Below are positions 1-64,000 of a stretch of DNA of 64,000 nt, in pieces. The translations under genes and the position numbers were made by a program. Source of the DNA: Waterburya sp. (GTDB taxonomy: Bacteria > Cyanobacteriota > Cyanobacteriia > Cyanobacteriales > Xenococcaceae). Numbering within the stretch: position 1 is the first letter of the stretch; every line of letters begins with the position of its first letter. The notes beneath the pieces were generated by a model. The model was not told the origin of the DNA and did no database searches. It saw nothing but the letters and a program-made list of their open reading frames with translations. The stretch covers positions 2,976,001-3,040,000 of the forward strand of contig CBDCJV010000002.1 of NCBI GenBank assembly GCA_965217895.1, in the 5' to 3' direction.

Positions 1-846
1 AAGGGGAAAATCGCAACGAAATTTCCTGCTAGGAGGATGTTGTAAAATAACTCCATCTGGCATACATCCTTTAAGAATACCGACAGAACTCATAAAGGCA
101 GGATGGGATACGGCACTTTGCCCTTCGACTAGAATAATATCGGGATTCTCTTGTTCAAAGGCTCGAACAACAGCGTGTTCTATTTCGCCAATCACAAATT
201 GAGACACCAGCGCATCGATGGATACGCCATATCTTGCTCCTTGCATCAAGCCAGTTTGACCTGTTGCCACCAGCACTGATTTAATTCCCAGATTGTTTAA
301 GGCTTTATTTAATTCCACTGCGGTAGTCATTTTACCGCAGGCGCAATCAGTACCTAAAACCGCAATTACAGGAACGGTGACTTTAGCAATTTGACCAGTA
401 AACACATGGAGATCTTTTAATTCGGGCGGTTTTCTAATATCTTGAATTTCGACTCCCCACCGATTAGCCGCTTCAATAAATTCAGTATCTTCAGAAAAGA
501 ACTGATGAAGACCATTAATGATATCCATTCCTTCGCTCATTGCTTCCAAGATTAAGGCTCTTTCAGCAATAGCTATGGTCGCTTCTAAAGTAGCTTTGCC
601 GTAAATGTAGCAGTCTGGAACATTTGCTAAGTTAGCTAAAGCTGAATCTAAGTTAGTAAAAATGGGAATATGGTTCTTTTTATTATCTAACTCTTCTCCT
701 GCATCTTTACCAGCTAAGGAACTATCAATTACTCCCACAATATTATAAGTTTCGGAGTGTCGGACTAACCCTGCTGCGGTTTTGCCATCCATTAAGCCAA
801 ATTGATTTTCACAGTAAACCAAAGCTGTTTTTTTATTAACTAACAT
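1..846 (-). CDS. DUF1611 domain-containing protein (P-loop), 3' end beyond window edge
   Basis: Manual translation from ATG 846: MLVNKKTALVYCENQFGLMDGKTAAGLVRHSE...VLGTDCACGKMTTAVEL...ATGQTG...VEGQSAVSHPAF; open to position 1. Not in the ORF track. Confidence 0.85.
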   Translation of the reverse strand, partial: MLVNKKTALVYCENQFGLMDGKTAAGLVRHSETYNIVGVIDSSLAGKDAGEELDNKKNHIPIFTNLDSALANLANVPDCYIYGKATLEATIAIAERALILEAMSEGMDIINGLHQFFSEDTEFIEAANRWGVEIQDIRKPPELKDLHVFTGQIAKVTVPVIAVLGTDCACGKMTTAVELNKALNNLGIKSVLVATGQTGLMQGARYGVSIDALVSQFVIGEIEHAVVRAFEQENPDIILVEGQSAVSHPAFMSSVGILKGCMPDGVILQHPPSRKFRCDFPL

Positions 847-1892
847 TAAGATTATTTTCCCTCTGAAATTTCTTGAGCATTCATATTTTATGTCTCCTGA
901 AATATGTATTTGAAAAGCAAGTTAAGTAATTTAATTAGAAAGCTGGCTATTTTTTGGTAACAGTAAATACAACCGCTTTATAGATGACAAAGTAGAATAT
1001 ATTAAATATCAAGGGCAAATGTATCTACTTATCATCAATCTAGTATGTATGGCTGCTTTCCTTTGACTGTTTACGTTTAAACCAATCGTTGAGAAGACAT
1101 ATCTAAATAAAATATGTATTGTTAAAATCCGATTTTTGTTGGTGTCTAGCTCGGTGAAGTCAGCAGAAAACTGTAGCTGAATCCATAATCTTTGTTAACC
1201 TTAGAGGCTAAAAATATTTCAATTACAGGCACTAATCACTTATTTTTAATTGGTAACTTCAGAAGCAATTTTGAAGCTACAAAACGAAACAAATTAGCTA
1301 GATAAAACCAAGAAAAAATAGATATTTATGGCAAGTGAATCGGCATCAAAGTTCTTCCTCGATTAATGGGTGTAGAGATCTATACTCGGAAGGAGGTTTG
1401 TGAATCTAAAAAATCAAGATTCCGAAAATATTTCTTAACACTTTAAATTGTAACGCGGAACTCTATTACAAATAAGATCGAGACATAACTCTTATTAATC
1501 GTCGATCTTATTTGATAACTTTTCAGGCGGGAGCGATCGCGCTGATAAGTAAGAACATCAACTTGAATTAGTCTTTAGCTTCTCAAATACCTTAATATTA
1601 TTGTTGTGTAGAACCACGAAGTTGAAAACTTTTTATTATTTACGATCTATCTATCTTCCTTCAAAATAGCTTTTAGCTTAAATTATATTAGAGTGAAATT
1701 GTGAGATTTAATGCAGCTACATTAAAGTAATAACTTATTGTCAATAGCATAAATATTTGACGTTGCTGAATCAAGACATAGAATATTTTTGTATTGTGAT
1801 CTTAATTACTATTAAATAATTTAAATAGTGTGTCCCATTAAAAATCAATATTTTAGAAAATGATTTGAATAAAAGACACACATTACAGCTTT

Positions 1893-3410
1893 TTAGCCCA
1901 GGCTATCTTTAAGATTATCGCTTACTCTTAAAGCATTTGCCACGATGGTTAAGGTAGGATTTACCGCACCCATGCTAGGAAAGAAGCTAGCATCAACAAC
2001 ATAAAGATTTTCGACATCATGAGTACGACAGTTAAGATCGAGAACGTTGGTTTTAGGGTCTGAACCAAATCTACAGGTACCTACCTGATGCCATACTGCG
2101 CTTAAAGGTACTTCGGTTATCATAAACATAAAAAATCCAACTTTACGTAGATATCCCTGCCACATATCAAGAAACTGCTGATGAGCTTTGGTATTATTGC
2201 GAGTAAAGTCCACCTTAATTTTTCCTGCTTCTGTAAGGGTGACACGATTATCAAGATCGGGTAAGTCTTCGCTAGTTAGCCACCAGTCTACGGCGTGGTC
2301 TGCAATATATTCTAAAGTTGCTTGAGGTACTGAGTCAGGAGAAAAAGTTGCTAATCGATTCCATTTCGATTTACCCGTCATTTGAATTTGTCCCAAAGGA
2401 TAGTCATGTTCGGGACTGCCAAAATAAAAGTCATTAAAACCAAGAGTTTTTTGGAATTTAGTTGGATTAGGCTTATCGGCGATCGCCATTATGGCAGAAT
2501 GGTTATGCAACATTAAGTTGCGTCCTACCATGCCCGAAGAGTTTGCTAAACCTTCAGGACATTGCTCATTAGCTGATTTTAGGAGTAAGGCAGCAGAGTT
2601 AATTGCCCCAGCAGAAAGCACAAAAGTATCGGCAGAATATTGTTCTTTATTGCCGTCAATTTCTACTTCTACAGTTTTTACCTGTCTGCCACTATCATCA
2701 GTAATTAATTTTGTAACCAGAGCATTGATTTTTAACTCTATATTTTCATATTCTGTAGCAGGATCGACACAGGCTATTTGAGCATCAAGTTTGGCATCAA
2801 TTTTGCAGGGATAAGGATCGCAGGTAGCACAGCGAATACAGTTGCTATTTTCAGGGTCTTCAACGTTGCGGTCTACTGCTAGGGTTAAATGATGGGGATG
2901 CAAACCCAATTTTTGTAAATCATTTGCTACCTCCTCCATACGTGGTTCGTGAGGTAGAGGGGGGAAAGGATATTCGGCGGACATAGGCGGTTCGGTGGGA
3001 TCTTCCCCTTTTTGCCCGTGTATTTTAAATATACTTTCGGCACGGGTATAATAAGTCTCTAGATCTTGATAGCTTAATTCCCAAGCAGGAGATATACCAC
3101 CTTTATGTTTTACTTCGCCAAAGTCGGCTTCACGCATTCTCTGTAAAGCTGCGCCATAAACTTTAGTATTACCGCCAACATTATAAAAAGCTTGGGGTAC
3201 AAAACTATTGTTGTCCTTGTCAAACCATTTTTCTGTTACCTGATATTTTTTATCCTGAAAAATTGCCTCAGGATTCCAATTGTCATCTTCTTTTGGTAAA
3301 TATCCTCCTCTTTCAATAATTAAAATGCGTTTTCCCGTAGGCGCAAGAGAATAAGCTACTGTTCCGCCACCGGCACCCGCACCGATAATAATAATGTCGT
3401 AATGATTCAT
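1893..3410 (-). CDS. GMC family oxidoreductase
   Basis: N-terminal GAGAGG FAD motif, VGGNTKVYGA, C-terminal HQVGTCRFG...VVDASFFPSMGAVNPTLT. Confidence 0.9.
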   Translation of the reverse strand: MNHYDIIIIGAGAGGGTVAYSLAPTGKRILIIERGGYLPKEDDNWNPEAIFQDKKYQVTEKWFDKDNNSFVPQAFYNVGGNTKVYGAALQRMREADFGEVKHKGGISPAWELSYQDLETYYTRAESIFKIHGQKGEDPTEPPMSAEYPFPPLPHEPRMEEVANDLQKLGLHPHHLTLAVDRNVEDPENSNCIRCATCDPYPCKIDAKLDAQIACVDPATEYENIELKINALVTKLITDDSGRQVKTVEVEIDGNKEQYSADTFVLSAGAINSAALLLKSANEQCPEGLANSSGMVGRNLMLHNHSAIMAIADKPNPTKFQKTLGFNDFYFGSPEHDYPLGQIQMTGKSKWNRLATFSPDSVPQATLEYIADHAVDWWLTSEDLPDLDNRVTLTEAGKIKVDFTRNNTKAHQQFLDMWQGYLRKVGFFMFMITEVPLSAVWHQVGTCRFGSDPKTNVLDLNCRTHDVENLYVVDASFFPSMGAVNPTLTIVANALRVSDNLKDSLG

Positions 3411-3466
3411 GTTTTTAGTTGATTAATTTTTAACTGTATTGATGTTTTTTTAATGTATATCAGATA

Positions 3467-3524
3467 AGTTAGTAGTTCGTAGTTCGTCGTATGTAGTCTT
3501 TTTAAACTATCAACTACTAAACTA
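3467..3524. repeat. Inverted pair of degenerate heptamer tandem arrays (AGTTCGT-type / ACTACTA-type)
   Basis: agttagt agttcgt agttcgt cgtatgt ... actatca actacta aacta. Confidence 0.55.
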
Positions 3525-3668
3525 GTAATTACCTTTTGTACAAGCTTAGAATAGCAGTGAGACTCTCCTCTAAAAGGTTTGGCAGTTCCTATATTGGCTG
3601 TCTAACATCTCAGTTCGCCTATTGCCTCTTGTTAAAGTAGTCTCTGGTGATTTGTGCAACAAGTCTAA

Positions 3669-5267
3669 TTAAATCAGATCGATCCAGTTAATTTCAGTAT
3701 TTTTTATTTCATTTGCGTCTGGCATTTTTTGCTGACGCATCAGTTCGGAAATAGCTGCAATATCCTTATCTCTATTTACTCCTGCAACTGCCATTACCTT
3801 GTTGTTTTGCAAATAGAATGCCAGAAATTCGGACTCTTCCAAATTCTCACCAACTTTTCCATCAATTTTGATTTCATCCCATGATTCAGCGTGTCCCACA
3901 TAGCGTAGTTTTAAGTCATATTGACCAGACCAAAAGAAAGGAACAATATCATCAGCTTTTGCTAACTTACTTTTTTCTAGCATATTGATTGCTGCAATCT
4001 TGCCGTGCTGTGCTGCTAGTCGCCAGTGTTCGATGCGGGTTGATTCTCCCATAGGTTGATAGGGAAAAGAAGCAATATCTCCTGCTGCGTAGATGTCTTT
4101 TATTTCAGTTTGCAGATATTCATTGACAGGAATACTCTGATCTTTCTCGTTAAGCTCAATTCCCTCTAAGTAACCAGTGTTGGGTTGAACACCAATACCA
4201 ACAATAACTAGGTCAGTAGCTATTTTTTCGCCGTTTTCTAAAACAGCATATTCAACTTTGCCATCGCCACCAAATTCTGTTGCTTTAGTTCCAAATTTAA
4301 AGGTTACGCCGTTTTGCTCATGAAGCTTCTGGAACATCTTACCTAATCGATCGCCTAATATCTTTTTAAAAGGGACATCACTAGGAGAAACTACAACAAC
4401 CTCTAACCCTTGCTGATTTAAACTAGCTGCTGCTTCCATACCAATAAAGCTCGAACCGATTATCAAAGCTTTCTTCGCTTTTTTAACTTCCGTCAGAATC
4501 GAGTTGACATCTTCTGTATTCCTTAAGGTAAAAATATTAGCTAGATTTGACCCTGGCAGATCCATTTTCTTGGCTTGTCCTCCTGTAGCAAGCAGTAAAG
4601 AATCATACTCAAGGCTTGAATTGTCTGCAAAAGTAATTAATTTATTTATAGAATCTACCTTAGTGACTGCCTCACCAAAGCGCAAATCTATATTATGTTG
4701 GTCGTAAAACTCACAGCTACGTAAAGGCAAAGAATCTTCTTCAGCCTTACCTTGAAGATAGTTTTTACTTAACTTAGTACGGTCATAGGGTAGCTTTTGT
4801 TCGGCACTGACTAAAACAACTTTTCCCTGAAAACCTTCCTGGCGTAAAGTTTCTACGGCAATGGTTCCTGCTGACCCTGCCCCCAAAATCACAAAGGTAC
4901 GCTGGTCAACTTTCGGTTCATACCTTGCCATAGCTAGAGTTCGCTGCTGAGGTACAGACTCTGGCAGCCTTACTAATATCTGCTCTCCCTCTACTCTGAC
5001 AGGAAAATTTGTGAGAGAATCTAAGGCTGGAGGTTCTTCCTGTTGTCCTGCGATCGCATTAAAACAGGCATTATGCCAAGGGCAAACAATTCTTTCCTTA
5101 CATAAAATTCCTTTGGCTAAAGGTGCGCCATAGTGGGTGCAAAATGCTCCTGTAGCGTAAAATTGACCGTCAATCTTAGATAATAATATTTGGTCGTCAC
5201 CTACAGCTATTTGCTGCATTTGACCGTCTTCTAGTTCACCGACTTGGGCTACAGCTATTTCCTTCAT
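3669..5267 (-). CDS. Rieske [2Fe-2S] plus FAD/NAD-dependent ferredoxin reductase fusion (AIF-like oxidoreductase)
   Basis: CTHYG...CPWH Rieske motif, GAGSAG and GSSFIG dinucleotide motifs, RIEHW, VPFFWS. Likely start MKEIAV at 5267; the ORF extends to 5330. Confidence 0.88.
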   Translation of the reverse strand: MKEIAVAQVGELEDGQMQQIAVGDDQILLSKIDGQFYATGAFCTHYGAPLAKGILCKERIVCPWHNACFNAIAGQQEEPPALDSLTNFPVRVEGEQILVRLPESVPQQRTLAMARYEPKVDQRTFVILGAGSAGTIAVETLRQEGFQGKVVLVSAEQKLPYDRTKLSKNYLQGKAEEDSLPLRSCEFYDQHNIDLRFGEAVTKVDSINKLITFADNSSLEYDSLLLATGGQAKKMDLPGSNLANIFTLRNTEDVNSILTEVKKAKKALIIGSSFIGMEAAASLNQQGLEVVVVSPSDVPFKKILGDRLGKMFQKLHEQNGVTFKFGTKATEFGGDGKVEYAVLENGEKIATDLVIVGIGVQPNTGYLEGIELNEKDQSIPVNEYLQTEIKDIYAAGDIASFPYQPMGESTRIEHWRLAAQHGKIAAINMLEKSKLAKADDIVPFFWSGQYDLKLRYVGHAESWDEIKIDGKVGENLEESEFLAFYLQNNKVMAVAGVNRDKDIAAISELMRQQKMPDANEIKNTEINWIDLI

Positions 5268-5739
5268 ATACTGTGAGGCTAAATTTGGACAAAAGTGATC
5301 GGTTAATAAATTTGTTAAGCCAGGACGCATAAAACATTTAATAGCGATCGCATCTTTGACTTAATATTTATTAACATTTATTTTCCAATAAATTAAATCT
5401 TGTTTGTATCTGACAATAGTATTAGATCGATTTCAAAATTTATGCTTATATCAGCATTTGATGCTTCGGTAATTAAAATGCTGTCTGTAATCATCTATCA
5501 AAAGTTGTATAAATTTTTAACTGCGCTTATTTTTTTATCGCTCATCGAGATAATGGATATACTGCGGTAGTTAAAAATAAAGTTCTACACTCATAAATAA
5601 GCACACATAAAATAAACTTCATTTCTATCTTTATGCCTCAACTTCTTTTCTGCGCCTCTGTGATTCTGTGCGAGACTCAATAAATCATAAAAAATGCAAA
5701 AATAAATAAATACGGTAAATTGCATCTATCTAAACTACT

Positions 5740-8433
5740 ATGGTCGATCTCCCACACCTAAGCGGTAGCGATATCCGCGACAAGTTTTTAAAATTCTACG
5801 AGTCCAGACAGCATAAGATATTGCCCAGCGCATCTTTAATTCCCGAAGATCCGACGGTGATGCTGACTATTGCGGGAATGCTGCCTTTTAAACCAATATT
5901 TTTGGGACAGCGCAAAGCACCTCAAGCCCGCGCTACTACATCCCAAAAGTGTATTCGCACCAATGATATTGAGAATGTAGGACGTACCGCCAGACATCAT
6001 ACTTTCTTTGAGATGCTGGGTAACTTTAGCTTTGGCGATTATTTCAAAGAACAGGCGATCGCTTGGGCATGGGAACTATCAACTCAAGTATATCAATTAC
6101 CAGCAGAGAGAATTATTCCTAGTGTTTATCACGATGATGACGAGGCTTTTGCTATTTGGCGCGACAACATAGGTATTCCCGAACACCGTATTCAGCGTCT
6201 GGGAAAAGATAACTTCTGGGAATCTGGTATTACTGGCCCTTGTGGTCCTAGTTCGGAGTTATTCTACGATTTTCATCCAGAATTAGGCGATGAGAATATC
6301 GATTTAGAAGATGACAGCAGATTTATCGAGTTTTATAACTTGGTATTTATGCAATATAACCGTGATGCAGAAGGAAATCTGACACCTTTAGCCAACAAAA
6401 ATATTGATACGGGTTTGGGTTTGGAAAGGATGGCGCAAATCCTCCAGCAAGTACCAAATAATTATGAAACTGATTTAATTCTGCCAATTATCGAGACTGC
6501 TGCTGAAATTGCAGGAGTAGATTATGCCCAAGCCGACGATCAAACTAAAACTTCCCTCAAAGTAATTGGCGATCACGTTCGGGCAGTAGTTCACATGATT
6601 GCAGACGGGGTGACTGCTTCTAATGTCGGCAGAGGTTATATTCTACGTCGTCTAATCCGTCGAGTGATTCGTCACGGCAGATTGATAGGCATTGAAGGGA
6701 ATTTTATTAACCAAGTTGTCGAAAGTGCGATCGCCTTATCCGAATCAGCTTATCCTAACGTTAGAGAAAGGGAAGAGTTTATCAAAAGTCAGCTACAAAG
6801 AGAAGAATCGCAATTTCTCAAGACATTAGAGAGAGGAGAAAAAATACTAGCAGATATTATTGCTGAGGCAGCTAATCTATCGGTAAGTCAGATATCGGGC
6901 AAAGATGCTTTTGAACTCTATGACACCTACGGTTTTCCTTTAGAATTAACTCAAGAAATCGCCGAAGAACAGGGAATGACTGTCGATCTTGAAGGTTTTG
7001 AACAGGAAATGGAGTCACAAAAAACCCGTTCTAAAGATTCTCATGAGGCGATCGACTTAATGACTCAAAACGCTCTAGGTGAAATAGTCAAAGACAGTAA
7101 TGAAACTAGCTTTTTAGGTTATTCTCAGCTTGCAGTACAATCTCAGATTATGGGAATTGTGGTTAACAACAATGATGATGATAGGGGCAGTTCGCGAACT
7201 GCCCTTACGCAAAACGCCCTTACTGCCACTGCGGGTGATACGGTGCAAATAATTCTCGATCAAACCCCATTTTATGGTGAGTCTGGAGGGCAAATTGGCG
7301 ATCGCGGTTATCTATCTGTTGGGGCGAACGGCCGTTCGCCCTTACTAATCCGCATTGAAGACGTACAAAAGGACGGCAATGTCTTCATCCACAAAGGAAA
7401 AGTCGAGCGAGGTACGGTAAATTTAGGAGATGTGGTTAACTCAACTATAGACCGCGCCTGTCGTCGTCGAGTTCAGGCGAATCATACCGCAACTCATTTA
7501 TTACAGGCTGCCCTTAAGAAAATAGTTGATGATTCAGTATCTCAAGCTGGTTCATTAGTTAGCTTTGATCGCTTGCGCTTTGATTTTAATTCTCCTCGTC
7601 CTCTAACCCCAGAAGACGTGCAGCAAGTAGAAGATTTGGTCAACACCTGGATTTCTGAGGCGCACGAAGCCGATGTAAACGTGATGCCCGTCGAAGATGC
7701 TAAAGCTAAAGGGGCAACGGCTATGTTTGGCGAAAAGTATGGCGATGAAGTCAGAGTTATTGACTTTCCTGGAGTCTCGATGGAACTTTGTGGCGGTACT
7801 CATGTAACCAATACCGCAGAAATTGGCGTATTTAAAATCATCTCCGAAACTGGTATTGCTTCTGGAGTCAGAAGAATTGAAGCAGTAGCGGGGGCTGCTA
7901 TTCTAGATTATCTAAACGTGCGGGATAAAGTAGTTAAAGAATTGAGCGACAAGTTTAAAGTTAAGCCAGAAGAAATTGGCGATCGCGTCTTGAGTTTGCA
8001 AACCGAACTTAAAACTACTCAAAAGGAACTAGAAGCAGCAAAACAAGAACTGGCACTGGCTAAATCCGATAGCTTATTGTCTCAGGCGGAAACAATAGGT
8101 AAATATAAAGTTTTAGTAGCAAATATGGGGGAAATGGATGCCAAATCCTTGCAGTCTGCTGCTGAAAGATTACAGCAAAAATTAGGCGAATCAGCCGTAG
8201 TTGTTGCTTCTATTCCCTCAGAAGATAAAGTTAGTCTGGTAGCTGCCTTTAGTCAGCAGGTTATTCAAGCCAAACAACTACAGGCTGGTAAATTCATCGG
8301 CGAGATTGCCAAAATTTGCGGTGGCGGAGGCGGAGGCAGACCAAATGTGGCACAGGCAGGGGGCAGAGATGCTAGTAAAATAGATGAGGCTTTGGATACC
8401 GCTAGACAACAGTTAGTTGCGGAGTTGAGTTAG
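5740..8433 (+). CDS. alaS: Alanine--tRNA ligase
   Basis: [41 protein letters not shown] motifs. Confidence 0.98.
7181..7208. repeat. Small palindromic repeat (REP/SDR-like), in frame within alaS
   Basis: ataggggcagttcgcgaactgcccttac, followed by a half copy cgcccttac. Confidence 0.75.
7318..7345. repeat. Small palindromic repeat (REP/SDR-like), in frame within alaS
   Basis: gttggggcgaacggccgttcgcccttac; same family as intergenic copies at 25623-25650 and 45759-45783. Confidence 0.75.
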
Positions 8434-8439
8434 ATCTAA

Positions 8440-8522
8440 TACTAAAATCCGATTGACAAAAGTAGTTATCAACTTTCTGACTTCTGGAATAAATAACTCA
8501 TCTATACGAACAGGATTTAGTA
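8440..8522. mobile_element. MITE with the same ends as the adjacent IS630
   Basis: tactaaaatccgatt ... caggatttagta; TA at both ends; contains TTCTGAC heptamers. Confidence 0.7.
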
Positions 8523-8527
8523 TGATG

Positions 8528-8578
8528 GCTGGGTTGAATGCCTCTGCAATTGCTCTTCTTGCCTTCGTTCAACCCAAC
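8528..8578. repeat. REP-like inverted repeat
   Basis: gctgggttgaatg ... cgttcaacccaac. Confidence 0.55.
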
Positions 8579-8654
8579 TCAGATTATATAGTTACAGTCA
8601 TTCCAATTAATTTCCTCATGAATTAACTGGTTTTAAGCCAGAGGTTAGAGGTCA

Positions 8655-9815
8655 TACTAAATCCGATTACCAAAGTGTGTATAAAATAGTGAGGAATAAC
8701 TTAAAAATGTTAAATGCCAAAAACAGCTTATTTAGCAAAACATTTTAGTTCTTCTGAACTAAAAGAAAAGTATCTGAAGAGTCAAAACTCAGTGGAAGTG
8801 AGAAGATGGCATCTGAATCGCGAAAATATCTTTGGGATGGACGATTAAAAATAGTGCGCTCGCTGTGGGATGTTCTTATTCTTATGCTCAAAAGATTCTC
8901 GGTCGGTACAACCTCTATGGAGAGGAAGGGGTCAAAAATTGCCAAAATAAAACCAGCAATCATGTTAGAGGAAAAAAAAGGTTACTATCACAACCACAAT
9001 TAGAAAAACTAACAAAAGCGATCGCCAAAGAGTTACCAGACGGAGGAATCTGGACAGGAACTAAGGTAGCTCGCTGGATTGAAAAAGAAACGGGCAGAGA
9101 AAAAGTCGGGAATCAGAGAGGATGGGACTACTTAAAAAAGTGCGGTTACTCTTGGCAAAGTCCAAGACCAACACATAAAAAAGCCAATAAATTAGAGCAA
9201 GAGATGTTCAAAAGTAACTTGCCATTGAAACTTAAGCAACTTGAACAAGAAAATCCAGATGTGGAGGTAGAACTGTGGTTTTTCGACGAGCATAGAGTAG
9301 GATTAAAACCAATACTAAAAAAGGTTTGGTCAAAAGTTGGTCATCGACCAGAAGCAATAGTACAACATCGATACGAATGGTTGTATGTTTATGGGTTCGT
9401 TAAGCCAAAAACTGGAGAAACTTTATGGTATCTAATTCCCAGAGTTAATACAAATTGGCTGAATCTGGTTTATCAACAGTTTGCTATTGATGCTGGAATT
9501 AATAATCAAAAAAAATTCTTTTGATAGAAGATAATGCAGGATGGCATCACAGCAAAAAAGCGATTATTCCAGAGGGAATAAAGATTGATTTTTTACCTCC
9601 TTATTCTCCAGAGTTACAGCCAGCCGAAAGGTTATGGCAGTTAGTAGATGAACCTCTGGTAAATCAATATTTTGAAACTATCAATGAGATAGAGGACATT
9701 TTAGTTGAGCGTTGTTGTGTAGTCAGTGAAATGAAAGATGAAGTTCGTAAATTGACTAACTATCATTGGCTAAAAAACGCTTGTTGTTTACATACTTTAT
9801 AAATCGGATTTAGTA
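8655..9815 (+). mobile_element. IS630-family insertion sequence (~1.16 kb)
   Basis: Terminal inverted repeats tactaaatccgatt / aatcggatttagta with TA at both ends, enclosing an HTH plus DDE transposase. Confidence 0.9.
8714..9802 (+). pseudogene. IS630 transposase split by two frameshifts
   Basis: ATG 8714 MPKTAYLAKHFSSSELKEKY...RRWHL; shift near 8817; WFFDEHRVG; shift at the A8 run ~9508-9515; then IEDNAGWH...LPPYSPELQPAERLW. Confidence 0.85.
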
Positions 9816-9871
9816 TTAATCATTCATAACAAACATTTGACCACTTTACATAAAATGGGAACTAGCAACAA

Positions 9872-11287
9872 TCAGGCAAATTCTTGAGGACGCAGTTGAC
9901 TCCAAGGTTGAGCCTGTTCTAGCCCAGATGCTAAAGCAACAATTGTTGCTTCTGAGGTAGGTTTGCCAATTAGCTGCACACCTAAAGGTAAGCCATTGCT
10001 ATCAAAACCCGCAGGTATATTAACTACAGGCTGACCTGTGACGTTAAAAGCTGGGTTGGGAAAAATCCAGTTAATAATCTTTTCTAATGTATCTTCGGGA
10101 CTTAGATCTGCCCACTCGCCGACTTTAATTGTCGGGTGCATATAAGTAGGAGCGACTAAGACATCAATCTGAGCAAACAGACTGACTAACTGTCTGGCAA
10201 ATAGCTGCATTTGCGTCACCGCCTGTAAATATTCTCCTGCCGTACCAGACTGAGTAAGCACCCATTGGTTCATCGGGCTTAATGCCTCTGGAGGGATTCC
10301 TGAAGCAGCTACAGCCGTAGCCCAAACAGTTTTAAATGGTTCGATTAAAGCAGAAAAGTCGATCGCCTGAGGAATAGCTGTATGTCCCATTGTAGTCAAC
10401 TGCCCAACTACTGTAGCTAAGCTTTTCTGACATTCTGGGGCTGGTTCACCTATGGGTAAAAATGAAGTAGCAAAACCAATCTTTAACGGTGGTAATGTTT
10501 GTTTAGTCGCCGCTAGAAAGGGAATCTTTGGCTTGGCTAGCCAATAGGGATCTCCTACCATATATCCAGAAGCAATGTCCAAAAACGCAGCAGCATCAGC
10601 AACGGTGCGGGTTAAGATCCCGTGAGTTCCTAGCCCACTCAAGCGATCGCCCACGGGCGCGAAAGAGATTCTACCACGACTGGGTTTAATACCTACTAGC
10701 CTACAAGAAGCAGCAGGGCCTCTGATCGAACCTCCTGCATCTCCTCCGAGGGCAATAGAACATAATCCCGCAGCCACCGCAGCAGCCGAGCCACCACTAG
10801 AACCACCAGGAGTATAGTCGAGATTCCAAGGGTTACGAGTTGCTTTAAAGCCTTCTGGCTCGGTATAGGGAAAAGAGCCTAACTGAGACGTAGCGGTTTT
10901 GCCTAAAATAATAAATCCTGCTTCTTTAATTTTAGCTACTACACCTTCGTCATATTTGGCTATTTGATCTGATAAAGCAGCAATACCATAGGTAATAGGC
11001 ATATTGGCTACAAATTTAAGATCTTTAATGCCAATGGGAACACCAAAGAAAGGAGGAAGATAATTAGTATCTAAAGTTTGAGCTATTTGTTCGGTTTTCT
11101 GTTGGGCATCAGCGATCGCACTTTCTTTTGCCACATAATAAAAGCAGCCAAGAGCAGGATTATACTTGGCTATTCTGGCTAAATATAGCTCCGTTAATTC
11201 TAAAGGCGTAACCTGACGCTCTTTGATTAAGCGAGCCTGTTCTAGAGTAGAAGTAAAAGCTAAATCCGTGGGGTTGTTTAAAGACAT
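9872..11287 (-). CDS. Amidase (amidase-signature family)
   Basis: GVPIGIKDL, TPGGSSGGSAAAVAAG, DAGGSIRGPA. Confidence 0.92.
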   Translation of the reverse strand: MSLNNPTDLAFTSTLEQARLIKERQVTPLELTELYLARIAKYNPALGCFYYVAKESAIADAQQKTEQIAQTLDTNYLPPFFGVPIGIKDLKFVANMPITYGIAALSDQIAKYDEGVVAKIKEAGFIILGKTATSQLGSFPYTEPEGFKATRNPWNLDYTPGGSSGGSAAAVAAGLCSIALGGDAGGSIRGPAASCRLVGIKPSRGRISFAPVGDRLSGLGTHGILTRTVADAAAFLDIASGYMVGDPYWLAKPKIPFLAATKQTLPPLKIGFATSFLPIGEPAPECQKSLATVVGQLTTMGHTAIPQAIDFSALIEPFKTVWATAVAASGIPPEALSPMNQWVLTQSGTAGEYLQAVTQMQLFARQLVSLFAQIDVLVAPTYMHPTIKVGEWADLSPEDTLEKIINWIFPNPAFNVTGQPVVNIPAGFDSNGLPLGVQLIGKPTSEATIVALASGLEQAQPWSQLRPQEFA

Positions 11288-11613
11288 ATTTATTGAGAAT
11301 TAACAATAAGTTAAGTGCTATTAACTTTTTACTGATTAGTTCTACCCTATTAAACAGCAAATACAATTAAGGTGTCACCGCAACCAAAAATCACAAAGGA
11401 CTTGTCCGCATGTAGTCAGAAGTCAAAGGTTCTAAAGCGACTTAATTATAGTAATTTTTTTTAAATTAAATTTCTTTATAGAGTGATGACAAATTAACGA
11501 CACTAGAGAAAGTTTACAGAATACTCTCAGAAATTTTAACTTAAAAGGTGGAGTAGTTTTTTATGATAAATAGATCGAGAAAAAATTGGATTTCAGTATT
11601 GGGGATGAAGCTA

Positions 11614-12702
11614 CTATAAAGTTCTACCGTTATCTGGCTCAAAAACAAATAATTTTTCTAGGTCAAATTTTACCCAGATAGGATTGTCTTTCTTTCCCTG
11701 CCACGTAGCACCAGCTAACAAATTAAGTCTAGTGCTAGAGTCTGGAGCGATCGCTTTAATCAAAGTTTCTCTACCCAAAGGTTCAATTAAATCAACCTGT
11801 AATATAAGGCAATTATCGTTATTGTCTAGTTCTGAATTGGCAATAGTAATATGTTCAGGACGAATACCAATGTCGAATTTTTGTCTATTGGTTGGTAATC
11901 GTTGTCTAATAGAAGCATTTATTGCTATTGATTGATTATTAAAAACAATCAGGCGATCGCTTTCATAAACTGTAGGCAAAATATTCATCGGTGGATTGCC
12001 CAAAAACCCCGCCACCATACTATTAACAGGGTGAGCATAGACCTCTTGAGGACTGCCTATCTGCTGAACTTTGCCATCTTTTAAAACTACTATTTGGTCT
12101 GCTAAGGTCATTGCCTCCACCTGATCGTGGGTAACATAAATAGTGGTGATGCCGACTCTTTGATGTAGCTGCTTTAATTCTGCTCTTGTATCATCTCGCA
12201 ATTGAGTATCTAAATTGGATAAAGGTTCATCTAAAAGAAATACCTGAGGTTGACGAGCGATCGCTCTACCTAATGCTACTCGCTGCTGTTGTCCTCCCGA
12301 TAGCTGTTTGGGCTTACGCTTGAGTAAATGTTCAATATCTAAAGAGCGGGCTACTTCCTGAACTCTTCTGGCGATCGCTTTAGGTTTGGCTCGGCGCATT
12401 TTTAAACCAAAAGCTAAGTTTTCAGCCACGCTCATATGAGGATAAAGGGCATAATTTTGAAATACCATTGCCACATCTCTTTGTCTTGCGGGAATATCGT
12501 TAACCAACCTGTCGCCAATATAAAGCTCGCCCCTAGTGATAGATTCTAATCCAGCGATCGTCCTTAAAATAGTCGATTTTCCACAGCCAGAGGGACCAAC
12601 TAACACCCAAAAGGCGCGATCGGCAATTTCAAAAGTAATATTTTCAATTGCCGTAACATTGTCAAATTGACGAGTGATTTCTTGCAGACTGACTTGAGCC
12701 AT
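11614..12702 (-). CDS. Sugar ABC transporter ATP-binding protein (MalK/UgpC type)
   Basis: GPSGCGKST, VFQNYALYPHM, LSGGQQQRVALGRA, LLDEPLSNLD, C-terminal TOBE-like domain. Confidence 0.92.
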   Translation of the reverse strand: MAQVSLQEITRQFDNVTAIENITFEIADRAFWVLVGPSGCGKSTILRTIAGLESITRGELYIGDRLVNDIPARQRDVAMVFQNYALYPHMSVAENLAFGLKMRRAKPKAIARRVQEVARSLDIEHLLKRKPKQLSGGQQQRVALGRAIARQPQVFLLDEPLSNLDTQLRDDTRAELKQLHQRVGITTIYVTHDQVEAMTLADQIVVLKDGKVQQIGSPQEVYAHPVNSMVAGFLGNPPMNILPTVYESDRLIVFNNQSIAINASIRQRLPTNRQKFDIGIRPEHITIANSELDNNDNCLILQVDLIEPLGRETLIKAIAPDSSTRLNLLAGATWQGKKDNPIWVKFDLEKLFVFEPDNGRTL

Positions 12703-12740
12703 TTAAATTAATTCTTTGCTGCCTAAAAAATTATGATAAC

Positions 12741-12900
12741 TAGCTCTCAGCCTTTAGCTCTTAGCTATTAGCTTTTATTAATGAAGCTTATATTTTTAAG
12801 CTTTCGCATTTATCATTTACTTTTTCTCAGCACCTAGAGTATAAATCTCCATTTGAAAGAGTCATTGTTCAATGTTTAATGCTCAATGTTCAATGTTTAC
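12741..12900. repeat. Two heptamer tandem arrays (TTAGCTN x~5; TGTTCAA x~5)
   Basis: tagctc tcagcct ttagctc ttagcta ttagctt; tgttcaa tgtttaa tgctcaa tgttcaa tgtttac. Confidence 0.7.
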
Positions 12901-12963
12901 CTTGTTGATTTTCAAAAACCGTTGCTACAATAGCCTTGTTTTCTGGGAATAAAAAAGCTGCTA

Positions 12964-14364
12964 ATGTCTAGAACCTCTGCTACTTTGCGGGATGGAGTTA
13001 TCCTTAACAATCGTTACCGAATTGTTAAGCAGATAGGTCGAGGTGGTTTTGGTAGAGCCTACTTAGCCGAAGATACCCACCGCTACCGAGAATTATGCGT
13101 TCTCAAAGAGTTTGCCCCCCAAGTAGAAAGCGATCGCGAACTGAATAAAGCCGAAGAACTATTTGAACGGGAAGCGGGAATACTCTATAAACTGAAGCAT
13201 AAACAGATTCCTAAGTTTGAAGCACTGTTGCAGACTCGCATTGATGGCAAGCGATCGCTATTTTTAGTGCAAGAATACATTGAAGGGGAAGATTATTGGG
13301 AATTGTTGACCAGAAAAGGTCGCTTAAGCGAGGCTGAAGTCACTGATATGATCTGGGACTTGCTGCCAGTTTTGGACTATATTCATGCTTCTAAGGTAGT
13401 TCATCGCGATATTTCTCCCGATAACTTGATTCGTCGAGAGAGTGATGACAAAACTGTCTTGATTGACTTTGGCTGCGTCAAAATTGCTGCTAATGCTATT
13501 TCTAGATCGACAGGACAGTCGGTTACTTTGATCGGCAAAAAAGGTTATTCTCCTGACGAGCAAACCCGCCGTGGTCAGGCTTTTCCCTGTAGCGATCTTT
13601 ATTCTTTAGCAGCTACGGCGGTGGTTCTTTTAACTGGAAAACAGCCTAGTCAACTATACAATAGCTATCAAGGAAAATGGCAGTGGGAATCTGAGGCAAA
13701 AGTTAGTCCTGGCTTGAAAAAGGTCTTAAATAAAATGCTGGCAGATAAACCTAGCGATCGCTACGGGTCAGCAGATCGGGTTTTACAAGTTTTAAATAAA
13801 AAGAATAAATCCCCTGTTAGCAGCTTTATTTCTAGGGTTCGTACTTTGATAGTTGCTCCAGGAAATTCTGAAGATTTTGATTCTAATTTTTCTGGCAGCT
13901 TTAAATCTAAAAGCTACGGTAATATTTCTCGGATCGCTACTAAAGCGATCGCTGTCTCACGACGGCAAGTTGCTCGTCTTCCTTGGACGATGGATTTAAA
14001 ACGGATTAAACCCTGGCAATGGGGAATGATTAGTGCTGGAGTGATTTTGATTCCAGGTTTACTTAGCTTTGCGACGATTAAAACCAAAATGTCTCCAACA
14101 ATTGCCCTTGGCTCTAATAATGCAGAACATTCTGTTCTTAGCCAAAATGAACGGGACTTACAACAGGAAATTTATCAACGTATCAAAGCTTTAAATCTTG
14201 ATGCCAGTGCTTTTTATAAAGAGGTAGATACTGTTTTTCACGCTCAACATCCTGAGTTAAAGAGATTGCAGCTTACTGAAAGCTCAGAAGATCGGACTTA
14301 TCGTCAAATGTGGTATGAAATTGCCAGCAATTTATTGAACAAGCAAGAAAGAAGTAGACAGTAA
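12964..14364 (+). CDS. Ser/Thr protein kinase with C-terminal TM segment
   Basis: GRGGFG, VLKEF, HRDISPDN, DFG; hydrophobic segment near residue 355. Confidence 0.92.
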   Translation: MSRTSATLRDGVILNNRYRIVKQIGRGGFGRAYLAEDTHRYRELCVLKEFAPQVESDRELNKAEELFEREAGILYKLKHKQIPKFEALLQTRIDGKRSLFLVQEYIEGEDYWELLTRKGRLSEAEVTDMIWDLLPVLDYIHASKVVHRDISPDNLIRRESDDKTVLIDFGCVKIAANAISRSTGQSVTLIGKKGYSPDEQTRRGQAFPCSDLYSLAATAVVLLTGKQPSQLYNSYQGKWQWESEAKVSPGLKKVLNKMLADKPSDRYGSADRVLQVLNKKNKSPVSSFISRVRTLIVAPGNSEDFDSNFSGSFKSKSYGNISRIATKAIAVSRRQVARLPWTMDLKRIKPWQWGMISAGVILIPGLLSFATIKTKMSPTIALGSNNAEHSVLSQNERDLQQEIYQRIKALNLDASAFYKEVDTVFHAQHPELKRLQLTESSEDRTYRQMWYEIASNLLNKQERSRQ

Positions 14365-14619
14365 ACTTTTGTGCAAAAAATTAAGGATTTACTAGCTTGA
14401 AGAGAATAGTAATTATGATGTTCAACAAAATTAAAATTGCACTGAGTAGTACTCCAAATAGCCATTTAATCCAATTGACATCAACTTTAATTCCTGCTAT
14501 TTCTTGATCAGGATAATTATCAAAGGTAATATCAACGTTAGTGTTAGTAATGAATCCTGCATTATTTTTAATAATGCGATCGCAATTTACTATCGAGCTA
14601 AAAATATTACTTGTGCCGA

Positions 14620-14938
14620 TTAATATCTTCTATCTCTTTCTAAGTCTCTAATTACTTCTTGATGCAGTCGCTCTAAGAAGGAAACCTTCAAGACCGCGCT
14701 GCATCGCCTTTTCATGATACCAAAGATAAGTTTGACCAGGATTTTTTTGGCGAGCGTGTCTTAACAACCTTAAAGCAACTTTTTTGTCACCGTTCAACAT
14801 AATCAATAATTGCTTGTCTAAACTCTTATCTAATTTGTGCTTAGGTTTTGCTTTTTTCTGCTTCTTAATTTCTCTTAATAAGATGAAAATCAGCAAAGAC
14901 AAGGTTATGAATATGACAACGATCAAAATATTGTCCAT
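14620..14938 (-). pseudogene. Small membrane-anchored hypothetical protein with C-terminus frameshifted by a 52 bp palindromic insertion
   Basis: Removing 14656-14707 restores ...LWYHEK-VIRDLERDRRY* (stop 14620-14622). Confidence 0.65.
14656..14707. repeat. Small dispersed hairpin repeat
   Basis: ttctt-gatgcag-tcgctctaag-aaggaaacctt-caagaccgcg-ctgcatc-gc. Confidence 0.7.
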
Positions 14939-15115
14939 AGCTTAATCTAATTCTGGAAACTAACTATTAATTTAGTAATTCCCTTGTTTTAAGCAATAAT
15001 TTCATTTTTTTCGCTTATTTGACTGATTTGCCTAAAATAATTTTTCCCTTTACTCAAAGAAGTTCATATAATGGGACTTAATGTAACTTAACCTGTTGAT
15101 CAGCAGTCGCTAGCA

Positions 15116-18100
15116 ATGAACAGCATCTTTTTAGAACGTCTCCATAGTCCCAACCGTCCTGTACTCGTCTTAGATGGCGCGATGGGAACAAACCTGCAAG
15201 TTCAAAACCTCACCGCCGAAGATTTCGGTGGTGAAGCTTATGAAGGGTGCAATGAATATCTTGTCCATACCAAACCAGAAGCAGTGGCAACAGTGCATCG
15301 TGGCTTTTTAGAAGCTGGTGCGGATGTGATTGAAACCGATACCTTTGGCGGAACAAAGCTAGTTTTAGCTGAATATGATTTAGCCGACCAAGCTTACTAT
15401 CTGAATAAAACCGCAGCCGAATTAGCTAAAAAAGTTGCGGCCGAATTTTCGACTCCTGAAAAGCCTCGTTTTGTTGCAGGTTCAATTGGGCCTGGTACTA
15501 AGTTGCCTACTTTGGGACATATTGATTTTGATAGTCTAAAAGATGCTTACGTCGAACAAGCAGAAGCATTGTATGACGGTGGAGTAGATTTACTATTGGT
15601 AGAAACCTGTCAGGATGTATTGCAAATTAAAGCTGCATTAAACGCCATTGAAGAAGTATTTGAAAAGAAAGGTGCAAGGCTTCCCTTAATGGTTTCGGTG
15701 ACTATGGAACAGATGGGAACAATGCTAGTCGGTACAGAAATTGATGCAGCATTAGCAATTTTAGAACGCTACCCCATAGACATTTTGGGTTTGAACTGCG
15801 CTACAGGGCCAGACCTGATGAAAGAACATATCAAGTATCTTTCGGAACACTCTCCTTTTATTGTCTCTTGTGTTCCTAATGCGGGACTGCCTGAAAACGT
15901 TGGGGGACAGGCACACTATAAGCTGACACCAATGGAACTTCGTATGGCGTTGATGCATTTCGTGGAAGACTTGGGGGTACAGATAATTGGTGGTTGTTGC
16001 GGAACCAGGTTCGATCATATTCAAGCTTTAGCTGAGATGACTAAGGACTTAACGCCAAAAGAACGTCATCCTCATTATGAGCCATCTGCTGCATCTATCT
16101 ATAGTACTCAACCCTATATTCAAGATAATTCTTTCCTAATTGTGGGCGAGAGATTAAATGCCAGTGGTTCTAAGCAATGCCGTACTCTACTCAATGATGA
16201 AAACTGGGATAGTTTAGTTTCCCTTGCTAAGTCTCAAGTCAAAGAAGGCGCGCACATCCTTGATGTCAATGTAGACTACGTAGGACGAGACGGAGAGAGA
16301 GATATGCACGAACTAGCATCGCGTCTAGTTAATAATGTGACTTTACCTCTAATGCTTGACTCTACTGAGTCAACCAAAATGGAGGCGGGGTTAAAGGTTG
16401 CTGGTGGTAAATGTATTCTTAACTCTACCAACTACGAGGATGGAGAAGAAAGGTTTTATCAGGTATTAGATTTAGCCAAAAGATATGGCGCAGGAATAGT
16501 AATTGGTACTATCGATGAAGAGGGTATGGGTCGTACTGCCGATAAGAAGTTTGAAATTGCCAAACGTGCCTATGATGCAGCAGTAGCCTATGGCATTCCC
16601 GCCCCAGAAATATTCTTCGATCCTTTAGCTTTGCCAGTCTCTACAGGTATTGAGGAAGATCGAGAAAATGGTAAGGCTACCGTCCTAGCAACCAAAAGAA
16701 TTAGAGAAGAACTACCTGGTTGTCACGTACTTTTGGGTGTTTCTAATGTTTCCTTTGGCTTGAATCTAGCTGCTAGACAAGTCTTAAATTCTGTCTTTTT
16801 GCATGAATGTATGCAGGTAGGATTAGATTCTGCGATCGTTAACCCTAGTAAAATTTTACCCTTAGCTAAAATCGATCCTGCACATCAAAAGATCTGTTAC
16901 GACTTAATTTATGACAAGCGGGAATTTGATGGCGATATTTGTACCTACGATCCTTTAGGTGAATTAACTACTCTATTTGATGGCAAGAAAGTCAAGAAGT
17001 CCGAAGCAGTAGATAAGAACCTTCCCATCGAAGAACGCCTTAAACAGCACATCATTGATGGCGAACGGATTGGCTTAGACGAAGCTTTAGAGGAAGCTTT
17101 GCAACAGTATCCACCGTTAGATATAGTTAATATCTTTCTTCTAGATGGCATGAAGGTTGTGGGCGAACTATTTGGTTCGGGACAAATGCAGCTACCCTTT
17201 GTACTTCAGTCGGCGCAAACTATGAAAGCAGCAGTGGCGCATCTAGAACCCTACATGGATAAAGAAGAAGCTGATGACAGTGGTAAAGGCAAATTCGTCA
17301 TTGCTACGGTAAAGGGTGACGTTCATGATATTGGTAAAAACCTCGTTGATATTATCCTTTCTAATAACGGTTACAAAGTAATCAACCTGGGTATCAAACA
17401 GCCTGTAGAGAATATTATCAAAGCTTATGAAGAACACCAGCCAGATTGCATCGCCATGAGTGGCTTGTTGGTAAAATCTACGGCATTCATGAAAGACAAT
17501 CTAGAAACTTTTAATCAAAAAGGTATTAATGTTCCCGTCATCTTAGGTGGTGCAGCTTTAACTCCTAAGTTTGTTTATCAGGATTGTCAAAATGTATATA
17601 AGGGAAAGGTTGTTTATGGCAAGGATGCTTTTGCTGATTTGCATTTTATGGATAAATTGATGCCCGCTAAAGTAGAGCATAACTGGGATAATACCAAAGG
17701 TTTCTTAAATGAAGAGGATTTATCTGCCATAGAAGAAGGTGAGGCAAAACCATTTGAGGGAGAAAACCAAGATAAAATCTTTGTCGATGAAGTTAGTAGA
17801 AAAGAAGAACCAAAAATAATAGATACCAAGCGTTCTGAAGATGTACCTTTAGACATAGATCGCCCTACTCCTCCTTTTTGGGGTACAAAGATCTTAGAAT
17901 CGGCAGATATTCCTCTAAATGAAATCTTTCCTTATTTGGATTTACAGGCTTTATACGTAGGACAATGGCAATTTCGTAAGCCAAAAGAACAATCAAGAGA
18001 ACAGTATGACGAGTTTTTAGCTAGAAAAGTCGATCCTGTTTTAGAAGAGTGGAAACAAAGAATTATTGCCGATAATTTATTGCAACCCACCATAATTTAT

Positions 18101-18670
18101 GGTTATTTTCCCTGCAATGCCGAAGGAAATACCCTTTATATTTACGAACCTACAGATAAAGGATTCGTCAAACCTGTAACCTCTTTTGAATTTCCGCGCC
18201 AACGTTCTGGCAAACGTCTTTGTATCGCCGATTTCTTTGCTACTAAAGAATCTGGACACATAGATGTCTTTCCTATGCAGGCGGTAACGGTGGGAGAAGT
18301 CGCCACCGAATATGCCCAAAAGCTCTTTAAAGCAGATAATTACACCGATTACCTTTACTATCACGGTATGGCGGTACAAATGGCAGAAGCCTTAGCAGAA
18401 TGGACACACGCCAGAATCCGTCATGAACTAGGTTTTGCAGCCGAAGAATCAGACAACATTCGCGATACTTTGCAACAACGCTATCGAGGTTCTCGCTATA
18501 GTTTTGGTTATCCTGCTTGTCCTAATATCGAGGATCAATATAAACAATTAGATTTATTGGATACGAAGCGAATCAATATGTACATGGATGAAAGTGAACA
18601 ACTGTATCCTGAACAGTCTACTACGGCGATTATTACCTATCATCCTGTAGCAAGGTATTTCAGTACTTAG
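15116..18670 (+). CDS. metH: Cobalamin-dependent methionine synthase
   Basis: [33 protein letters not shown]12 motif, C-terminal activation domain [10 protein letters not shown]. Confidence 0.98.
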
Positions 18671-18707
18671 TTAAACTATTAATGCAGACTAATTTCATTA
18701 TTCATGA

Positions 18708-19076
18708 TTGAAATATTTTGTTTTTAGTCTGCACTATATTGATAGTTTAGCGAAGATAAAAAATTATGATGATAGTAAAGAAAATCAAAAACGAATTGTT
18801 ACTGCACCTCAAACAAGTTTGTTACTAGATTTAACCACAAATAATGTACCTTTTGCTGTAATTAGTGTTGAGTTAAATAAGAATGAAGAGGTGGAGTGGA
18901 TTTGGACAATCTTAACAGGTTACAATAGGCGTTGCATCAAACGTTACGCTAAAGCACTCAAAGACTATTTCACTAAAGGAGAAGCTGGAGACGCAGCCTT
19001 TGGAGAAGTCAAATTTTACGGCATAGGTGCAAATCCCGCTTTTACAGCTCAACTACAAGACTTTGTGGGCTACTGA
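18708..19076 (+). CDS. Hypothetical protein (start uncertain)
   Basis: 122 aa ORF with protein-like C-terminal two thirds; no recognised motif. Confidence 0.4.
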   Translation: MKYFVFSLHYIDSLAKIKNYDDSKENQKRIVTAPQTSLLLDLTTNNVPFAVISVELNKNEEVEWIWTILTGYNRRCIKRYAKALKDYFTKGEAGDAAFGEVKFYGIGANPAFTAQLQDFVGY

Positions 19077-19600
19077 TTGAACAAGCGCGGGAGTGGCTTG
19101 CTAGCGCATAAGATAGCGGTCTAAAAAATGAAAATATTCAAGCTATTTCTGGCAATTGCTCTTACTAGCCTGAGGGCAGTTGCACCTTCAAATCGACTCA
19201 TGCGATCGCAGTAATAGCACTGGGGTCGAACAGGATGCTTCCCCAGTTTTAGCGAGAGTTGGATTCAAACTAATTCCCAGTTCATTTAATTCCGATTGAA
19301 GGTCAAAATAGACCCAGGCATAGTTGCTTTTGGACGGGAATATACGGGACGACATGGATATTATCTATGGATATATGCTGACAGTGGGTAGAAAAATTGA
19401 TGAGAATAGCTATCAATAAACTACCATTTAATCTCAAAGGTCTTAAGGCTATAAAACTTATACAGAGTATAGTCTAGCTTAGTTGTCTCCCCGTCAGGGA
19501 GTTTAAGGTGATTCATTTTTTAACTTGAGATTTAGCTTAATTTGATCGCAAGTCTTGAAATACCGTCATAATCATAGATAGACGATTTTTCGACAAAATT

Positions 19601-20434
19601 ATGAAAACACTACAATTAAAATCGGCAAAAGAAGTACCCATACTCGGTCAGGGGACTTGGCGCATGGGGGAAAAAGCCAGCCAAAAACAAGCAGAAATAG
19701 ACGCGCTGCGTCTAGGAATTGATTTGGGAATGACTCTGATTGATACTGCTGAGATGTATGGAGAAGGTGGTGCAGAAAAGATAGTTGCAGAAGCGATCGC
19801 ATCTCGTCGAGATGAAGTATATTTGGTTAGTAAGTTTTATCCTTACAATGCCAGTTATCAGGGATTAATAGCTGCTTGCGATCGCTCTTTGTCCCGACTT
19901 AAAACTGATTATTTAGATCTATATTTACTTCACTGGCGCGGCTCTGTACCCTTATCAGAAACCCTATCGGGATTGCAGCATCTTAAGCAAGCTGGAAAGA
20001 TTTTGGACTACGGCGTTAGCAACTTCGACGCGGATGATATGGAAACAGGATTATCTTTGCCTGGCGGGCAAGAAATAGTTGCTAATCAGGTACTTTATAA
20101 CTTAATGCGTCGTGGCATTGAATGGGATTTGCTTCCCTGGTGTAAAGAGCGTAATCTGGCGATTATGGCTTATTCTCCTGTAGAGCAACGAGCTTTTGTT
20201 GATGATTCTAAGCTAAAAGATATTGCAGCCAAACACAACGCCACATCTACCCAAATTGCCCTAAGTTGGTTACTACATCAGGATAATGTCATTTCTATCC
20301 CGAAAGCTACCAATCCCAAACACGTTAAAGAAAATCGTGCTGCTTTGGATATCAAGTTGACCGAAGAAGATTTGCAAAAATTAGACTATACTTTTAAACC
20401 TCCCAGTCGTAAAATCTCTTTAGCAATGCGATAA
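19601..20434 (+). CDS. Aldo/keto reductase
   Basis: LGQGTW, IDTAEMYG, DLYLLHW, GVSNF, IPKA. Confidence 0.93.
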   Translation: MKTLQLKSAKEVPILGQGTWRMGEKASQKQAEIDALRLGIDLGMTLIDTAEMYGEGGAEKIVAEAIASRRDEVYLVSKFYPYNASYQGLIAACDRSLSRLKTDYLDLYLLHWRGSVPLSETLSGLQHLKQAGKILDYGVSNFDADDMETGLSLPGGQEIVANQVLYNLMRRGIEWDLLPWCKERNLAIMAYSPVEQRAFVDDSKLKDIAAKHNATSTQIALSWLLHQDNVISIPKATNPKHVKENRAALDIKLTEEDLQKLDYTFKPPSRKISLAMR

Positions 20435-20461
20435 TTTATTTAGCGTTGGTGATTTAAGTAA

Positions 20462-20510
20462 AAAAGGGTGGCATCTTTTTACAATTTTATGCAGAGATGC
20501 CACCCTAAAA
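20462..20510. terminator. Bidirectional hairpin terminator between convergent AKR and rbp genes
   Basis: aaaaagggtggcatct ... agatgccaccctaaaa. Confidence 0.7.
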
Positions 20511-20542
20511 TCTTATTTCTTTTGTTTATCAATCAGACAAGC

Positions 20543-20827
20543 TTAAAAAGTATTAACTCGATAACCTGCAAAGCTCTTTCTGCTGTTGCGCGGTCTGGCT
20601 TTGTCAACTTTAATATCGCGTCCCATCCATTCTGCTCCGTTAAGAACTTTGATGGCTTTATCTTCGTTAGCTTCGGACTTCATTTCGATAAAAGCAAATC
20701 CTCTAGCTCGACCTGTTTCGCGATCTGTGGGAATATCAACTCGTTGAACGAAGCCATATTCATTAAAGACTTCGCTTAAGTCTTCTTGATTGATTTCATA
20801 GGCTAAGTTACCTACATAAATAGACAT
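20543..20827 (-). CDS. RRM RNA-binding protein (cyanobacterial Rbp family)
   Basis: MSIYVGNL (RNP2), RGFAFIEM (RNP1), WMGRDIKVDKARPR. Confidence 0.93.
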   Translation of the reverse strand: MSIYVGNLAYEINQEDLSEVFNEYGFVQRVDIPTDRETGRARGFAFIEMKSEANEDKAIKVLNGAEWMGRDIKVDKARPRNSRKSFAGYRVNTF

Positions 20828-21073
20828 ATTGTTATTGTCTCCTCAATTGATGTTGTGTTCAGAGTGACAAGATTATTAGAAAGAAATAGCTCAATACTTG
20901 ATGGAAAAAACCTTCGTTACTGAATGCACACTTAATCGTTAATCTTTTGTTCTTGTTTTTTATTGTAACATAAATTTAAAAAACCTGCATGGTAACTACG
21001 TTTAGGCTACTCACTTCAGGAATTAATTCTAAAATATGAGGGTGCTTAAATTATTCTCTAACGGTTAATTAAT

Positions 21074-21895
21074 ATGCCTGAAGGCCCTGAAATCAGGATT
21101 GCTGCTGATAAAATAGCTAAAGCGATCGCCCTTAGACCAATAACAGAGATATTCTTCGCCTTCGAGCATCTCAAACCATACCAAGATATATTAGCAAAGC
21201 AGCTAATTACTGAGGTAAATACTAAGGGCAAAGGAATGTTGATTCGCTTTGATAATGGCTTGAGTATATTTAGTCATAATCAGCTTTACGGCAAGTGGAT
21301 GATTCGCAAGTCCCATAGTTATCCTGATACAAAGCGTCAATTAAGATTAGCTATTCATAACGAGCAGAAGTCGGCGTTACTTTATAGTGCATCGGATATA
21401 GAAGTTTTAGACGAAAAGGCGATCGCCATTCATCCTTTTCTCAGTCGTTTGGGTTTAGATGTTTTAGACAGCAAGACAACTCTTAAAAAAGTTAAAGCCA
21501 GATTGCAAAATAAGTCTTTTCAGCGTCGCCGTTTTACTAGCTTACTGCTCGACCAGGGTTTTTTGGCAGGCTTAGGCAATTATCTTCGTAGCGAAATACT
21601 ATTTGTCGCGCGAATACATCCTACATTACGCCCTGTTGACTGTAGCGAACAACAGATATCTGCACTGGCAAAAGCTGCCATTAGAGTCCCTCAACAGTCT
21701 TATCAAACCCAAGGAATTACCAATGATTTAAAGCTAGTCCAACGGTTAAAGAAACAGGGATACAAACGTCAAGATTACCGTCATTGGGTATTTGGCAGAG
21801 AAGAAAGACCTTGTTATGTCTGCAATACGTCTATTATCAAAGAGATTTCTGGAGGACGCAGATATTATTTTTGTCCTAACTGCCAAAAAGTATGA
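21074..21895 (+). CDS. nei: Endonuclease VIII (Fpg/Nei family)
   Basis: N-terminal PEGPE, GLGNYLRSEILF H2TH motif, C-terminal CxxC...CxxC zinc finger. Confidence 0.93.
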   Translation: MPEGPEIRIAADKIAKAIALRPITEIFFAFEHLKPYQDILAKQLITEVNTKGKGMLIRFDNGLSIFSHNQLYGKWMIRKSHSYPDTKRQLRLAIHNEQKSALLYSASDIEVLDEKAIAIHPFLSRLGLDVLDSKTTLKKVKARLQNKSFQRRRFTSLLLDQGFLAGLGNYLRSEILFVARIHPTLRPVDCSEQQISALAKAAIRVPQQSYQTQGITNDLKLVQRLKKQGYKRQDYRHWVFGREERPCYVCNTSIIKEISGGRRYYFCPNCQKV

Positions 21896-22089
21896 TGCAA
21901 AATAATAATTTGCTAATTATCTCTAACCAAAGTTTGATTTTAAATACTTAGCTAATTTTATTTTTCTACAACCAATTATAGGTGTTGAGATCTAAATTAT
22001 TGTTCATGATAAATATAGAGGCAGGCAAAAAAATTACCAACCAACTAATAATTCGCGCCTCAACCATGTACAAATTTTAGAGATATTTT

Positions 22090-22545
22090 ATGAGCGTAGC
22101 AGAAAACAAAATTTCCCAACTTCATTCTTTAAAAGATGACGATCAATTAGCTGTTCTGTGGTATTTATATAAAGATATTGCTAAAGATAAAATTACAGCA
22201 GAGCCAGAAAGAGAAGGCGAGAATTTGGATCAAGCTAACAGTTTAATTGATAGTATCAAAGAAATGTCAAAAGACGATCAGCTACAGGTACAAAAAGATA
22301 TTTTATCTGGTAGCGATCGCGAAGAATTTAATACATACAAATCATATTCTTCAAACCAAAAACTATTTTTCTGGTATCAATTAGCAGCCGAAATGGAACA
22401 GGGTTCTGTTGTGGAGTTTCCTAGTGACTATCAGTTAGCTTCTGAAGGCAAAGAATTGCTAAACTCTTTAAAAACAATTGGTTTTGACCAGCAATTAACT
22501 TTTATGCGTGATGCTGTAGGCTATAGTTCTGATGATTCAAATTAA
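22090..22545 (+). CDS. Helical carotenoid protein (OCP N-terminal domain homologue)
   Basis: DDQLAVLWYLY, NQKLFFWYQLA, PSDYQL, FDQQLTFMRDAV. Confidence 0.85.
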   Translation: MSVAENKISQLHSLKDDDQLAVLWYLYKDIAKDKITAEPEREGENLDQANSLIDSIKEMSKDDQLQVQKDILSGSDREEFNTYKSYSSNQKLFFWYQLAAEMEQGSVVEFPSDYQLASEGKELLNSLKTIGFDQQLTFMRDAVGYSSDDSN

Positions 22546-22593
22546 ATCAAACCAAAAAGCCAATTTATCTGTGTAATTAATTAGTTTTTTCTT

Positions 22594-22620
22594 TAGGGGT
22601 TTGGCATTGCCGAATCCCTA
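22594..22620. repeat. Palindromic REP-like hairpin or terminator
   Basis: taggggtttggcattgccgaatcccta. Confidence 0.6.
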
Positions 22621-22754
22621 TTGCTATTTGTCATTTTATGACGTTGCTGATTTGAGATATAAAATCGAACAGCGTAGTTAGAGATGCTCTTCTTTGAGCA
22701 TCTCTTTTAATTTGGCGATCGCTATATAATCAATTTTGCCTAGCTACTTATATA

Positions 22755-24155
22755 CTACAGTTCTCGCACATCAGCTACCTGACCTTTGACCGCTGCTGCT
22801 ACAACCATTGCTGGACTCATGAGTAATGTTCTGCCTGTAGATGAACCCTGGCGACCTTTGAAGTTGCGGTTAGAAGAAGAAGCACTAATTTGCGTCCCTT
22901 CTAGTTTGTCTGGATTCATTGCCAAACACATTGAACAGCCTGGTTCACGCCATTCAAACCCCGCTTGCTCAAAAATTTTATTTAAGCCTTCTGCTTCTGC
23001 CTCTTGTTTTACTCGTTCTGAACCAGGAACAACAAAAGCTTTGACTCCCGATGCTACATGGTGTCCCTGGGCAACTTTGGCAGCTTCTCTTAGATCGCTA
23101 ATTCTGCCATTGGTGCAGCTACCAATAAAACAAACATCAATTTTTGTACCTTTAATCGGCTTTCCTGGAGTTAATTTCATATAGCTATATGCCTCTTGGG
23201 CGAGCGCGCGCTCGCCTTGAGGTAAACCATCAGCCGTGGGGATATTTTCACTAATACTCAATCCCTGTCCTGGAGTAATGCCCCAAGTTATGGTTGGTTC
23301 GATCTCGGCAGCTTCAAAGGTAACTACATTATCATAAACTGCATCATCATCGCTATGAATACTCCGCCACCAAGCAACCGCTTTGTCCCATGCTTCTGCT
23401 TGAGGCGCAAAATCTCGACCTTTGAGATAGGTAAAAGTAGTCTCATCAGGATTTATATATCCGCAACGCGCCCCACCTTCGATAGACATATTACAAACAG
23501 TCATTCGTTCTTCCATACTCATACATTCAAAGGTAGTGCCTGCAAATTCGTAGGCATAACCTACCCCACCTTTTACTCCAAGTTGGCGAATGACATAAAG
23601 AATCACGTCTTTAGCGAATACCCCATGAGGTAACTTGCCGTTTATCTCAATTTTGCGTACTTTTAGTTTGGCTAGGGCAAGGGTTTGGGAAGCTAAGACA
23701 TCCCTGACTTGAGAAGTGCCAATGCCAAAAGCGATCGCGCCAAACGCGCCATGAGTCGAAGTATGAGAATCACCACAGGCAACGGTCATTCCTGGTTGAG
23801 TCAGACCTTGTTCGGGGGCTATTACGTGGACTATGCCCTGATTACCCGAACCAATATTATAAAATTTAATGCCATAGTCATTAGTATTTTTTTCTAATGC
23901 CTGCATCATTTCTTCTGCTAAGCGATCGGCAAAAGGACGAGCCTGGTTTTCCGTCGGCACAATATGATCGACTGTGGCAACTGTCCTCTCAGGAAACAAT
24001 ACTTTGAGATTTCTGGCTCGCAGCATCGCAAAAGCTTGAGGGCTGGTTACTTCGTGAATTAAATGTAAACCAATAAATAGCTGAGTTTGACCAGAAGGTA
24101 ATGTGCCAACGGTATGTAAATCCCAAACTTTATCAAATAGTGTTCCCTGACTCAT
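22755..24155 (-). CDS. leuC: 3-isopropylmalate dehydratase large subunit
   Basis: [44 protein letters not shown]. Confidence 0.98.
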
Positions 24156-24294
24156 ATAACCAATTGCTGCTGACAGTTTGTTTAAAGTATCTGTAGTTTA
24201 TTTTACATTTTTTGTCTTAAGCAAAGCATAAGTTTTGAATTTTCTTAGATCGAGTTTGTATAATGGCTGAAAAGAAAATTTCCAACGGACATCT

Positions 24295-24324
24295 CACGCT
24301 TGTCGGGAAACCCGACAAGGCGTG
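24295..24324. repeat. GC-rich hairpin with GAAA loop
   Basis: cacgcttgtcgg-gaaa-cccgacaaggcgtg. Confidence 0.6.
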
Positions 24325-24409
24325 TCTTCTTCCTAAGTATGACCTCCAGTAAAAAGATGCCGATTTTGTTGTTGCTCAGTCTAATATTTTGGGCGATCGC
24401 TGATAACCG

Positions 24410-25471
24410 CTAGGCATGAGTTAATAATTGATCTGCTTGTTTAGCTGTTTCAAAGAAATGACGCACATTGTCTTCAGGGGTGCCAACTAGTACACCATGT
24501 CCCAAATTAAGAATGTGTCCTTGGTTGCCTGCTTTACGGATAGTGTCTAAAATGCGATCGCGAATCACATCATGAGAGCCAAATAGCACTCCAGGGTCAA
24601 TATTGCCCTGCACCTTCATATCTTTGCCTAGTCTTTGTCTAGCTTCTGCCATATCTACTGTCCAGTCAACGCTAATAATATCTGCACCAGAATTAGTCAT
24701 GCGTTCTAATAAACCAGCACTACCGCTAACTAAAAGAATCAATGGAGTGTCAGGATGAGTTTCTTTTACCTTACGAAATACCTGCTGCTGGTAAGGTAAA
24801 GCAAAAGTTTCATAGTCTTGAGGACATAGTTGACCAGCCCAAGAGTCAAACATTTGAACTGCCTGCGCGCCACAGTCAATTTGATAGCAGATATAAGTGG
24901 CGATCGCATCTGCTAGCTTGCTCAATAACTGATGCAAAATAGTCGGATCGCAAAAGGCCATCTTTTTAATGTTGGCATAGGTTTTAGAACCTTTTCCTTC
25001 TACGGTATAGGCAGCCAGCGTCCAGGGCGCACCGACAAAGCCCAGCACAGTGGACTTGTTACCTACTTCAGCACGCAAACTTTCTAGGATAGTCTTGATG
25101 AAAGGTAGAGACTCTTCTGGCTGTAAAGGATGGAGTGCATCTACCTGTTTCTGACTACGAATAGGAGAACTAATAATTGGGCCTTTGCCTTCGGCGATAT
25201 CCATATCGATCCCTAAGCCTGGCAAGGGAGTAACAATATCGGAAAACATAATTACCCCATCAGGCTGAAAAGCTTTCCAAGGTTGTAAAGAAATTTCAAT
25301 AGCTACTTCGGGAATCTCTGAGCGATCGCGAAAGCTGGGATACTTTTCTCTAATATCCCGATATGCTTTCATATATCTACCCGCCTGGCGCATCATCCAT
25401 ACAGGGGGACGTTCTAATACTTCGCCACGGGCTGCCCTTAACAATAATGGCGTTTCATTTACTTCGCTCAT
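24410..25471 (-). CDS. hemE: Uroporphyrinogen decarboxylase
   Basis: [33 protein letters not shown]. Confidence 0.98.
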
Positions 25472-25622
25472 TTGATAAATTCTCTCTAACTGTCAGTTAC
25501 TAAAATTTCTTTGACTAGATCGTAGAATAACATTGGAGCTACCTTGAAGAATATACCAGCTAAACTATACTTTACCTTTATAGCAATAACAATTGTGCTT
25601 AGAACAATATGAATTATGAATT

Positions 25623-25650
25623 GCAGGGGCGAATCGCGATTCGCCCCGAC
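25623..25650. repeat. Small palindromic repeat (same family as the alaS inserts)
   Basis: gcaggggcgaatcgcgattcgccccgac. Confidence 0.7.
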
Positions 25651-25660
25651 ACAAATCTAT

Positions 25661-26140
25661 TTATGACATCATGCGGTCTAAAATCTTCTGGACAATCTGC
25701 ATTCCGCTAATTGCTTGCCAACCAAATAATCCCAATAGCAGAATATTAAGCGAAACATGGGTATTGCGAGCCAGACTATTGCCTTTTTGCATATAAGGAA
25801 CTAGTGATGCAGAAACAGCAATCAAGCCAGTCATACCTAATCCAGCTAAAAGATGAGGACCAACAAACAGTTTGCCATTATTGATATAGGTGACTGCCAT
25901 AGCACCTAAACTACCTAAAATCATGAAAGCCAGAAGAATTGACCCCATTCTGTGGTGTCTTTGACCAAAGTTTTTCTTAACTAATTCTTTCCTGGTTTCT
26001 TTGTCAGCACTACGAATTTTAGAACTTTGAACTCCCAAATATAAAGCGTAAACACTAATACCCAACAACACCCACATTAGTATAGGATGACCGAACTGCG
26101 ACCAGGTTTTAATCCCATCTGGAATAGCTTCTAATGCCAT
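25661..26140 (-). CDS. DUF4079 membrane protein
   Basis: HPILMW...RHHRMGS...GPHLLAG...HVSLN; four TM helices with conserved His residues. Confidence 0.85.
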   Translation of the reverse strand: MALEAIPDGIKTWSQFGHPILMWVLLGISVYALYLGVQSSKIRSADKETRKELVKKNFGQRHHRMGSILLAFMILGSLGAMAVTYINNGKLFVGPHLLAGLGMTGLIAVSASLVPYMQKGNSLARNTHVSLNILLLGLFGWQAISGMQIVQKILDRMMS

Positions 26141-26539
26141 TGTATTCTCCTTTCTAACTTAAATAAACTTCAATTTTAATAAAATTCAATTTAACATACT
26201 GTAACTTTATAAAGCTATTGACGGTTGAGGTCATTTGGATGAGTTTGCTCAAGTTATAAAATGCTTGTTACAAGGCATGAGAGATTAACCCTATTCATGT
26301 CAGTTTCCGAGAATTAAACTATAACAGAAAAGGTTTTTGGTGGCTGTGAGGTAGATAGGGTAATCGATTTATTGTTACCATGAATCAATTCTATTTGTAT
26401 TTTCCTGATGGCTAAATCTTTTTTCTACTACTCTTTAAATTCGGAGAGTGACAAAAGAAAAATATTATGAGTAAAAATTTCAGGTAAATACTTTTTATCT
26501 TGTGACTAATGAGCTACTATGTATCTTAATAGTTCACTA

Positions 26540-26613
26540 GTCAGAGTAGCTCAGTTGGTTAGAGCATCGGACTCATAAGCCGAGGGTCGGGAGTTCAAGT
26601 CTCCCCTCTGACA
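26540..26613 (+). tRNA. trnM: tRNA with CAT anticodon (elongator Met type)
   Basis: GTCAGAG/CTCTGAC acceptor, D arm GCTC-AGTTGGTTA-GAGC, anticodon loop CTCATAA, T loop TTCAAGT. Confidence 0.85.
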
Positions 26614-26944
26614 CTTTAATAATCACGCTGGATTCAGCCATGAAAGGGATTTGATTATTCAAACTTTTGAGAGCGATCTCATGAACAAACTGGTTTTCTT
26701 TGCCGTAAATTTCTAGTTCTGCCCGATACGCTTCAGGTAGTATTGGTTCAGTCGTAGCAATGCCTTTTTTCTGGGCAGCGTTTTGACGACGTTTGGCGTT
26801 GACCTTTCCAGGATTTCTCAGACGATTCCGTTTGAGCCGACAGTTGTGACCGACGTAACATTCAGGGTGCTTTTCTTGAGCCTCATCTTCTGTGCGGTAG
26901 TTTTTGGCACAGTAAAGGCAGGTTGGATTAGCTTTTCTACCCAT
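26573..26944 (-). pseudogene. Cys-rich hypothetical protein, probably truncated and running into the tRNA
   Basis: MGRKANPTCLYC...HPECYVGHNC; the last ~35 codons look non-coding and overlap tRNA-Met antisense. Confidence 0.5.
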
Positions 26945-26954
26945 AGACTAACAA

Positions 26955-27281
26955 CTAATCGTTTTCGTTTATTGTACTATTGCTCGCTGCTTGAACAAGC
27001 TCCTGTACTTTCTCGACCCCAATGTAGTCAATCAGCTCAGCTAAATTATCATCGTTTAGCATACTTTGAGAAAGAATACCAGAGCGCCAAAAGCCTAAGT
27101 TATCCCAAACATCCCCGTCCAAATTTTCGGCATTGATGTTCATATATTGCTTAACTTCTTGAGCCAAAGCGAGCGCGAGATTAAACCGATCATTAGATTG
27201 AAACGACTGGACTCTATCCATATTTTTACTGATAAATATTTGAATTAACTTTATTGATTGACCAACGGTCACAGCAGGCAA
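26955..27281 (-). CDS. Hypothetical protein
   Basis: 108 aa ORF (alternative start MDRVQ), co-oriented with its neighbours. Confidence 0.5.
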   Translation of the reverse strand: MPAVTVGQSIKLIQIFISKNMDRVQSFQSNDRFNLALALAQEVKQYMNINAENLDGDVWDNLGFWRSGILSQSMLNDDNLAELIDYIGVEKVQELVQAASNSTINEND

Positions 27282-27318
27282 TTCTTCAGTGCGATAGTTC
27301 TTGTAGTTATGTCTAAAC

Positions 27319-27663
27319 TTACTTCAAAGATAAAACTATTTTCAAAGCAACGTCTATCTTTGCCAAATCCTCTGCACTTAAACTGCCCCACTTGTGCGAG
27401 AGACGAGATTTGGAGATCGCCCGAATTTGTTCGCACTTTACAATGCTATCTATACTCAAGCCATTGCTTCTAGTTGCTTTGACTAAATGATGACTGGGAT
27501 AGATTTTTTTTCTAGGAGTAAATTTGGTAATAGGCACAATAACTACCACAGGAGAGCTGCGATTGAGGCCATCTCGACTAACAATAACTGTAGGGCGCGA
27601 TCCTGCTTGTTCAGAGTCTTTTGTTATATCTAACTCAGCTTGATAAATATCTCCTCTAATCAT
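27319..27663 (-). CDS. PemK/MazF-family endoribonuclease toxin
   Basis: RGDIY...SEQAGSRPTVIVS...VVIVPIT...CEQIRAISKSRL. Confidence 0.92.
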   Translation of the reverse strand: MIRGDIYQAELDITKDSEQAGSRPTVIVSRDGLNRSSPVVVIVPITKFTPRKKIYPSHHLVKATRSNGLSIDSIVKCEQIRAISKSRLSHKWGSLSAEDLAKIDVALKIVLSLK

Positions 27664-27910
27664 CGTTTGAGGTTGCCACCTCTAAGTCGCTCTTGGCAAA
27701 CTCTGACTCAATAGCTAACGTCTCGGCTATATAATCCGAATCACCTGCCATCATCGCAAACTCATCATCGATTTGAGCCTCTTTTTTAAGCTCAACCCAA
27801 TTTGCGATCGCTTCAACTATAAGCTGATTACGGGTAGTAATTCCTGGGCTACCAACTAAAGCGTCAGCTTCTGCTGCCAGATCGTCTGGAATAGTAATAG
27901 TAGTACGCAT
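27656..27910 (-). CDS. Ribbon-helix-helix (CopG-like) antitoxin
   Basis: MRTTITIPDDL...TRNQLIVEAI, acidic C-terminus; overlaps the toxin start. Start ATG at 27910. Confidence 0.85.
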   Translation of the reverse strand: MRTTITIPDDLAAEADALVGSPGITTRNQLIVEAIANWVELKKEAQIDDEFAMMAGDSDYIAETLAIESEFAKSDLEVATSNDD

Positions 27911-28039
27911 TGATATAATTATTGATATATATTTCGACATCAATAATCATAGCAAAATAATTCAGGTAGACAAGCGTTTGAATAATAGCGTATCAATTGC
28001 ATATCATTTTATAGTCGAAGCTAGATTATTTCTTCTAAA

Positions 28040-28498
28040 TCAACTAGATTTCCACATTCTTCGATCAAAGCGAAATCTAATCGGCGGTTTTAAATCGACC
28101 TTGAACTGAGGATGTTCTGGATTAAACAGGTAATTAGACTCTACTGGGACTATAGCTGAAGGTACTTTCAATATTGGAGTTCGACAAGATATTAACCAAC
28201 TCTGACCAATTTTTTGCAATTTAGAACAGGAATCTGGATCTTGCCAATTCTTTGGCATATTCTCGATCTTGATTTTTTCTATCTTTAATTCATCAGGAAT
28301 ATTAGCCTTGATAGCTACCAGAGCAACTCGATCGCTTTCCAGGTGAACAAATATTTCTAGTGAAGCCAAAGCCAAACTTTCAGCAGTGTATACAATCTTA
28401 TGCCCTTGAGTATGCCATCTACCAGGAACGTACAATCCACCTATACCAGAGAACGCTGAATCCTGATATTTGGCAGCACATATTCGCCAGACGTGCAT
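28040..28498 (-). CDS. RES-domain toxin (NAD+ phosphorylase family)
   Basis: VWRI...FSGIGG...GRWH...YTAESLALASLE...VPSAIVP...NYLFNP. Confidence 0.9.
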   Translation of the reverse strand: MHVWRICAAKYQDSAFSGIGGLYVPGRWHTQGHKIVYTAESLALASLEIFVHLESDRVALVAIKANIPDELKIEKIKIENMPKNWQDPDSCSKLQKIGQSWLISCRTPILKVPSAIVPVESNYLFNPEHPQFKVDLKPPIRFRFDRRMWKSS

Positions 28499-28864
28499 CT
28501 AGGAAAAAACTCCGTAACTTGCCTGCATCAACATTTGCTCTACTTGCCTACAGCCAGAATTAGTATCTAATAGTTCGAGGGGTATTTTGTTGTTTAGTGC
28601 TTGCTTAGGTGTAGACAGCCATCGCCTAGTTTCTTGTTCGTCTTCAAACAACTCTTGTGCCTGTTCTATTATCTTGATACATCTGCTCCAGCGATCGCCT
28701 ATATTTGGCTTGAGTACAGGATTGTTTTTCTCGTAACGAAATTGCGTACTTTCACTAATTCCTAAGATGTTTCGCACCCATAATCTGTCTATCTGATATT
28801 TATCTGCTATTTGTCTAACCGAGACATACGTTATCCTCTCAATTTTGAGCGAAGATTGAGCCAT
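28499..28864 (-). CDS. Xre/MbcA/ParS-family antitoxin
   Basis: HTH-like LGISEST, WLSTPKQALNNKIPLELL...G.RQVEQML...YGVFS. Confidence 0.88.
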   Translation of the reverse strand: MAQSSLKIERITYVSVRQIADKYQIDRLWVRNILGISESTQFRYEKNNPVLKPNIGDRWSRCIKIIEQAQELFEDEQETRRWLSTPKQALNNKIPLELLDTNSGCRQVEQMLMQASYGVFS

Positions 28865-28889
28865 AGCACTTCACCAAATATTTCGTCAT

Positions 28890-28926
28890 TTGACACTATT
28901 TTACTGTCAATCGAGAGCAAAATCAA
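28890..28926 (-). promoter_or_regulatory. Putative xre-RES promoter with overlapping inverted-repeat operator
   Basis: Minus strand TTGATT-17-TAAAAT; TTGACA-N9-TGTCAA palindrome at 28890-28910. Confidence 0.45.
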
Positions 28927-28928
28927 CT

Positions 28929-29030
28929 CTAGTACCTACCTACCTTAATATCTACCATTACAGGAACAGGATCTAAAATATCCCGCCCTGCTTCAACCAT
29001 AACCCTTTCTAAAACCCCAGCGGCGCGATC
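28929..29030 (-). pseudogene. 3' fragment resembling a family-A DNA polymerase C-terminus
   Basis: DRAAGVLERVMVEAGRDILDPVPVMVDIKVGRY*; begins at the HIP1 site 29025-29032. Confidence 0.5.
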
Positions 29031-29032
29031 GC

Positions 29033-29101
29033 ATAACCTATTATCTTAAACATTGGACTACACTTATTTTTTAATCGATCATCTATTCATTGTGCAACGC
29101 C
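29033..29101 (+). mobile_element. IS1-family right-end remnant
   Basis: ITYYLKHWTTLIF* followed by ctattcattgtgcaacgcc, resembling cyanobacterial IS1 InsB C-termini and right inverted repeats. Confidence 0.5.
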
Positions 29102-29304
29102 CAAAGCAACACTATTGCTCAAAAGAGTAACTACACACATAAGAGCAAGTATAATTGCGGTGAGAACATAAATACTCTAATTATTTAACTGCTTAAATAA
29201 TTAGACAATAAAAAAGACAGATATCTTCCGTATTTTGGTTGTCTCAAAAGACGGAAGATATTTTATACTCCGATCAACAATCCTAAATGAAGCTTTGCAA
29301 GTCA

Positions 29305-29378
29305 TGAGCGAGAAGGGATTTGAACCCCTGACCTTTTGGTTCGTAGCCAAATGCTCTAATCCACTGAGCTACTCGCCC
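29305..29378 (-). tRNA. trnR: tRNA-Arg(ACG)
   Basis: Reverse complement GGGCGAGTAGCTCAGTGGATTAGAGCATTTGGCTACGAACCAAAAGGTCAGGGGTTCAAATCCCTTCTCGCTCA. Confidence 0.93.
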
Positions 29379-29448
29379 TTAGTTAAGTAATCAGTAACTT
29401 ACTGAATAAACCCAACAGCCTCTAATAGTAGCAGAACTATAGATACCA

Positions 29449-29955
29449 ATGCAAGAAAATAATAATTTTGAGTCTTTGTCCCATTTAAACCATCGTGGAG
29501 AGGCTCAAATGGTGGATGTTTCAGCCAAAAAAGCAACTCGCCGTCAAGCCGTAGCCAGAGGCAAAATTAAAATGTCTTTGGCTACGTTGAAAACTATTGA
29601 AGCAGGAAATGCTCCCAAAGGTGATGTCTTGGGTACAGCAAAAATCGCTGGGATTATGGCAGCCAAGCAAACTGCCAATTTGATACCTCTTTGCCATCCT
29701 TTACCTATTCATAAGATTGAAGTAGACATTAGCCCAAATTATGATTTGCCTGGATACGAAATTATGGCTAAGGTAGCTGTCAAAGGTTCAACAGGAGTAG
29801 AAATGGAGGCATTAACTGCTGTGTCTGTCACTGCCCTAACCTTATACGATATGGCAAAAGCACTGGAGAAATCAATGGAGATCTCCCAAATCTCTTTGCT
29901 AAGTAAAACAGGGGGCAAGTCAGGAGACTATTTTGCTGAAGAAAAAAGCCACTAA
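29449..29955 (+). CDS. moaC: Cyclic pyranopterin monophosphate synthase
   Basis: LSHL...[31 protein letters not shown]. Confidence 0.97.
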
Positions 29956-30010
29956 ACCGATACAATAAAAGTAATATCAAATAACTATGTTCAATTTAAA
30001 ATAGCAATTT

Positions 30011-30262
30011 ATGCCTCCTCGTTGGCCTCGCAAACCCGATCGCAAAACAGATCCAGAATATCGCCGTTTAGATGATCTCATCAACTTTGCGATTCATGCA
30101 GGAGTTTATTCTGCTGCTAACTCTGGCTTATGGTTTGTGCATATTCTGAAATCTACAGAATGGTCTTGGTTGCTGTGGGTAAACGGTATCTGGTTTGGCA
30201 TCTTAGCATTACACTTTATCTATATTAAGGCGATCGCAGACTACACCACAATTAAAACCTAA
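30011..30262 (+). CDS. 2TM-domain small membrane protein
   Basis: MPPRWPRKPDR...FAIH...NSGLW; two TM segments; typical cyanobacterial conserved protein. Confidence 0.75.
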   Translation: MPPRWPRKPDRKTDPEYRRLDDLINFAIHAGVYSAANSGLWFVHILKSTEWSWLLWVNGIWFGILALHFIYIKAIADYTTIKT

Positions 30263-30561
30263 TGGCTAGCACACAACAAATAGAAACCTTAGCAGCTCAA
30301 ATTGGCGAAAACATTTATATTGATATAGCCAAGTGGCATCTATATTTAAATGATGCTCACCTGCATACCGTTATTGCCGAAAAAGTATATCCTCTTTTGG
30401 AAAAGGACTCTTTGAATGAAGATTCAGTTACCGCCATTTTGCGGGGTATTCCCGTTAAATTAGGCGGAGGAAAAACTGAATTACCTTTAAATGACTTATT
30501 GCCAATGCAGTGCCAAGCTAATCTTTTAGATTTACTAGAAGAGTATCAAAAAGATATGTAA
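30262..30561 (+). CDS. DUF3181 family protein
   Basis: IGENIYIDIAKWHLYL...VKLGGGK..LPL.DLLP. Confidence 0.8.
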   Translation: MASTQQIETLAAQIGENIYIDIAKWHLYLNDAHLHTVIAEKVYPLLEKDSLNEDSVTAILRGIPVKLGGGKTELPLNDLLPMQCQANLLDLLEEYQKDM

Positions 30562-30597
30562 AATATGTTCTACATATCTAGATCATATTTTTCCAGC

Positions 30598-32403
30598 TTA
30601 TGTAATTAATTGTTTATCTCTCCTAGAGCCAGTTTGTACCCGCCAAAGATTAGTATACACGCCCTCTTTAGCTAACAGTTCTTCGTGGGTCCCCTGTTCG
30701 ATCAGTTGACCATATTCCATTACATAAATACAGTCAGAATGTCTGATAGTAGACAGGCGATGGGCGATCGCAATTGTAGTTCTATTTTGAGTAATTTTTT
30801 CTAGGGAACGAGCGATCGCAGCTTCTGTTTCGTTGTCTACTGCCGAAGTTGCCTCGTCTAAAATCAAGATTGGTGGATCTTTCAAGATGGCTCTGGCGAT
30901 CGCAATTCTTTGCTTTTGTCCTCCAGAAAGTTTTTGTCCCCTTTCTCCTACAACGGTGTCATATCCTTGGGGCAACTCTTGAATAAAGTTATCTGCTTCG
31001 GCAATTTTAGCTGCTTCAACAATTTGATTTATGCTGGCATCAAGAGAGCCATAGCTGATGTTTTCTCTGACAGTACCGTGAAACAAAAATACATCCTGGC
31101 TAACCAAACCAATTGCGCGACGAAGATCCCACAGCACTACGTCTTTGATATCTCGACCATCTAAAGTAATATTGCCTGAGCGTATTTCATAGAGTCGCAA
31201 CAGCAATTTAACTAGGGTACTTTTACCCGAACCCGTCGCACCAACTATGGCAATAGTTTGACCTGCGGGGATCTCAAGAGAAAGATTTTCAATTACGGGC
31301 TGTCTTTGATTATAGGCAAAGGTAATATTGTTTATGCTTACCTCTCCTTTTATGGTTGACAGTGGCAAAGCAATATCTCCCGAATGAATGGCAATAGGCG
31401 TATCCAATAAATCCATGACGCGAGTAATAGATGCCATTGCTCTTTGATAGAGGTCAAAGGTTTGTCCTAGACGAGTCAAGGGCCATAATAATCTCTGAGT
31501 CAAAAACACAAGTACGCTATATGTACCCACTGCCAATGTTCCAGATGCAGCTTGAAGACCACCATAAAGCAAAATTGCTGTAAAGCCAGCTAAAATTACC
31601 AGACGAATCAAAGGAATAAAGGCTGCGGATAAAAGAATAGCCTTTTGATTGCTTTTTCTGTAGGCATTGCTGTCTTGTCTCAAACGATCTATCTCATAAG
31701 CTTCTGTGGTAAAGCTTTTAATGGTCGTAATGCCACTAAGATTATTAGATAATCGGGAGTTGAGTAAGCTTACCTTTTCTCGTACTTCAGCATATCTGGG
31801 TGCTAACCATTTTTGAAATGCCACTGAACCCCAGATAATTAGCGGAATAGGAACGATTGCCATCCAAGCAATGTCGGGAGTTAAAACAAAAAATGAACCA
31901 CCAATAACTAGTGCTGTAGTAATTACTTGAATAATTTCATTAGCACCAACGTCCAAGAATCTTTCTAGCTGATTGATGTCATCATTGAGAACAGATAATA
32001 ACGCTCCCGTGCTGTTTTCTTCAAAGTAAGCCAATTCTAAGTCTTGAACATGACTATAGGCATCTAAACGTATGTCATGTTGAACATCCTGTGCCAGATT
32101 ACGCCATAGTCTTGTATAAGCATATTCAAATACAGATTCTAAGCCCCAGACAATTGCCGATAGTAAAGACAATACTACAAGCTGGGTAAAAATATCAGTG
32201 ATACCAAAGCGAGCTACAATTGAGTCTTGCTTTTTTACTACGACATCCACCGCAGCCCCAATGATGGCAGGAGGAGCAAGATCGAAAAGTTTATTGAGGA
32301 TAGAACAGATTACAGCTTGCCAAATAATAGCTTTGTATTTATCTCCATAGCGCAGCAATCGAGATAGTGGATGATTCGGCGGTTTAGCTTTATTACGGGG
32401 CAT
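30598..32403 (-). CDS. ABC transporter, fused permease/ATP-binding (exporter type)
   Basis: N-terminal TM domain, [32 protein letters not shown]. Likely start 32403; the ORF extends to 32424. Confidence 0.92.
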
Positions 32404-32596
32404 ATTTAATCTGTAGTGTTTCACTTATGATTGAAAATTTAACAGATTTTAGTAACTCTTGGTAAATTATCAAATGACCTTATGCAGCACAATGAGAAAT
32501 AAATGATTCCAATGAGCTATGTATCGCAGTACGTCAATCGGTTAAGACAGAAAAATCAACTGCTCGTAAGTAGCCAAGAGGTATCCCTCGCAGGGA

Positions 32597-32618
32597 GTAA
32601 TAAGTAATAGGTAATAAG
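32597..32618. repeat. Heptamer tandem array GTAATA(A/G) x3
   Basis: gtaataa gtaatag gtaataa g. Confidence 0.6.
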
Positions 32619-32736
32619 TATAGTCATTCCAAATAGAAACCATACGAAAAAATCAAACTGTGATCAGTGTCACAAACCCTCCTGAGTTTTGACTTAGAAC
32701 TAGTGAATCAGAAGGAAATTAATTGAAATGACTATA
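32619..32736. mobile_element. MITE (TATAGTCATT end family)
   Basis: tatagtcattccaaat ... aattgaaatgactata; related ends at 8593-8616, 48110-48250 and 63438-63554. Confidence 0.75.
32659..32674. promoter_or_regulatory. Consensus CRP-type binding site inside the MITE
   Basis: TGTGA-tcagtg-TCACA. Confidence 0.5.
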
Positions 32737-32852
32737 ATAAACGTCAGTTCGGTTTAAGCAGAAGCAGACAAAACAAAGAGATCGATAGCAATATAAGGCT
32801 TCTTAGGAAAATGACAATAAGCAATTAATCCTGCAAATAAATTAGCGACAAA

Positions 32853-33030
32853 AAATGTCCAGAGTGCAAATCAACAAAAATAGTAAAAAATGGTCGGCGA
32901 CGGGATAAACAAAATTATCTTTGTCGTAACTGTAACCGCCAGTTCATTGATACTTATAATTTGAGAGGTTATTCAAATGAAATAAAAGACCATTGTTTAA
33001 CCCTGTACTACTAACGGGATGGGATTTAGA
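32853..33030 (+). pseudogene. IS1-family transposase N-terminal (InsA-like) fragment
   Basis: KCPECKSTKIVKNGRRRDKQNYLCRNCNRQFIDTYNLRGYSNEIKDHCLTLY, frameshift, NGMGFR; ends just before the tRNA-Val 3' end. Confidence 0.8.
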
Positions 33031-33067
33031 ATGCTACATTGCAAGAATACCGAGGCTTTGCGAAGTA

Positions 33068-33141
33068 TTGGGCTAGGCGGACTCGAACCGCCGACTTCCA
33101 CAATGTCAATGTGACACTCTAACCAACTGAGTTATAGCCCA
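33068..33141 (-). tRNA. trnV: tRNA-Val(GAC)
   Basis: Reverse complement TGGGCTATAACTCAGTTGGTTAGAGTGTCACATTGACATTGTGGAAGTCGGCGGTTCGAGTCCGCCTAGCCCAA. Confidence 0.92.
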
Positions 33142-33433
33142 TTGCTAAATTCTTGATTGATTATATCAAAATAATCTCAAAAAAGCTAGATTTGCCCTCA
33201 AAGCAAGAGTTAGGCATTGAAGGGCAGCTAATTACTCCTCTTGTATTAGTTTGCGATCGCGATCTCTTAATTTTTTGTTTGATAAACCTAGCCGATTTTA
33301 CTATCTATAGTCGACTAATCTCTTTTTGGTGTTTGAACACTGTTTTTAGAACTCAGTCTTAAAGCTGACGATTTTTGCGAGTATCATTGCTTATTATTAA
33401 ACTAACGATAATTATAAAACTTTAATAAAATAC

Positions 33434-34882
33434 ATGACTGCTGATTCCTCTGAATTCAAGAGCTTTAAGAAACTACTAAAAGAGAAAATTCTGTTTGGCA
33501 ATGAACCAACTCCAGAATTATTCGCCATCCTTACGGTTTACTTTGTTCAAGGAATATTGGGATTAGCTCGTTTAGCCGTTAGCTTTTTTCTTAAGGACGA
33601 TCTAGGCTTAACCCCTGCCGAAGTTGCAGCCTTGATGGGCATTGCCTCTTTACCCTGGATTATTAAACCACTGTTTGGCTTTATATCTGATGGTTTGCCT
33701 ATTTTGGGCTATCGTCGTCGCCCCTACCTGATATTATCAGGATTTTTAGGCACTATATCTTGGTTGGCTTTAGCTACCTTAGTTGATAGTGCTTGGACAG
33801 CAACTATAGCAATTTTATTAACCTCTCTTTCTGTAGCAATCAGTGATGTGATCGTCGATTCCTTAATCGTGGAAAGAGCTAGAGAAGAGTCTTTATCTCA
33901 ATCGGGATCGCTACAGTCATTGTCCTGGGGATTTTCTGCTTTGGGAGGATTGTTAACAGCTTATTTTAGTGGATTATTATTACAGCATCTCAGCAGCAAT
34001 CAAGTATTTGAAATTACGGCTAGTTTTCCCTTAATTGTTTCTGCTGTAGCCTGGCTCATTGCTGAAGAAAAGATTACCAAAGACGATTCTGAGCTAAAAA
34101 TCTCTCCTGTAAAGGAGCAAATTACACAGCTATGGAGCGCGATTAAACAAAAGCAAATTTGGTTACCCATTGCTTTTCTATTTTGTTGGCAAGCTACTCC
34201 TACCGCTGATTCAGCATTTTTCTTTTTTAGCACCAACGAACTAGGATTTGAGCCAGAATTCCTTGGTAGAATACGTCTTGTGACCAGTTTTGCCTCTTTA
34301 ATTGGCATTTTTCTGTTTCAACGCTATCTAAAAACCGTACCCTTCAGAAAGATTTTGGGTTGGAATACAGTTATTGCAGCAGCTTTAGGAATGACAACAT
34401 TATTGCTAGTAACCCATGCCAATCGTGCTTTAGGCATCGACGATCATTGGTTTAGTCTAGGAGATAGTCTGATTCTGAGCGTTGTTGGGCAAATTACCTG
34501 GATGCCTGTATTAGTGCTATCGGCTCGTCTTTGTCCTGAAGGAGTCGAAGCAACGTTATTTGCTCTTTTGATGTCTATTTGGAACTTATCGGGATTGTTA
34601 TCCCATGAATTAGGTGCATTACTTACCGCCTGGCTAGGAGTCACAGAAAACAATTTTGATCGGCTTTGGTTACTGGTAACTATTACCAATCTGTCTACCC
34701 TGCTGCCACTGCCGTTTTTAGGTTGGCTGCCTTCAGGAGATCCTCAAGCAGAATCAGCCAAAAAATCGAACCCTGGGGAAGCTCCTATTCATAGTGCAGG
34801 AGGACTAGCAGAATCTGGCATTACACCTAATCTTTTACCTGAATTTGCGGTTAACAAAAGCTTAGAAACAAACCACGATTAA
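33434..34882 (+). CDS. Folate/biopterin family MFS transporter
   Basis: VYFVQG...LPWIIKPLFGFISDGLPILGYRRRPY, ARLCPEGVEATLFALLMS. Confidence 0.92.
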   Translation: MTADSSEFKSFKKLLKEKILFGNEPTPELFAILTVYFVQGILGLARLAVSFFLKDDLGLTPAEVAALMGIASLPWIIKPLFGFISDGLPILGYRRRPYLILSGFLGTISWLALATLVDSAWTATIAILLTSLSVAISDVIVDSLIVERAREESLSQSGSLQSLSWGFSALGGLLTAYFSGLLLQHLSSNQVFEITASFPLIVSAVAWLIAEEKITKDDSELKISPVKEQITQLWSAIKQKQIWLPIAFLFCWQATPTADSAFFFFSTNELGFEPEFLGRIRLVTSFASLIGIFLFQRYLKTVPFRKILGWNTVIAAALGMTTLLLVTHANRALGIDDHWFSLGDSLILSVVGQITWMPVLVLSARLCPEGVEATLFALLMSIWNLSGLLSHELGALLTAWLGVTENNFDRLWLLVTITNLSTLLPLPFLGWLPSGDPQAESAKKSNPGEAPIHSAGGLAESGITPNLLPEFAVNKSLETNHD

Positions 34883-35035
34883 AGAGTTTTCAGGACTTGT
34901 AAAGTTTAAGTAAGAATGAGAAACTAGATGTCAATCGATTAAACCTCTACCAAATTTCTAAATTTTAAAACCTGACAAGTTGTGTTTAACAATTAATGAG
35001 AGAATAAAAAGCTAAATCAACTGTTAGCTGTGAAT

Positions 35036-36220
35036 ATGAGTTTAGATTGGATTAGCCGAGCCGAGCGTTTAGATGCCCTTCCTCCTTATGTATTTGCCCG
35101 TTTAGACGAATTAAAAGCCCGTGCCAGAGAACAAGGACTAGACTTAATTGATTTAGGCATGGGCAATCCTGATGGTGCAGCACCTCAGCCCATAATAGAC
35201 GCTGCGATCGCTGCTTTGCAAGATCCGCTCAATCATGGCTATCCACCTTTTGAAGGTACGGCTAGTTTCCGTCAGGCAATTACGGATTGGTATCACCGCT
35301 GCTATGGAGTTGAACTAAGTCCCGATAGCGAGGCACTACCTTTGATTGGTTCAAAAGAAGGTTTAGGTCATTTAGCAATGGCTTACGTCAATCCTGGAGA
35401 TATTATCCTGGTTCCTAGCCCTTCCTATCCTGCTCATTTTCGCGGACCATTAATTGCGGGTGCCAAGATTCAGCAAATTTATCTTTCGGCAGAGCAAAAT
35501 TGGCTAATCGATCTGAGTTCTATTCCTGAAGATGTAGCTCAAAAAGCCAAGATTCTTTATTTCAACTATCCTAATAATCCGACTACCGCCACTGCACCAC
35601 GAGAATTTTTTGAGGAGGTAGTTGAGTTTGCCCGTCACTACAAAATATTATTAGTTCACGATCTTTGCTATGCAGAATTAGCTTTCGATGGTTATCAGCC
35701 TACGTCGCTTTTAGAAATACCAGGGGCAAAAGAAATTGGGGTTGAGTTTCATACTTTATCCAAAACCTACAATATGGCTGGTTGGCGTGTAGGTTTTGTG
35801 GTGGGTAACTCCGATATTATTCAGGGTTTACGAACTCTTAAAACCAATCTCGACTACGGTATTTTCTCCGCAGTTCAAAAGGCAGCAGAAACTGCTTTAC
35901 AATTGCCCGATGAGTATATTAAGAATGTGCAGCATCGCTATAGCACTAGACGTGATTTTCTAATTAAAGGCTTGGGAGAATTAGGCTGGCAAATTCCTCC
36001 TTCTAAGGCAACCATGTATCTTTGGATAGAAACTCCTGTTGGCAAAGGTTCAACGGAATTCGCCCTTGATGTATTGCAGCAAACAGGGGTAGTTATTACT
36101 CCTGGCAACGCCTTTGGAGATGGAGGGGAAGGCTACGTTAGAATTAGTCTAATTGCCGATTGCGATCGCCTGGGAGAAGTTTTAAATCGTTTTAAAAAAG
36201 CAGGAATTACTTACAATTAA
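35036..36220 (+). CDS. PLP-dependent class I/II aminotransferase (LL-DAP/aspartate aminotransferase-like)
   Basis: DLGMGNPD, NYPNNPT, HDLCY, TLSKTYNMAGWRVG. Confidence 0.9.
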   Translation: MSLDWISRAERLDALPPYVFARLDELKARAREQGLDLIDLGMGNPDGAAPQPIIDAAIAALQDPLNHGYPPFEGTASFRQAITDWYHRCYGVELSPDSEALPLIGSKEGLGHLAMAYVNPGDIILVPSPSYPAHFRGPLIAGAKIQQIYLSAEQNWLIDLSSIPEDVAQKAKILYFNYPNNPTTATAPREFFEEVVEFARHYKILLVHDLCYAELAFDGYQPTSLLEIPGAKEIGVEFHTLSKTYNMAGWRVGFVVGNSDIIQGLRTLKTNLDYGIFSAVQKAAETALQLPDEYIKNVQHRYSTRRDFLIKGLGELGWQIPPSKATMYLWIETPVGKGSTEFALDVLQQTGVVITPGNAFGDGGEGYVRISLIADCDRLGEVLNRFKKAGITYN

Positions 36221-36305
36221 ATCCTCATATCAAGTTCACGTTAAATCCGATGGGGAAAAGTATCTTAAAATTTTGAACTTATTAAACAGCTATCTACTAT
36301 CTATT

Positions 36306-36336
36306 AGTTTGTAGTTTTTGGTTAGTAGTTTGTAGT
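36306..36336. repeat. Heptamer array TAGTT(T/A)G upstream of the four-helix-bundle gene
   Basis: tagtttg tagtttt tggttag tagtttg tag. Confidence 0.65.
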
Positions 36337-36374
36337 AAAATAATATAGTATTATTTTTGTAACTTCATTTAAAA

Positions 36375-36731
36375 ATGCAAGATTTCAAGAAGTTAAAAGT
36401 TTGACAGAAAGCCCATAATTTTACCGTTAATTTATACAAAATTTCTACTAGCTTCCCTACTGAAGAAAAGTTTGGTCTTATCAACCAAATACGACGAGCA
36501 TCGATATCAATAGAATCCAATATTGCTGAAGGATGCGGACGAAATGGTAACAAAGAATTTACTAGATTTTTATATATTGCTCAAGGTAGTGCCAAAGAAG
36601 TAAATTGTCAGATTTTAATAGCGAGAGATTTAGGTTGTTTAACTGAAGAAAAGTCTAATTTTTTGGAAGATAAAATTAATGAAATATCTAGAATGCTAAC
36701 ATCTTTAATTGAAAAAACTACAAACGACTAA
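36375..36731 (+). pseudogene. Four-helix-bundle protein (23S rRNA IVP / bAvd-like) with in-frame TGA at codon 10
   Basis: MQDFKKLKV*QKAH...FPTEEKFGLINQIRRASISIESNIAEGCGR...EFTRFLYIAQGSAKEV...; TGA at 36402-36404 replaces the conserved Trp. Missed by the ORF track. Confidence 0.85.
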
Positions 36732-36776
36732 CTACTAACTACTAACTACTAACTACTAACTACTAACTACCCACTA
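36727..36776. repeat. Heptamer array (ACTAACT) x~7
   Basis: actaact repeated six times perfectly, then degenerate; supplies the stop codon of the upstream gene. Confidence 0.9.
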
Positions 36777-36819
36777 CCTAACAGTTAAGTAACCTACTTA
36801 AATAGAGTTTAGTATCACT

Positions 36820-37626
36820 ATGGATTTAAATACAGAAATTAAAGGACAAGGATACCCTATTCTTTGTTTACACGGTCATCCTGGTTCGTCTTCAAGTATG
36901 TCTGTATTTACCAACTATCTTTCTAGGCAGTACCAAACAATTGCTCCCGATCTCCGTGGCTATGGCAAAAGTCGCTGTAAACAGAGCTTTAAAATGCAGG
37001 ATCATATAACAGATCTTACTGCCTTACTAGACAAATATAATATAGATAGCTGTTTACTTTTGGGTTGGTCGCTTGGTGGTATTCTGGCTCTGGAATTGGC
37101 TTTAGCTATGCCCGAAAGGTTTAAGGGCATAATTCTCATTGCTACTGCTGCACATCCTTTAAGCAGCCATCCTCAACCTACCTGGCAAGAGCAATTATTT
37201 ACTGGTATTGGGGGAATCGTCAACTACATTAAACCAGCTTGGCAGTGGAATATAGATACCTTCTGCAAGCGATCGCTTTTTCGTTATTTAATTAACAATC
37301 ATGCTCCAGAATCATACTATTATTTAGCTACCGAAGCAGTACCAGCTTACTGGCAAACATCAAAAGCAGCAGATACAGCTTTATCTAACGCAATTCGACA
37401 GGGTTACAATCGCCTAGAAGACTTACACCAAATAAAAGTTCCTTGTTTAATGCTCTCAGGAGAATGCGATCGCCATATTACTGCTGACGCTAGCCAAAAA
37501 ACTGCCCAGCAGCTTCAAGACTGTCAGTATATAAACTATCTTCAGGTTGCTCATCTTTTCCCCTGGGAAATCCCAGGCCTAGTTTTAAAAGATATTCAGC
37601 AATGGCTTGAGCAAAACTTTACTTAA
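36820..37626 (+). CDS. Alpha/beta hydrolase
   Basis: LHGHPG, DLRGYGKS, GWSLGG nucleophile elbow, AHLFPWE. Confidence 0.92.
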   Translation: MDLNTEIKGQGYPILCLHGHPGSSSSMSVFTNYLSRQYQTIAPDLRGYGKSRCKQSFKMQDHITDLTALLDKYNIDSCLLLGWSLGGILALELALAMPERFKGIILIATAAHPLSSHPQPTWQEQLFTGIGGIVNYIKPAWQWNIDTFCKRSLFRYLINNHAPESYYYLATEAVPAYWQTSKAADTALSNAIRQGYNRLEDLHQIKVPCLMLSGECDRHITADASQKTAQQLQDCQYINYLQVAHLFPWEIPGLVLKDIQQWLEQNFT

Positions 37627-37852
37627 TAGCTATATTAGCCAGTCAAGCTTGGTTTGGGAGGAAAGAACAGAGAAAATAACCCAAGTAAAATCTTAAACAT
37701 CAATTTGAGCAAGAAAAGAGAAGAAACGCTTTGGTATTTTATTTATGCTAAACACATATCAACTAACAGCATTGCTGATTTTAAATGTGGACTTGAAAAT
37801 GAAACTTTTTTTAATTAATAGATTTGGTAACACATAGATAAAAAATAGTAAA

Positions 37853-37996
37853 TAACGTCAGTTCGGGTTAAGAATATTAATCGGTGGAGGTAGCTATAAG
37901 CTTTTGAAATATTTTCTATGAAACTACGCCATGAAAAAATAGTATTTTTCAAATGCTTTTCTGATAAAGGTTTCTGCTTATCCCGAACTTAGGTTA
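37853..37996. mobile_element. MITE (TAACGTCAGTTCGGG end family)
   Basis: taacgtcagttcgggttaag ... cttatcccgaacttaggtta; homologous inverted copy at 61595-61746; lone end at 32738. Confidence 0.8.
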
Positions 37997-38021
37997 AGTA
38001 GCAAGTAGTGAGTAAAGAGCA

Positions 38022-38347
38022 ATGAAAAAAACAATTAATTTCTTAACTTTGACTGTATTCGTTTTAACAATTCAGTTTTATGCTTCAGAGTCACAGGCAA
38101 CACTGGCTCAAATAAACGTAGACGGAAATGCGAGCGATGAGTTCTTGAATCAAGGAAAGAAACAGAAAGAGAAAGTCAAAATTTAGAATCTGGAAATGAT
38201 GAAATAAAGAACAATGAAATAGATCGCGAGCGACTAAACATAAAGCGTGAACAATTAAACAACAATGGCGAAACAAACCGCCGAGATCGAAACGTTGATC
38301 GACAACTAGAAAGAGAAGCAGACTCTTTCGATAAAATCAGGAAGTAA
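38022..38347 (+). pseudogene. Frameshifted small secreted, charged protein
   Basis: Signal-peptide-like MKKTINFLTLTVFVLTIQFYASESQA..., frame change near 38165, then ERESQNLES...DKIRK*. Confidence 0.5.
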
Positions 38348-38386
38348 TTAGTAATTAATACTTTAAATTTTACTATCAAAAAAATT

Positions 38387-39814
38387 ATGAATAATATTAC
38401 CAATCCCACAGTAATCGTCGGTGGTGGCTTTGTCGGACTGTTTACCGCCTTACATCTGAGCCATCGTCACTATAGCGAGCCTGTTATTCTAATTGATTCT
38501 CAAGATCGGTTTGTTTTTAAACCATTACTTTATGAGCATTTGACGGGGGAGATGCAGAATGAACAGGTTTTGCCCCGCTATGAAAAATTGTTAGAGGGTA
38601 GTAACGTTACTTTCATTCAGGATAAGGCAACAAAGGTTGACCTACAGCAGCGTCGGCTCGAATTAGCTTCTGGATTACACTACGATTACCGTTATCTCGT
38701 TTTAGGGGTAGGTAGTACCCAAGGATATCTTGGTACTGAGGGAGCCGAAGAAAATGCCTTTGCTTTCCGCACGCAAGAAGACACTATGGCATTAGAAAAG
38801 CACCTAAGAGAGTGTCTTCAGCGAGCTAGTCAAGTAGAATCTGCTCAAAGGGATGCTTTGCTGAGTATAGCAATAGTAGGAGCAGGGCCTTCTGGAGTGG
38901 AAATAGCCGCCACTCTCGCCGATTTATTGCCTCAATGGTATGAGAAATTAGGCGGTGACTTTGGCAACATTCGGATTGTGTTGGTCAATCACGGTCAAGA
39001 AATCCTTACAGGAGATGTTAATTCTCATTTACGAGAAACTGCCCTCCAAGCACTTAAAGAGAAGGCTATACCTGTTGAATTAATATTAGGCGCAAAAGTT
39101 ACTAAAGTTACTGGCGATCGCCTGGAATATCAGCTTGAAGGCGAAGAATCAACTAAAACTATCCAGGCTCAAACTACAGTTTGGACGGCAGGTACGGCAA
39201 ATAATCCTTTGCTCAAGACTCTATCTATTGCGGATGAAAATCGTGATAAACACGGCTTGCCTATGGTGACGGACACTTTGCAGCTACCAAATTTTCCTGA
39301 AGTATTTGCAGCAGGAGACTGTGCCGTAGTTAAAGATCGCACCTATCCTCCAGTCGCTCAAATCGCCTATCAAGAGGGAAAGACTATTGCTAAAAATTTA
39401 ATTGCATTATCGCAAAATAAAGAACTACATCCCGTCAATGCAGGTATGCGAGGCACTTTAATGAAGTTGGGTATCCGTAATGGAGTCGCTAATATTTTTG
39501 ATAAAGTGAAGGTTGATGGTAGAGCAGGAGACTCGATCCGTAATCTCACCTATCTAGAAATGCTGCCTACTCCCATACATAACTTTAATGCCACGGCAGA
39601 ATGGCTGAGTGATGAAATTTTTCATCATTATCATCAACCACATCAGCCCGCAAAACCAGGTCAACCAAAGCCAAACAAACGTTTTGCTGGTTTGGCAAGC
39701 ATTGCCGCGGGTGCAATCGCCGCGATCGCTTTAGTCGCTGGAACAAATGCGTTGTGGCGCACTATCCATTCCCCAAATCAACCGCAAGCAACCCAAGAAC
39801 AGCTCGAAAAATAA
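38387..39814 (+). CDS. Type II NADH dehydrogenase-like FAD-dependent oxidoreductase with C-terminal TM tail
   Basis: GGGFVG, FVFKPLLYE, GAGPSGVE, AAGD, AQIAYQEG. Confidence 0.88.
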   Translation: MNNITNPTVIVGGGFVGLFTALHLSHRHYSEPVILIDSQDRFVFKPLLYEHLTGEMQNEQVLPRYEKLLEGSNVTFIQDKATKVDLQQRRLELASGLHYDYRYLVLGVGSTQGYLGTEGAEENAFAFRTQEDTMALEKHLRECLQRASQVESAQRDALLSIAIVGAGPSGVEIAATLADLLPQWYEKLGGDFGNIRIVLVNHGQEILTGDVNSHLRETALQALKEKAIPVELILGAKVTKVTGDRLEYQLEGEESTKTIQAQTTVWTAGTANNPLLKTLSIADENRDKHGLPMVTDTLQLPNFPEVFAAGDCAVVKDRTYPPVAQIAYQEGKTIAKNLIALSQNKELHPVNAGMRGTLMKLGIRNGVANIFDKVKVDGRAGDSIRNLTYLEMLPTPIHNFNATAEWLSDEIFHHYHQPHQPAKPGQPKPNKRFAGLASIAAGAIAAIALVAGTNALWRTIHSPNQPQATQEQLEK

Positions 39815-39928
39815 TCAATTATGCTTAAAGGGTTTATATGTACACAAGCTTACGCCAACCCCTTGATCGCATTTTTAAACTACTGATTTTTCGTTATACT
39901 GCGTAACATCAGTTAATAAAATAGTTTA

Positions 39929-40612
39929 ATGGCAAAAGGCGATCTCGTATACGCATATCGAAACTTGTGGCAGCTAGACGGACTATATAAACATTACGGT
40001 ATTGACTGCGGTGACGGTACAGTAATTCATTACCGTAAGCCCAGTGAAACAATTGAAAGAACTGATTTAGCAACTTTTAGCCGAGGAAACCCTATCTACG
40101 TCGCTGAATATAGTGATGGCTTTGACTACATCCCAGATGCGGTAGTTGAAAGAGCCGAAAGTCGATTAGGAGAACAAGAATATAATTTACTGTTTAATAA
40201 CTGTGAACATTTTGCTAGCTGGTGTAAAACTGGCGTTAGCGACAGCCGACAGGTAAGAAACTTTTTACCCCTTATAAATACGCTAGATACTTCAAAACTA
40301 TATGAACCAATTAAAAACGCCTTGAAAGGTAAAGACAGCAAAACTGCACAACAGCTACTAACTGAATCTCTAATAGATATTAAATCAGTTTGGAATCAGA
40401 TCCAGCCTGAATATCAAAAAGCGATCGCCGAAATACAGGTTTGGGAAAAAGTAGCTAAAAAGGCTTTAAAAAGTAATAGAGAAGATTTAGCTCGTGCTGC
40501 GATCGCCAAAAAGTTTGACTATCAAAAAAAAGCTACCAAATTAGAAATTGAATTAAGTGAACTTGCCGAAATGACCGAAAATATTGTCCGCAATCAACAA
40601 GAATTTAGTTAA
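39929..40612 (+). CDS. LRAT/NC-domain (permuted NlpC/P60) protein with PspA-like C-terminal coiled coil
   Basis: HYGID...VIHY, YNLLFNNCEHFA; C-terminal WEKVAKKALKSNREDLARAAIAKK. Confidence 0.85.
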   Translation: MAKGDLVYAYRNLWQLDGLYKHYGIDCGDGTVIHYRKPSETIERTDLATFSRGNPIYVAEYSDGFDYIPDAVVERAESRLGEQEYNLLFNNCEHFASWCKTGVSDSRQVRNFLPLINTLDTSKLYEPIKNALKGKDSKTAQQLLTESLIDIKSVWNQIQPEYQKAIAEIQVWEKVAKKALKSNREDLARAAIAKKFDYQKKATKLEIELSELAEMTENIVRNQQEFS

Positions 40613-40625
40613 TTGTTTAACCTAG

Positions 40626-40655
40626 GCGTTTGACAAATTTACTTTGTCAAACGCT
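40626..40655. terminator. Hairpin between convergent genes
   Basis: gcgtttgacaaa-tttac-tttgtcaaacgc. Confidence 0.65.
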
Positions 40656-40697
40656 CACGTTCTGTCAGACTCCAAATACTATTAAACTGCATATTAA

Positions 40698-41858
40698 CTA
40701 TGCACTGGCTTCTGCATATACGGGATAGCGGAAAATAGCTAAAGCATCTGTATCTGCTGGCATATCCTCCTCTAAAATATAGACATTGCCACCTTGAAGG
40801 AAAGTTTGAACTACAGCAAAATTGATCAAATCAATACTGTCTTCGGCTGATTCTGTCTGGAATATTACCTTATTTGCCTGTGGTTGAAATTCACCCCACT
40901 TTTGAGCATCGGCAGCGACAAACAGAGTCTCTACCTGTCCATTAGCAGCACCAGTAATTATTTGCTCTAGCTGAGAACTAGCTTCATTCGTATCAGATAG
41001 CTGATGATATTTGTCCATTGCTTGTTGGCGTTGGGCAGCAAAATGGGGTTCAATAATCTCCCAGGCTGAACGATGTAAATCTTCTGTAGCAACATCTTCA
41101 GGATTACCAGTAATTCCTGCTTCTAATAAATTATGGTATGAATTTGCTTCATGGTAGATGGGTAAAAGGTATTCTACTCCAGCTAAGATTAAAGGAGTGT
41201 TTTCTGATTGTAAAGCTGCTTTTAAACCGTTATCTATTTGATCGAAGAAACGTTTTATTTCATCTTTATTATCTGTGGTGCCAACTCCTTGACCATGATA
41301 AATAGGACTATTTCCTGAATTAGCACTATGATACTGAGTCTGTTTTTCGGGATCATCATATTTCAAAGCTTCAGCTAAACTAACTGGAACTGATTCAGGT
41401 AATTGTATTTGATTAATGCTGTAGTGGCTACCCAAGAAAAACTTCACCTGATTTTGGGATAGTGCTAATAAATAAAATTTACTATCGTTAGAAATTATGG
41501 GTAACAAAGGCTTAAGATAAAAGCGATCGCTTACCTCAACTTCTGCTTGGAAACTGTAGGGAAGACGATAATATTGAACATTATCAACATCAATAAAAAA
41601 TGCTAACCCACAATCTTGATGTTGCCAAAAATCATAATCATCTATATAGCTTTCAGCAGATTTTAATGATTTTGCTAACTCTTCTGATTTGTTCAACTGC
41701 TCTATCTTTTGTTCAGCTTCGCGAATTAAATTTTTAAAGCGGATTGTATTTTTTCTAGTTTCTGTTCCCGCCTTTTCAGCAGGCATATAAATAGAAATAC
41801 AGGTTGAGCCAGTTGTTTGAGCTAGCTTTTGAAAATCAGAGCGAGATAATTCAGTCAT
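40698..41858 (-). CDS. Bacterial archaeo-eukaryotic release-factor-like (baeRF3/baeRF7 type) protein
   Basis: CISIYMP...IRFKNL...FW.HQ..GLAFF...LKPLLP...HGQG...PLILAG...GQVETLFV...AIFRY. Confidence 0.75.
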   Translation of the reverse strand: MTELSRSDFQKLAQTTGSTCISIYMPAEKAGTETRKNTIRFKNLIREAEQKIEQLNKSEELAKSLKSAESYIDDYDFWQHQDCGLAFFIDVDNVQYYRLPYSFQAEVEVSDRFYLKPLLPIISNDSKFYLLALSQNQVKFFLGSHYSINQIQLPESVPVSLAEALKYDDPEKQTQYHSANSGNSPIYHGQGVGTTDNKDEIKRFFDQIDNGLKAALQSENTPLILAGVEYLLPIYHEANSYHNLLEAGITGNPEDVATEDLHRSAWEIIEPHFAAQRQQAMDKYHQLSDTNEASSQLEQIITGAANGQVETLFVAADAQKWGEFQPQANKVIFQTESAEDSIDLINFAVVQTFLQGGNVYILEEDMPADTDALAIFRYPVYAEASA

Positions 41859-41958
41859 AAAGATTTTTTAAAATGGTTGGTAACGTCTACTTATATGACA
41901 ACAAAAAAATAAGGCGATCGCATCCTTCTTTCGATAGTAAAAGATAAACAAAGCCAAA

Positions 41959-41988
41959 AAAATAAGGACGTTGATTTCAGCGTCCTCA
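41959..41988 (-). terminator. Rho-independent terminator of the DUF2267 gene
   Basis: Minus strand tgaggacgctgaaatcaacgtcctta followed by a T run. Confidence 0.65.
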
Positions 41989-42030
41989 ATATTTAAACAT
42001 TAAATTAATAGATGTATGATGCTATATTTT

Positions 42031-42885
42031 CTAGGCAGCTTCCCACATATCTTTAATTTTTCCTGGTAAAAACTCACTAACCTGACTAATTTTATCTGAA
42101 GATAATTCCTCTTTGGTAGCTGAAAAAACTGCATCAATCACTTTTTCGGCAGTTGTGCCGCGAGGCACTCCACCTTCTTTTTCGATACGATAGATAAAGG
42201 TATCTGCATCAAACTTTAAAGGCGGACGGATATTACTTAACCAGGCGACTATAGGATTATCATCGTGCCAAAGCTTGGCTATTTCCTCTTGTAGTCTTTT
42301 GTTACTAGCATTTTCCTCTGCTTCTGAGTGTAATTCTGCTTCTACTGCTTTAGATGCTTCGGTGGTCATGAGATCGCGCATGGTGCGATAAACGATAGTA
42401 GTTAAGTCTCTAGCATCAAAAATATCTTCTAATTCACCTCTGAGCATAACCTTCTCTAGAAAAGGCGTGTCTTTAGTAGCAATAGGTGTAGAAGGCCCTT
42501 TGTCTATATCATTTGGGGGATTTTTTTCCATCCGCTCAAGCATTTTTTCCCCTTTTGCGGTAAGTTTTGCTTTTTTAAACTTAATTAAATGAGGTAAAGG
42601 ACCATCGGGTGCGCCAAAAGTGTTGGCAACGCGAAAATCTACTTCTTCTTCATCGATTAAATCGGGTACATCTTCTTGATTGGCGTAGGCATTACCCGAA
42701 AACTCAGCATCAATGTACTGCTTCTGCTCTAAATAATCAAGGTGACCTAAAAAATCAGATATAGTCAAATTGCGCCCCGTAAAGTCTGTAGCTTGAAAGT
42801 CTACAGAGTGTTTTCCACTACCATCTCCTTGATGAATTTTATTAAGCAGGATGTACATTACATCATCTCTTAGAGGTATAGGCAT
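42031..42885 (-). CDS. DUF2267-domain protein with N-terminal winged-helix-like extension
   Basis: FLEKVM...DARD..TIVYRTMRD...AVFSATKEEL...LPGKIKDMW. Confidence 0.75.
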   Translation of the reverse strand: MPIPLRDDVMYILLNKIHQGDGSGKHSVDFQATDFTGRNLTISDFLGHLDYLEQKQYIDAEFSGNAYANQEDVPDLIDEEEVDFRVANTFGAPDGPLPHLIKFKKAKLTAKGEKMLERMEKNPPNDIDKGPSTPIATKDTPFLEKVMLRGELEDIFDARDLTTIVYRTMRDLMTTEASKAVEAELHSEAEENASNKRLQEEIAKLWHDDNPIVAWLSNIRPPLKFDADTFIYRIEKEGGVPRGTTAEKVIDAVFSATKEELSSDKISQVSEFLPGKIKDMWEAA

Positions 42886-43371
42886 ATATTTATTATTCTC
42901 TATTATTTTTTTACCAGGAAGATCTTAATAAAAATATATCAATTGTCGCATCTGCTTTAGGGATAATATTTAGATCTAACTTTAGATAGAGATGTGAGCG
43001 GGTAAAATCTGGGTTGGATTGTCCCTATTGTCTACAACTTTTGATCTGTAGGCTAGTTGAAAAAAGAAATGATCTTATTTTCGTATACCTTCTAACAGCA
43101 TGACCAAGGATTATAAACTACCCTATCTTTAAGCAGGCTACTATAGAGTAATTTGTAATTTAGCTAAAGGATCGATCAGTTTGATAGCAGTTTTTTCGGA
43201 GCTATTTATAGCTGACAACAATAGGATAAGAATTGTTAATGTCATCTTGTATTTGGTTTAAAAAATCTAGCTATTTTCCTAGCAAGCAGTCCCACTCACG
43301 CCTCATGTTTAGGATTGATTTAATTATTGTTCGTTTTTAAATAAACCCCTTTTAAATAACCCTAAAAAAAT

Positions 43372-43647
43372 ATGTTACTCGAAACTTTTGCCAAACGTTT
43401 GAAAACTGTTGCCAACTCTCTGGTCAAAAATAAATTTATTCAACCTTATTGGGTGGAAATCATTACGCAGCAACCTTCCTGTACCTACTATTTCGGACCT
43501 TTTGATTCTCGTGCAGAAGCCAAGAAAATTCAGTCTGGTTATGTAGAAGATCTGATGTCGGAAAAAGCGATTGGGATCAGTGTTGATATTAAACGCTGTT
43601 TACCTACTAGGCTAACTATTACGGACGAGGAGTACTTTGCTGAATAA
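43372..43647 (+). CDS. DUF1816 family protein
   Basis: YWVEIITQQPSCTYYFGPF...GYVEDL..E.A..I...IKRC.P..LTI. Confidence 0.85.
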   Translation: MLLETFAKRLKTVANSLVKNKFIQPYWVEIITQQPSCTYYFGPFDSRAEAKKIQSGYVEDLMSEKAIGISVDIKRCLPTRLTITDEEYFAE

Positions 43648-44713
43648 TGTTTAAAACCACCTTTTCTTCTGGACTAAGCTGGTTAGATTTTGATTCTATA
43701 TTTGCCGTCTGGCTCATCAAGTCTAGTAAAGATCCATCTTCATAAGCTTCCAGAATAGCTGGATGAATGTAATATTTACGACAGGTTGCAGGACGATTAC
43801 CAAGCTGTTCGGCAACATTTTTTATTGCCTGAGTAATATTTTTACGTGCTGTATTTTCTGAGTCAAATTCACCTATTTCATCTAGCTCAATAGCAGCTAG
43901 CAGTGTGCCTGCCCAAGTGCGAAAGTCTTTTGCCGTAAACTCTTGCCCAGTTATGGTTTGGAGATACTCGTTTACGTCTGCTGAATCAACAAGTTGCTTC
44001 TCGCCAGATTCATCGTAATATTTAAATACTTCATATCCTGGTATTTCTTGACATTGCTTAATCACGTTTGCTAATCGGCGATCGCGCAGTTCTATTTCAT
44101 GATCCACACCGCTTTTGCCGCGAAATTCAAACTTTACCTTGGTGCCTGTAATATCTATATGGCGATCGCGCAGGGTAGTTAAGCCAAAAGAGCGATTCTT
44201 CTTAGCATACTGGCTGTTTCCCACCCTAATTAGAGTGGTTTCTAATAGCTGTACCACCGTTGCTAAAACCTTGTCTCTAGATAAGTCTTTTTGACGTAGA
44301 TGCTTGGCTGTAGTTGCTCTAATCTGGGGTAAGGAGGCAGCAAATAACACCATTCGATTAAACTTATGGCGATCGCGAATTTTGCGCCAGTCAGGATGGT
44401 AAAAATACTGTTTGCGCTTTTTAGCGTCTTTGCCAGTCGCCTGTAAATGCCCATGAGGTAAATGACAAATAAAGACATCGGTTAAAGCAGGGGGAATAGT
44501 TAAAGACTTGAGACGTTCTAATTCTGCTTCATCGGTAATGCGATCGCCTTTGCGATCTAAATAGCTAAAACCCCGACCAGCTTTTTTCCGTTCAATTCGT
44601 AAACTATCAGCCCGAACATATCTCAAGCCAGCAAGTTTGGCCGTCTTTTCTGGCTCAATGTCCAAAACCTTAACGATGTCGCTATTAGCTATCTTGTTTA
44701 CTGCTAACACCAT
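43619..44713 (-). CDS. DNA topoisomerase IB (bacterial type)
   Basis: AGLRYV, GHLQATG.DAK.RKQY.YH, IRVGN..Y...N.SFGLTTL, FRGKSG, KDFRTW, LGN.PATCRKYYIHP. Confidence 0.93.
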   Translation of the reverse strand: MVLAVNKIANSDIVKVLDIEPEKTAKLAGLRYVRADSLRIERKKAGRGFSYLDRKGDRITDEAELERLKSLTIPPALTDVFICHLPHGHLQATGKDAKKRKQYFYHPDWRKIRDRHKFNRMVLFAASLPQIRATTAKHLRQKDLSRDKVLATVVQLLETTLIRVGNSQYAKKNRSFGLTTLRDRHIDITGTKVKFEFRGKSGVDHEIELRDRRLANVIKQCQEIPGYEVFKYYDESGEKQLVDSADVNEYLQTITGQEFTAKDFRTWAGTLLAAIELDEIGEFDSENTARKNITQAIKNVAEQLGNRPATCRKYYIHPAILEAYEDGSLLDLMSQTANIESKSNQLSPEEKVVLNIIQQSTPRP

Positions 44714-44720
44714 TTTATTC

Positions 44721-45284
44721 CTATCCCTTATCGCTTTTTAGCGGATCGTGTCCCCAATTCATCAGCGAATAACGCCAGGGAGTTTTTTCTATATCTCCTG
44801 ATGGTTTTTGTGCCAGATGACGGTGAACATAGCCCACCACCTTTTTCATATGCTTAAAGTCTTTTTTCTGATAGTCAGACAGATCTTTATTTAAAATTTT
44901 GACAATTTTCTTGCCAGATTTACGCCCTTTGATTTTTCCTTTTTTGTCTTTTTGTCCTACAGAATTGCTTTCCTCCGTCTTTAGCCATTGCTTAATTTTA
45001 GAAGCATTCATATTGACTGCTGATTGAAAGTCTTCTAATACTTCTTGCTGTTTGGGTTCGAGCTTTTTATCGTCTTTTATTGAAGCCAAGGCTTTAGTTT
45101 TGTGTATGCTAGTTTTGCCTGTATTTTCGTTTTCAACTAAATAGCGGGGTTTGTTTTTAGTCGCGCTGATTTTTTTACCGTCTACCGTGGTAGATTCAGT
45201 AATTTTTTGAGTTACTTTTCCAGTAGTTTCTCCTCTGCCTACCTTCCACTTCACGCGATCGCCCTGTTTGAATTTAGTTGTCAT
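44721..45284 (-). CDS. DUF2945 (Hva1-like) plus DUF3140 fusion protein
   Basis: FKQGDRVKW...G.TTGKV...PRYLVE; AVNM...WL.T.ES..VG...HMKKVVGYVHRHLAQ.P...WRYSLMNWGHDP. Confidence 0.8.
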   Translation of the reverse strand: MTTKFKQGDRVKWKVGRGETTGKVTQKITESTTVDGKKISATKNKPRYLVENENTGKTSIHKTKALASIKDDKKLEPKQQEVLEDFQSAVNMNASKIKQWLKTEESNSVGQKDKKGKIKGRKSGKKIVKILNKDLSDYQKKDFKHMKKVVGYVHRHLAQKPSGDIEKTPWRYSLMNWGHDPLKSDKG

Positions 45285-45519
45285 AGTTTAAAGTTATTTG
45301 AAATCTCACCTCTAGATAATGGCTGATTGATAAGTATTTCAACCTCTTCTAAAAGACTGATTTTCAACAAAAGCTAATAGCTAAAAAGAGACGAAAAGTT
45401 TTTAAGAGAAACTATTGACAATGTTTGATGTGAATAAAAAAAAGCTGATTCTTCCATTTCTATCTAAAATTTGTCTGTAAAAATCAAAATATAATACTGG
45501 GGGAACTTTCCACTACTAC

Positions 45520-45785
45520 CCCACTCTCGCGCATTCCCAAGCCAGTCCGTTGCGGGTCTGTGACCCGTTGAAGGAACTGGCGTTTGCGCCTGAAGGCGAC
45601 GCGGTGAGACAGTTGCGGTGGTGAGACACTTGCGTTGCGGGTCTATGACCCGTTGAGCAAAGTGTTGAAAGGTTTCACCGGCATAAGCAAACTGTCGAAC
45701 CCTTTAGGGGTCGCTCGCCTGTTGGGGACGTGACGACCCTCCCCAAAGCCGAGGCAACGTGGGGCGAATGTATTCGCCCCTTTAA
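45520..45785. repeat. Nested cluster of GC-rich small palindromic repeats
   Basis: 24 nt repeat cgttgcgggtct(g/a)tgacccgttga at 45548 and 45633; inner element nested in gacagtt...aactgtc; ggggcgaa...ttcgcccc at 45761. Confidence 0.75.
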
Positions 45786-45947
45786 GTGCCGTCTTCCGTA
45801 AACATTAACCATGATTTCACTCATTAGCTAATTTTTAATTATCTAGATGAAGAATTGAATCTACTCGAATTAAGTTCTCAAAAAAATCTTTATTTCTCCT
45901 GAAATATTGGACTTTTTATAAACTGATAGTTAAAAAGTCAATTCACA

Positions 45948-46337
45948 TTAGGCGTATTGACAATTAATTTGCAGCCATGCAGTTAAATCTGTCTCAGAAA
46001 CCTCTGACTTAGCAATACCTAACATAATCTTGACCACCTCTACTTCAGTTGCTACTAAACTAACCCTGTTAATTTCTAAAAAGACAGCCATCACAATAAA
46101 TGCAGTCCGCTTGTTTCCATCAACAAAAGGGTGATTAATCGCGATCGCATAACCCAACGCAGCAGCCAACTCAAATAAACTAGCACCTTGATTGTAGTTA
46201 GCAATATTAGTAGGTCTATATAATGCGCTTTCTAGACTCCCTTCATCTATAAATCCAGTTGCCCCACCAAAAAGAGCAAGCTGTTGAACATGGATGGCTT
46301 TGGCTTGAGCTAGGGTGACAAATCTAACCTGGCTCAT
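45948..46337 (-). CDS. Doc/Fic-family toxin
   Basis: HPFVDGNKRTA Fic/Doc motif. Confidence 0.93.
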   Translation of the reverse strand: MSQVRFVTLAQAKAIHVQQLALFGGATGFIDEGSLESALYRPTNIANYNQGASLFELAAALGYAIAINHPFVDGNKRTAFIVMAVFLEINRVSLVATEVEVVKIMLGIAKSEVSETDLTAWLQINCQYA

Positions 46338-46558
46338 TTTGCCAACTCTTTAAGAGCGTTACGATAACGATTAGAAATTCCTTTGGCGGCTTCCATTACT
46401 TCTTCAAATTCTGGGTCATAAGGAGTTATTAGAACCCCTTCGGGAGTTTTCGTAACGTACAAACAGTCTCCTTCGGTAACATTTAACTGATCGAGAAGCT
46501 CTTTGGGTATACTCGCACCCAGGGAATTACCTATTCGGCGAATGTTTAATTTCATCAT
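46334..46558 (-). CDS. AbrB/MazE-family antitoxin
   Basis: IRRIGNSLGASIPKELL..LNV.EGD; 4 bp overlap with doc; GTAACTAC direct repeat upstream (46567-46586). Confidence 0.9.
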   Translation of the reverse strand: MMKLNIRRIGNSLGASIPKELLDQLNVTEGDCLYVTKTPEGVLITPYDPEFEEVMEAAKGISNRYRNALKELAK

Positions 46559-46729
46559 CTAACTTTGTAACTACTTTCGTAACTACAATATACCATAATC
46601 CACATTATACTTCAATCATGCCACGCCACATTTCATCAGTGCGATCGATAATTCCATCTACAGCGAGATGTATCTTTGGTTAGATATCTGCAAAATAAAG
46701 ACGTAGTAAAAAAGACTTGTTTTATCTTA

Positions 46730-47290
46730 ATGAACGACCAAAAATATCAAAAACGCGCTGTAGGAACATTTGCCACTCGCCAAGATGCCGAAGCAGCCCT
46801 AATAGAGCTTAGAGATGCAGGTTTTAATATGGATAAAATATCGGCGATCGCTCAAAACCCAGATAAAAAAGAAAAATTAGCCGATGTGGAAGTTAAAGCA
46901 ACATCTCAAAGAGTCAAAGAGGGTGTGGAAACAGGAGCTTTTATGGGAGCGACAACAGGAGGGATATTAGGCTTAATTGGGAGCTTAGGTATTTTAGCGA
47001 TACCTGGAGTAGGAGTGGCTACAGAGGTTGCCGTATTGTTGGGTAATGCTCTTTTGGGCAGCGGTATTGGTGCAGCAGGAGGAAGTCTAGTTGGTGCGCT
47101 GATCGGCTGGGGAATTCCTGAAGAGCAGGCGGCTTACTACGATCGGCTTTTGTCCCAGGGAAATTATCTGGTTTTAGTAGAAGGTACAGAAGCAGAAATA
47201 AACGGTGCAGAAGCTATTTTGCTTAATCGCCAAATTAGCAACTGGAATATTTATAATGCTCCTGGCAACAGTAGCGTATTAGGAGTTTGA
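46730..47290 (+). CDS. General stress protein (YflT/17M-like, glycine zipper)
   Basis: RAVGTF...AEAAL.EL...GF, glycine-zipper TM, GALIGWGIPEEQA..Y...G.YLV. Start ATG at 46730. Confidence 0.82.
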   Translation: MNDQKYQKRAVGTFATRQDAEAALIELRDAGFNMDKISAIAQNPDKKEKLADVEVKATSQRVKEGVETGAFMGATTGGILGLIGSLGILAIPGVGVATEVAVLLGNALLGSGIGAAGGSLVGALIGWGIPEEQAAYYDRLLSQGNYLVLVEGTEAEINGAEAILLNRQISNWNIYNAPGNSSVLGV

Positions 47291-47300
47291 AAACTATTTT

Positions 47301-47903
47301 ATGCTTGAATTTATTGTTAATAGTGTAAATTCTCTTGGTTACGTAGGAATCGCTTTATTGATGGCGTTGGAAAACATAATACCGCCTATTCCTTCAGAAC
47401 TGATTATGCCTTTGGCTGGATTTGCCGTAACTCAGGGAAAGCTAAACCTGATCGGCGTAATTATAGCAGGGACTGTAGGTTCTGTAGCAGGGGCAATTCC
47501 CTGGTATTTTTTGGGAAAATATTGGGGCTTAAAACGCACCAAAGCGATCGCCGATAAATATGGCAAATGGTTGACCGTTTCTGGCGCAGATGTAGAGCAG
47601 GCTAAAAACTGGTTTGATAGAAGAGGTTATATTGCAACAGCTATGGGTCGTCTTGTACCAGGCATCAGAACTTATATATCTATTCCCGCAGGCATTAGCA
47701 GGATGCCTTTGCTCCCTTTTTTGGCTTATTCAACGGCAGGATCGATTGTTTGGGTTAGTTTGCTGACTTATGCTGGCTATATTTTGGGGGAAAACTACGA
47801 ATTGGTAGGAACTTATCTCAAGCCCATAAGTATATTAGTTGCCATTGCTGTAATTTCTTTGGTGATCTACTGGGTTATAAAAAGAAAAAGACACCACATT
47901 TAA
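47301..47903 (+). CDS. DedA family membrane protein
   Basis: LENIIPPIPSELIMPLAG, GRLVPGIRTYISIPAG. Confidence 0.93.
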   Translation: MLEFIVNSVNSLGYVGIALLMALENIIPPIPSELIMPLAGFAVTQGKLNLIGVIIAGTVGSVAGAIPWYFLGKYWGLKRTKAIADKYGKWLTVSGADVEQAKNWFDRRGYIATAMGRLVPGIRTYISIPAGISRMPLLPFLAYSTAGSIVWVSLLTYAGYILGENYELVGTYLKPISILVAIAVISLVIYWVIKRKRHHI

Positions 47904-48012
47904 GTAGATGGTTGTAACTAAATATGAAATGAATCGGTTCGCGACTGGGGACTGGGGATTAGGAATAAAATTTCGTCATCAAGTCTTATAAATTATTTCG
48001 CCTACCTACTTA
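47901..48012. mobile_element. MITE (TAAGTAG(G/A)TGG end family) containing GGGGACT heptamers
   Basis: taagtagatggttgtaactaa ... ttatttcgcctacctactta; begins in the dedA stop codon. Confidence 0.65.
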
Positions 48013-48109
48013 ACTACAGTTAATCAAGCTTCAAAACTCACTCAAACCGAGAACAAAAACGTAAATAAATCTTTGCAAGAGGATAAGAAAGATCAAAAAG
48101 AATCCAATA

Positions 48110-48250
48110 TACAGCCATTATAGAAAATAGATGAATCAAAAGGGCTATGTCGAGTCGCCGTAACCTTTCTGACTTCTGACTCCGTGCGACTAAAGCCTTT
48201 GGGACTTCCAAAAAAGCTTAACCTATGTCAATTAATTGGAATAACTATTA
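48110..48250. mobile_element. Degenerate MITE (TATAGTCATT family)
   Basis: Right end tatgtcaattaattggaataacta matches the 63438 copy; weak left end tacagccatt. Confidence 0.45.
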
Positions 48251-48512
48251 AGTTGCTAACTTGTTCGTCTGTTACCTAAGACCGTTTTGATGAAGGATTG
48301 CGCCTTCCCTTGGTAACAACTAAGCAGAGGAAGCGATAAAAACTCTGCACCTAGTTAGCTTAACTTTAATTACTACTGTCCGAGAATCTGGCGATCGCTC
48401 TCCTTCGATTCTCAGCAATGGGTCACAACGGTACAACTCCCATCCAGTAAATTTTGTTTTTGGTTATATCAGGTATGTTAAGCGAAATTCATCTCGCTCA
48501 ATTCCGTCGCAA
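48250..48512 (-). ncRNA. Candidate highly structured non-coding RNA of unknown family
   Basis: One hairpin plus two three-way junctions; G-U pairs only on the minus strand; complementary loops (see findings). Confidence 0.55.
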
Positions 48513-48791
48513 GTTATATTCTTTCTCTAAACTTTTTACAAAATAAGTAACTCTGGGATTATATCTTTTTGAATAGATAGAAACTCTTAGACTCATTTAG
48601 GTACAAATTTTTATCCTTTACCCAAACGAAATTAAAGTGTACTTCATCAATACAAAATAATGTTATCTAAAACTTTTCAAGTCAACCATCCGCAGTCAGA
48701 ATATTAAACAAAGAACAATTGATTAAAATGAGAATTACTAATTACAAACAGTACTATTATCGGTTTCATTTATTAGCTATATTTTATATCA

Positions 48792-49298
48792 ATGTCTAAT
48801 AAACTACTTCTGACTTCTTTCCAAACTTGGCTACCTCACCAAATATCAAATTCTTCTGATGATTTACTAGAAACAATCCAAAAGCAGCGATTTGCTAAAG
48901 ATTCTTTATTCTTTCTCAGAAAGCTACCTGTTGATATAGAATTAGCTTCTGAACAAGTTATCGAAACAATTAAAGCTATTAAGCCGAAAGGCATTCTTTG
49001 CTGTGGGATGGCAGAATCAAGAGAAAAACTGATGGTAGAGTCTAATGCTGTTTGCAGAGAAGACTGCATTTTTACTCTAGTCGATCTCAATAAAATGATT
49101 ACTTGTTTGGCACATACTGAAGTTAGTCATAATGCAGGCAAGTTTGTTTGCGAGGGATTGTATTATGAAATTCTCAAATATACTCAAGCAAATACTTTAA
49201 AAATTCCCTGTATTTTTATTCATGTTCCTGTGCTTTACGCCAAAAACATAGACATTATTCAAGAAGACTTTACCGCCATTATTAATTTCTTGCTTTGA
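48792..49298 (+). CDS. Pyroglutamyl-peptidase I family (peptidase C15) protein
   Basis: LLTSF, NSS, LPV, VESNA, SHNAGKFVCE, FIHVP. Confidence 0.85.
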   Translation: MSNKLLLTSFQTWLPHQISNSSDDLLETIQKQRFAKDSLFFLRKLPVDIELASEQVIETIKAIKPKGILCCGMAESREKLMVESNAVCREDCIFTLVDLNKMITCLAHTEVSHNAGKFVCEGLYYEILKYTQANTLKIPCIFIHVPVLYAKNIDIIQEDFTAIINFLL

Positions 49299-49327
49299 CG
49301 CTCCCCCGCATAAATGACGGGAGATTT
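49295..49327 (-). mobile_element. IS200/IS605-type right-end hairpin (non-autonomous remnant)
   Basis: Minus strand AAATCTCCCGTCATTTATGCGGGGGAGCGTCAA, ending in TCAA. Confidence 0.55.
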
Positions 49328-49448
49328 CTCCTTTACGCGCTTTCTTCTTAAAGCAAAATCAACAAGCCTAGGCTTGTTAGCCCATACAAAAACTAAGCCA
49401 ATATGGACATAGCCTCGACTCAGCGATCGCACTTTGACCAGCAGTCAA

Positions 49449-49495
49449 GAGTCACAGACTAATCCACCTCAAGACGGCGGACTAATCTGCGACTC
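49449..49495 (-). terminator. 20 bp stem-loop 3' of psbM
   Basis: Minus strand GAGTCGCAGATTAGTCCGCC-GTCTTGA-GGTGGATTAGTCTGTGACTC with four G-U pairs. Confidence 0.6.
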
Positions 49496-49526
49496 AAAAG
49501 TAAAAAAATTATTCTCTAAATTTAAA

Positions 49527-49637
49527 TCAACCTTCTCTTTGATCTTTATCAGTCTGAATAAAGAGAATAAGTAAGAAGACAGTAGGAACTAAAACAAATA
49601 GGATAGTAGCTACAAATCCCAGATCATTAACTTCCAT
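49527..49637 (-). CDS. psbM: Photosystem II reaction centre protein M
   Basis: [36 protein letters not shown]; below the ORF-track length cutoff. Confidence 0.95.
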
Positions 49638-49727
49638 ACAATAGCAGCCCCTAAATAAGTGATTATTAAAACGATATTCTTAGTCTAGAATATCATTACT
49701 TAGGCGAATAGGTGCATCGACCCATGC

Positions 49728-50042
49728 TTATTTTTTCTTAGAAGGCTTTGGTTTGGTAATAATTTTTACCGATCCATTAACTATAGTTTGGCAAGCTAAA
49801 CGGTAATTATCAGGTTTTTTCTTTAGTCTGCGTTTTTCAAAATCCGTTTTAGGAGATAAATTTTCCATTCCTTCGGCAACTTCGACAACACAGGTGGCAC
49901 ATTGACCGTAGCCACCACAGTTTCTTAGTTTTCCTCCAAGGGTATAAATATCAACTCGGTTTTGGATAGCTTTTTCACGCAAATTAGAACCCATTGCTGC
50001 GATCACTTCCTTATTTTCCTTTTCAAAGGAAATTGTCGTCAT
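49728..50042 (-). CDS. 2Fe-2S ferredoxin-like protein
   Basis: [11 protein letters not shown]...RLACQ. Confidence 0.92.
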
Positions 50043-50165
50043 AGAAAATTCCTCTTCTTAAATTCTATTTACTATAATTTTAAGAAATCATAAGAGATCA
50101 TACATCGATTTCCCAGTTTATTATGTTTTGAAGTGTATACCTAAGTAAATAGAATGTTTCTCTAA

Positions 50166-50945
50166 TTAAACGATAGTCGGACACAGACTATAATCCCAAT
50201 TCCAGCAATCAATTTGTTGCTGATTGATTTTGGTTTTAATCGCTATGGCTGCAACATAATCAACTACGGGTAGATAAGAATACATTGACCAATTTGCTGT
50301 TGCTTGCTTATCTCCCTGAATGGCTTGTAAGCAAGGATATCCAGTCTGGTCAAGACATATATCTACATCAGCCAATGAGCCTGTTAAACCCATACCAGTC
50401 GCTTTTAAATAAGCCTCTTTAGCAGTCCACAACTGAAAAAATGCTTTATGTTGTTGTTGACCGCTTAAACTGGCGATTAATTGAGATTCTTGAGTAGAAA
50501 AAAAACGCTGGGCAATTTTGGCGACATCTTCCATTGACCGCAGATATTCTAGATCTATTCCCAGAGGATAATCGTAAGTAAAGCCATACAGAGCATATTC
50601 GTGAGAATGGGAGATATTAAACTGTAGTGAACTATTAGAAAATGGTGCTGCTAGGCTTGGTTTACCGCGATCGCCATACCCAAATTTTACGGTAACAGGG
50701 CTTGTTTGCAGATAATTTGCTAATAAATGTCTTAATATGCCTCTGGCTACAGTAAAGCGTCTTTTGTGTTGAGGAAATCGAAATTTGTTTGCTCTTGCTA
50801 CTTCATCCTTGGATAGAAAAGTTGCTAACTGTTCAACTACTGTTGACGGTAAATCTAAATTAGCACGCCATAAATGAAGGCGATCGCAGTTTAATGGAGG
50901 ATGATACGGTGGATTTTTCCAGATCTGACTGTTGTTCTGGCTCAT
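50166..50945 (-). CDS. 4'-phosphopantetheinyl transferase (Sfp/HetI type)
   Basis: GKP, FNISHS, GIDLE, WTAKEAYLKATG.G. Likely start 50945. Confidence 0.92.
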   Translation of the reverse strand: MSQNNSQIWKNPPYHPPLNCDRLHLWRANLDLPSTVVEQLATFLSKDEVARANKFRFPQHKRRFTVARGILRHLLANYLQTSPVTVKFGYGDRGKPSLAAPFSNSSLQFNISHSHEYALYGFTYDYPLGIDLEYLRSMEDVAKIAQRFFSTQESQLIASLSGQQQHKAFFQLWTAKEAYLKATGMGLTGSLADVDICLDQTGYPCLQAIQGDKQATANWSMYSYLPVVDYVAAIAIKTKINQQQIDCWNWDYSLCPTIV

Positions 50946-51019
50946 TCTTAGAAGATAAAGCAGAGTAAAGGCGATCGCATAGCTCAATGGCTAAAGACTT
51001 TATTTTAGGTGAGATCTAT

Positions 51020-52012
51020 CTACGTTCGCAAAGTGAACACAAGACAGAGTTCAATTATCTTCGTTTGCAGCATTGGCATTGCTTCGGCACCTTGTTTAAG
51101 ACTATATTCAAGTTCTAGCAGTAAGGGCAATATTGCTAAAAGTTGCTGGGTGCTTACACTGCTAATTTCTTGATTGATAAAGTAAAGACGATTAGGATTA
51201 TTGATACCCGCAGCAGTTGCAATTACTTTATTATCTTTTTCCCCCGTTGACTGCATTAGCTTAACTATTGTCCAGATGCGAAACTGCCCAACTAAAGTGG
51301 CGACTATTTTTAAGGCTGGTTCGTTGCGGTTGATTAAATCAGTTACCAGTCCCAAAGAGCGATCAATATCCCCGTCTTTAATGGCTGCTGCTAACTTGAG
51401 ACTGTTTTGAGTATTGCAGAGAACTAAAGCCGATACGGTGTTTTCATCTAAAACTCGATCGCTATCCCCTTGATAAATTTTTAATTTTTCTAATTCATTC
51501 CATAATTGTCTAGTGTCGTTGCCGACGGATTCTGCTAAGGTTGCGATCGCTTTATTCGTCAATTTAAGCTTTTTTTCCTGAGCAACTTCTCTAACTTGAG
51601 CAGCAATAAGATCGCTTTTCCAAGGAGGAATTAAGCTAAATTCTTTTACTTGAGCAATTTTTTGAATTAGCTTAGTTGAGGCTAATCTTTTATCCAGTTT
51701 TTTATTAGTAGTTAATAGTAAATGAGCAGTTTTCGGAATTACTTCTAGGGTGCGTTTTAATTCAGATAAAATCTCTTCAGTCGGTTTTTGATGGCAAAGA
51801 TTGGTATCTGCTAGCCAAACCAAACGTTCTCCCATACCAAATACTGGGGTCATCGCTTGATTTAAACCTTCAATAATTGCTTGGGGACTGTCTGCTGCAA
51901 TTTTATGGTAGTTAAATTGAAGCCAAGCAGGGTTAAGGACTTTATCCTGTAATTTTTTAACTGAATTGGCGATCGCAAAATCATTTTCTCCCCAATATAA
52001 ATATACAGGCAT
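51020..52012 (-). CDS. holA: DNA polymerase III delta subunit
   Basis: MPVYLYWGENDF, ELEKL, NEPALKIVATLVGQFR; typical cyanobacterial HolA. Confidence 0.9.
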   Translation of the reverse strand: MPVYLYWGENDFAIANSVKKLQDKVLNPAWLQFNYHKIAADSPQAIIEGLNQAMTPVFGMGERLVWLADTNLCHQKPTEEILSELKRTLEVIPKTAHLLLTTNKKLDKRLASTKLIQKIAQVKEFSLIPPWKSDLIAAQVREVAQEKKLKLTNKAIATLAESVGNDTRQLWNELEKLKIYQGDSDRVLDENTVSALVLCNTQNSLKLAAAIKDGDIDRSLGLVTDLINRNEPALKIVATLVGQFRIWTIVKLMQSTGEKDNKVIATAAGINNPNRLYFINQEISSVSTQQLLAILPLLLELEYSLKQGAEAMPMLQTKIIELCLVFTLRT

Positions 52013-52129
52013 ATCAGTTTTGTTTTCTTCTCTTTATGTAAAGATACGGCTATTTTTTATTAATAAATATACTCTCAGTATAATCTCGGAGTTATATTTA
52101 TTTTAGAGAAATAATTAAAGGTTTTTACA

Positions 52130-52285
52130 ATGCAAGAATTTAGTAAAATTGGGATTGATTTATTATTTTGTTTGCTCATTGGCTTTTTAATTATTAGAGC
52201 ATCTAATTCTTCTAAGCAAAATGAAGAATCAAATCATAGCTTAAGTTTAGAATCTGTAAAAATCAGTGTCGAAAGCTGGCAGTAA
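52130..52285 (+). CDS. Putative 51 aa single-TM small protein
   Basis: MQEFSKIGIDLLFCLLIGFLIIRASNSSKQNEE...SWQ*; AAAGG 9 nt upstream. Confidence 0.4.
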   Translation: MQEFSKIGIDLLFCLLIGFLIIRASNSSKQNEESNHSLSLESVKISVESWQ

Positions 52286-52572
52286 AACAAGGATAGGTAT
52301 ATTCTTGATAAACCTCCACTACATCTGTTTCTGCTGAATGCTAATCAACTATACCTAAAATAAAAATGTTGAGCAGGCTGTCTATAATTCTTGAAAACCT
52401 TTGGAGTGTGAAGCTTCTGGTCAACCGCGGTCAATTATGGGTAGATATCCCTAAACTCAGTGTAACTAGGCAAATGGTAGAATTATTAAATATAGCTATC
52501 TAACTGGGCAATCAAGACTTAGAAAACAAATATTAGACAGATAGAAATACGGATTATTCATAAAAAAATACT

Positions 52573-55431
52573 ATGTTCAAGAAACTGCTAGGCGATCCCA
52601 ACGCACGTAAACTAAAGAAATTTCAACCGTTGGTGGCAGAAGTCAACCTCATTGAAGAGGATATTAAGGATTTATCTGACGAAGAGTTAAGAGCTAAAAC
52701 AGCAGAATTTCGCCAGCAAATCTATAAAGCTACGAACGACGAAGAAATTAAAGATATTCTTGACGATATTCTGCCCGAGGCTTTTGCTGTAGTCAGAGAA
52801 GCAGCAATTCGTGTTTTGGGAATGCGCCACTACGATGTGCAGATACTTGGAGGCATAGTATTACATAAAGGGCAAATTGCCGAAATGAAAACTGGGGAAG
52901 GTAAAACCCTAGTATGTACTCTGCCTGCATATCTCAATGGTTTGACAGGCAAAGGAGTTCACGTGGTTACGGTCAACGATTACCTAGCCCGCAGAGACGC
53001 AGAATGGATGGGGCAGGTTCACCGTTTTCTCGGCTTAAGCGTCGGCTTAATTCAGGCAGGAATGAGTCCAGCAGAAAGAAGAAAAAACTATGCCTGTGAT
53101 ATTACTTATACCACGAACAGTGAGTTGGGCTTTGATTATCTACGGGATAATATGGCTGTCTCGATGGAAGAAGTTGTCCAGCGTCCTTTCAACTACTGTG
53201 TAATTGACGAGGTAGATTCTGTGCTGGTTGACGAAGCCAGAACACCTTTAATCATCTCAGGACAGGTAGAACGCCCGACAGAAAAGTATCTTCAGGCTTC
53301 CCAGGTGGCAGCGCAACTAGTCAAGCAAATAGAAAATTACGACGAAGAGGTCAATGGTGATGAAGGTATTGGTGATTACGAGGTAGACGAAAAAGCCCGT
53401 AATATTCTCATGACCGACGAAGGTTTTGCCCATGCTGAAGAAATTATCGGCGTAACAGATTTATACGACCCTGATAACCCTTGGGCGCACTACGTCTCCA
53501 ATGCTGTTAAAGCCAAAGAACTCTTTACTAAAGACGTTCACTATTTAGTGCGCAATGACGAGATTGTCATTGTCGATGAGTTTACTGGACGTGTATTAGC
53601 AGGAAGACGCTGGAGTGACGGCTTGCATCAAGCAATTGAAGCAAAAGAAGGTGTGCAAATCCAAAAAGAAACACAAACCTTAGCTAGCATTACTTATCAA
53701 AACTTTTTCTTGCTTTATCCCACCCTGGCAGGGATGACGGGGACAGCAAAAACTGAGGAAACTGAGTTTGAGAAAGTTTACAATCTTCAGGTAACAATCA
53801 TTCCTACTAACTTACCTTCAAGAAGAGCCGACCTTTCTGATGTAGTTTTTAAAAAAGAGCTTGGCAAGTGGCAGGCTGTAGCCGAAGACTGCGCTAATAT
53901 GCACTCTTTAGGTCGTCCTGTTTTAGTTGGTACTACTAGCGTTGAAAAATCAGAAACAATTTCTCAATTGCTACAGCAAAAGGGTATTGAACATAATTTG
54001 CTCAATGCCAAACCTGAAAACGTCGAGAGAGAATCAGAAATCGTTGCCCAAGCTGGTCGGAAAACTGCCGTAACCATCGCCACCAATATGGCTGGTAGAG
54101 GAACAGACATTATCTTAGGTGGTAACGCTGACTACATGGCAAGGCTGAAAGTTAGAGAATATTTAATGCCTAAAATAGTTGCCCCTGAAGATGATGATTT
54201 TATGGCATCAGTCCCTGGGATAAATATGGGCAAAAATGGTGCGAAAGGTTTTGCTGCTAACAACAATGGCAAGAAAGTAAAAACCTGGAAAGCATCTCCA
54301 CAAATTTTTCCTACAGAACTATCAGCAGAAGCAGAAAAGATGCTTAAGGAAACGGTTAAGTTTGCCGTGCAGCAATATGGCGAACAAAGCTTACCTGAGC
54401 TTGAAGTAGAAGAGAAAATTGCTGTGGCAGCAGAAAATGCTCCTGTAGATGACCCTGTGCTACAAAAACTAAGAGAAGTCTACCAAGTTATTCGTAAAGA
54501 GTACGACAAGTTTACCGATGCAGAGCATGGAGAGGTAATTGCTAACGGTGGACTGCACGTAATTGGTACAGAACGCCATGATTCTCGTCGGGTAGATAAT
54601 CAGTTACGAGGCAGGGCAGGAAGACAGGGTGACCCTGGTTCAACCAGATTCTTCCTTAGTTTAGATGATAACCTGTTGCGGATCTTTGGTGGCGATCGCG
54701 TTGAAAAACTGATGAATATGATGCGCGTTGAAGACGATATGCCCATTGAGTCTAAAATGCTGACCAACTCCTTAGAAGGAGCGCAAAAGAAAGTAGAAAC
54801 TTTCTATTATGATACCCGCAAGCAGGTCTTTGAATATGATGAGGTGATGAACAATCAGCGTCGTGCTATTTACGCCGAACGCCGTCGCGTCTTAGAAGGT
54901 TTAGATCTCAAGGAACAAGTTATTCAATATGCCGAGAAAACCATGGGAGAAATTGTCGATGCCTATGTTAACCCCGAATTACCTCCTGAAGAATGGAAGC
55001 TGGATAAGATGGTGGATAAAGCCAAAGAGTTTATCTATCTCCTCGAAGATGTCGAACCTGCTCATATAGAAGACATGACCGTTAATGAAATGAAAAATTT
55101 CTTGTGTGAAGAGGTTCGTAAAGCCTATGACATTAAAGAGCATCAAATAGACAGTATGCAGCCAGGGTTAATGCGCCAAGCAGAAAGATTTTTTATTCTG
55201 CAACAGATTGATACTCTATGGCGCGAACACTTACAGGCGATGGATGCTCTGCGAGAATCTATTGGTTTACGAGGTTATGGACAAAAAGATCCGCTGATTG
55301 AATACAAACAAGAGGGCTATGAAATGTTCTTAGAAATGATGATTGATATTCGCCGTAACGTTGTTTATTCTCTCTTCCAATTCCAACCTCAAACTCAGCC
55401 TCCTCAGCAAGCAGAAGTACAGGCAGTTTAA
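52573..55431 (+). CDS. secA: Preprotein translocase subunit SecA
   Basis: [38 protein letters not shown]. Confidence 0.98.
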
Positions 55432-55445
55432 GAAAGTCTTTACTG

Positions 55446-55473
55446 AAAAGCCAGCAATAATTGCTGGCTTTTT
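55446..55473 (+). terminator. secA terminator
   Basis: aaaagccagcaa-taa-ttgctggcttttt. Confidence 0.8.
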
Positions 55474-55588
55474 AATTTTTACTATGATATATATCTTAAT
55501 AAATCGTATTAAAAATAATAACTCTTTGAGTATAAATAAAACGGAAATAATAACCTGCTTTAGCTACTTCAACTATTAGTCTTAAAGC

Positions 55589-55622
55589 AAAAAAGAGACT
55601 GCAAAACGCTAGTCTCCTTTTT
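55589..55622 (-). terminator. Terminator of the DUF3155 gene
   Basis: aaaaaagagact...agtctcctttt hairpin flanked by A and T runs. Confidence 0.6.
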
Positions 55623-55691
55623 ACTTTAGTAAGATGTTAAAATACATTTTACTTATTTAAATATGGAATTTTTATTTTCAAGATTTGGCTA

Positions 55692-56018
55692 TTAACGAGT
55701 TGCTGTGGTTGCAGCAGCTTTACTATTATCCCATTCCTGAAGTTCAATAGATTGCAAGCTAGGAAAGAGGAAATGATTCTCTTCTACATATTGCGCTCCA
55801 AACAATCCTTTTTCAGCCCAGAAGTATCTATCTGTAGTGTGTTCGTTTCTCTTAACCACCAAGACTGCTGGAGGTTGAATACCCATATTGGCTATATGAT
55901 TGCGAGCTGCGGTTACTGGTTTCTCTTCGCCACTTTCGATATGATACTGAGAGACTAATTCTAATATTTTGCGACCTTCTTGACGACGACGGCTTTTACG
56001 TTTGCGTTTCCTTGCCAA
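55692..56018 (-). CDS. DUF3155 family protein
   Basis: ARKRKRKSRRRQEGR...KPVTAAR...RNEHTTDRYFWAEKGLFGAQY; TTG start with GGAGG ribosome-binding site. Confidence 0.88.
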   Translation of the reverse strand: MARKRKRKSRRRQEGRKILELVSQYHIESGEEKPVTAARNHIANMGIQPPAVLVVKRNEHTTDRYFWAEKGLFGAQYVEENHFLFPSLQSIELQEWDNSKAAATTATR

Positions 56019-56299
56019 CCCTTTTACCTCCTAATATTCACTAAGGGAATACTGTGTCATTAGTTACTTATTATGAGCCAATTGTATCGTAATGAACAAT
56101 AAAAATCAACTACCCAGAGGAGATATTATCGAAAAGATATTTAGATAAAAATACTAAACAAAAAATGTCTGGTTTGATAATTTATGATGGAAAAAGATAA
56201 AGCTGTAAAACTAAAATTAGATATACACAGCTTAGGCTGACGGCAATTGTTTTTTGGCTAATGTCTAGATTTACCGCAATCTCTGTCTTGGGAGCATTA

Positions 56300-57622
56300 A
56301 TGTCAGACAACTATTTTTCCAGTACTGAATTTACCGCTTTGTGTCAGTCTCAGATAACAATACTGTCTAAAAGTTTGGGAGCGGTATGGAGCGTGATTTA
56401 TTTAACAGAGGAAATGAGCGAAGATGGACAGGCGCAGTTGTTTCCTTTGGCAGTTTATCCTCAAGGTAAAAATAAAAAAGCTTTAGAACTTCCTCCTGTT
56501 AAATTATCTGAGTTTTGGCAACAGTTACAGTCTAATTCAGTTGCTCAGTTACTACCTGCTAATTTGACCAACAAAAATACTAAAAATCAATCAGCACCTA
56601 ATCTAAAATCTGGCTCAGAAGAGAGAAAACAGTTAATAGTACCTTTGATTCATCAAGATACTTTTTTTGGTTTGCTAGTAACTGGAAGAGAGGATCGAGA
56701 ATGGCAATCAACAGAGTTAAGGCAGATCGAAGAAATTACGCGAACTATTGCGATCGCTCGTTTTTTAGAGCTTCAATATCACTGGACTAAAGAAGAATTG
56801 ACCGCTCAAAAAAATCGGCAACGTCTTGAGCGCGATCGCCAAGACGATCTGTTACATCAGCTACGTAACCCTTTAACTGCACTGCGGACATTTGGCAAAT
56901 TATTGATTAAACGCTTGCTGCCAGGCGATAGCAATCGTTTAATTGCTCAGAGCATCCTAGAACAAAGCGATCGTTTTCAACAGCTTCTAGAACAGTTTGA
57001 AACCGAGTCAAACGCTATAGATTCAATTAATTACGAAGATTTTGAGCGGAGCAAGATCCCTGTCTTAGAAGCTAGTGATTTTACGGTAGCACAAAGCAAC
57101 TTTTTGTTACCAAGCTCTGATAAAGAATTAGATTCTCTAGATTTGCAGCAAATTCTCGAACCTCTCTTGAATACAGCCAAGGCGATTGCTACAGACAGAA
57201 ATATTAAATTAACTACTAACATTCCCTCAATTATCCCCAAGGTAAGAGCAGATATTTCAGCTTTGAGAGAAATTTTTAATAACTTAATTGACAATGCTTT
57301 AAAGTACACTCCTGCTGGAGGAAAAGTGCAGCTCGATTTAGAAACAAAGCAGTTGGCAACTGAGCCAAAAATGTTGGGTATAGCAATTAGTGATACTGGT
57401 TATGGTATTCCCACAGCCGATCGAGAGCATATTTTTGAGCGACACTATCGGGGAATACAGGCACAAAGCGATATTCCTGGCACTGGTTTAGGACTGGCGA
57501 TCGCTCATGAACTGATTGTCAAGATGCAGGGAAAAATTGAATTAATCAGCCCTAACAATTTGTCAAAAGATAGTCCTGGTACTACCTTTATTGTGTGGAT
57601 ACCTGTTTTCATTGAGCATTGA
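56300..57622 (+). CDS. hik2: GAF-domain sensor histidine kinase (Hik2/CSK-like)
   Basis: EF.ALCQSQ N-terminus, LHQLRNPLTALRTFGKLL H-box, NLIDNALKYT, DTGYGI, GTGLGL; divergent from DUF3155. Confidence 0.8.
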   Translation: MSDNYFSSTEFTALCQSQITILSKSLGAVWSVIYLTEEMSEDGQAQLFPLAVYPQGKNKKALELPPVKLSEFWQQLQSNSVAQLLPANLTNKNTKNQSAPNLKSGSEERKQLIVPLIHQDTFFGLLVTGREDREWQSTELRQIEEITRTIAIARFLELQYHWTKEELTAQKNRQRLERDRQDDLLHQLRNPLTALRTFGKLLIKRLLPGDSNRLIAQSILEQSDRFQQLLEQFETESNAIDSINYEDFERSKIPVLEASDFTVAQSNFLLPSSDKELDSLDLQQILEPLLNTAKAIATDRNIKLTTNIPSIIPKVRADISALREIFNNLIDNALKYTPAGGKVQLDLETKQLATEPKMLGIAISDTGYGIPTADREHIFERHYRGIQAQSDIPGTGLGLAIAHELIVKMQGKIELISPNNLSKDSPGTTFIVWIPVFIEH

Positions 57623-57689
57623 ACATTGAACATTGAGCATTGACCAACAATAGATGTTAAATGTTAACTGATAAATGTTTAATGTTAAC
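57610..57689. repeat. Inverted pair of heptamer arrays (CATTGAR x5 / TGTTNAA x5)
   Basis: cattgag cattgaa cattgaa cattgag cattgac ... tgttaaa tgttaac tgataaa tgtttaa tgttaac. Confidence 0.8.
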
Positions 57690-57691
57690 CG

Positions 57692-58717
57692 ATGCGGAAA
57701 TTATATTTTTTATTACCAGGGACAACGGGAAAGTTTAATGGAGGCGGATTATGGGCAGAATTAAAAACCTGTGCTTTGGCAAAGCAAATATGTGCTGCTG
57801 AAGTAGTTACCTATCGACAACGAGAAAAAGATTGCGCTTTTTTGGCTGATATTTTGCCAATGACTGATGCACAATCTTCGATTTTTATTGTTGGCTGGGG
57901 TTTTGATGTTCCTAAGCTAATTGCTAAACTTCAGGGGCAAAAGCAAAATATTGTCTATCACGCTCATAGTGCAGGCTATGGTTTCGATCTACCGCCAGAA
58001 ATTCCCATTATTACCGTTAGTCGCAACACGATGGGTTATTGGGGTCAAAAAGCTGCAAACGGCTTGATTTATTATCTTCCTAATCAAATTAGTGATGAAT
58101 TTTATAATGCAAATCAACCACGAGACATTGAGATAGTAGTGCAGACGCGCAAGTCTTCACAATACCTGCTGCAACAATTGATTCCTGCTTTAAAAAACCG
58201 TTATCGGGTTGAAGTTATTGACAGTTATGTAGAAGATTTAGCCCGACTGTTTAATCGTAGCCAAGTTTATCTCTATGACTCTGCTGAATACTGGGCAACA
58301 AATGGTGTAACTGAAGGATTTGGTTTACCACCATTAGAAGCTTTAGCCTGTGGCTGCACAGTTTTTTCTAGCGTTAATCACGGACTATCAGATTTTTTAG
58401 ATCCTGGATTTAACTGTCATAAGATTGCGGGATATAGCCTGGAATATGACCTACAGCGAATTGCTAAAGCGTTGGGTCAACCGCCAAATTTTAAGTTAAT
58501 CGATTCACTGTTGGCAGAATATCGTCAAGAGAATTTATTGGCTAGATTTAAAGTAATTCTGGCTGAGATTAATGATTTTTTTGAGATGCGATCGCCTTTG
58601 TTATCTGGAGAATGTCAGCTTGCAAACACCATTAATAGCTTGAATACCAAACGTATCAACAGGTTAAAAATACAGAGAATCTTAGCTAAGCTGCAGCAAA
58701 AGCTGACCAGAAAATAG
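57692..58717 (+). CDS. Glycosyltransferase (GT4-like)
   Basis: GGGLWAE, EGFGLPPLEALACG. Confidence 0.85.
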   Translation: MRKLYFLLPGTTGKFNGGGLWAELKTCALAKQICAAEVVTYRQREKDCAFLADILPMTDAQSSIFIVGWGFDVPKLIAKLQGQKQNIVYHAHSAGYGFDLPPEIPIITVSRNTMGYWGQKAANGLIYYLPNQISDEFYNANQPRDIEIVVQTRKSSQYLLQQLIPALKNRYRVEVIDSYVEDLARLFNRSQVYLYDSAEYWATNGVTEGFGLPPLEALACGCTVFSSVNHGLSDFLDPGFNCHKIAGYSLEYDLQRIAKALGQPPNFKLIDSLLAEYRQENLLARFKVILAEINDFFEMRSPLLSGECQLANTINSLNTKRINRLKIQRILAKLQQKLTRK

Positions 58718-58917
58718 ATTTAAAGAATTTTTGATGATAGGAAAGACTCTACGGTAGATGTAGCGGGGTCTTTAGTCCTACCAGAAAGTAGCAAAATGTG
58801 CTAGAATTTATTTATAAAATGCGACTATATTGGGCTTTATTGGCTATAAAAGAGAAGCAAGCAGAGTTTATCAGCCATTAATCCAAATTATTGCATATAT
58901 TTGGAGTTTTTCACAGT

Positions 58918-61473
58918 ATGACCACTTCCCAGGAACGGATTATCCCCACTGATCTGAGTAACGAAATGTCTCGCTCCTATTTGGAGTACGCCATGAGCGT
59001 AATTGTCGGCAGGGCATTGCCAGACGCTAGGGATGGTCTTAAACCAGTTCATCGTCGCATCCTCTATGCGATGTACGAATTAGGACTAACCCCAGACCGT
59101 CCGTTTCGTAAGTGCGCCCGTGTTGTGGGGGAAGTATTAGGTAAATATCATCCTCACGGTGATACCGCCGTTTATGATGCGTTGGTGAGGATGGCGCAGG
59201 ATTTCTCCATGAGAAACCCCTTAATTAACGGACATGGCAACTTTGGGTCAATAGATAACGATCCTCCCGCAGCCATGCGTTATACGGAGTGTCGCTTACA
59301 GGCATTGGCAACCGATTCACTACTGCGAGATATTGAAGCCGAAACCGTAGACTTTGCCGATAACTTTGATGGTTCACAGCAAGAACCTGTGGTGCTTCCC
59401 GCCAGAATTCCTCAGCTTTTGCTTAACGGTTCATCGGGTATTGCCGTAGGCATGGCAACTAATATTCCTCCTCATAATTTGGGAGAAGTGATCGAAGGTG
59501 CGATCGCCTTAATTCATAATCCCGAAATTAGCGATCTCGAATTGATGCAGTACATCCAAGGTCCTGATTTTCCTACAGGGGGGCAAATCATCGGCAGAGC
59601 AGGCATTAAAGAGGCATACACTACAGGTAGAGGCTCAATTACCATGCGCGGGGTAGCCGAGATCGAAACCCTACAGCAGCGTGGTAGAGCCGACAAAGAA
59701 GCAATTATTATTACCCAACTGCCCTACCAAACCAATAAAGCCGCTTTAATTGAAAAGATTGCTGATTTGGTTAACGATCAAAGAATAGAGGGGATTTCTG
59801 ATATCCGCGACGAGAGCGATCGCACGGGGATGCGAGTAGTGATTGAGCTTAAACGGGATGCCTATCCTCGTGTTGTGCTTAATAACCTTTATAAGCAAAC
59901 TGCGGTACAGGCTAACTTTGGGGCAAATATGTTGGCATTGGTCAATAACGATCCTCAGTTACTGACTATTCGTCGCTTTTTGCAGGTATTCTTAGAATTC
60001 CGTGTCGAAGCAATCACTAGAAGAACTCGCTACCAGCTTCGCAAAGCCGAAGAAAGAGATCATCTGTTACAGGGTTTATTGATTGCTTTAGACAATATTG
60101 ATGCCATCATTGGACTAATTAGAGGTGCAGCAGATACCGCCTCCGCTAAAGACGAGTTGATTCAAGGGTTTGGTTTATCTTCTACTCAAGCAGATGCCAT
60201 TTTACAAATGCAGTTGCGTCGTCTAACTGCCTTAGAAGCAGAAAAAATTCAGGCAGAACATGAAGACTTACAGACGCAAATTGCCGACCTAAACGATATT
60301 TTGGCGCGCAAAGAACGAATTGAAGAAATTATTGAGTCGGAACTAACCACAATCAAAAATGTTCATGCTACTCCTCGTAAAACTGAGATTGTTCAGGGAG
60401 AAGGGGAACTATTAGATAAAGACCTAATTGCCAATGAGCAGTCGGTGATTCTGCTAACTGAGCAAGGATATATCAAGCGGATGCCCGTAAGTACCTTTGA
60501 AGCTCAAAGCAGAGCAACCAGAGGTAAAGCTGCTGCCAAGATGAGGGAAAACGACGGCATAGAACACTTCATGACCTGTTGCGATCATGATAAAGTTCTG
60601 TTCTTTAGCGATCGCGGGGTGGTATATTCTTTCTATGCCTATCAAATTCCTGCTACCTCGCGCACGGCTAGGGGAATACCTTTGGTGCAGATGCTGCCCA
60701 TTTCCCAGGCAGAAAAAATCACCTCGCTGATTGCAGTAAGCGAGTTTACCGAAGACGAATATCTAATCATGCTCACCCGCAAGGGCAATATCAAAAAAAC
60801 TGCCCTCTCAGCTTTTGCTAATATTCGCTCTAATGGTTTAATCGCTATTTCCCTCCAGCCAGAAGACGAACTACGCTGGGTACGTTTAGCAACAGACGAA
60901 GACAGCGTGATCATTGGCACACGCCAAGGAAAAGCAATTCACTTCAAAACTAATAAACAGCAGTTACGTCCGTTAGGCAGATCCACCAAAGGGGTTAAAT
61001 CTATGAAGCTTAGGGGTAAAGATGAATTAATTAGCATGGATATTATTCCTGCACAGATCGTTGCCACTATAGCTGAGACAACAGATGAAGAAGATGAAGA
61101 CAACGGCGAAGAGCTGATCGTCAATGAAGAGACAGATCGAGGGCCTTGGTTACTAGCTATTACCAATAATGGCTATGGCAAAAGAGTTCCTATTGCTAAA
61201 TTCCGCCTGCAAAATCGTGCGGGTATGGGAGTAAGAGCGATTAAGTTTAAATCAAAAGATGATTGCTTAGTAGCAATTGATATTGTCAATCCAGACGATG
61301 AACTAATGATCGTTACCAATCGAGGTATCATGATTCGTCAGGGAGTAAAAGCAATATCTTTACAGTCTCGTAATGCTACTGGAGTTAGAGTCCAGAGACT
61401 AGATAAAGACGATGCGATCGCTGCTGTTGCTCCCGTACCACCTCTAGAAATAGATGAAGAGGAAGAAAGTTAA
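58918..61473 (+). CDS. gyrA: DNA gyrase subunit A
   Basis: [32 protein letters not shown], GyrA box QSRATRG. ATG at 58918. Confidence 0.97.
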
Positions 61474-61594
61474 ATCTTGCTTCGCCCTCAGCTTTAAGCT
61501 TTGAACCTGAAGCTTAAAGCTATTTATTACAGATGAAGAACAAGTTCCTTTCCTGATTATTATTTATGTAACTCTAAAATTGAGGAGGCTAGAC

Positions 61595-61746
61595 TAAACT
61601 GAGTTCGGGATAAGCTAAAACCCCAGCCACTGAATTAATTACAAAATTCTTTTTTCTGAGAGGATTGTTTAATCTGGCTGTTTAGCAATATTCTCAAGGC
61701 TTATAGCTACCTTAGCATTTAATTGTCTTAACCCGAATCGAAGTTA
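61595..61746. mobile_element. MITE, inverted homologue of 37853-37996
   Basis: taaactgagttcgggataag ... cttaacccgaatcgaagtta; internal ggcttatagctacc is the near reverse complement of ggtagctataagct in the other copy. Confidence 0.75.
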
Positions 61747-61775
61747 AACTAGCTGCCATTTAAACAATTGTGTCG

Positions 61776-63356
61776 ATGGATAACAATCTCGTAGGACAAA
61801 TTATTCAGGGACGTTATTACGTCGTCAAACAACTCGGAAGAGGCGGTGTTGGAGTCACTTTTTTGGCAGAGGATCGACAGTGTTTTAATAGCCCTTGCGT
61901 AGTCAAGCAGCTAAAACCAAAATTGGCAAATGCCAAAACTCTAGAAATAGCTCGACGGCTGTTTAATCGCGAAGCAGAAATCATGAATCGCTTAGGAGAC
62001 TGCGATCGCATTCCTCGCTTGCTAGCTTATTTTGAACACAACCAGGATTTTTTTCTGGTTCAGGAGCTAGTTGAAGGACACGATCTAAGCCAGGAAATAA
62101 TTGCCGGTCAACCTTGGTCGGCAGATAAAGCGATCGCTTTGCTCAAGGATATTCTAGAAGTTTTGATGTTTGTTCAGCAAAACAACGTTGTTCACCGTGA
62201 TTTAAAGCCCTCAAATTTGATGCGTCGCGATCAAGACCAAAAAATTATCTTGATCGATTTTGGCTCAGTTAAACAAATAAGTACGCAAATTGTTAATCCA
62301 GCAGGACAAGTTAATCCTACTGTAGCAGTTGGCACTAGATCCTATATGCCAATAGAGCAAATGACTGGTCATCCTGGATTTTATAGCGATATTTATGCTG
62401 TTGGGATTATTATTATCCAAGCTTTAACAGGAGTTCATCCTCGAGATTTGAATGTTGATGAAGATAATGAAATCATCTGGCGTAATAAACTCGATCATCA
62501 GGCAAATTATCAACCACGATTTTTAGAAATTTTAGATACTATGGTGCGCCGTCGTCACCAACAAAGATATACTTCGGCGCAAGCTGTGCTGTTAGATCTA
62601 GAACAGTTAAACGCACTAACAAACAATGATAAAGCAACAAAAATTGTTGCTAATTCCACTTCATCTAATTCATCGATAAAAGTTCAGGCTGTTCCAAAAA
62701 TTGAGCGCGAAACAAAAACCATTAGCAGCCAAAGTAATAATCATCAAAATGTCCCTCTTAATTTACCTACAAGGGCTAAGTCCAAAAAATCAAAGTTTAA
62801 AATAAGTTTGGCGATCGCTAGCGTAGTGGCATTGTTAGCTGCTGTTTTAGGAGGATGGGTACTGTTCCAAAAATTTAATTCACCGCCAAAGTTTCAACTA
62901 TCTCTGTATAAAAATATTAACCAAGGTTTTCAAGTAGATTATCCTGAACCATGGCTAAAGCAGAATCGAGACGATTTTTTTGCTACAGGAGTTGTTTTTT
63001 TGGCACCTTTAGATGGCGATCGCGATAAATTTAAAGAACGAGTTAGTGTCCTGGTAGAAAACTTGTCTGGAAAAACTTCTTTAGCAGCATACACCGATGA
63101 ATCGATCGCAGAAATCAAAAAGCTTTCCGATCCCAACGTCAGCAAGGCTCAAGCAGTTAGATTAGGGGGGCGTGAAGGACGACAAGTTATCTATCATGGA
63201 GAAGAAAACGGTTACCCCGTAGATAAGATGCAGGCTTGGTTGGTAAAAGATAATCAGGCTTATATATTTACCTATACGGCTCAACCAGAAAATTACGATA
63301 GCTATTTACCTACAGTTGAGAAAATGATTGAATCTTTTGCAATTATTAGCAATTGA
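61776..63356 (+). CDS. Ser/Thr protein kinase with TM and PsbP/DcrB-like extracellular domain
   Basis: GRGGVG, VVKQL, HRDLKPSN, DFG; TM near residue 345-367; C-terminal F.VDYP..W...AYIFTYTA...Y..YLP.VEKMIESF. Confidence 0.9.
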   Translation: MDNNLVGQIIQGRYYVVKQLGRGGVGVTFLAEDRQCFNSPCVVKQLKPKLANAKTLEIARRLFNREAEIMNRLGDCDRIPRLLAYFEHNQDFFLVQELVEGHDLSQEIIAGQPWSADKAIALLKDILEVLMFVQQNNVVHRDLKPSNLMRRDQDQKIILIDFGSVKQISTQIVNPAGQVNPTVAVGTRSYMPIEQMTGHPGFYSDIYAVGIIIIQALTGVHPRDLNVDEDNEIIWRNKLDHQANYQPRFLEILDTMVRRRHQQRYTSAQAVLLDLEQLNALTNNDKATKIVANSTSSNSSIKVQAVPKIERETKTISSQSNNHQNVPLNLPTRAKSKKSKFKISLAIASVVALLAAVLGGWVLFQKFNSPPKFQLSLYKNINQGFQVDYPEPWLKQNRDDFFATGVVFLAPLDGDRDKFKERVSVLVENLSGKTSLAAYTDESIAEIKKLSDPNVSKAQAVRLGGREGRQVIYHGEENGYPVDKMQAWLVKDNQAYIFTYTAQPENYDSYLPTVEKMIESFAIISN

Positions 63357-63437
63357 CAATTTGACCTTAACTTATATTCTCGATTTTCCAGACAAGTTGA
63401 TTATTATCGTTTGATGTCTAACATTAACTGAACGCAG

Positions 63438-63554
63438 TATAGTCATTCTAATTAGTTGACGTATGGTATTTTTGTATTAACAAGTAGGTTAAATGCTACT
63501 CATTACTAATTACTTTTTCTCAAAACCAACTGGTTGCTATTTAAAATGACTACA
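63438..63554. mobile_element. MITE (TATAGTCATT family)
   Basis: tatagtcattctaat ... atttaaaatgactaca. Confidence 0.7.
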
Positions 63555-63568
63555 ATAGCTCAGTTCTG

Positions 63569-63599
63569 TTGACAATCTCCGAGATGAATATGTTACTAT
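63569..63599 (+). promoter_or_regulatory. Putative tRNA-Arg promoter
   Basis: TTGACA at 63569 and extended -10 TGnTACTAT at 63591-63599; the 19 bp spacer is long. Confidence 0.4.
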
Positions 63600-63613
63600 T
63601 ATTGAGCAAATCT

Positions 63614-63687
63614 GGGTCATTAGCTCAACTGGATAGAGCAACGCCCTTCTAAGGCGTAGGTTTCAGGTTCGAGTCCTGAATGGCCTG
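63614..63687 (+). tRNA. trnR: tRNA-Arg(TCT)
   Basis: GGGTCATTAGCTCAACTGGATAGAGCAACGCCCTTCTAAGGCGTAGGTTTCAGGTTCGAGTCCTGAATGGCCTG. Confidence 0.93.
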
Positions 63688-63808
63688 TATCGCGCTATCG
63701 CTTGATACCTTTACGCTCTCTCTGAAACCTCTGCTTCAGTAAAGCGTAGTCTTGCTCAAAAGTGAACATAACAAAAAGCCGAAGGCGAATTTTTTTCTCA
63801 ACCAAAGG

Positions 63809-63952
63809 CTATTTTCCTCTAAAATCTTCTGCTAGGTAAGCATGGCTAAAACCTCCAGAATCCAAGGAGCGTAAAATACGATAGCGCGATCGCAAGACAT
63901 CACCTGGATTTAGTAATGTTGACCTAATTTCTCGCGATCTTGGATCTTTCAT
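63809..63952 (-). pseudogene. Truncated Ser/Thr kinase N-terminus
   Basis: MKDPRSREIRSTLLNPGDVLRSRYRILRSLDSGGFSHAYLAEDFRGK*; only subdomain I remains. Confidence 0.7.
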
Positions 63953-64000
63953 TCACTCGTGCCTAATATGTAACTTTACTAACTATTGATATTTGTGGCG

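Follow-up and report, generated by a model that had tools for sequence, protein, structure and literature searches.

A two-unit folded RNA of cyanobacteria, half of it catalogued as CyVA-1, and its genetic linkage to a predicted membrane protein and a SnoaL/NTF2-like protein

The window analyzed here, a 64,000-nt stretch of the Waterburya sp. genome (contig CBDCJV010000002.1, positions 2,976,001 to 3,040,000), contains a gene-free gap between a DedA/VTT-domain gene (47301-47903, plus strand) and a pyroglutamyl-peptidase-like gene (48792-49298, plus strand). An earlier note, made from the sequence of the window, placed in this gap a novel minus-strand RNA of ~265 nt with two three-way junctions and three long-range loop pairings, and read it as a compact tertiary-folded noncoding RNA, ribozyme or switch. 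The locus thus poses the question of whether such an RNA is real, how far it extends, and what it might do. The proposed stems and loop complementarities were all found where the note had placed them. The RNA is single-copy in the Waterburya genome, converging with the DedA gene and diverging from the peptidase-like gene, both of which are neighbors by local synteny only.

Strand, extent and two-unit structure

On the minus strand the region folds better than 198 of 200 shuffled sequences (z = -2.51), whereas the plus strand is unremarkable (z = -0.83). In the stems of 52 homologues, 171 G-U cells stand against 11 A-C cells, and because of this excess the strand can be fixed as minus, which bears out the original assignment. 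Homology in the 54 copies that we collected spans both junctions and ends where the junctions end; by this comparison the conserved unit is 48450-48263, about 190-200 nt, and a lineage-specific outer stem extends it to 48250. The proposed length had been overcalled by ~60 nt at the 5' end, where the hairpin at 48501-48478 (minus strand) and the 5' TTGCG are both broken in the four closest relatives and fall outside the conserved unit, the hairpin being present in Waterburya and probably not part of the RNA. The note reported no ORF, and no conserved small ORF was seen here, the 52 rows having a longest ATG frame of 9 to 51 codons.

The Rfam family RF02965 (CyVA-1) matches exactly junction 1 (48450-48373, model positions 1-77) with 76.4 bits and an E-value of 4.7e-16, the gathering cut-off being 41.4 bits. 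The note had reported no known family, adding that a hit to one would remove the novelty of the RNA, and for domain 1 novelty is lost because of this match. Over 48100-48650 at E-values up to 10, Rfam gave CyVA-1, two chance-level matches and nothing else, in agreement with the note's failure to match tmRNA, RNase P, SRP or 6S, and with no match to a group II intron fragment or known self-cleaving ribozymes. Junction 2 gives a weak second CyVA-1 alignment (18.7 bits), and its core (48354-48263, minus strand) is by this alignment and by covariation a paralogous three-way junction that lies beyond the Rfam model. According to its published description (Weinberg et al. 2017, PMC5737381), CyVA-1 has an average length of just 78 nt, although the search that found it was directed at large intergenic regions. 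As catalogued it is a single domain of ~78 nt, whereas the homology covers both junctions in 54 copies. Judged from these alignments, the RNA is built of two related units, of which junction 1 is CyVA-1, and the 77-position model covers less than half of it.

Domain 1 (48450-48373, minus strand, as are all features below) consists of P1, P2 with loop L2, and P3 with loop L3; the three helices covary around two large conserved loops. L3 (48406-48389) carries a conserved purine-rich run followed by one strand of a kissing helix, K2 (48399-48394). A variable linker, together with the lineage-specific outer closing strand of domain 2, occupies 48372-48355 and is far longer in some lineages; the 3' strand of that outer stem is placed at 48262-48250 by the fold and the limits of homology. 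Within domain 2, loop L2' (48343-48329) holds a U run, the other K2 strand (48337-48332) and an invariant UCC, as seen in the alignment and in the covariation of K2. The cap hairpin P4' (48307-48292; helix 9, 100% paired) closes a Y-N-N-A-A-Y loop in which the AA is invariant in our alignment A2, and an 11-nt bulge (48291-48281), defined by covariation and RNAalifold, comprises the 3' strand of a second kissing helix, K1 (48286-48281), and an invariant CA.

A2 contains 52 of the 54 collected copies; of the two left out, one has an insertion of 45 nt and the other is a tandem copy that aligned poorly. Over both junctions, 93.8% of 3040 cells are paired and 44 of 59 pairs show two-sided change; no shuffle of 500 reached this pairing score, and slid controls were 40-49% paired. 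RNAalifold recovered the nested fold unaided and left the K1 strand of domain 2 as the 11-nt bulge. In our covariance model R1, three domain 2 pairs are off register (columns 161-163 x 192-194, where RNAalifold has 163-193 and 164-192). Both three-way junctions are confirmed by covariation. The long closing stem drawn for junction 2 is present in Waterburya, but it is lineage-specific in sequence and only its inner three pairs can be aligned (helix 6, 84% paired). The description as a compact tertiary-folded RNA stands insofar as both junctions and two of the three loop pairings covary, but the word novel does not hold for domain 1. This is a real folded RNA gene, half of it catalogued as CyVA-1, and we hold the fold as drawn to be very probably correct.

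The note had warned of a HIP1 site in one loop and of a MITE end at the 3' side. Both are real, and both are harmless to the call: HIP1 occurs in just 14 of 52 rows of A2, within L3 and in the Waterburya lineage only, and an origin of the signal as a HIP1 or MITE artifact was rejected because the RNA is single-copy and covarying. The MITE-like element is a low-copy repeat (48152-48248, no strand assigned) whose end, at 48248-48235, has 20 occurrences in the genome and adjoins the RNA at the place often taken, in homologues, by a terminator hairpin. The same repeat end also supplies the stop codon of this genome's SnoaL-like gene, outside the window (G000:C2:3767005-3767464; L371:1006-1465); this may be a coincidence or the trace of a rearrangement. 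Just after the DedA stop codon (47901-48013) lies another low-copy repeat, which has short terminal inverted repeats and an end motif found 45 times in the genome. Further away, at 39929-47290, the window holds LRAT-PspA/IM30, baeRF7, DUF2267, topoisomerase IB, Tudor-DUF3140 and YflT-domain genes and a Fic/Doc-MazE toxin-antitoxin pair, a cluster that looks like a general-stress island.

Loop pairings and single-unit relatives

Two of the three proposed cross-domain pairings are borne out by covariation. K1, whose 5' strand lies in loop L2 of domain 1 (48432-48424; 6 bp, one unpaired base, 2 bp), joins this loop to the bulge of domain 2 (48432-48427 x 48286-48281). It is 97.6% paired in A2, with 37 cells of two-sided change compared with 10.7 in shuffles, and 95.3% paired in alignment A4 (38 compared with 11.6), which was selected by a pattern without K1 positions and in which 66 of the 78 rows are new. 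K2 joins L3 of domain 1 to L2' of domain 2 (48399-48394 x 48337-48332) and is nearly invariant in A2. In a wider set of 181 motif matches, viral forms included, from which 14 with the flanking stem missing were dropped, positions 1, 2, 5 and 6 switch together between A-U and G-C (167 matches), the last position showing 22 A-A mismatches; the central two pairs were fixed by the search pattern, and they change in step in two further copies (L365, L367). The third pairing, of the 5' TTGCG with a CGCAA loop, fails because this cap loop varies, taking 11 forms of Y-N-N-A-A-Y in 52 rows.

Pairing the loops across the domains leaves 10 and 14 mismatches in 312 cells, against 67 and 42 when they are paired within the domains. 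On the evidence of this covariation, the two units are locked by swapped loop pairings, L2 of each half with the L3-type strand of the other, and the invariant unpaired residues cluster around both kissing helices. The tandem RNA may close on itself or chain with other molecules, both of which are compatible with the covariation.

A metagenome scan for one junction bearing both K2 loops returned 99 distinct matches, 74 of them at the right spacing. Among the 74, 62 are perfectly self-complementary, and their loops change together; no second L3 motif was found within 300 nt of these single-unit RNAs where the flanks allow. The commonest loop pair of the monomers is that of K1 in the window, and the third commonest that of K2. 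Because single-unit relatives carry self-complementary loops, the tandem RNA can be read as a fused, loop-swapped dimer, and the simplest reading of the sequences is that a homodimerizing unit was duplicated and fused, after which its two contacts diverged.

Viral contigs carry 3 monomers and 15 forms with an L3 hairpin ahead of the junction bearing L2'. Of 12 such forms examined, 9 have a 6-nt palindrome at the end of the third arm, once a different palindrome, several of the forms being near-identical. Terminase adjoins 1 of 14 viral loci scanned, the viral neighbors being variable, and no tRNA or tmRNA lies within 3 kb of 18 viral loci. With blastn, the RNA had no match among phages and plasmids; looser viral patterns led to 107 fetched loci, of which 100 were scored with R1 and 2 had E-values below 0.001. 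Among the phage forms with the palindromic loop (L232-L243), one group lies between thymidylate synthase and DNA polymerase genes and another among head genes.

Distribution, flanking signals and linked genes

CyVA-1 is matched in 58 of 61 genomes of the host's family (Xenococcaceae), and blastn found the DNA of the RNA in 24 of 401 genomes of the phylum. Among named records, the two-domain RNA occurs mostly in cyanobacteria of many orders, and also in Acidobacteriota (range set, 72 loci with a model match among the 80 scored of 118). Within the class the range is patchy: 57 of 301 genomes are positive, comprising 52 pattern matches (55 less 3 false) and 5 found by model, and the negative status of the others comes mostly from the same pattern, which missed these 5 true cases that targeted checks brought up. 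None of 50 genomes of one taxonomic family has the RNA.

A TAnnnT hexamer lies 15-24 nt ahead of P1 in 81 of 118 homologues, compared with 21-43 in other bins. In the window the most likely -10 hexamer is TAACAT (48480-48475; TAATAT in relatives), which would place the start of transcription at about 48468 and which is a better candidate than the TATAAC proposed before. A 14-nt box conserved in the genus (48519-48506), overlapping that TATAAC and the TTGCG and not enriched elsewhere in the genome, stands about 25 nt ahead of the -10 hexamer, a position that fits a possible activator or regulator site. A terminator-like hairpin follows the RNA in 56 of 117 homologues, whereas the upstream count is 6 and shuffles give 10 and 6; after the Waterburya RNA none was found, and the repeat end sits directly there. 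Downstream genes differ among homologues and often converge with the RNA, and the next one here is on the opposite strand. From these flanking sequences we infer that the RNA is a stand-alone transcription unit. A CyVA-1 transcript has been reported at low abundance in halite cyanobacteria (10.1101/761684).

We surveyed the neighbors of the RNA at 128 distinct loci with 1.5-kb flanks. A gene for a six-helix membrane protein of ~230 residues, from an unnamed family, adjoins 33 of them, 32 times upstream on the same strand, often at 93-306 nt, and once downstream. A SnoaL/NTF2-like gene adjoins 21 of the 128, in all four orientations, and clusters of the RNA with both genes occur in different orders (G604, G537, G573, G572, G636). 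Both the RNA and the membrane gene lie within about 2 kb of each other in 27 of the 50 genomes that have both. The RNA is genetically linked to the two proteins.

The membrane protein has no Pfam or NCBIfam match, DUF21/CNNM included. Its predicted fold (pLDDT 90.6) has six membrane helices, a small N-terminal sheet and a C-terminal helix; both ends are charged, cytoplasmic by charge, and the soluble ends are only modestly basic. Searches gave no convincing solved relative and no Foldseek match at an E-value of 0.001, the best natural structural match, TMEM45A (Z 11.8, rmsd 3.5, 158 aligned), being within the range common for helical bundles, and the ESM Atlas gave only clusters of hypothetical proteins. 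The SnoaL-like protein matches TIGR02246 and SgcJ-like structures, and the hydrophobic, signal-like stretch at the N terminus of 16 of 18 such proteins suggests that it is probably exported.

The membrane family is found in 104 of 301 genomes. In 44 of the 48 with the full-length protein, defined by a match that reaches the C-terminal helix, the RNA is present, compared with 6 of the 56 with a short form that lacks this helix; for the SnoaL-like subfamily the figure is 38 of 43, and the five SnoaL-positive genomes without the RNA remained negative when searched with the model. This pattern holds inside five mixed taxonomic families, with the qualification that the genomes are related and not independent, so that significance is overstated, that genes next to the RNA were the source of the protein profiles, a choice that favors relatives in RNA-bearing lineages, and that the RNA checks were aimed mostly at protein-positive genomes, which favors the link. 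In the host's family the membrane protein is present in 52 and the SnoaL-like protein in 41 of 61 genomes, and one genome of the same genus (G020, 99% complete) is without the RNA and without either protein. We consider a functional link of the RNA to the two proteins probable; that the RNA binds the membrane protein directly is possible, with the odds somewhat against it.

The partnership is not strict. The Waterburya genome has no homologue of the membrane protein and keeps its SnoaL-like gene 740 kb from the RNA, and four close relatives (G030, G049, G055, G056) show the same pattern without the membrane protein. Their RNA cores differ from that of Waterburya at 3-6 of 186 sites (2-3%), compared with 18-24 of 132 sites (14-18%) in the upstream DNA and 11-21% of DedA third positions. 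Because the core is conserved where the membrane protein is missing, either the RNA is still under selection or the protein was lost recently. In all, 7 of 57 RNA-positive genomes are without any form of the membrane protein and 19 without the SnoaL-like protein. The membrane protein was not found in any of 5 Acidobacteria genomes that carry the two-domain RNA, two of which gave only weak NTF2 matches, nor in the viral contigs.

Other neighbors were seen. A PRK06701-type short-chain dehydrogenase adjoins the RNA in 5 of 128 loci in two arrangements (L040, L041, L042, L277, L282) and is possibly a further linked gene; the dehydrogenase neighbors of the RNA fall into separate groups, one of 5 loci. 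An unnamed acidic protein of ~150 residues with a Cys/His-rich C terminus is encoded directly upstream in nine loci (L005, L007, L013, L014, L016, L028, L256, L264, L322), perhaps as plain synteny because the arrangement is always the same. At one locus (L375, G621:C123, genome 83% complete) fragments of the membrane-protein and SnoaL-like genes are adjacent, and the RNA was not found in that genome.

Possible roles of the RNA

The reading that we prefer, with a probability of about 45%, is that the RNA is a scaffold in a membrane-linked module. A tandem duplication of a self-complementary CyVA-1-type three-way junction would have produced a stand-alone, trans-acting RNA of about 190-205 nt. 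Its two halves fold together with pseudo-two-fold symmetry, the L2 of either one being paired to the L3-type strand of its counterpart. In most cyanobacteria that carry it, it would form one module with the six-helix membrane protein and the probably exported SnoaL/NTF2-like protein, the folded RNA being a rigid scaffold bound to both cytoplasmic parts of the membrane protein, N-terminal and C-terminal, and the NTF2-like protein binding or converting a small hydrophobic molecule outside. Such a module might serve an envelope or general stress response; the stress role is suggested, weakly, by the YflT-domain, topoisomerase IB and PspA/IM30 genes nearby, and the direction of signaling is likewise conjectural. 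Waterburya would have lost the membrane protein and retained the RNA and the NTF2-like gene, and because the RNA was kept after this loss it must have an activity or partner independent of the membrane protein. The most explicit version, in which the full-length CyVA-1 RNA would be the cytoplasmic core of a small membrane-anchored ribonucleoprotein, with the exported NTF2-like protein sensing or converting an outside molecule, the membrane protein relaying and its long C-terminal helix gripping the fused RNA dimer, is doubtful.

In an account that we think rather unlikely, the RNA acts alone or with a universal host factor. It would form an RNA-only dimer or oligomer, either to sequester a protein or to hold a metabolite or ion in its conserved K2 core, and the two proteins would share no more than regulation or inheritance, as members of a stress cassette. 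From monomers to tandem forms and phage forms, only the K2 module stays constant, and the phage forms replace K1 by a palindromic loop, as would be expected of RNA-only dimers (cf. PMC12286853). Phages and Acidobacteria without the membrane protein, the conservation of the RNA after loss of that protein, and the stress-type genes near the RNA in the window (YflT domain, topoisomerase IB, PspA/IM30) all fit this account, but it leaves unexplained why, within one protein family, the RNA tracks the long form and not the short one, and why the three genes have repeatedly re-clustered in different orders.

That the RNA is a ribozyme, with a kissing-locked core placing invariant unpaired bases for cleavage or another reaction, seems improbable. 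The invariant unpaired residues around both kissing helices, the carriage by phages and the compact tertiary fold would suit catalysis, but no Rfam ribozyme matched even at E-values up to 10, the RNA is a promoter-to-terminator unit without a mobile element or repeated substrate context, and the pseudo-symmetric, linker-tolerant design suits a scaffold equally.

There is only a slim chance that the RNA is a cis element, either a pair of riboswitch aptamers or a 3' element in the mRNA of the membrane protein. Riboswitches with aptamers in tandem exist, as for glycine and glutamine, which lends this idea a precedent, and the RNA often lies shortly after the membrane gene in the same orientation, as would suit a 3' element. 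The downstream gene is on the opposite strand here, however, and varied and often convergent elsewhere, just over half of the genomes with both (27 of 50) keep the RNA and the membrane gene close, and the RNA has its own promoter-like signal. It holds no constant position upstream of one same-strand class of gene, as a riboswitch would, and for this reason, and because promoter-like and terminator-like signals flank it in homologues, the switch suggested by the earlier note is unlikely. An ordinary small RNA that base-pairs with mRNAs is very improbable, for all that Rfam files CyVA-1 under "Gene; sRNA" and that the RNA is a stand-alone unit with conserved loop sequences, since every conserved loop is engaged in a covarying helix and the loop letters change with the partner loop and not with an outside target.

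The scaffold reading can be set against known systems. With CyVA-1 as published the RNA shares the three-way junction, the occurrence in Cyanobacteria and Acidobacteriota and the intergenic position with no fixed neighbor, but the model covers 78 of about 190-200 nt, is followed here by a second, paralogous junction, and as a one-domain model cannot show the cross-domain exchange of loops. No protein link was found in searches of the CyVA-1 literature outside the supplement of PMC5737381, which may treat copies, flanks or neighbors, and CyVA-1 is not mentioned in two supplementary files of PMC7002113. What is new is the gene linkage to the membrane protein and the SnoaL-like protein. The boundaries of a catalogued orphan RNA are also corrected, and it gains the first candidate partners found for it, so that its function can be put to direct test in cyanobacteria that grow in culture, Nostoc among them.

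The closest functional parallel is OLE RNA, whose occurrence correlates with that of its membrane partner OapA (PMC11332333). With OLE and its proteins OapA, OapB and OapC, as portrayed in PMC11332333 and PMC12286853, our RNA would share a structured stand-alone form, a correlated membrane protein, a dimer-type architecture and a possible stress role; it co-occurs with, and often neighbors, a membrane protein gene, with exceptions that include the Waterburya genome. It differs in length (about 200 nt compared with about 600 nt), in its occurrence in Cyanobacteria and Acidobacteriota and not Bacillota, in having no Rfam OLE match, and in its partner, which has six predicted helices without a DUF21/CNNM match, compared with four in OapA, and can be lost. 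By analogy, our best guess is that the RNA works like OLE without being OLE RNA. Should the membrane link prove to be physical, OLE would not be the only structured RNA associated with membranes, and if the membrane-anchored ribonucleoprotein were true, cyanobacteria would have a second, unrelated OLE-like device, made from an RNA module that serves phages and soil bacteria as a free homodimer.

Covarying kissing loops, palindromic loops that switch from one palindrome to another and carriage by phages recall the RNA-only multimers ROOL, GOLLD and the OLE dimer as reported in PMC12286853; the RNA described here is far smaller, its bacterial form holds both partners in a single chain, and no cage has been seen for it. 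The pairing of units through loops has other parallels. The phi29 pRNA joins three-way junctions hand in hand through two complementary loops, and the c-di-AMP riboswitch has a pseudo-symmetric two-junction design with two-fold pseudo-symmetry. Neither matches the RNA in sequence; the RNA, unlike pRNA, is chromosomal and not tied to a packaging motor, and, unlike the riboswitch, it has no regulated downstream gene here.

The self-complementary monomer, the fused and loop-swapped tandem, and the palindrome-dimerizing phage form would make up a natural series in which RNA domain swapping was fixed by duplication. Further variation in copy number and form was seen among the bacterial RNAs. Truncated copies in one genome (L367 and L368, G488), which has only the short membrane protein, are without the K1-bearing arm of domain 2, and in another (L080) domain 1 is collapsed. 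In close relatives (L017, L018, L020) the RNA is followed directly by a decaying extra copy that comprises domain 1 alone, two loci (L043, L300) hold copies 560-730 nt apart, and other genomes contain two or three intact tandem copies of the whole RNA (L042, L056, L299).
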